The translations under genes and the position numbers were made by a program. The notes under the pieces were generated by a model that made no database searches, was not told the DNA's origin, and saw nothing but the letters and a program-made list of their open reading frames with translations. From a virus (Duplodnaviria > Heunggongvirae > Uroviricota > Caudoviricetes): a stretch of 9,898 bases of DNA. The DNA is taken from the IMG/VR virus record IMGVR_UViG_2698536628_000004; one strand, written 5' to 3'. This document shows, piece by piece, positions 1 through 9,898 of this stretch (positions are counted from its first letter, which is position 1; every line of letters starts with the position of its first letter).

Positions 1-909
1 TCGTTCATTCACGTCTTTGAACCCGTGGAGGACGGGCAGACCCGCGGTGCAAATGTGTTTTACAGCGTGATGGAGCAGATGAAGATGCTCGACACGCTGC
101 AGAACACGCAGCTGCAGAGCGCCATTGTGAAGGCGATGTATGCCGCCACCATTGAGAGTGAGCTGGATACGCAGTCAGCGATGGATTTTATTCTGGGCGC
201 GAACAGTCAGGAGCAGCGGGAAAGGCTGACCGGCTGGATTGGTGAAATTGCCGCGTATTACTCCGCAGCACCGGTCCGTCTGGGAGGCGCAAAAGTGCCG
301 CACCTGATGCCGGGGGACTCACTGAACCTGCAGACGGCTCAGGACACGGATAACGGCTACTCCGTGTTTGAGCAGTCACTGCTGCGGTATATCGCTGCCG
401 GGCTGGGTGTCTCGTATGAGCAGCTTTCCCGGAATTACGCCCAGATGAGCTACTCCACGGCACGGGCCAGTGCGAACGAGTCGTGGGCGTACTTTATGGG
501 GCGGCGAAAATTCGTCGCATCCCGTCAGGCGAGCCAGATGTTTCTGTGCTGGCTGGAAGAGGCCATCGTTCGCCGCGTGGTGACGTTACCTTCAAAAGCG
601 CGCTTCAGCTTTCAGGAAGCCCGCAGTGCCTGGGGGAACTGCGACTGGATAGGCTCCGGTCGTATGGCCATCGATGGTCTGAAAGAAGTTCAGGAAGCGG
701 TGATGCTGATAGAAGCCGGACTGAGCACCTACGAGAAAGAGTGCGCGAAACGCGGTGACGACTATCAGGAAATTTTTGCCCAGCAGGTCCGTGAAACGAT
801 GGAGCGCCGCGCAGCCGGTCTTAAACCGCCCGCCTGGGCGGCTGCGGCATTTGAATCCGGGCTGCGACAATCAACAGAGGAGGAGAAGAGTGACAGCAGA
901 GCTGCGTAA
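1..909 (+). CDS. B: Portal protein (lambda gpB-like), 5'-partial; reading frame is open from position 1 and the gene starts upstream of the window
   Basis: Frame open from nt 1 to TAA at 907-909. Translation (…QTRGANVFYSVMEQMKMLDTLQNTQLQSAIVKAMYAATIESELD…) matches my recollection of the C-terminal part of lambda portal gpB. The 20-nt overlap with the downstream C start is as in lambda. Confidence 0.88.
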   Translation, partial: SFIHVFEPVEDGQTRGANVFYSVMEQMKMLDTLQNTQLQSAIVKAMYAATIESELDTQSAMDFILGANSQEQRERLTGWIGEIAAYYSAAPVRLGGAKVPHLMPGDSLNLQTAQDTDNGYSVFEQSLLRYIAAGLGVSYEQLSRNYAQMSYSTARASANESWAYFMGRRKFVASRQASQMFLCWLEEAIVRRVVTLPSKARFSFQEARSAWGNCDWIGSGRMAIDGLKEVQEAVMLIEAGLSTYEKECAKRGDDYQEIFAQQVRETMERRAAGLKPPAWAAAAFESGLRQSTEEEKSDSRAA

Positions 910-2209
910 TCTCCCGCATATTGCCAGCATGGCTTTTAATGAGCCGCTGATGCTTGAACCCGCCTATGCGCGGGTTTTCTTTTGTGCGCTTGCAGGCCAG
1001 CTTGGGATCAGCCGCCTGACGGATGCAGTATCCGGCGACAGCCTGACTGCCGGAGAGGCACCCGCGGCGCTGGCGTTATCCGGTGATGATGACGGACCAC
1101 GACAGGCCCGGAGTTATCAGGTCATGAACGGCATCGCCGTGCTGCCGGTGTCCGGTACGCTGGTCAGCCGGACGCGGGCGCTGCAGCCGTATTCGGGGAT
1201 GACCGGTTACAACGGCATTATCGCCCGTCTGCAACAGGCTGCCAGCGACCCGATGGTGGACGGCATTCTGCTCGATATGGACACACCGGGCGGAATGGTG
1301 GCGGGAGCATTTGACTGTGCTGACATCATCGCCCGTGTGCGTGACATAAAACCGGTATGGGCGCTGGCCAACGACATGAACTGCAGTGCAGGTCAGCTGC
1401 TTGCCAGCGCCGCCTCCCGGCGTCTGGTCACGCAGACCGCCCGGACAGGCTCCATCGGCGTCATGATGGCTCACAGTAATTACGGTGCTGCCCTGGAGAA
1501 ACAGGGCGTGGAAATCACGCTGATTTACAGCGGCAGCCATAAGGTGGATGGCAACCCCTACAGCCATCTACCGGGTGATGTCCGGGAAACACTGCAGTCC
1601 CGGATGGATGCAACCCGCCGGATGTTTGCGCAGAAGGTGTCGGCATATACCGGCCTGTCCGTGCAGGCTGTGCTGGATACCGAGGCTGCAGTGTACAGCG
1701 GTCAGGAGGCCATTGATGCCGGACTGGCTGATGAACTTGTCAACAGCACCGATGCGATCACCGTTATGCGTGATGCACTGGATGCACGTAAATCCCGTCT
1801 CTCAGGAGGGCGAATGACCAAAGAGACTCAATCAACAACTGTTTCAGCCACTGCTTCGCAGGCTGACGTTACTGGCGTGGTGCCAGCGATGGAGGGCGAA
1901 AACGCCAGCGCGGCGCAGCCGGACGTGAACGCGCAGATCACCGCTGCGGTTGCGGCAGAAAACAGCCGCATTATGGGGATCCTCAACTGTGAGGAGGCTC
2001 ACGGACGCGAAGAACAGGCCCGCGTGCTGGCAGAAACCCCCGGTATGACCGTGGAAACGGCCCGCCGCATTCTGGCCGCAGCACCACAGAGTGCACAGGC
2101 GCGCAGTGATACTGCGCTGGATCGTCTGATGCAGGGGGCACCGGCACCGCTGGCTGCAGGTAACCCGGCATCTGATGCCGTTAACGATTTGCTGAACACA
2201 CCAGTGTAA
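890..2209 (+). CDS. C: Head maturation protease / minor capsid protein C (S49/ClpP-like serine protease family)
   Basis: GTG at 890 preceded by AGGAGGAGAAGA (Shine-Dalgarno). Product begins MTAELRNLPHIASMAFNEPLMLEPAYARVFF…, which matches lambda gpC as I recall it. Length is 1320 nt, the same as lambda C. Ser codon AGT at 1385-1387 sits in the NCSAGQ motif, the position I recall as the catalytic Ser166. The ORF-track start at 755 is an upstream in-frame ATG inside B and is not used. Confidence 0.85.
   Translation: MTAELRNLPHIASMAFNEPLMLEPAYARVFFCALAGQLGISRLTDAVSGDSLTAGEAPAALALSGDDDGPRQARSYQVMNGIAVLPVSGTLVSRTRALQPYSGMTGYNGIIARLQQAASDPMVDGILLDMDTPGGMVAGAFDCADIIARVRDIKPVWALANDMNCSAGQLLASAASRRLVTQTARTGSIGVMMAHSNYGAALEKQGVEITLIYSGSHKVDGNPYSHLPGDVRETLQSRMDATRRMFAQKVSAYTGLSVQAVLDTEAAVYSGQEAIDAGLADELVNSTDAITVMRDALDARKSRLSGGRMTKETQSTTVSATASQADVTGVVPAMEGENASAAQPDVNAQITAAVAAENSRIMGILNCEEAHGREEQARVLAETPGMTVETARRILAAAPQSAQARSDTALDRLMQGAPAPLAAGNPASDAVNDLLNTPV
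1604..2209 (+). CDS. Nu3: Capsid scaffolding protein Nu3, nested in the same frame within the 3' part of C and sharing its stop codon
   Basis: In-frame ATG at 1604 (MDATRRMFAQKVSAYTGLSVQ…) gives a 606-nt ORF, identical in length and relative position to lambda Nu3 as I recall it. No separate ORF is visible; the call rests on the known lambda C/Nu3 nested arrangement. Confidence 0.6.
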   Translation: MDATRRMFAQKVSAYTGLSVQAVLDTEAAVYSGQEAIDAGLADELVNSTDAITVMRDALDARKSRLSGGRMTKETQSTTVSATASQADVTGVVPAMEGENASAAQPDVNAQITAAVAAENSRIMGILNCEEAHGREEQARVLAETPGMTVETARRILAAAPQSAQARSDTALDRLMQGAPAPLAAGNPASDAVNDLLNTPV

Positions 2210-2218
2210 GGGATGTTT

Positions 2219-2551
2219 ATGACGAGCAAAGAAACCTTTACCCATTACCAGCCGCTGGGCAACAGTGACCCGGCTCATACCGCAACCGCGCCCGGCGGAT
2301 TGAGTGCGAAAGCGTCTGCAATGACCCCGCTGATGCTGGACACCGCCACCCGTAAGCTGGTTGCGTGGGATGGCACCACCGACGGTGCTGCCGTTGGCAT
2401 TCTTGCGGTTGCTGCTGACCAGACCAGCACCACGCTGACGTTCTACAAGTCCGGCACGTTCCGTTATGAGGATGTGCTCTGGCCGGAGGCTGCCAGCGAC
2501 GAGACGAAAAAACGGACCGCGTTTGCCGGAACGGCAATCAGCATCGTTTAA
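2219..2551 (+). CDS. D: Head decoration protein D
   Basis: ATG at 2219 with AAGGGA Shine-Dalgarno about 8 nt upstream. Product [27 protein letters not shown]…TAISIV is 110 aa and near-identical to lambda gpD as recalled. The ORF-track start at 2213 adds MF, but lambda D starts MTSKE. Confidence 0.9.
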
Positions 2552-2568
2552 CCTTACCCTTCATCACT

Positions 2569-2593
2569 AAAGGCCGCCTGTGCGGCTTTTTTT
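2569..2593 (+). terminator. GC-rich hairpin followed by T-tract in the D-E intergenic region (intrinsic-terminator-like, or an RNA stability/attenuation element)
   Basis: Stem GCCGC (2573-2577), loop CTGT, stem GCGGC (2582-2586), extendable by flanking A/T and G-U pairs, immediately followed by TTTTTTT (2587-2593). E starts 14 nt later, so any termination would have to be partial. Confidence 0.4.
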
Positions 2594-2606
2594 ACGGGAT
2601 TTTTTT

Positions 2607-3632
2607 ATGTCGATGTACACAACCGCCCAGCTGCTGGCGGCAAATGAGCAGAAATTTAAGTTTGATCCGCTGTTTCTGCGTCTCTTTTTCCGTGAGAGCT
2701 ATCCCTTCACCACGGAGAAAGTCTATCTCTCACAAATTCCGGGACTGGTAAACATGGCGCTGTACGTTTCGCCGATTGTTTCCGGTGAGGTTATCCGTTC
2801 CCGTGGCGGCTCCACCTCTGAATTTACGCCGGGATATGTCAAGCCGAAGCATGAGGTGAATCCGCAGATGACCCTGCGTCGCCTGCCGGATGAAGATCCG
2901 CAGAATCTGGCGGACCCGGCTTACCGCCGCCGTCGCATCATCATGCAGAACATGCGTGACGAAGAGCTGGCCATTGCCCAGGTCGAAGAGATGCAGGCAG
3001 TTTCTGCCGTGCTTAAGGGCAAATACACCATGACCGGTGAAGCCTTTGATCCGGTTGAGGTGGATATGGGCCGCAGTGCGGCAAACAACATCACACAGTC
3101 CGGTGGCACGGAGTGGAGCAAGCGTGACAAGTCCACGTATGACCCGACCGACGATATCGAAGCCTACGCGCTGAACGCCAGCGGCGTGGTGAATATCATC
3201 GTGTTTGATCCGAAAGGATGGGCGCTGTTCCGTTCCTTCAAAGCCGTCAGGGATAAGCTGGATACCCGTCGCGGCTCTCATTCCGAGCTGGAGACAGCGG
3301 TAAAAGACCTGGGCAAAGCGGTGTCTTATAAGGGAATGTATGGCGATGTGGCCATCGTCGTGTATTCCGGACAGTACGTGGAAAACGGCGTCAAAAAGAA
3401 CTTCCTGCCGGACAACACGATGGTGCTGGGGAACACTCAGGCACGCGGTCTGCGTACCTATGGCTGTATTCAGGATGCGGACGCACAGCGCGAAGGCATT
3501 AACGCCTCTGCCCGTTACCCGAAAAACTGGGTGACTACCGGCGATCCGGCGCGAGAGTTCACCATGATTCAGTCAGCACCGCTGATGCTGCTGGCTGACC
3601 CTGATGAGTTCGTGTCTGTACAACTGGCGTAA
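2607..3632 (+). CDS. E: Major capsid protein E
   Basis: ATG at 2607. Product MSMYTTAQLLAANEQKFKFDPLFLRLFFRESYPFTTEKVYLSQIPGLV…FVSVQLA is 341 aa and near-identical to lambda gpE as recalled. The ORF-track start at 2580 lies inside the upstream hairpin and T-tract. Confidence 0.92.
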   Translation: MSMYTTAQLLAANEQKFKFDPLFLRLFFRESYPFTTEKVYLSQIPGLVNMALYVSPIVSGEVIRSRGGSTSEFTPGYVKPKHEVNPQMTLRRLPDEDPQNLADPAYRRRRIIMQNMRDEELAIAQVEEMQAVSAVLKGKYTMTGEAFDPVEVDMGRSAANNITQSGGTEWSKRDKSTYDPTDDIEAYALNASGVVNIIVFDPKGWALFRSFKAVRDKLDTRRGSHSELETAVKDLGKAVSYKGMYGDVAIVVYSGQYVENGVKKNFLPDNTMVLGNTQARGLRTYGCIQDADAQREGINASARYPKNWVTTGDPAREFTMIQSAPLMLLADPDEFVSVQLA

Positions 3633-3634
3633 TC

Positions 3635-3652
3635 ATGGCCCTTCGGGGCCAT
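3635..3652 (+). other. Perfect 7-bp hairpin with TTCG tetraloop in the E-FI intergenic region (possible RNA structure or partial terminator)
   Basis: ATGGCCC (3635-3641), TTCG (3642-3645), GGGCCAT (3646-3652), followed by the T-rich stretch TGTTTCTCTG. Confidence 0.4.
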
Positions 3653-3673
3653 TGTTTCTCTGTGGATGAGTCC

Positions 3674-4069
3674 ATGACGAAAGATGAACTGATTGCCCGT
3701 CTCCGCTCGCTGGGTGAACAACTGAACCGTGATGTCAGCCTGACGGGGACGAAAGAAGAACTGGCGCTCCGTGTGGCAGAGCTGGAAGAGGAGCTTGATG
3801 ACACGGATGACGCAGCCGGTCAGGACACGTCTGTCAGCCCGGAAAATGCGCTGACCGGACATGAAAATGAGGTGGTATCAGCACAGACGGATACCGTGAC
3901 TGATACGGCTGCTCTGGTCACGGTTGTGGCACTGGTGACGCTGCATACCGATGCACTTCACGCCACGCGGGATGAACCTGTGGCATTTGTGCTGCCGGGA
4001 ACGGCGTTTCGTGTCTCTGCCGGTGTGGCAGCCGAAATGACAGAACGTGGCCTGGCCAGAATGCAATAA
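3674..4069 (+). CDS. FI: DNA packaging / head assembly protein FI
   Basis: ATG at 3674 preceded by GGATGAG. Product MTKDELIARLRSLGEQLNRDVSLTGTKEELALRVAELEEELDD… matches lambda gpFI at both termini with a more variable middle. Spacing from the E stop is 42 nt, as in lambda. The ORF-track ATG at 3635 lies inside the hairpin and has no Shine-Dalgarno. Confidence 0.8.
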   Translation: MTKDELIARLRSLGEQLNRDVSLTGTKEELALRVAELEEELDDTDDAAGQDTSVSPENALTGHENEVVSAQTDTVTDTAALVTVVALVTLHTDALHATRDEPVAFVLPGTAFRVSAGVAAEMTERGLARMQ

Positions 4070-4080
4070 CGGGAGGCGCT

Positions 4081-4434
4081 GTGGCTGATTTCGATAACCT
4101 GTTCGATGCTGCCATTGCCCGCGCCGATGAAACGATACGCGGGTACATGGGAACGTCAGCCACCATGACATCCGGTGAGCAGTCCGGCGCAGTAATACGT
4201 GGTGTTTTTGATGACCCTGAAAATATCAGCTATGCCGGACAGGGCGTGCGCGTTGAAGGCTCCAGCCCGTCCCTGTTTGTCCGGACTGATGATGTGCGGC
4301 AGCTGCGGCGTGGAGACACGCTGACCATCGGTGAGGAAAACTTCTGGATAGACCGGATTTCGCCGGATGATGGCGGAAGCTGTCATCTCTGGCTTGGGCG
4401 TGGCGTGCCGCCTGCCGTTAACCGTCGCCGCTGA
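4081..4434 (+). CDS. FII: Head-tail joining protein FII (head completion)
   Basis: GTG start at 4081 preceded by GGGAGG. Product MADFDNLFDAAIARADETIRGYMGTSAT…GVPPAVNRRR is 117 aa and near-identical to lambda gpFII as recalled. Confidence 0.82.
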   Translation: MADFDNLFDAAIARADETIRGYMGTSATMTSGEQSGAVIRGVFDDPENISYAGQGVRVEGSSPSLFVRTDDVRQLRRGDTLTIGEENFWIDRISPDDGGSCHLWLGRGVPPAVNRRR

Positions 4435-4445
4435 AAGGGGGATGT

Positions 4446-5024
4446 ATGGCCATAAAAGGTCTTGAGCAGGCCGTTGAAAACCTCAGCCGTATCAGCAAAA
4501 CGGCGGTGCCCGGTGCGTCAGCAATGGCCATTAACCGCGTTGCTTCATCCGCGATATCGCAGTCTGCGTCACAGGTTGCCCGTGAGACAAAGGTACGCCG
4601 GAAACTGGTAAAGGAAAGGGCCAGGCTGAAAAGGGCCACGGTTAAAAATCCGCAGGCCAGAATCAAGGTTAACCGGGGGGATTTGCCCGTAATCAAGCTG
4701 GGGAATGCGCGGGTTGTCCTGTCCCGACGCAGGCGTCGTAAAAAGGGGCAGCGTTCATCCCTGAAAGGTGGCGGCAGCGTGCTTGTGGTGGGAAACCGTC
4801 GTATTCCCGGCGCGTTTATTCAGCAACTGAAAAATGGGCGGTGGCATGTCATGCAGCGTGTGGCCGGGAAAAACCGTTACCCCATTGATGTGGTGAAAAT
4901 CCCGATGGCGGTGCCGCTTACCACGGCGTTTAAACAGAATATTGAACGGATACGGCGTGAACGTCTTCCGAAAGAGCTGGGCTATGCGCTGCAGCATCAA
5001 CTGAGAATGGTAATAAAGCGATGA
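4446..5024 (+). CDS. Z: Tail completion protein Z
   Basis: ATG at 4446 preceded by AAGGGGGAT. The 192-aa product MAIKGLEQAVENLSRISKTAVPG… matches lambda gpZ as recalled. Confidence 0.85.
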   Translation: MAIKGLEQAVENLSRISKTAVPGASAMAINRVASSAISQSASQVARETKVRRKLVKERARLKRATVKNPQARIKVNRGDLPVIKLGNARVVLSRRRRRKKGQRSSLKGGGSVLVVGNRRIPGAFIQQLKNGRWHVMQRVAGKNRYPIDVVKIPMAVPLTTAFKQNIERIRRERLPKELGYALQHQLRMVIKR

Positions 5025-5416
5025 AACATACTGAACTCCGTGCAGCCGTACTGGATGCACTGGAGAAGCATGACACCGGGGCGACGCTTTTTGATGGTCG
5101 CCCCGCTGTTTTTGATGAGGCGGATTTTCCGGCAGTTGCCGTTTATCTCACCGGCGCTGAATACACGGGCGAAGAGCTGGACAGCGATACCTGGCAGGCG
5201 GAGCTGCATATTGAAGTTTTCCTGCCTGCTCAGGTGCCGGATTCAGAGCTGGATGCGTGGATGGAGTCCCGGATTTATCCGGTGATGAGCGATATCCCGG
5301 CACTGGCAGGACTGATTACCACGATGGTTACGCAGGGCTATGAGTATCGTCGTGATGACGATATGGCGTTATGGAGTTCTGCAGATCTGACTTATTCCAT
5401 TACATACGAGATGTGA
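5021..5416 (+). CDS. U: Tail terminator protein U
   Basis: ATG at 5021 overlaps the Z stop (ATGA), implying translational coupling. The 131-aa product [45 protein letters not shown]… matches lambda gpU as recalled. Confidence 0.85.
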
Positions 5417-5423
5417 GGACGAT

Positions 5424-6084
5424 ATGGCAACACCAAATCCCCTTGAGCCGGTAAAAGGTGCCGGTACCACTCTGTGGGTTTACAACGGTCAGGGTGATGC
5501 TTATGCAAACCCGTTGTCAGACGATGACTGGCAGCGACTGGCTAAGGTGAAGGATCTGACGCCGGGCGAGATGACGGCAGAACCCTACGATGATAACTAC
5601 CTGGATGATGAAGACGCGGACTGGACCGCGACCGGGCAGGGGCAGAAAAGCCTATAAAATCCGTTTCCCAAATGGCACGGTGGATGTGTTCCGTGGCTGG
5701 GTCAGCAGTATCGGTAAGGCCGTGACGGCGAAAGAAGTGATCACCCGCACGGTGAAAGTGACCAACGTGGGCAAACCTTCTGTAGCGGAAGAACGCAGCA
5801 AAATTACGCCGGTCACTGCGATTAAGGTGACGCCGACATCCGGTACGGTGGCAAAAGGGAAAACAACCACCCTGACGGTTTCTTTTGAGCCGGAAAGTGC
5901 AACCGACAAGACGTTCAGAGCGGTTTCCGCCGATCCGTCGAAAGCCACCATTAGTGTGAAAGATATGACAATTACGGTAAACGGCGTGGCGACAGGTAAG
6001 GTGCAGATCCCTGTGGTGAGCGGAAATGGTCAGTTCGCCGCAGTGGCTGAAGTCACCGTTACTGAAGCGGGCGCTGCAGGGTAA
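5424..6084 (+). pseudogene. V: Major tail tube protein V, disrupted by an internal frameshifting deletion: N-terminal fragment 5424-5657 (76 aa), remainder continues in the +1 frame from about 5650 to 6084 and includes the C-terminal Ig-like domain
   Basis: The ATG at 5424 gives [33 protein letters not shown]…[14 protein letters not shown], then a stop at 5655-5657. The +1 frame resumes at [37 protein letters not shown]… and runs to 6084. Relative to lambda gpV as I recall it (…[42 protein letters not shown]…), about 30 codons plus 2 nt are missing at the junction. The total length deficit versus lambda V is consistent with a roughly 92-nt deletion. Confidence 0.65.
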
Positions 6085-6097
6085 ACGGAGGTAATAC

Positions 6098-6520
6098 ATG
6101 TTTCTGAAAACAGAACAATTTGAATATAACGGTGTGTCCGTCACGCTTTCCGAATTGTCTGCGCTGCAGCGGTTTGATTATATAAAGTTTGTTTCAGACG
6201 CAGAACAACAGGAGACAACGAAGCATGATGTCGTGCACATTAACCAGCGATATCTGGAAACGGCATCCCTGCTTGTGGCGATGTCGCTATGGCATTCCCA
6301 TTCCCTCAAAGGCACTCTGGCCTCTCCGGAGACAGAGATGCAGCAGATCCGCCGTGAAGTGATGCTGGGATGGCCTGCTGATGCACTGAATCAGGCAACG
6401 AACCGGGTGCTTTATCTTTCAGGTATGCTGGATAACCGGCACGATGCCGATCCTGAACAAACCGGGAAAGCAGAAGCGACTGAGCCGGTAACATCAAAAA
6501 AGCATTCGAAGGCGAGCTGA
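6098..6520 (+). CDS. G: Tail assembly chaperone G
   Basis: ATG at 6098 preceded by GGAGG. The 140-aa product MFLKTEQFEYNGVSVTLSELSALQRF… resembles lambda gpG at the N-terminus and is divergent after that. Length is 423 nt, the same as lambda G. Confidence 0.8.
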   Translation: MFLKTEQFEYNGVSVTLSELSALQRFDYIKFVSDAEQQETTKHDVVHINQRYLETASLLVAMSLWHSHSLKGTLASPETEMQQIRREVMLGWPADALNQATNRVLYLSGMLDNRHDADPEQTGKAEATEPVTSKKHSKAS

Positions 6521-6960
6521 ACTTTGTCCTGAAACTGGCGCGAGAGATGGGGAGACCCGACTGGCGCGCCATGCTTGCCGGGATGACATCCACCGAATAT
6601 GCCGACTGGCGACGTTTTTACTGCACGCATTATTTTCAGGATACCCAACTGGACGCTCATTTTTCCGGGCTGATGTACGCCGTACTCAGCCTGTTTTTTG
6701 GCGATCCGGATATGCATCCGGCGGATTTCAGTCTGCTTGCTCCAGCGTGTGAGGAAGAGCAGACGGAGATGCCGGACGAGGAAGAAATGCTGATGCAGAA
6801 AGCGACAGGAGTTGCCGGAGGCGTCCGGTTCGGAGGGGACGGAGGGCGCGATATTTCACCTTCTGCGGATGTGGTGGATGTCAGCGAGGATGATGTTGCA
6901 TTAATGATGGCTTCAGCGGGGATTTCCGGAGGTGTGAGATATGTCCCAGCCAGCGGGTGA
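6484..6960 (+). CDS. T: Tail assembly chaperone T-frame segment, expressed only as a G-T fusion by -1 frameshifting from G; no independent start is expected
   Basis: The -1 frame relative to G is open from 6484 to TGA at 6958-6960. Its translation (…REMGRPDWRAMLAGMTSTEYADWRRFYCTHYF…GGVRY…) is homologous to the T portion of lambda gpGT as recalled. The ATG at 6547 in the ORF track is internal. Confidence 0.7.
   Translation, partial: AGNIKKAFEGELNFVLKLAREMGRPDWRAMLAGMTSTEYADWRRFYCTHYFQDTQLDAHFSGLMYAVLSLFFGDPDMHPADFSLLAPACEEEQTEMPDEEEMLMQKATGVAGGVRFGGDGGRDISPSADVVDVSEDDVALMMASAGISGGVRYVPASG
6496..6502 (+). promoter_or_regulatory. Candidate programmed -1 ribosomal frameshift slippery heptamer A_AAA_AAG for G-T fusion synthesis
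   Basis: In the G frame the codons are TCA AAA AAG (6494-6502), so the heptamer A AAA AAG is in X_XXY_YYZ register. The -1 frame is open from 6484 (after TGA at 6481-6483) through to 6960. It lies 16 nt before the G stop. Confidence 0.6.
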
Positions 6961-9553
6961 TCTGGTTATTGATTTGAGTCTGGATGCGGCCCGGTTTGAT
7001 GAACAGATGGCCCGGGTACACCGTCATTTTTCCAGTCTGGAGGCGGATGCCAGAAAAACCGCCAGTACTGTTGAACAGGGGCTGAGCCGACAGGCGCTGG
7101 CTGCACAAAAAGCCGGGATATCAGTCGGACAGTATAAGGCTGCCATGCGCACACTGCCCGCACAGTTCACGGATATTGTCACTCAGCTTGCCGGTGGTCA
7201 GAATCCCTTCCTTATCATGCTGCAGCAGGGGGGGCAGATCAGCGATTCATTCGGTGGACCGCTCAGCCTGCTTACCCTGCTGAAGGAGGAACTTCTCGGG
7301 ATCAGGGATGCCTCTGAATCATCAGAGGAGTCGCTGTCAGATACGGCAAATGCACTGGCTGAAAATGCCCGGAATGCCGGTGAGCTGGGACGATTTATGT
7401 CGGTGGCCCGTGTGGCGGCAGGTGGCGGGGTTGCCGTACTGGCCGCGCTTGCTGCCGCCGCCTGGCAGGCAGAGCAGGCTGACCGGGCCTTATTGCGTTC
7501 ACTGATCCTGACCGGAGGGGCGGCTGCCACCACAACGGCAGAATTGTGGAAAATGGCCGGGGTGATCAGCGATGAAGCCGGTGGTGGTATCAGACAGGCG
7601 GCAGAAAATCTGGCCCGTCTGGCAGAAAGCGGGAAATATACCGCCGGGCAGCTACGGATCATGGGGGAAACCTCTCAGAGATGGCTGCAGACGGTGGGGG
7701 ACGATGCCGGGAAGGTGGAAAAAGCCTTTGAAGGGATTGCAGCAGATCCGGTGAAGGCGCTGGCCTCCCTGAATCAGCAGTATAACTTCCTGAGCGTTTC
7801 CCAGTTACGCCATATTGATGAGCTTGAGCGCACGAAAGGTAAACAGGCTGCGGTGACGGAGGCGATGTCCCTGTTTGCGGATGTCATGAATGCACGTCTG
7901 GAGCAACTTGATAAAGCGGCCACGCCGGTGGAAAAAATCTGGGACGATGTTAAAACCTGGACTTCTGACGCATGGGCATGGATAGGTGATCATACACTGG
8001 GGGCACTCAGTCTGATCACTGACGTGGTGGCCGGAACCGTTGAACAAGTGAAGCTGCTGCTTGTGCAGGGGGATCTGGCGCTGGCTGAATTTATTCAGTC
8101 AGCCTGGGAAACGACAAAGAATGTGCCCGGCGTTGGTGCGTTGTTTGGTGAACTGGCAGAAGAGAACCGCGTATTTATTGAGAAAACAAAACGCGATGAA
8201 CTGGCGCTGAGAAAATCCATTGCGGAACGGGATGCGCGTATACGCCAGGGGGAAATGGGGTACATCAACCGCTCGCGTGCAACAGGCGTCAGCAAAGGTC
8301 CTGGGCAGCAGGAAGCCGTCAGCCGTCTGGCTGAAGAGCTGACAGGTAAAAAGCATACATCACCGAAAACGCGCTCTGCCGGGGAGAGGGAAGAGGAGCA
8401 GGCAAGAGAGGCTCTGCTTGCCCTTGAAGCTGAGCTCAGGACGCTGGAAAAACACAGCGGTGCGAATGAGAAAATCAGTCGGCAGCGCCGTGATTTATGG
8501 AAGGCGGAAAGTCAGTATGCGGTCCTGAAAGAGGCTGCCACGAAACGGCAGTTATCCTGGCAGGAAAAATCCCTGCTGGCCCATGAGAAAGAGACGCTGG
8601 AGTACAAACGCCAGCTGGCTGACCTGGGCGACAAGGTTGAACACCAGAAACGCCTGAATGAGCTGGCACAGCAGGCGGTGCGGTTTGAAGAGCAGCAGAG
8701 CGCGAAGCAGGCCGCCATCAGCGCAAAAGCCCGCGGTCTCACTGACCGTCAGGCGCAGCGGGAGTCTGAAGCGCAGCGTCTTCGGGACGTGTACGGTGAT
8801 AATCCGCAGGCGCTGGCCCGGGTCACTGGGGCACTGAAACAGACATGGGCGGATGAAGACATGCTGCGCGGTGACTGGCTGGCCGGGCTGAAGTCCGGCT
8901 GGGGGGAGTGGGCGGAAAGTGCGACGGACAGTTTTTCGCAGGTTAAAAGTGCTGCCACGCAGACCTTTGACGGTATTGCACAGAATATGGCGGCGATGCT
9001 GACCGGTGCAGAGGCAGACTGGCGGGGATTCACCCGTTCGGTGCTGTCCATGATGACAGAAATCCTGCTTAAACAGGCCATGGTGGGCATTGTCGGGCGT
9101 ATCGGCAGCGCCATTGGCGGTGCTTTCGGTGGTGGTGCATCTGCTTCCTCGGGGACGGCCATTGAGGCTGCGGCGGCGAACTTCCATTTCGCGACCGGAG
9201 GATTTACGGGGACGGGCGGCAAATATGAGCCTGCGGGGATAGTTCACCGCGGGGAGTTTGTTTTCACGAAAGAGGCAACCAGCCGGATAGGTGTGGGGAA
9301 TCTTTACCGTCTGATGCGCGGCTATGCGGAAGGTGGTTATGTGGGTGGTGCCGGAAGTCCGGCGCAGATGCGGCGGGCGGAAGGTATTAATTTTAATCAG
9401 AACAATCACGTGGTGATTCAGAACGACGGTATCAACGGACAGGCGGGGCCGCAGCTGATGAAGGCGGTGTATGACATGGCCCGCAAGGGGGCGCAGGATG
9501 AGCTCCGGCTGCAGTTGCGTGATGGCGGTATGTTATCAGGGAGCGGGCGATGA
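6941..9553 (+). CDS. H: Tail tape measure protein H
   Basis: ATG at 6941 preceded by GGAGGTG, overlapping the T end by 20 nt. The product is 870 aa. The N-terminus (MSQPAGDLVIDLSLDAARFDEQMARV…) and C-terminal third (…LRTLEKHSGANEKISRQRRDLWKAESQYAVL…GGFTGTGGKYEPAGIVHRGEFVFTKEATSRIGVGNLYRLMRGYA…) match lambda gpH as recalled; the central region is divergent. Confidence 0.9.
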   Translation: MSQPAGDLVIDLSLDAARFDEQMARVHRHFSSLEADARKTASTVEQGLSRQALAAQKAGISVGQYKAAMRTLPAQFTDIVTQLAGGQNPFLIMLQQGGQISDSFGGPLSLLTLLKEELLGIRDASESSEESLSDTANALAENARNAGELGRFMSVARVAAGGGVAVLAALAAAAWQAEQADRALLRSLILTGGAAATTTAELWKMAGVISDEAGGGIRQAAENLARLAESGKYTAGQLRIMGETSQRWLQTVGDDAGKVEKAFEGIAADPVKALASLNQQYNFLSVSQLRHIDELERTKGKQAAVTEAMSLFADVMNARLEQLDKAATPVEKIWDDVKTWTSDAWAWIGDHTLGALSLITDVVAGTVEQVKLLLVQGDLALAEFIQSAWETTKNVPGVGALFGELAEENRVFIEKTKRDELALRKSIAERDARIRQGEMGYINRSRATGVSKGPGQQEAVSRLAEELTGKKHTSPKTRSAGEREEEQAREALLALEAELRTLEKHSGANEKISRQRRDLWKAESQYAVLKEAATKRQLSWQEKSLLAHEKETLEYKRQLADLGDKVEHQKRLNELAQQAVRFEEQQSAKQAAISAKARGLTDRQAQRESEAQRLRDVYGDNPQALARVTGALKQTWADEDMLRGDWLAGLKSGWGEWAESATDSFSQVKSAATQTFDGIAQNMAAMLTGAEADWRGFTRSVLSMMTEILLKQAMVGIVGRIGSAIGGAFGGGASASSGTAIEAAAANFHFATGGFTGTGGKYEPAGIVHRGEFVFTKEATSRIGVGNLYRLMRGYAEGGYVGGAGSPAQMRRAEGINFNQNNHVVIQNDGINGQAGPQLMKAVYDMARKGAQDELRLQLRDGGMLSGSGR

Positions 9554-9879
9554 AAACATTTCGCTGGAAAGTGAAGCCGGATATGGAGGTGAACTCGCAG
9601 CCATCGGTGCGTGAAGTGCGTTTTGGTGACGGGTACTCACAGCGTATGGCGGCAGGGCTGAATGCTGACCTGAAAACATACCGTGTGACGCTTTCCGTGA
9701 CCCGGGAGGAGGCCCGGCATCTGGAAGCGTTCCTGGCAGAGCACGGAGGCTGGAAGGCATTTTTGTGGAAGCCACCCTATGCATACCGGCAGATAAAGGT
9801 GACCTGTGCCGGGTGGTCTGCGCGGGTCGGGATGTTGCGCGTTGAGTTCAGCGCGGAGTTTAAGCAGGTGGTGAACTGA
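9550..9879 (+). CDS. M: Minor tail protein M
   Basis: ATG at 9550 overlaps the H stop (ATGA). The 109-aa product MKTFRWKVKPDMEVNSQPSVREVRFGDGYSQR…RVEFSAEFKQVVN matches lambda gpM as recalled. Confidence 0.9.
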   Translation: MKTFRWKVKPDMEVNSQPSVREVRFGDGYSQRMAAGLNADLKTYRVTLSVTREEARHLEAFLAEHGGWKAFLWKPPYAYRQIKVTCAGWSARVGMLRVEFSAEFKQVVN

Positions 9880-9898
9880 TGCAGGATATTCACGAAGA
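9879..9898 (+). CDS. L: Minor tail protein L, 5' end only (3'-partial at the window edge)
   Basis: ATG at 9879 overlaps the M stop (TGATG). The first codons MQDIHEE resemble the start of lambda gpL (MQDIRQE…). Only 20 nt are visible. Confidence 0.55.

What the first reader, a model, noticed from the sequence alone, without database searches (positions are those of the whole stretch)
5424..6084. Major tail protein gene V is split by a frameshifting internal deletion of about 92 nt
The V reading frame ends at TAA 5655-5657 after 76 codons, and the rest of V continues in the +1 frame from about 5650 (AYKIRFPNG…). About 30 residues of the N-terminal tube-forming domain are missing relative to lambda gpV as I recall it, and the deletion is not a multiple of 3. 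The flanking genes (U upstream, G downstream) are intact and correctly spaced. The tail tube protein is essential, so this copy would not make functional tails. That points to a decaying or defective prophage, or possibly a satellite-like remnant that depends on a helper, unless the lesion is a sequencing or assembly artefact. The C-terminal Ig-like domain segment remains as an intact open frame.
Basis: partly seen in the sequence, partly recalled or inferred. Interest (0 to 1): 0.6.

Follow-up and report, generated by a model that had tools for sequence, protein, structure and literature searches.

The report
Broken tail-tube gene in a prophage
The tail-tube gene (V) of a lambda-like E. coli prophage has lost 92 bases, which shifts its reading frame and removes a core part of the protein; this is an ordinary case of a prophage gene being knocked out, seen so far only in this one sequence.

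Summary
The window is a lambda-type head and tail gene block (B, C/Nu3, D, E, FI, FII, Z, U, V, G, T, H, M). It is base-for-base identical to a prophage in E. coli 2014C-3057 at 1-5488 and 5650-9898, and many other complete genomes match it at about 100% apart from the same gap. The only differences lie inside V: a dinucleotide allelic variant (5489-5490) and a net loss of 92 nt at 5648-5650.

V therefore stops at TAA 5655-5657 after 77 codons (not 76). It resumes in the +1 frame at GCC 5650 (Ala107). Residues 76-106 are lost: Pfam PF16461 profile positions 60-89, meaning one core beta-strand and the only alpha-helix of the tube-forming domain.

The junction occurs in none of 5,426 complete E. 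coli genomes, nor in the viral, metagenome or species-representative collections searched. The lesion is therefore private to the source and probably recent.

Most likely it is a real inactivating deletion in a decaying lambdoid prophage, which co-resident prophages with near-identical V genes could complement. An assembly artefact cannot be excluded without reads. Programmed frameshifting and a satellite origin are not supported.

Other V deletions are common in E. coli and Shigella prophages. Interest is low.

The parts
5021..5416 (+). gene U (tail terminator), intact, 131 aa
   Evidence: ORF list. DNA identical to NZ_CP027387.1, where it is annotated 'phage minor tail U family protein'.
5424..5657 (+). 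V N-terminal fragment: 77 codons plus TAA. Residues 1-75 are native; Ser76 and Leu77 come from the junction.
   Evidence: Pfam PF16461 Phage_TTP_12 profile positions 1-59, 92.9 bits.
5489..5490 (+). TC instead of CA (GGT CAG instead of GGC AAG, Gln23 instead of Lys23). Apart from the junction, this is the only difference from the reference prophage in 9.9 kb. It is a natural allelic variant.
   Evidence: The same GGTCAG occurs in OkiPb01713 and in the P0007 allele.
5646..5652 (+). Deletion junction AAA-A-GCC. The left flank ends at 5647 or 5648, the right flank starts at 5649 or 5650, and one or two A's cannot be assigned to either flank in the sampled relatives. Net loss 92 nt (V nt about 226-317).
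5650..6084 (+). Remainder of V in the +1 frame: Ala107 to Gly250 plus TAA. It holds the last third of the tube domain and the complete Ig-like (Big_2) domain.
   Evidence: PF16461 profile positions 90-135 (69.5 bits) and PF02368 Big_2 positions 1-79 (69.7 bits).
6098..6520 (+). gene G (tail assembly chaperone), intact, 140 aa

Best explanation
Gene V, which encodes the major tail (tail-tube) protein of a lambda-type prophage common in Shiga-toxin-type E. coli, has suffered a real and recent deletion of 92 nt (net). The deletion is private to the source strain. It shifts the frame, so translation ends two codons past the junction. That yields a 77-residue fragment containing only strands 1-3 and the long E-loop of the tube domain. 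Even if the frame were restored, residues 76-106 would be absent: one core beta-strand and the single alpha-helix of the beta-sandwich that forms the hexameric tail ring. This copy therefore cannot build a tail tube. The other head and tail genes in the window are untouched. The prophage could still make DNA-filled heads, and it would need V protein or finished tails from another lambdoid prophage in the same cell to form infectious particles. Shown here: the deletion, the frameshift, the missing structural elements, the intact neighbours, and the absence of the junction elsewhere. Inferred: loss of function, recency, that the lesion is real, and trans-complementation.
For: The window is identical to NZ_CP027387.1 at 1-5488 and 5650-9898, with all differences inside V. 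At least 15 complete genomes match the whole window at about 100% in two pieces spanning 9,990 nt, which is 92 nt more than the window. The V alignments show a single 92-nt net gap. Pfam profile positions 60-89 are missing. An AlphaFold2 model of an intact allele places strand 78-86, the only helix 92-102, and strand 106-111. [quoted passage not shown] In 22 diverse V proteins, 17 residues within 76-106 are invariant and 4 more nearly so. No junction was found in 5,426 complete E. coli genomes or in the viral, metagenome and species-representative collections; the shorter 19-mer gave only chance matches. The exact tape-measure protein is widespread (1,086 blocks) and is accompanied by a 250-aa V in 9 of 10 places shown. 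All other genes are identical to references, unlike the error-rich assembly L027 in which many genes are split. Relatives carry 2-7 V-like places per genome. Complementation of morphogenetic defects among near-identical lambdoid prophages was proposed for O157 Sakai, where Sp4 is scored defective for the major tail function (PMC2669165). Other independent V lesions are frequent.
Against: No reads or second assembly of the source are available, so the lesion is not independently confirmed. The junction has no flanking direct repeat of 3 nt or more, and one or two bases match neither flank in any sampled allele, so no simple deletion mechanism is demonstrated. The exact parental allele (Gln23 with AAA at Lys75 and CGA at Arg106) was not found. 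Absence of the fragment proteins from the gene-position index is weak evidence, because pseudogenes often have no recorded product. Loss of function is inferred from structure and conservation and was not measured.
Confidence: 0.72

Rival explanations
1. Sequencing or assembly artefact: the source genome has an intact V, and the 92-nt gap arose during assembly or polishing. One possible cause is that several near-identical V paralogues in one genome were collapsed or mixed.
For: Related genomes hold 2-7 V-like places. All differences from the reference cluster within 161 nt of V (5489-5649), as expected if reads from a paralogue contributed to the consensus. The lesion is unique. Split V genes that are probably artefacts do exist in public assemblies (L027).
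Against: The other 9.7 kb is error-free relative to many genomes, unlike error-rich assemblies. A new 92-nt deletion junction with no shared k-mer is not a typical product of short-read graph assemblers or of long-read homopolymer errors (inference). The Gln23 variant is a genuine natural allele.
Confidence: 0.18
2. Recoding: the two frames are joined during translation by a +1 ribosomal slip on AAA-A (5646-5649). This might be helped by the Shine-Dalgarno-like AGGGG three bases upstream, as in prfB, and would give a 219-residue V lacking residues 76-106.
For: The sequence allows it: tRNA-Lys can re-pair on AAA one base downstream, the next codon would be GCC (Ala107), and AGGGG lies 3 nt upstream of the AAA codon.
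Against: No relative conserves a two-frame V; relatives with identical flanks have one continuous ORF, so the arrangement is a new lesion rather than an evolved signal. The A-site codon AGC is an ordinary sense codon, not a stop or rare codon (established knowledge of prfB-type shifting). The product would still lack a core strand and the helix. The GGGCAGGGGCAG motif is native coding sequence (Gly-Gln-Gly-Gln) in all alleles.
Confidence: 0.03
3. Selected inactivation or a mutational hotspot: loss of the central segment of V is favoured in lysogens, for example by stopping release of infectious particles while keeping cargo genes. Alternatively this segment is intrinsically prone to deletion, and the window is one more instance.
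For: Of the 120 best V-homologue clusters, 38 carry internal deletions of 5 aa or more, most often over residues 71-100 (15-18 clusters). Twelve clusters share an in-frame 19-aa deletion on varied backgrounds. P0024 (deletion of 78-103) is on 11 contigs. L016 has a Z-V fusion with its right breakpoint about 15 nt from the window's.
Against: The recurrent in-frame deletions are explained by 8-10-nt direct repeats in lambda-type alleles. The window-type allele lacks these repeats, so the window's event does not share that mechanism. The query used lacked residues 76-106, so deletion variants were not penalised in the ranking and their share may be inflated. No test of selection was made.
Confidence: 0.07

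Closest known systems
Bacteriophage lambda gpV, major tail (tail-tube) protein (PDB 2K4Q, 2L04, 6P3E, 8IYK; Pfam PF16461 + PF02368)
   Same: Same family and same gene position between U and G. The intact allele of this prophage aligns with lambda gpV over residues 1-245 (E about 1e-127), and it has the same two-domain layout.
   Different: Here the gene is interrupted: residues 76-106 are deleted and the frame is shifted, so no full-length protein is encoded.
Defective lambdoid prophages of enterohaemorrhagic E. coli (O157 Sakai Sp1-Sp18; Asadulghani et al. 2009, PMC2669165)
   Same: Lambda-like prophages with near-identical morphogenetic genes, many carrying single defects. Sp4 is scored defective for the major tail function. 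Defects are proposed to be complemented by other resident prophages.
   Different: The specific 92-nt lesion is not among those described and was found in no other record. Whether the source strain has helper prophages is unknown.
In-frame V deletion variants in E. coli and Shigella prophages (227-aa class with a 19-aa deletion; P0024 lacking 78-103; P0079 lacking 13 aa)
   Same: They lose the same central part of the tube domain.
   Different: Those are in frame and are flanked by 8-10-nt direct repeats in lambda-type alleles. The window's deletion is out of frame, lacks flanking repeats, and lies on a different allele.
Lambda G-T programmed -1 frameshift
   Same: A two-frame arrangement in the same tail operon. 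The window has its own G-T site, A AAA AAG at 6496-6502.
   Different: G-T is conserved in all relatives and uses a heptanucleotide slippery site. The V split is unique to this window and would need a +1 shift with no conserved signal.

Membership tests
Lambda gpV-type tail tube protein (Pfam PF16461 Phage_TTP_12 + PF02368 Big_2) | Significant match to PF16461 above the gathering score | tested here: met
   N fragment 92.9 bits and C fragment 69.5 bits, against a cut-off of 26.1.
Lambda gpV-type tail tube protein (Pfam PF16461 Phage_TTP_12 + PF02368 Big_2) | Complete tube-forming domain (profile positions 1-135 in one chain) | tested here: not met
   Profile positions 60-89 are absent and the two remaining parts are in different frames. 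The model shows strand 78-86 and helix 92-102 are lost.
Lambda gpV-type tail tube protein (Pfam PF16461 Phage_TTP_12 + PF02368 Big_2) | Single ORF of about 246-250 codons between U and G | tested here: not met
   The position between U and G is conserved, but the ORF is split into 77 and 144 native-frame codons.
Lambda gpV-type tail tube protein (Pfam PF16461 Phage_TTP_12 + PF02368 Big_2) | C-terminal Ig-like domain | tested here: met
   Big_2 profile positions 1-79 of 79, 69.7 bits.
Lambda gpV-type tail tube protein (Pfam PF16461 Phage_TTP_12 + PF02368 Big_2) | Polymerises into hexameric rings around the tape measure protein | not testable with these tools
   Needs expression and electron microscopy.
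Pseudogene in a defective prophage | Disrupted reading frame relative to intact orthologues of near-identical sequence | tested here: met
   Flanks are 100% identical and relatives have an intact 250-aa V.
Pseudogene in a defective prophage | The lesion is real in the organism (not an assembly error) | not testable with these tools
   No reads are available. Indirect arguments only.
Pseudogene in a defective prophage | Other signs of decay in the same element | tested here: inconclusive
   None in the window itself. The closest relative's prophage has a frameshifted ATP-binding protein gene, a TerB-family pseudogene and an IS66-family insertion outside the window's range.
Programmed ribosomal frameshift gene | Two-frame architecture and shift site conserved among relatives | tested here: not met
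   All relatives have one continuous V ORF.
Programmed ribosomal frameshift gene | Slippery site in the correct register with a stimulator | tested here: inconclusive
   AAA-A with AGGGG 3 nt upstream permits a +1 slip on paper, but there is no slow A-site codon and efficiency is untested.
Phage satellite (P4, PICI-type) | Lacks most structural genes and relies on a helper's virion proteins | tested here: not met
   The window encodes the full lambda-type set from portal to M, identical to an ordinary lambdoid prophage.

The most novel reading that the evidence does not exclude
The central segment of V (residues about 72-106) is a preferred target for inactivating deletions in E. coli and Shigella lambdoid prophages. 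The cause would be local sequence features or a benefit to lysogens from disabling tail-tube formation while keeping the rest of the prophage. The window would then be an independent, repeat-less example of this recurrent loss.
Probability: 0.1. Interest if true: 0.35.

Novelty: already known. Interest (0 to 1): 0.12.

Why it matters
In itself it matters little. Single-gene knockouts are the normal way prophages decay, and defective major tail genes are already recorded in E. coli O157 prophages. For whoever annotates the source genome, this prophage should be marked as V-defective, and it would be unable to form tails without help from another prophage. The side observation may be useful for prophage-intactness predictors: many public V genes carry in-frame deletions generated by short direct repeats, and these are currently annotated as normal 'phage tail protein'.

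Tried and rejected
1. I searched for the same junction elsewhere. An 81-nt junction query against 5,426 complete E. coli genomes gave only two-piece hits spanning 173 nt. The 30-mer junction was absent from the viral, metagenome and species-representative collections. A 19-mer core gave only chance matches in unrelated taxa.

2. I looked up the exact fragment proteins (77, 164 and 159 aa) in the gene-position index and found none. This is weak evidence, because pseudogenes often have no recorded product.

3. I searched for the exact parental allele. The best match to 5440-5653 is 99.0%. No allele has CAGAAAAG. CGA at Arg106 exists only in divergent lambda-type alleles. P0007 shares Gln23 but has AAG TCT and CGG. 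My recollection that lambda has AAA AGC at Lys75-Ser76 was wrong; it has AAA TCT.

4. I looked for a mechanism. No flanking direct repeat of 6 nt or more was found. An 8-bp inverted repeat abuts the right breakpoint, but the segment folds no better than shuffles (z = 0.14). Two-step slippage models worked through by hand did not reproduce the junction.

5. I considered recoding (+1 slip, prfB-like, or bypassing) and rejected it, because relatives do not conserve the arrangement and the product would still lack core elements.

6. I rejected the satellite reading, because the full structural gene set is present.

7. I considered independent expression of the C-terminal fragment. The candidate starts in that frame (ATG 5590, 5605 and 5608; GTG 5680, 5686 and 5722) have no obvious ribosome-binding sequence upstream, and no promoter-like site was found in 5300-6200.

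Full report
**What the window is.** The ORF list shows a co-linear lambda-type late gene block on the + strand:
- end of portal B (25-909)
- C/Nu3 protease-scaffold (to 2209)
- D (2213-2551)
- E (to 3632)
- FI (3635-4069)
- FII (4081-4434)
- Z (4446-5024)
- U (5021-5416)
- V (5424-6084)
- G (6098-6520)
- T (to 6960)
- H (6941-9553)
- M (9550-9879)

A megablast of the whole window against 5,426 complete E. coli genomes found more than a dozen chromosomes matching at about 100% identity over all 9,898 bases. Every match was in two pieces spanning 9,990 bases, which is 92 more than the window. A direct comparison with the best hit (NZ_CP027387.1, strain 2014C-3057) shows the window is identical to it at 1-5488 and at 5650-9898. 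Every difference lies inside V.

**The observation.** V starts at ATG 5424 and runs 77 codons to TAA 5655-5657. The remainder of V (AYKIRFPNG…) is read from GCC 5650-5652 in the +1 frame and continues to TAA 6082-6084. The intact gene in relatives is 753 nt (250 aa), and here it spans 661 nt. Ser76 to Arg106 are lost: 30 full codons plus two bases. Pfam confirms the picture:
- The N fragment matches PF16461 (lambda tail tube protein) at profile positions 1-59.
- The C fragment matches the same profile at positions 90-135.
- The Big_2 Ig-like domain is complete.

U and G are intact and correctly spaced.

**The exact endpoints.** The window reads GGGCAGAA-AA-GCCTATAAAA against the closest relatives' GGGCAGAAGTCTGCAGG…GATGTGCGGGCCTATAAAA. 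The two middle A's match neither flank in these relatives. Other natural alleles have AAA TCT at Lys75-Ser76 (OkiPb01713 and lambda itself). Lambda-type alleles in 33 viral contigs have CGA at Arg106. In those alleles, a clean deletion of V nt 226-317 reproduces the junction without mismatch.

The window also has GGT CAG (Gln23) where the reference has GGC AAG (Lys23) at 5489-5490. That is a natural variant, found in OkiPb01713 and in protein cluster P0007 with 380 member sequences. No sampled allele combines all three features. The parent was therefore an unsampled mosaic V allele, or else the event added or changed one or two bases.

No direct repeat of 6 nt or more flanks the deletion, and by eye no microhomology of 3 nt or more is visible at the junction. 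The right breakpoint coincides with the 3′ arm of an 8-bp inverted repeat (TTATAGGC/GCCTATAA). However, the segment folds no better than shuffled sequence (z = 0.14). The mutational mechanism is not established.

**What is lost.** The intact allele aligns with lambda gpV over residues 1-245 (E about 1e-127), and gpV has solved structures (2K4Q, 2L04, 6P3E, 8IYK and others). The cryo-EM description gives the N-terminal domain as a beta-sandwich flanked by one alpha-helix. The E-loop (residues 50-78) lies between beta3 and beta4, and six sandwiches form the ring core (PMC10721106).

An AlphaFold2 model of the intact allele P0007 has mean pLDDT 69, with block means of 70-82 over residues 81-110. 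It places a strand at 78-86, the only helix at 92-102 and the next strand at 106-111. The deletion therefore removes a core strand and the helix. In an alignment of 22 diverse V proteins, 17 positions within 76-106 are invariant and four more nearly so.

The 77-residue product retains only the first strands and the E-loop. Even a frame-restored protein would lack essential core elements. Loss of tail-tube function is therefore a strong inference, though it was not measured.

**Is the lesion shared, natural or private?**
- The 81-nt junction query found no single-piece match in 5,426 complete genomes; the best hits are two pieces spanning 173 nt.
- The 30-mer junction is absent from the viral, metagenome and species-representative collections.
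- A 19-mer core hit only unrelated sequences, at about the number expected by chance.
- The fragment proteins are not in the gene-position index. This is weak evidence, because pseudogenes often have no recorded product.
- As a positive control, the window's exact 870-aa tape-measure protein is listed in 1,086 blocks of that index. In 9 of the 10 places shown it sits next to a 250-aa V.

The lesion is therefore private to the source among everything searched. Because the flanks are identical to many genomes, it is evolutionarily very recent, or else it is an artefact.

**Real or artefact?** The other 9.7 kb is free of any difference from several independent complete genomes. That is unlike error-rich assemblies such as L027, where E, FI, Z, V and H are all split. 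A 92-nt deletion with a new junction and no shared k-mer is not a typical assembler or polishing error (inference).

Against this, the differences cluster within 161 nt of a gene that exists in 2-7 near-identical places per genome in relatives. Paralogue mixing during assembly therefore cannot be excluded. I put about 0.7 on a real lesion and about 0.2 on an artefact. Reads or PCR would settle it.

**Consequences and mechanism (inferred).**
- In lambda, heads and tails assemble on separate pathways and join afterwards (established knowledge). A V-null prophage should make DNA-filled heads but no tail tubes.
- Late transcription in lambdoid phages is antiterminated by Q (established knowledge), so the premature stop should not silence G, T, H and the genes downstream.
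- Related strains carry several lambdoid prophages whose V genes are 95-100% identical to the window's 5′ V segment.
- For O157 Sakai, complementation of morphogenetic defects among such prophages has been proposed. Sp4 is listed there as defective for the major tail function (PMC2669165).
- Helper-dependent particle formation is thus plausible, but the source strain's other prophages are unknown.
- In the closest relative, the same prophage already carries a frameshifted ATP-binding protein gene (possibly a replication gene, by position), a TerB-family pseudogene and an IS66-family insertion between J and lom. It also carries the effector gene nleG7. This fits a cargo-bearing prophage in decay.

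**Alternatives considered.** A +1 ribosomal slip on AAA-A (5646-5649) would join Lys75 to Ala107. An AGGGG lies 3 nt upstream, which recalls the prfB site. I rejected this reading for three reasons:
- The motif is ordinary coding sequence (Gly-Gln-Gly-Gln) in all alleles.
- No relative has a two-frame V.
- The following codon is an ordinary sense codon, and the product would still lack the core segment.

A satellite origin is contradicted by the full structural gene set. The C-terminal part has no evident ribosome-binding sequence or promoter of its own.

**Wider context found on the way.** I searched the protein database with the hypothetical in-frame fusion of the two fragments. Internal V deletions turned out to be common: 38 of the 120 best clusters have gaps of 5 residues or more. 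They are concentrated at residues 71-100 and at 141-170, the linker between the tube domain and the Ig-like domain.
- Twelve clusters of 227-aa proteins from E. coli and Shigella share an in-frame 19-residue deletion. It corresponds exactly to two copies of GCAGGGGCAG lying 57 nt apart in lambda-type V.
- A 13-residue deletion corresponds to GCTGGCGTGG repeats lying 39 nt apart.
- P0024 lacks residues 78-103, between two Gly-Asp-Thr motifs. It is found on 11 contigs whose neighbouring genes are intact.
- A relative with the same tape-measure protein (2012C-4606) has an in-frame 993-nt deletion that fuses Z to V at residue 102 and removes U.

The window-type allele lacks those repeats, so its lesion is a separate kind of event. 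Still, it falls in the same often-lost segment. The query I used lacked residues 76-106, so such variants were not penalised in the ranking and their share may be overstated.

**Verdict.** The feature is an inactivating 92-nt deletion in the tail-tube gene of an otherwise intact, widespread lambdoid prophage module, and among the collections searched it is unique to this source. It is an ordinary example of prophage decay, pending read-level confirmation, and it is of low general interest.

Noticed in passing
L016 907-1644 (E. coli 2012C-4606, CP027352.1): The same prophage family (identical tape-measure protein) carries an independent in-frame 993-nt deletion that fuses Z (…VVLSRRR) to V at Ser102 and removes U. 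Its right breakpoint is about 15 nt from the window's.
   Followed up: partly
L024 668-677/725-734 and 704-713/743-752 (lambda V); proteins P0061-P0078, P0079: Lambda-type V genes contain 10-nt direct repeats lying 57 and 39 nt apart. These match recurrent in-frame 19-aa and 13-aa deletions seen in many E. coli and Shigella V proteins that are annotated as normal 'phage tail protein'.
   Followed up: partly
L025 4001-4666 (protein P0024): A 221-aa V with an in-frame deletion of residues 78-103 between two Gly-Asp-Thr motifs. It is present on 11 contigs and all neighbouring head and tail genes are intact.
   Followed up: partly
L005 785-1558 (E. coli O157:H7 F6667): This V has a 21-nt in-frame tandem duplication (GATGATAACTACCTGGATGAT) in the E-loop region, giving a 257-aa protein.
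   Followed up: no
window 6496-6502 (and 6464-6470): The G-T -1 frameshift site in this phage appears to be A AAA AAG, at the same codon offset (398 nt into G) as lambda's G GGA AAG. The GGGAAAG at 6464 is out of register, and the T frame is closed until 6484.
   Followed up: partly
L003 25710-25717 / 25742-25749 (window 5650-5657 is the right arm): An 8-bp perfect inverted repeat, TTATAGGC/GCCTATAA, in intact V. The window's deletion ends exactly where the 3′ arm begins. The fold is no more stable than shuffled sequence, so this may be coincidence.
   Followed up: partly
window 5638-5649: A Shine-Dalgarno-like AGGGG, a 3-nt spacer, then AAA-A. The layout resembles the prfB +1 shift site and was created by juxtaposition at the junction.
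   Followed up: partly
L003 3684-4425, 10757-11119, 35943-38215, 41760-42410: In the closest relative, the same prophage has a frameshifted ATP-binding protein gene, a TerB-family pseudogene, and an IS66-family (ISEc22) insertion between J and lom. It also carries the type III effector gene nleG7 next to pphA/yebW.
   Followed up: no
L027 (GCA_008711265.1, VXJM01000001.1): E, FI, Z, V and H are all split into fragments, which is the signature of an indel-rich assembly. The frameshifted V product P0118 from this record is therefore probably an artefact.
   Followed up: no

What the first reader, a model, noticed from the sequence alone, without database searches (positions are those of the whole stretch)
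6464..6520. G-T tail chaperone frameshift appears to use A_AAA_AAG instead of lambda's G_GGA_AAG
The -1 frame relative to G is only open from 6484, and the one in-register slippery heptamer between there and the G stop at 6518-6520 is A AAA AAG at 6496-6502, the same heptamer used by E. coli dnaX. The predicted fusion is G(1-135)…VTSKK|AFEGELNFVLKLAREMGRPDWR…. A GGGAAAG heptamer, which is the lambda slip sequence, is present at 6464-6470 but in the wrong register (zero-frame GGG AAA G), and a -1 shift there would hit TGA at 6481 within a few codons. This suggests the recoding site was relocated or replaced while the G/T overlap architecture was preserved.
Basis: partly seen in the sequence, partly recalled or inferred. 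Interest (0 to 1): 0.5.

Follow-up and report, generated by a model that had tools for sequence, protein, structure and literature searches.

The report
Known variant of lambda tail-chaperone frameshift site
This prophage makes its long tail-assembly chaperone G-T by a -1 ribosomal slip on A_AAA_AAG, at exactly the position where phage lambda uses G_GGA_AAG; this variant is functionally equivalent and was already published for the near-identical phage VT1-Sakai, so the finding is correct but ordinary.

Summary
G (6098-6520, Pfam TAC-G) overlaps a -1 frame that is open only from 6484 and encodes lambda T (to 6960). A_AAA_AAG at 6496-6502 is the only in-register X_XXY_YYZ heptamer in the whole of G. 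GGGAAAG at 6464-6470 is out of register and leads to TGA 6481.

The interpretation needs one correction: the site was replaced in situ, not relocated. Lambda's G_GGA_AAG and this A_AAA_AAG align column for column, and both end 15 nt before the G stop. Across 171 related loci (92 distinct junctions) the last four bases, A_AAG, are in register in 88 junctions. The first three bases vary: G_GAA_AAG is commonest (N15, phi80), followed by A_AAA_AAG, G_GGA_AAG, G_GTA_AAG and A_GAA_AAG.

Published E. coli measurements give the same efficiency for AAAAAAG and GGGAAAG. Xu, Hendrix and Duda 2004, as quoted by Lynch 2012, already list AAAAAAG as the slip site of VT1-Sakai, whose junction is identical to the window's. 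So this is already known, and interest is low.

Evidence for a downstream stimulatory RNA structure is weak. In this copy the neighbouring tail-tube gene V carries a 92-nt deletion, so the prophage is probably tail-defective.

The parts
6098..6520 (+). Gene G, tail assembly chaperone (140 aa), the zero-frame product
   Evidence: ORF. Pfam PF06894 Phage_TAC_2, E=6.5e-35. PGAP names the identical gene 'phage tail assembly chaperone G'. The exact protein is seen on 970 contigs.
6496..6502 (+). Slippery heptamer A_AAA_AAG: P-site AAA, A-site AAG, both read by tRNA-Lys
   Evidence: Only in-register XXXYYYZ heptamer in G. Aligns with lambda G_GGA_AAG and with N15/phi80 G_GAA_AAG, which those records annotate as slippery. 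The last four bases are invariant in 43 distinct sequences.
6502..6960 (+). T part of the G-T fusion: -1 frame read after base 6502 is re-read, stop at 6958-6960. The fusion is 287 aa.
   Evidence: The -1 frame is open 6484-6960. Pfam PF06223 Phage_tail_T, E=1.3e-11. T-frame codon periodicity of variation is already present in 6521-6546, upstream of the only ATG.
6481..6483 (+). TGA that closes the -1 frame upstream of the slip site
6464..6470 (+). Out-of-register GGGAAAG (zero frame GGG AAA G), a coincidental decoy
   Evidence: Register. Not conserved: GGGAAAA or GGTAAAG in 20 of 72 AAAAAAG-type relatives. Its count in the window fits chance.
6547..6549 (+). ATG that PGAP and GenBank use as the start of a separate 'T' gene; probably not a real start
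   Evidence: Annotation. This codon is TTC or TTT (Phe) in 29 of 43 distinct relatives. By reading the sequence, the only purine-rich stretch, GAGAG, abuts the ATG.
6511..6579 (+). Candidate downstream RNA structure: outer helix 6511-6517 with 6573-6579, inner hairpin 6536-6551 with 6556-6571. Its role is unproven.
   Evidence: The same fold is the MFE for 83 nt in window, lambda, N15 and phi80, z = -2.6 to -4.4. One GC<->AU exchange in the outer helix. Absent in the Kosakonia and Pantoea relatives tested. Overall pairing 82.9% against 80.8% in shuffles.
6941..9553 (+). Tape measure protein H (870 aa), the binding partner of G and G-T. Its start overlaps the end of T by 20 nt.
   Evidence: Pfam TMP_2 and Tape_meas_lam_C. 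ORF list.
5424..6084 (+). Major tail protein V, disrupted here by a 92-nt deletion (ORFs 5424-5657 and 5590-6084 in different frames). V is the target of the T domain.
   Evidence: Pfam PF16461 split across two ORFs. Alignment to the intact 753-nt gene.

Best explanation
This is the programmed -1 ribosomal frameshift site of a lambda-family tail assembly chaperone gene pair.

Most ribosomes translate G (6098-6520) and stop at TGA 6518. A small fraction slip back one base when the P site holds AAA (6497-6499) and the A site holds AAG (6500-6502). Both codons are read by E. coli's single tRNA-Lys (mnm5s2UUU), and both re-pair perfectly with AAA AAA (6496-6501). Translation then continues in the -1 frame from GCA (6502-6504) to 6957. 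The product is the 287-aa G-T fusion, whose T domain recruits the tail-tube protein V onto the G-coated tape measure H.

The heptamer occupies the same position as lambda's G_GGA_AAG. Only its P-site half has changed. The A-site A_AAG, the actual slip-prone element, is conserved across the family.

Shown here: the anatomy, the homology of position, the conservation of A_AAG, and coding in the T frame upstream of any start codon.

Inferred from published work on lambda and on these motifs in E. coli: that slippage occurs, at a rate of a few percent.
For: Anatomy and family membership:
- Searches give the ORFs, the frames and the Pfam hits.
- Gene order is Z-U-V-G-T-H, as in lambda.

Positional homology:
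- In lambda, PhiR12, VT1-Sakai and the window the heptamer ends 15 nt before the G stop.
- N15, phi80 and LLS records annotate the aligned GGAAAAG as the -1 slippery sequence.

Family census (171 loci, 92 distinct junctions):
- In-register A_AAG is present in 88 of 92 distinct junctions.
- The Lys it encodes (K135) is invariant in the G-T protein alignment.
- All nine reconstructed fusions read through to a conserved GG[VIL]RY C-terminal motif.

T is not separately initiated:
- Window ATG 6547 is Phe in 29 of 43 distinct relatives.
- Columns 6521-6546 already vary with T-frame codon periodicity: entropy 0.26, 0.36 and 0.99 by codon position.

Published efficiency (Sharma 2014, PMC4066793 supplement), -1 frameshifting in E. 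coli, AAAAAAG versus GGGAAAG:
- no stimulator: 0.291% versus 0.277%
- IS911 stimulators: 4.26% versus 3.80%
- IS3 pseudoknot: 39.0% versus 43.0%

Other published support:
- E. coli has one tRNA-Lys for AAA and AAG, and A_AAA_AAG is the dnaX site (PMC5009743).
- Lambda G-T frameshifting is about 4% and depends on tRNA-Lys U34 thiolation (PMC3296357).
- An unrelated HK97-type E. coli prophage chaperone cluster, whose representative ECs1801 has A_AAA_AAG, gave 6-7% frameshifting experimentally (PMC3711429).
- VT1-Sakai is listed as using AAAAAAG (PMC3483164 citing Xu 2004), and its junction is identical to the window's.
Against: - There is no direct protein or reporter evidence for this particular sequence. 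The fusion protein is absent from the 15-billion-protein collection, and public annotations list G and T separately.
- The motif alone gives only about 0.3% in reporters, so reaching lambda-like levels needs context effects that I could not establish. There is no SD-like element within 6-17 nt upstream (sequence), and the downstream structure is only weakly supported.
- In this copy V is disrupted, so the frameshift may have no current function here.
Confidence: 0.9

Rival explanations
1. G-T is made by transcriptional slippage. RNA polymerase adds one A in the A6 run (6496-6501), producing a subset of mRNAs in which G and T are in frame.
For: The site contains six consecutive A residues. Poly-A runs are known sites of programmed transcriptional realignment (PMC3711429). 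Such an event would give the same protein as a ribosomal slip.
Against: - The realignment cases cited use runs longer than 7 A; this run is 6.
- Homologous sites in lambda (GGGAAAG), N15/phi80 (GGAAAAG) and Pantoea (GGTAAAG) have only 3-4 A.
- The A_AAG is kept in reading-frame register in 88 of 92 distinct junctions. Register matters to ribosomes, not to RNA polymerase.
Confidence: 0.04
2. T is an independent gene translated from ATG 6547, as PGAP and GenBank annotate it, and no recoding occurs.
For: RefSeq annotates 'phage tail assembly protein T' from the equivalent ATG. VT1-Sakai and other records do the same.
Against: - The ATG is Phe (TTC/TTT) in 29 of 43 distinct relatives.
- The 26 nt between the G stop and this ATG show T-frame codon periodicity. 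The peptide AFEGELNFVLKLARE encoded upstream of it is conserved with lambda and N15.
- There is no spaced Shine-Dalgarno sequence.
- G-T is the product described for lambda (PMC5009743; PMC3296357).
Confidence: 0.03
3. The site is an intact but currently functionless relic. This prophage copy cannot build tails because V is broken, so the G-T slip has no current function here.
For: There is a 92-nt frameshifting deletion inside V relative to all near-identical records. No complete E. coli genome in the collection carries that junction in one piece.
Against: G, the heptamer, T and H match inducible Stx1a-converting phages at 99.7-99.8% identity, so the recoding signal itself is not degraded. 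This rival concerns present usefulness, not mechanism, and is compatible with the main explanation. The deletion could also be an assembly artefact.
Confidence: 0.5

Closest known systems
Bacteriophage lambda G / G-T programmed -1 frameshift (Levin, Hendrix and Casjens 1993; Xu, Hendrix and Duda 2004, 2013, 2014)
   Same: - Homologous G and T proteins: the same Pfam families, and 57% identity over the fusion.
- Same gene order, V-G-T-H.
- The slip site is in the same alignment columns, 15 nt before the G stop.
- Same A-site A_AAG and the same Lys at the junction.
   Different: The first three bases of the heptamer are AAA instead of GGG, so the P-site codon is AAA (Lys) rather than GGA (Gly). 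The junction dipeptide is therefore Lys-Lys instead of Gly-Lys, and both slipping tRNAs are tRNA-Lys.
Phage VT1-Sakai (Stx1 prophage Sp15 of E. coli O157:H7 Sakai) G-T site, listed as AAAAAAG by Xu et al. 2004
   Same: 96.4% nucleotide identity over most of 5400-7000. The sequence is identical from 28 nt upstream of the heptamer through the G stop and 29 nt beyond. It is the same heptamer, as stated in PMC3483164.
   Different: Nothing at the recoding site. VT1-Sakai lacks the upstream decoy (GGGAAAA instead of GGGAAAG) and has an intact V.
N15 / phi80 G-T site G_GAA_AAG
   Same: Homologous proteins, the same position, and the same A_AAG. It is annotated as the slippery sequence in GenBank.
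   Different: The P-site codon GAA does not re-pair perfectly in the -1 frame (non-canonical heptamer). This is the commonest form in the family: 52 of 92 distinct junctions have it as sole candidate.
E. coli dnaX A_AAA_AAG frameshift
   Same: Same heptamer and the same tRNA-Lys slippage (PMC5009743).
   Different: dnaX has an upstream SD-like stimulator and a strong downstream stem-loop, and reaches about 50%, giving a shorter product. Here no SD-like element is present, the expected rate is a few percent, and the product is longer. The proteins are unrelated.
HK97-type tail assembly chaperone of O157 prophage Sp9 (ECs1801; cluster A_AAA_AAG_25 of Sharma 2014)
   Same: Same heptamer and the same role, a chaperone gene upstream of the tape measure gene. 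Frameshifting was measured at 6-7% for that cluster.
   Different: A different chaperone family with no detectable similarity to the window's G (blastp E=1.2). Its heptamer abuts the stop codon.

Membership tests
Lambda-type G / G-T tail assembly chaperone with programmed -1 frameshift | The upstream ORF is a TAC-G family protein | tested here: met
   PF06894, E=6.5e-35, covering residues 1-123.
Lambda-type G / G-T tail assembly chaperone with programmed -1 frameshift | The downstream ORF in the -1 frame encodes a T domain and overlaps the 3' end of G | tested here: met
   PF06223, E=1.3e-11. The -1 frame is open from 6484 and overlaps G by 34 nt before its stop codon.
Lambda-type G / G-T tail assembly chaperone with programmed -1 frameshift | Located between the major tail protein gene and the tape measure gene | tested here: met
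   V remnants at 5424-6084, then G, T, and H at 6941-9553.
Lambda-type G / G-T tail assembly chaperone with programmed -1 frameshift | An in-register slippery sequence lies within the overlap, at the position homologous to the proven lambda site | tested here: met
   A_AAA_AAG at 6496-6502 aligns with lambda G_GGA_AAG, and both end 15 nt before the stop.
Lambda-type G / G-T tail assembly chaperone with programmed -1 frameshift | The G-T fusion protein is actually produced at a low ratio to G (about 1:30 in lambda) | not testable with these tools
   This needs a reporter assay or proteomics. The only support is indirect: published motif efficiencies and the lambda data.
dnaX-type stimulated A_AAA_AAG frameshift cassette | An upstream SD-like stimulator about 10 nt 5' of the heptamer | tested here: not met
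   The sequence 6479-6490 (ACTGAGCCGGTA) contains no GGAG, GAGG or AGGA. Sharma 2014 also scored no SD for either tail-chaperone cluster.
dnaX-type stimulated A_AAA_AAG frameshift cassette | A stable downstream stem-loop 5-9 nt 3' of the heptamer | tested here: inconclusive
   6503-6560 alone gives z=+1.46. The 83-nt fold has a helix starting 8 nt downstream, with z=-3.0. Covariation is minimal, and the structure is lost in distant relatives. No Rfam frameshift element matches.

The most novel reading that the evidence does not exclude
The roughly 70-nt Y-shaped structure immediately 3' of the heptamer may be a real frameshift stimulator. It has an outer helix (6511-6517 with 6573-6579) starting 8 nt downstream and an inner GC-rich hairpin (6536-6571). 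It would be shared by the lambda, Stx-phage, N15 and phi80 G-T genes. It could explain why native lambda G-T frameshifting (about 4%) is some tenfold above what the bare heptamer gives in reporters (about 0.3%). If so, the P-site half of the heptamer would be free to drift (GGG, AAA, GGA) because the A_AAG plus the structure set the rate.
Probability: 0.2. Interest if true: 0.35.

Novelty: already known. Interest (0 to 1): 0.1.

Why it matters
It matters little for discovery. It is useful mainly as an annotation correction. RefSeq/PGAP and most GenBank records for this very common STEC prophage family list G and a truncated 'T' starting at an internal ATG. The real second product is almost certainly a 287-aa G-T fusion joined at A_AAA_AAG, and that fusion is missing from the 15-billion-protein collection.

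The family census also gives a clear picture of how a recoding site evolves. The tRNA-Lys A_AAG core is fixed in place, while the P-site half changes between equally efficient or near-cognate forms.

Tried and rejected
- **Relocation of the site.** Rejected by nucleotide alignment and by the constant 15-nt distance to the G stop.
- **A role for the upstream GGGAAAG (6464-6470).** Rejected. It is out of register, the -1 frame is closed at 6481, the +1 frame is closed at 6489, and it is not conserved in close relatives.
- **Sharma 2014's cluster A_AAA_AAG_25 (ECs1801) as the same gene.** I first assumed it was. On checking, ECs1801 in Sakai prophage Sp9 belongs to an unrelated HK97-type chaperone family. 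It therefore supports only the general point that A_AAA_AAG serves chaperone frameshifts.
- **Xu et al. 2004 directly.** The paper is not held. I relied on the explicit quotation in PMC3483164.
- **Rfam scan of 6350-6750.** It returned only a chance snoRNA hit at E=0.81.
It folds no better than shuffled sequence, z=+1.46.
- **Downstream structure on 43 distinct sequences.** Pairing was barely above shuffles (82.9% against 80.8%), with essentially one informative exchange. I do not claim it.
- **Exact look-up of the fusion protein.** It is not in the collection.

Full report
**Observation**

The region was read directly and checked by script.

- G runs from ATG 6098 to TGA 6518-6520 (140 aa).
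- Relative to G, the -1 frame has stops at 6454 and 6481 and then stays open from 6484 to a stop at 6958-6960.
- The +1 frame is closed at 6489.
- AAAAAAG at 6496-6502 has the phasing A_AAA_AAG (zero-frame TCA AAA AAG). It is the only in-register X_XXY_YYZ heptamer anywhere in G.
- GGGAAAG at 6464-6470 is phased GGG AAA G, and a -1 shift there ends at TGA 6481 after six codons.

On the + strand AAAAAAG occurs only once in the 9.9-kb window. GGGAAAG occurs three times on both strands against 1.5 expected.

**What the genes are**

- Pfam assigns G to PF06894 (lambda tail assembly chaperone G, E=6.5e-35).
- The -1 frame product matches PF06223 (minor tail protein T).
- The next ORF (6941-9553) is a lambda-type tape measure protein.
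- The upstream ORFs are Z, U and V.

The window is 99.7-99.8% identical over 5400-7000 to Stx1a-converting phages. It is essentially identical (100.0% as reported) to prophages in many STEC genomes, apart from one 92-nt deletion. RefSeq annotates G and a separate 'T' that starts at the internal ATG corresponding to window 6547, with no slippage. VT1-Sakai and other GenBank records do likewise.

**Replaced, not relocated**

Reading lambda, VT1-Sakai and PhiR12 side by side, and then a 12-sequence alignment, shows that lambda's G_GGA_AAG and the window's A_AAA_AAG occupy the same columns.

- lambda: ...tct gcG GGA AAG tgt tcg acg gtg agc TGA
- window: ...aca tcA AAA AAG cat tcg aag gcg agc TGA

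In both, 15 nt separate the heptamer from the G stop. Only heptamer positions 1-3 differ. Among 79 IMG/VR relatives, every locus with an intact junction has either AAAAAAG or GGGAAAG at this distance.

The upstream GGGAAAG is a coincidence. At that position, 20 of the 72 AAAAAAG-type relatives have GGGAAAA or GGTAAAG, VT1-Sakai among them.

**Family census**

I added named phages and one genome per species from GTDB. For 171 loci (92 distinct junction sequences) I located the T frame, the point where it opens, the G stop, and any in-register NNNAAAG.

| Heptamer | Distinct junctions | Where found |
|---|---|---|
| G_GAA_AAG | 52 (sole candidate; one further junction also has an upstream GCAAAAG) | N15, phi80, mEp213, Fels-1, mEp460, most Enterobacterales |
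| A_AAA_AAG | 14 | Only IMG/VR contigs close to the window, Stx-converting phages and the window itself; none of the GTDB species representatives |
| G_GGA_AAG | 14 | Mostly lambda and close relatives; one junction is from Edwardsiella |
| G_GTA_AAG | 4 | Pantoea and one unclassified Enterobacterales MAG |
| A_GAA_AAG | 2 | Morganella |
| G_GGA_AAA or G_GCA_AAA next to TAG | 3 | Providencia, Ewingella, Kluyvera |

Two loci carry deletions or truncations.

- In a gap-free alignment of 43 distinct sequences, the last four heptamer bases (AAAG) are invariant, while the first three vary.
- The Lys they encode is invariant in the G-T protein alignment (K135).
- GenBank records for N15, phi80 and LLS annotate the aligned GGAAAAG as the -1 slippery sequence.

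So the conserved element is the A-site A_AAG at a fixed position, and the P-site half drifts. A_GAA_AAG is a plausible intermediate between G_GAA_AAG and A_AAA_AAG.

**T is reached only by frameshifting**

- The ATG used by annotators (6547) is TTC or TTT in 29 of 43 distinct relatives.
- The 26 nt between the G stop and that ATG already vary with T-frame codon periodicity. Column entropy is 0.26, 0.36 and 0.99 for codon positions 1, 2 and 3, the same pattern as downstream.
- The peptide encoded there (AFEGELNFVLKLARE) is conserved with lambda (VFDGELSFALKLARE) and N15 (ALASELKFAMKLARE).
- Reconstructed fusions from nine phages all read through to a conserved GG[VIL]RY C-terminal motif.

**Mechanism and expected efficiency (from the literature)**

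- E. coli has a single tRNA-Lys (mnm5s2UUU) for AAA and AAG. A_AAG is intrinsically shift-prone, and A_AAA_AAG is the dnaX site (PMC5009743).
- Sharma et al. 2014 measured all 64 heptamers in E. coli (PMC4066793 supplement). The two motifs are interchangeable:

| Context | AAAAAAG | GGGAAAG |
|---|---|---|
| No stimulator | 0.291% | 0.277% |
| IS911 stimulators | 4.26% | 3.80% |
| IS3 pseudoknot | 39.0% | 43.0% |

- Lambda G-T frameshifting is about 4% and rises when tRNA-Lys U34 thiolation is lost (PMC3296357).
- The roughly 30:1 ratio of G to G-T is important for tail assembly (PMC5009743).
- An unrelated HK97-type chaperone cluster from E. coli prophages, whose representative ECs1801 carries A_AAA_AAG, gave 6-7% experimentally (PMC3711429). 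That family is distinct from the window's G.

**Stimulators**

No SD-like sequence lies 6-17 nt upstream. Sharma et al. also scored none for either tail-chaperone cluster.

Longer stretches fold into a Y-shaped structure:

- an outer helix, 6511-6517 with 6573-6579, starting 8 nt after the heptamer;
- an inner hairpin, 6536-6551 with 6556-6571;
- z=-2.55 for 105 nt and z=-3.03 for 83 nt.

The same fold is the MFE in lambda (z=-2.6), N15 (-4.4) and phi80 (-3.7), but not in the Kosakonia (0.1) or Pantoea (-1.0) relatives tested.

On 43 distinct sequences only one outer-helix pair shows a clean GC<->AU exchange, which is effectively one event between two clades. Overall pairing is 82.9% against 80.8% in shuffles. 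The inner hairpin is built from two copies of a GC-rich, self-complementary motif that encodes conserved LAR and WRA residues, so protein constraint may explain it. I regard a stimulatory structure as possible but unproven. Rfam has no match.

**Prior knowledge**

Lynch et al. [quoted passage not shown] I could not read that paper directly. VT1-Sakai's junction is identical to the window's from 28 nt upstream of the heptamer to 29 nt beyond the G stop. The finding is therefore already published.

What is missing is annotation. The fusion protein is not in the protein collection, whereas G itself is seen on 970 contigs.

**Rivals**

- **Transcriptional slippage on the A6 run.** Unlikely. Homologous sites have only 3-4 A, and the A_AAG is kept in reading-frame register in 88 of 92 distinct junctions. 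The known realignment sites cited use runs longer than 7 A.
- **Independent initiation of T.** Contradicted by the points listed above under 'T is reached only by frameshifting'.
- **Functionless relic.** Likely for this particular copy, and compatible with the main explanation. V carries a 92-nt frameshifting deletion relative to all near-identical records, and no complete E. coli genome in the collection has that junction.

**Verdict**

It is already known for this phage group. Interest is low, at 0.1.

Noticed in passing
window 5424-6084 (junction near 5648): The major tail protein gene V is split into two out-of-frame ORFs (5424-5657 and 5590-6084) by a 92-nt deletion relative to the intact 753-nt gene in all near-identical STEC prophages. 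A few substitutions lie nearby. No complete E. coli genome in the collection has the deletion junction in one piece. The prophage copy is probably tail-defective, or the sequence carries an assembly error.
   Followed up: partly
loci L099-L113, L132, L135, L136 (GTDB representative assemblies): Short or low-coverage contigs in assemblies of unrelated taxa carry a G-T junction identical to phage lambda. The taxa include Neobacillus, Oceanobacillus, Kitasatospora, Shewanella, Leeuwenhoekiella, Enterococcus and Psychrobacter. This is almost certainly lambda DNA contamination of the sequencing libraries.
   Followed up: no
L049 (IMG/VR contig IMGVR_UViG_2869970738_000006): This close relative of the window has a 31-nt deletion that removes the AAAAAAG heptamer and the G stop (...GAGCCGGTAAC|TTGTCCTGA...). 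G ends early and cannot be joined to T by a -1 slip. It is probably a defective copy.
   Followed up: no
L080 1902-2003 (alignment A3): This locus combines lambda-type sequence upstream, including GGGAAAG, with window-type sequence immediately downstream of the heptamer. That suggests a mosaic recombination joint right at the slip site, between the G and T modules.
   Followed up: no
L092, L160-L164, L173 (Proteus, Providencia); L149, L151 (Morganella); L158, L163, L169: In these relatives the heptamer directly abuts the G stop (G_GAA_AAG TAG or A_GAA_AAG TAA). Three of them use G_GCA_AAA TAG or G_GGA_AAA TAG, that is A_AAA rather than A_AAG followed by a stop. The adjacent stop codon may itself favour slippage.
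   Followed up: no
window 6810-6957 (T C-terminus); alignment A2 columns 250-299: The T proteins of lambda and the window end with a duplicated motif (GGVRFG...40 aa...GGVRY). The N15, phi80 and Fels-1 types have a single GG[VI]RYGP motif and are about 35 aa shorter.
   Followed up: no
window 6941-6960: The tape measure gene H starts at ATG 6941, 20 nt before the T stop (6958-6960), so G-T and H overlap. This is consistent with tight translational coupling of the chaperone and its client.
   Followed up: no
L096 20002-20376 (E. coli Sakai prophage Sp9, ECs_1801/ECs_1802): A second, unrelated tail chaperone family in O157 prophages also uses A_AAA_AAG, there directly before TAG. RefSeq likewise annotates it as two separate genes.
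   Followed up: partly
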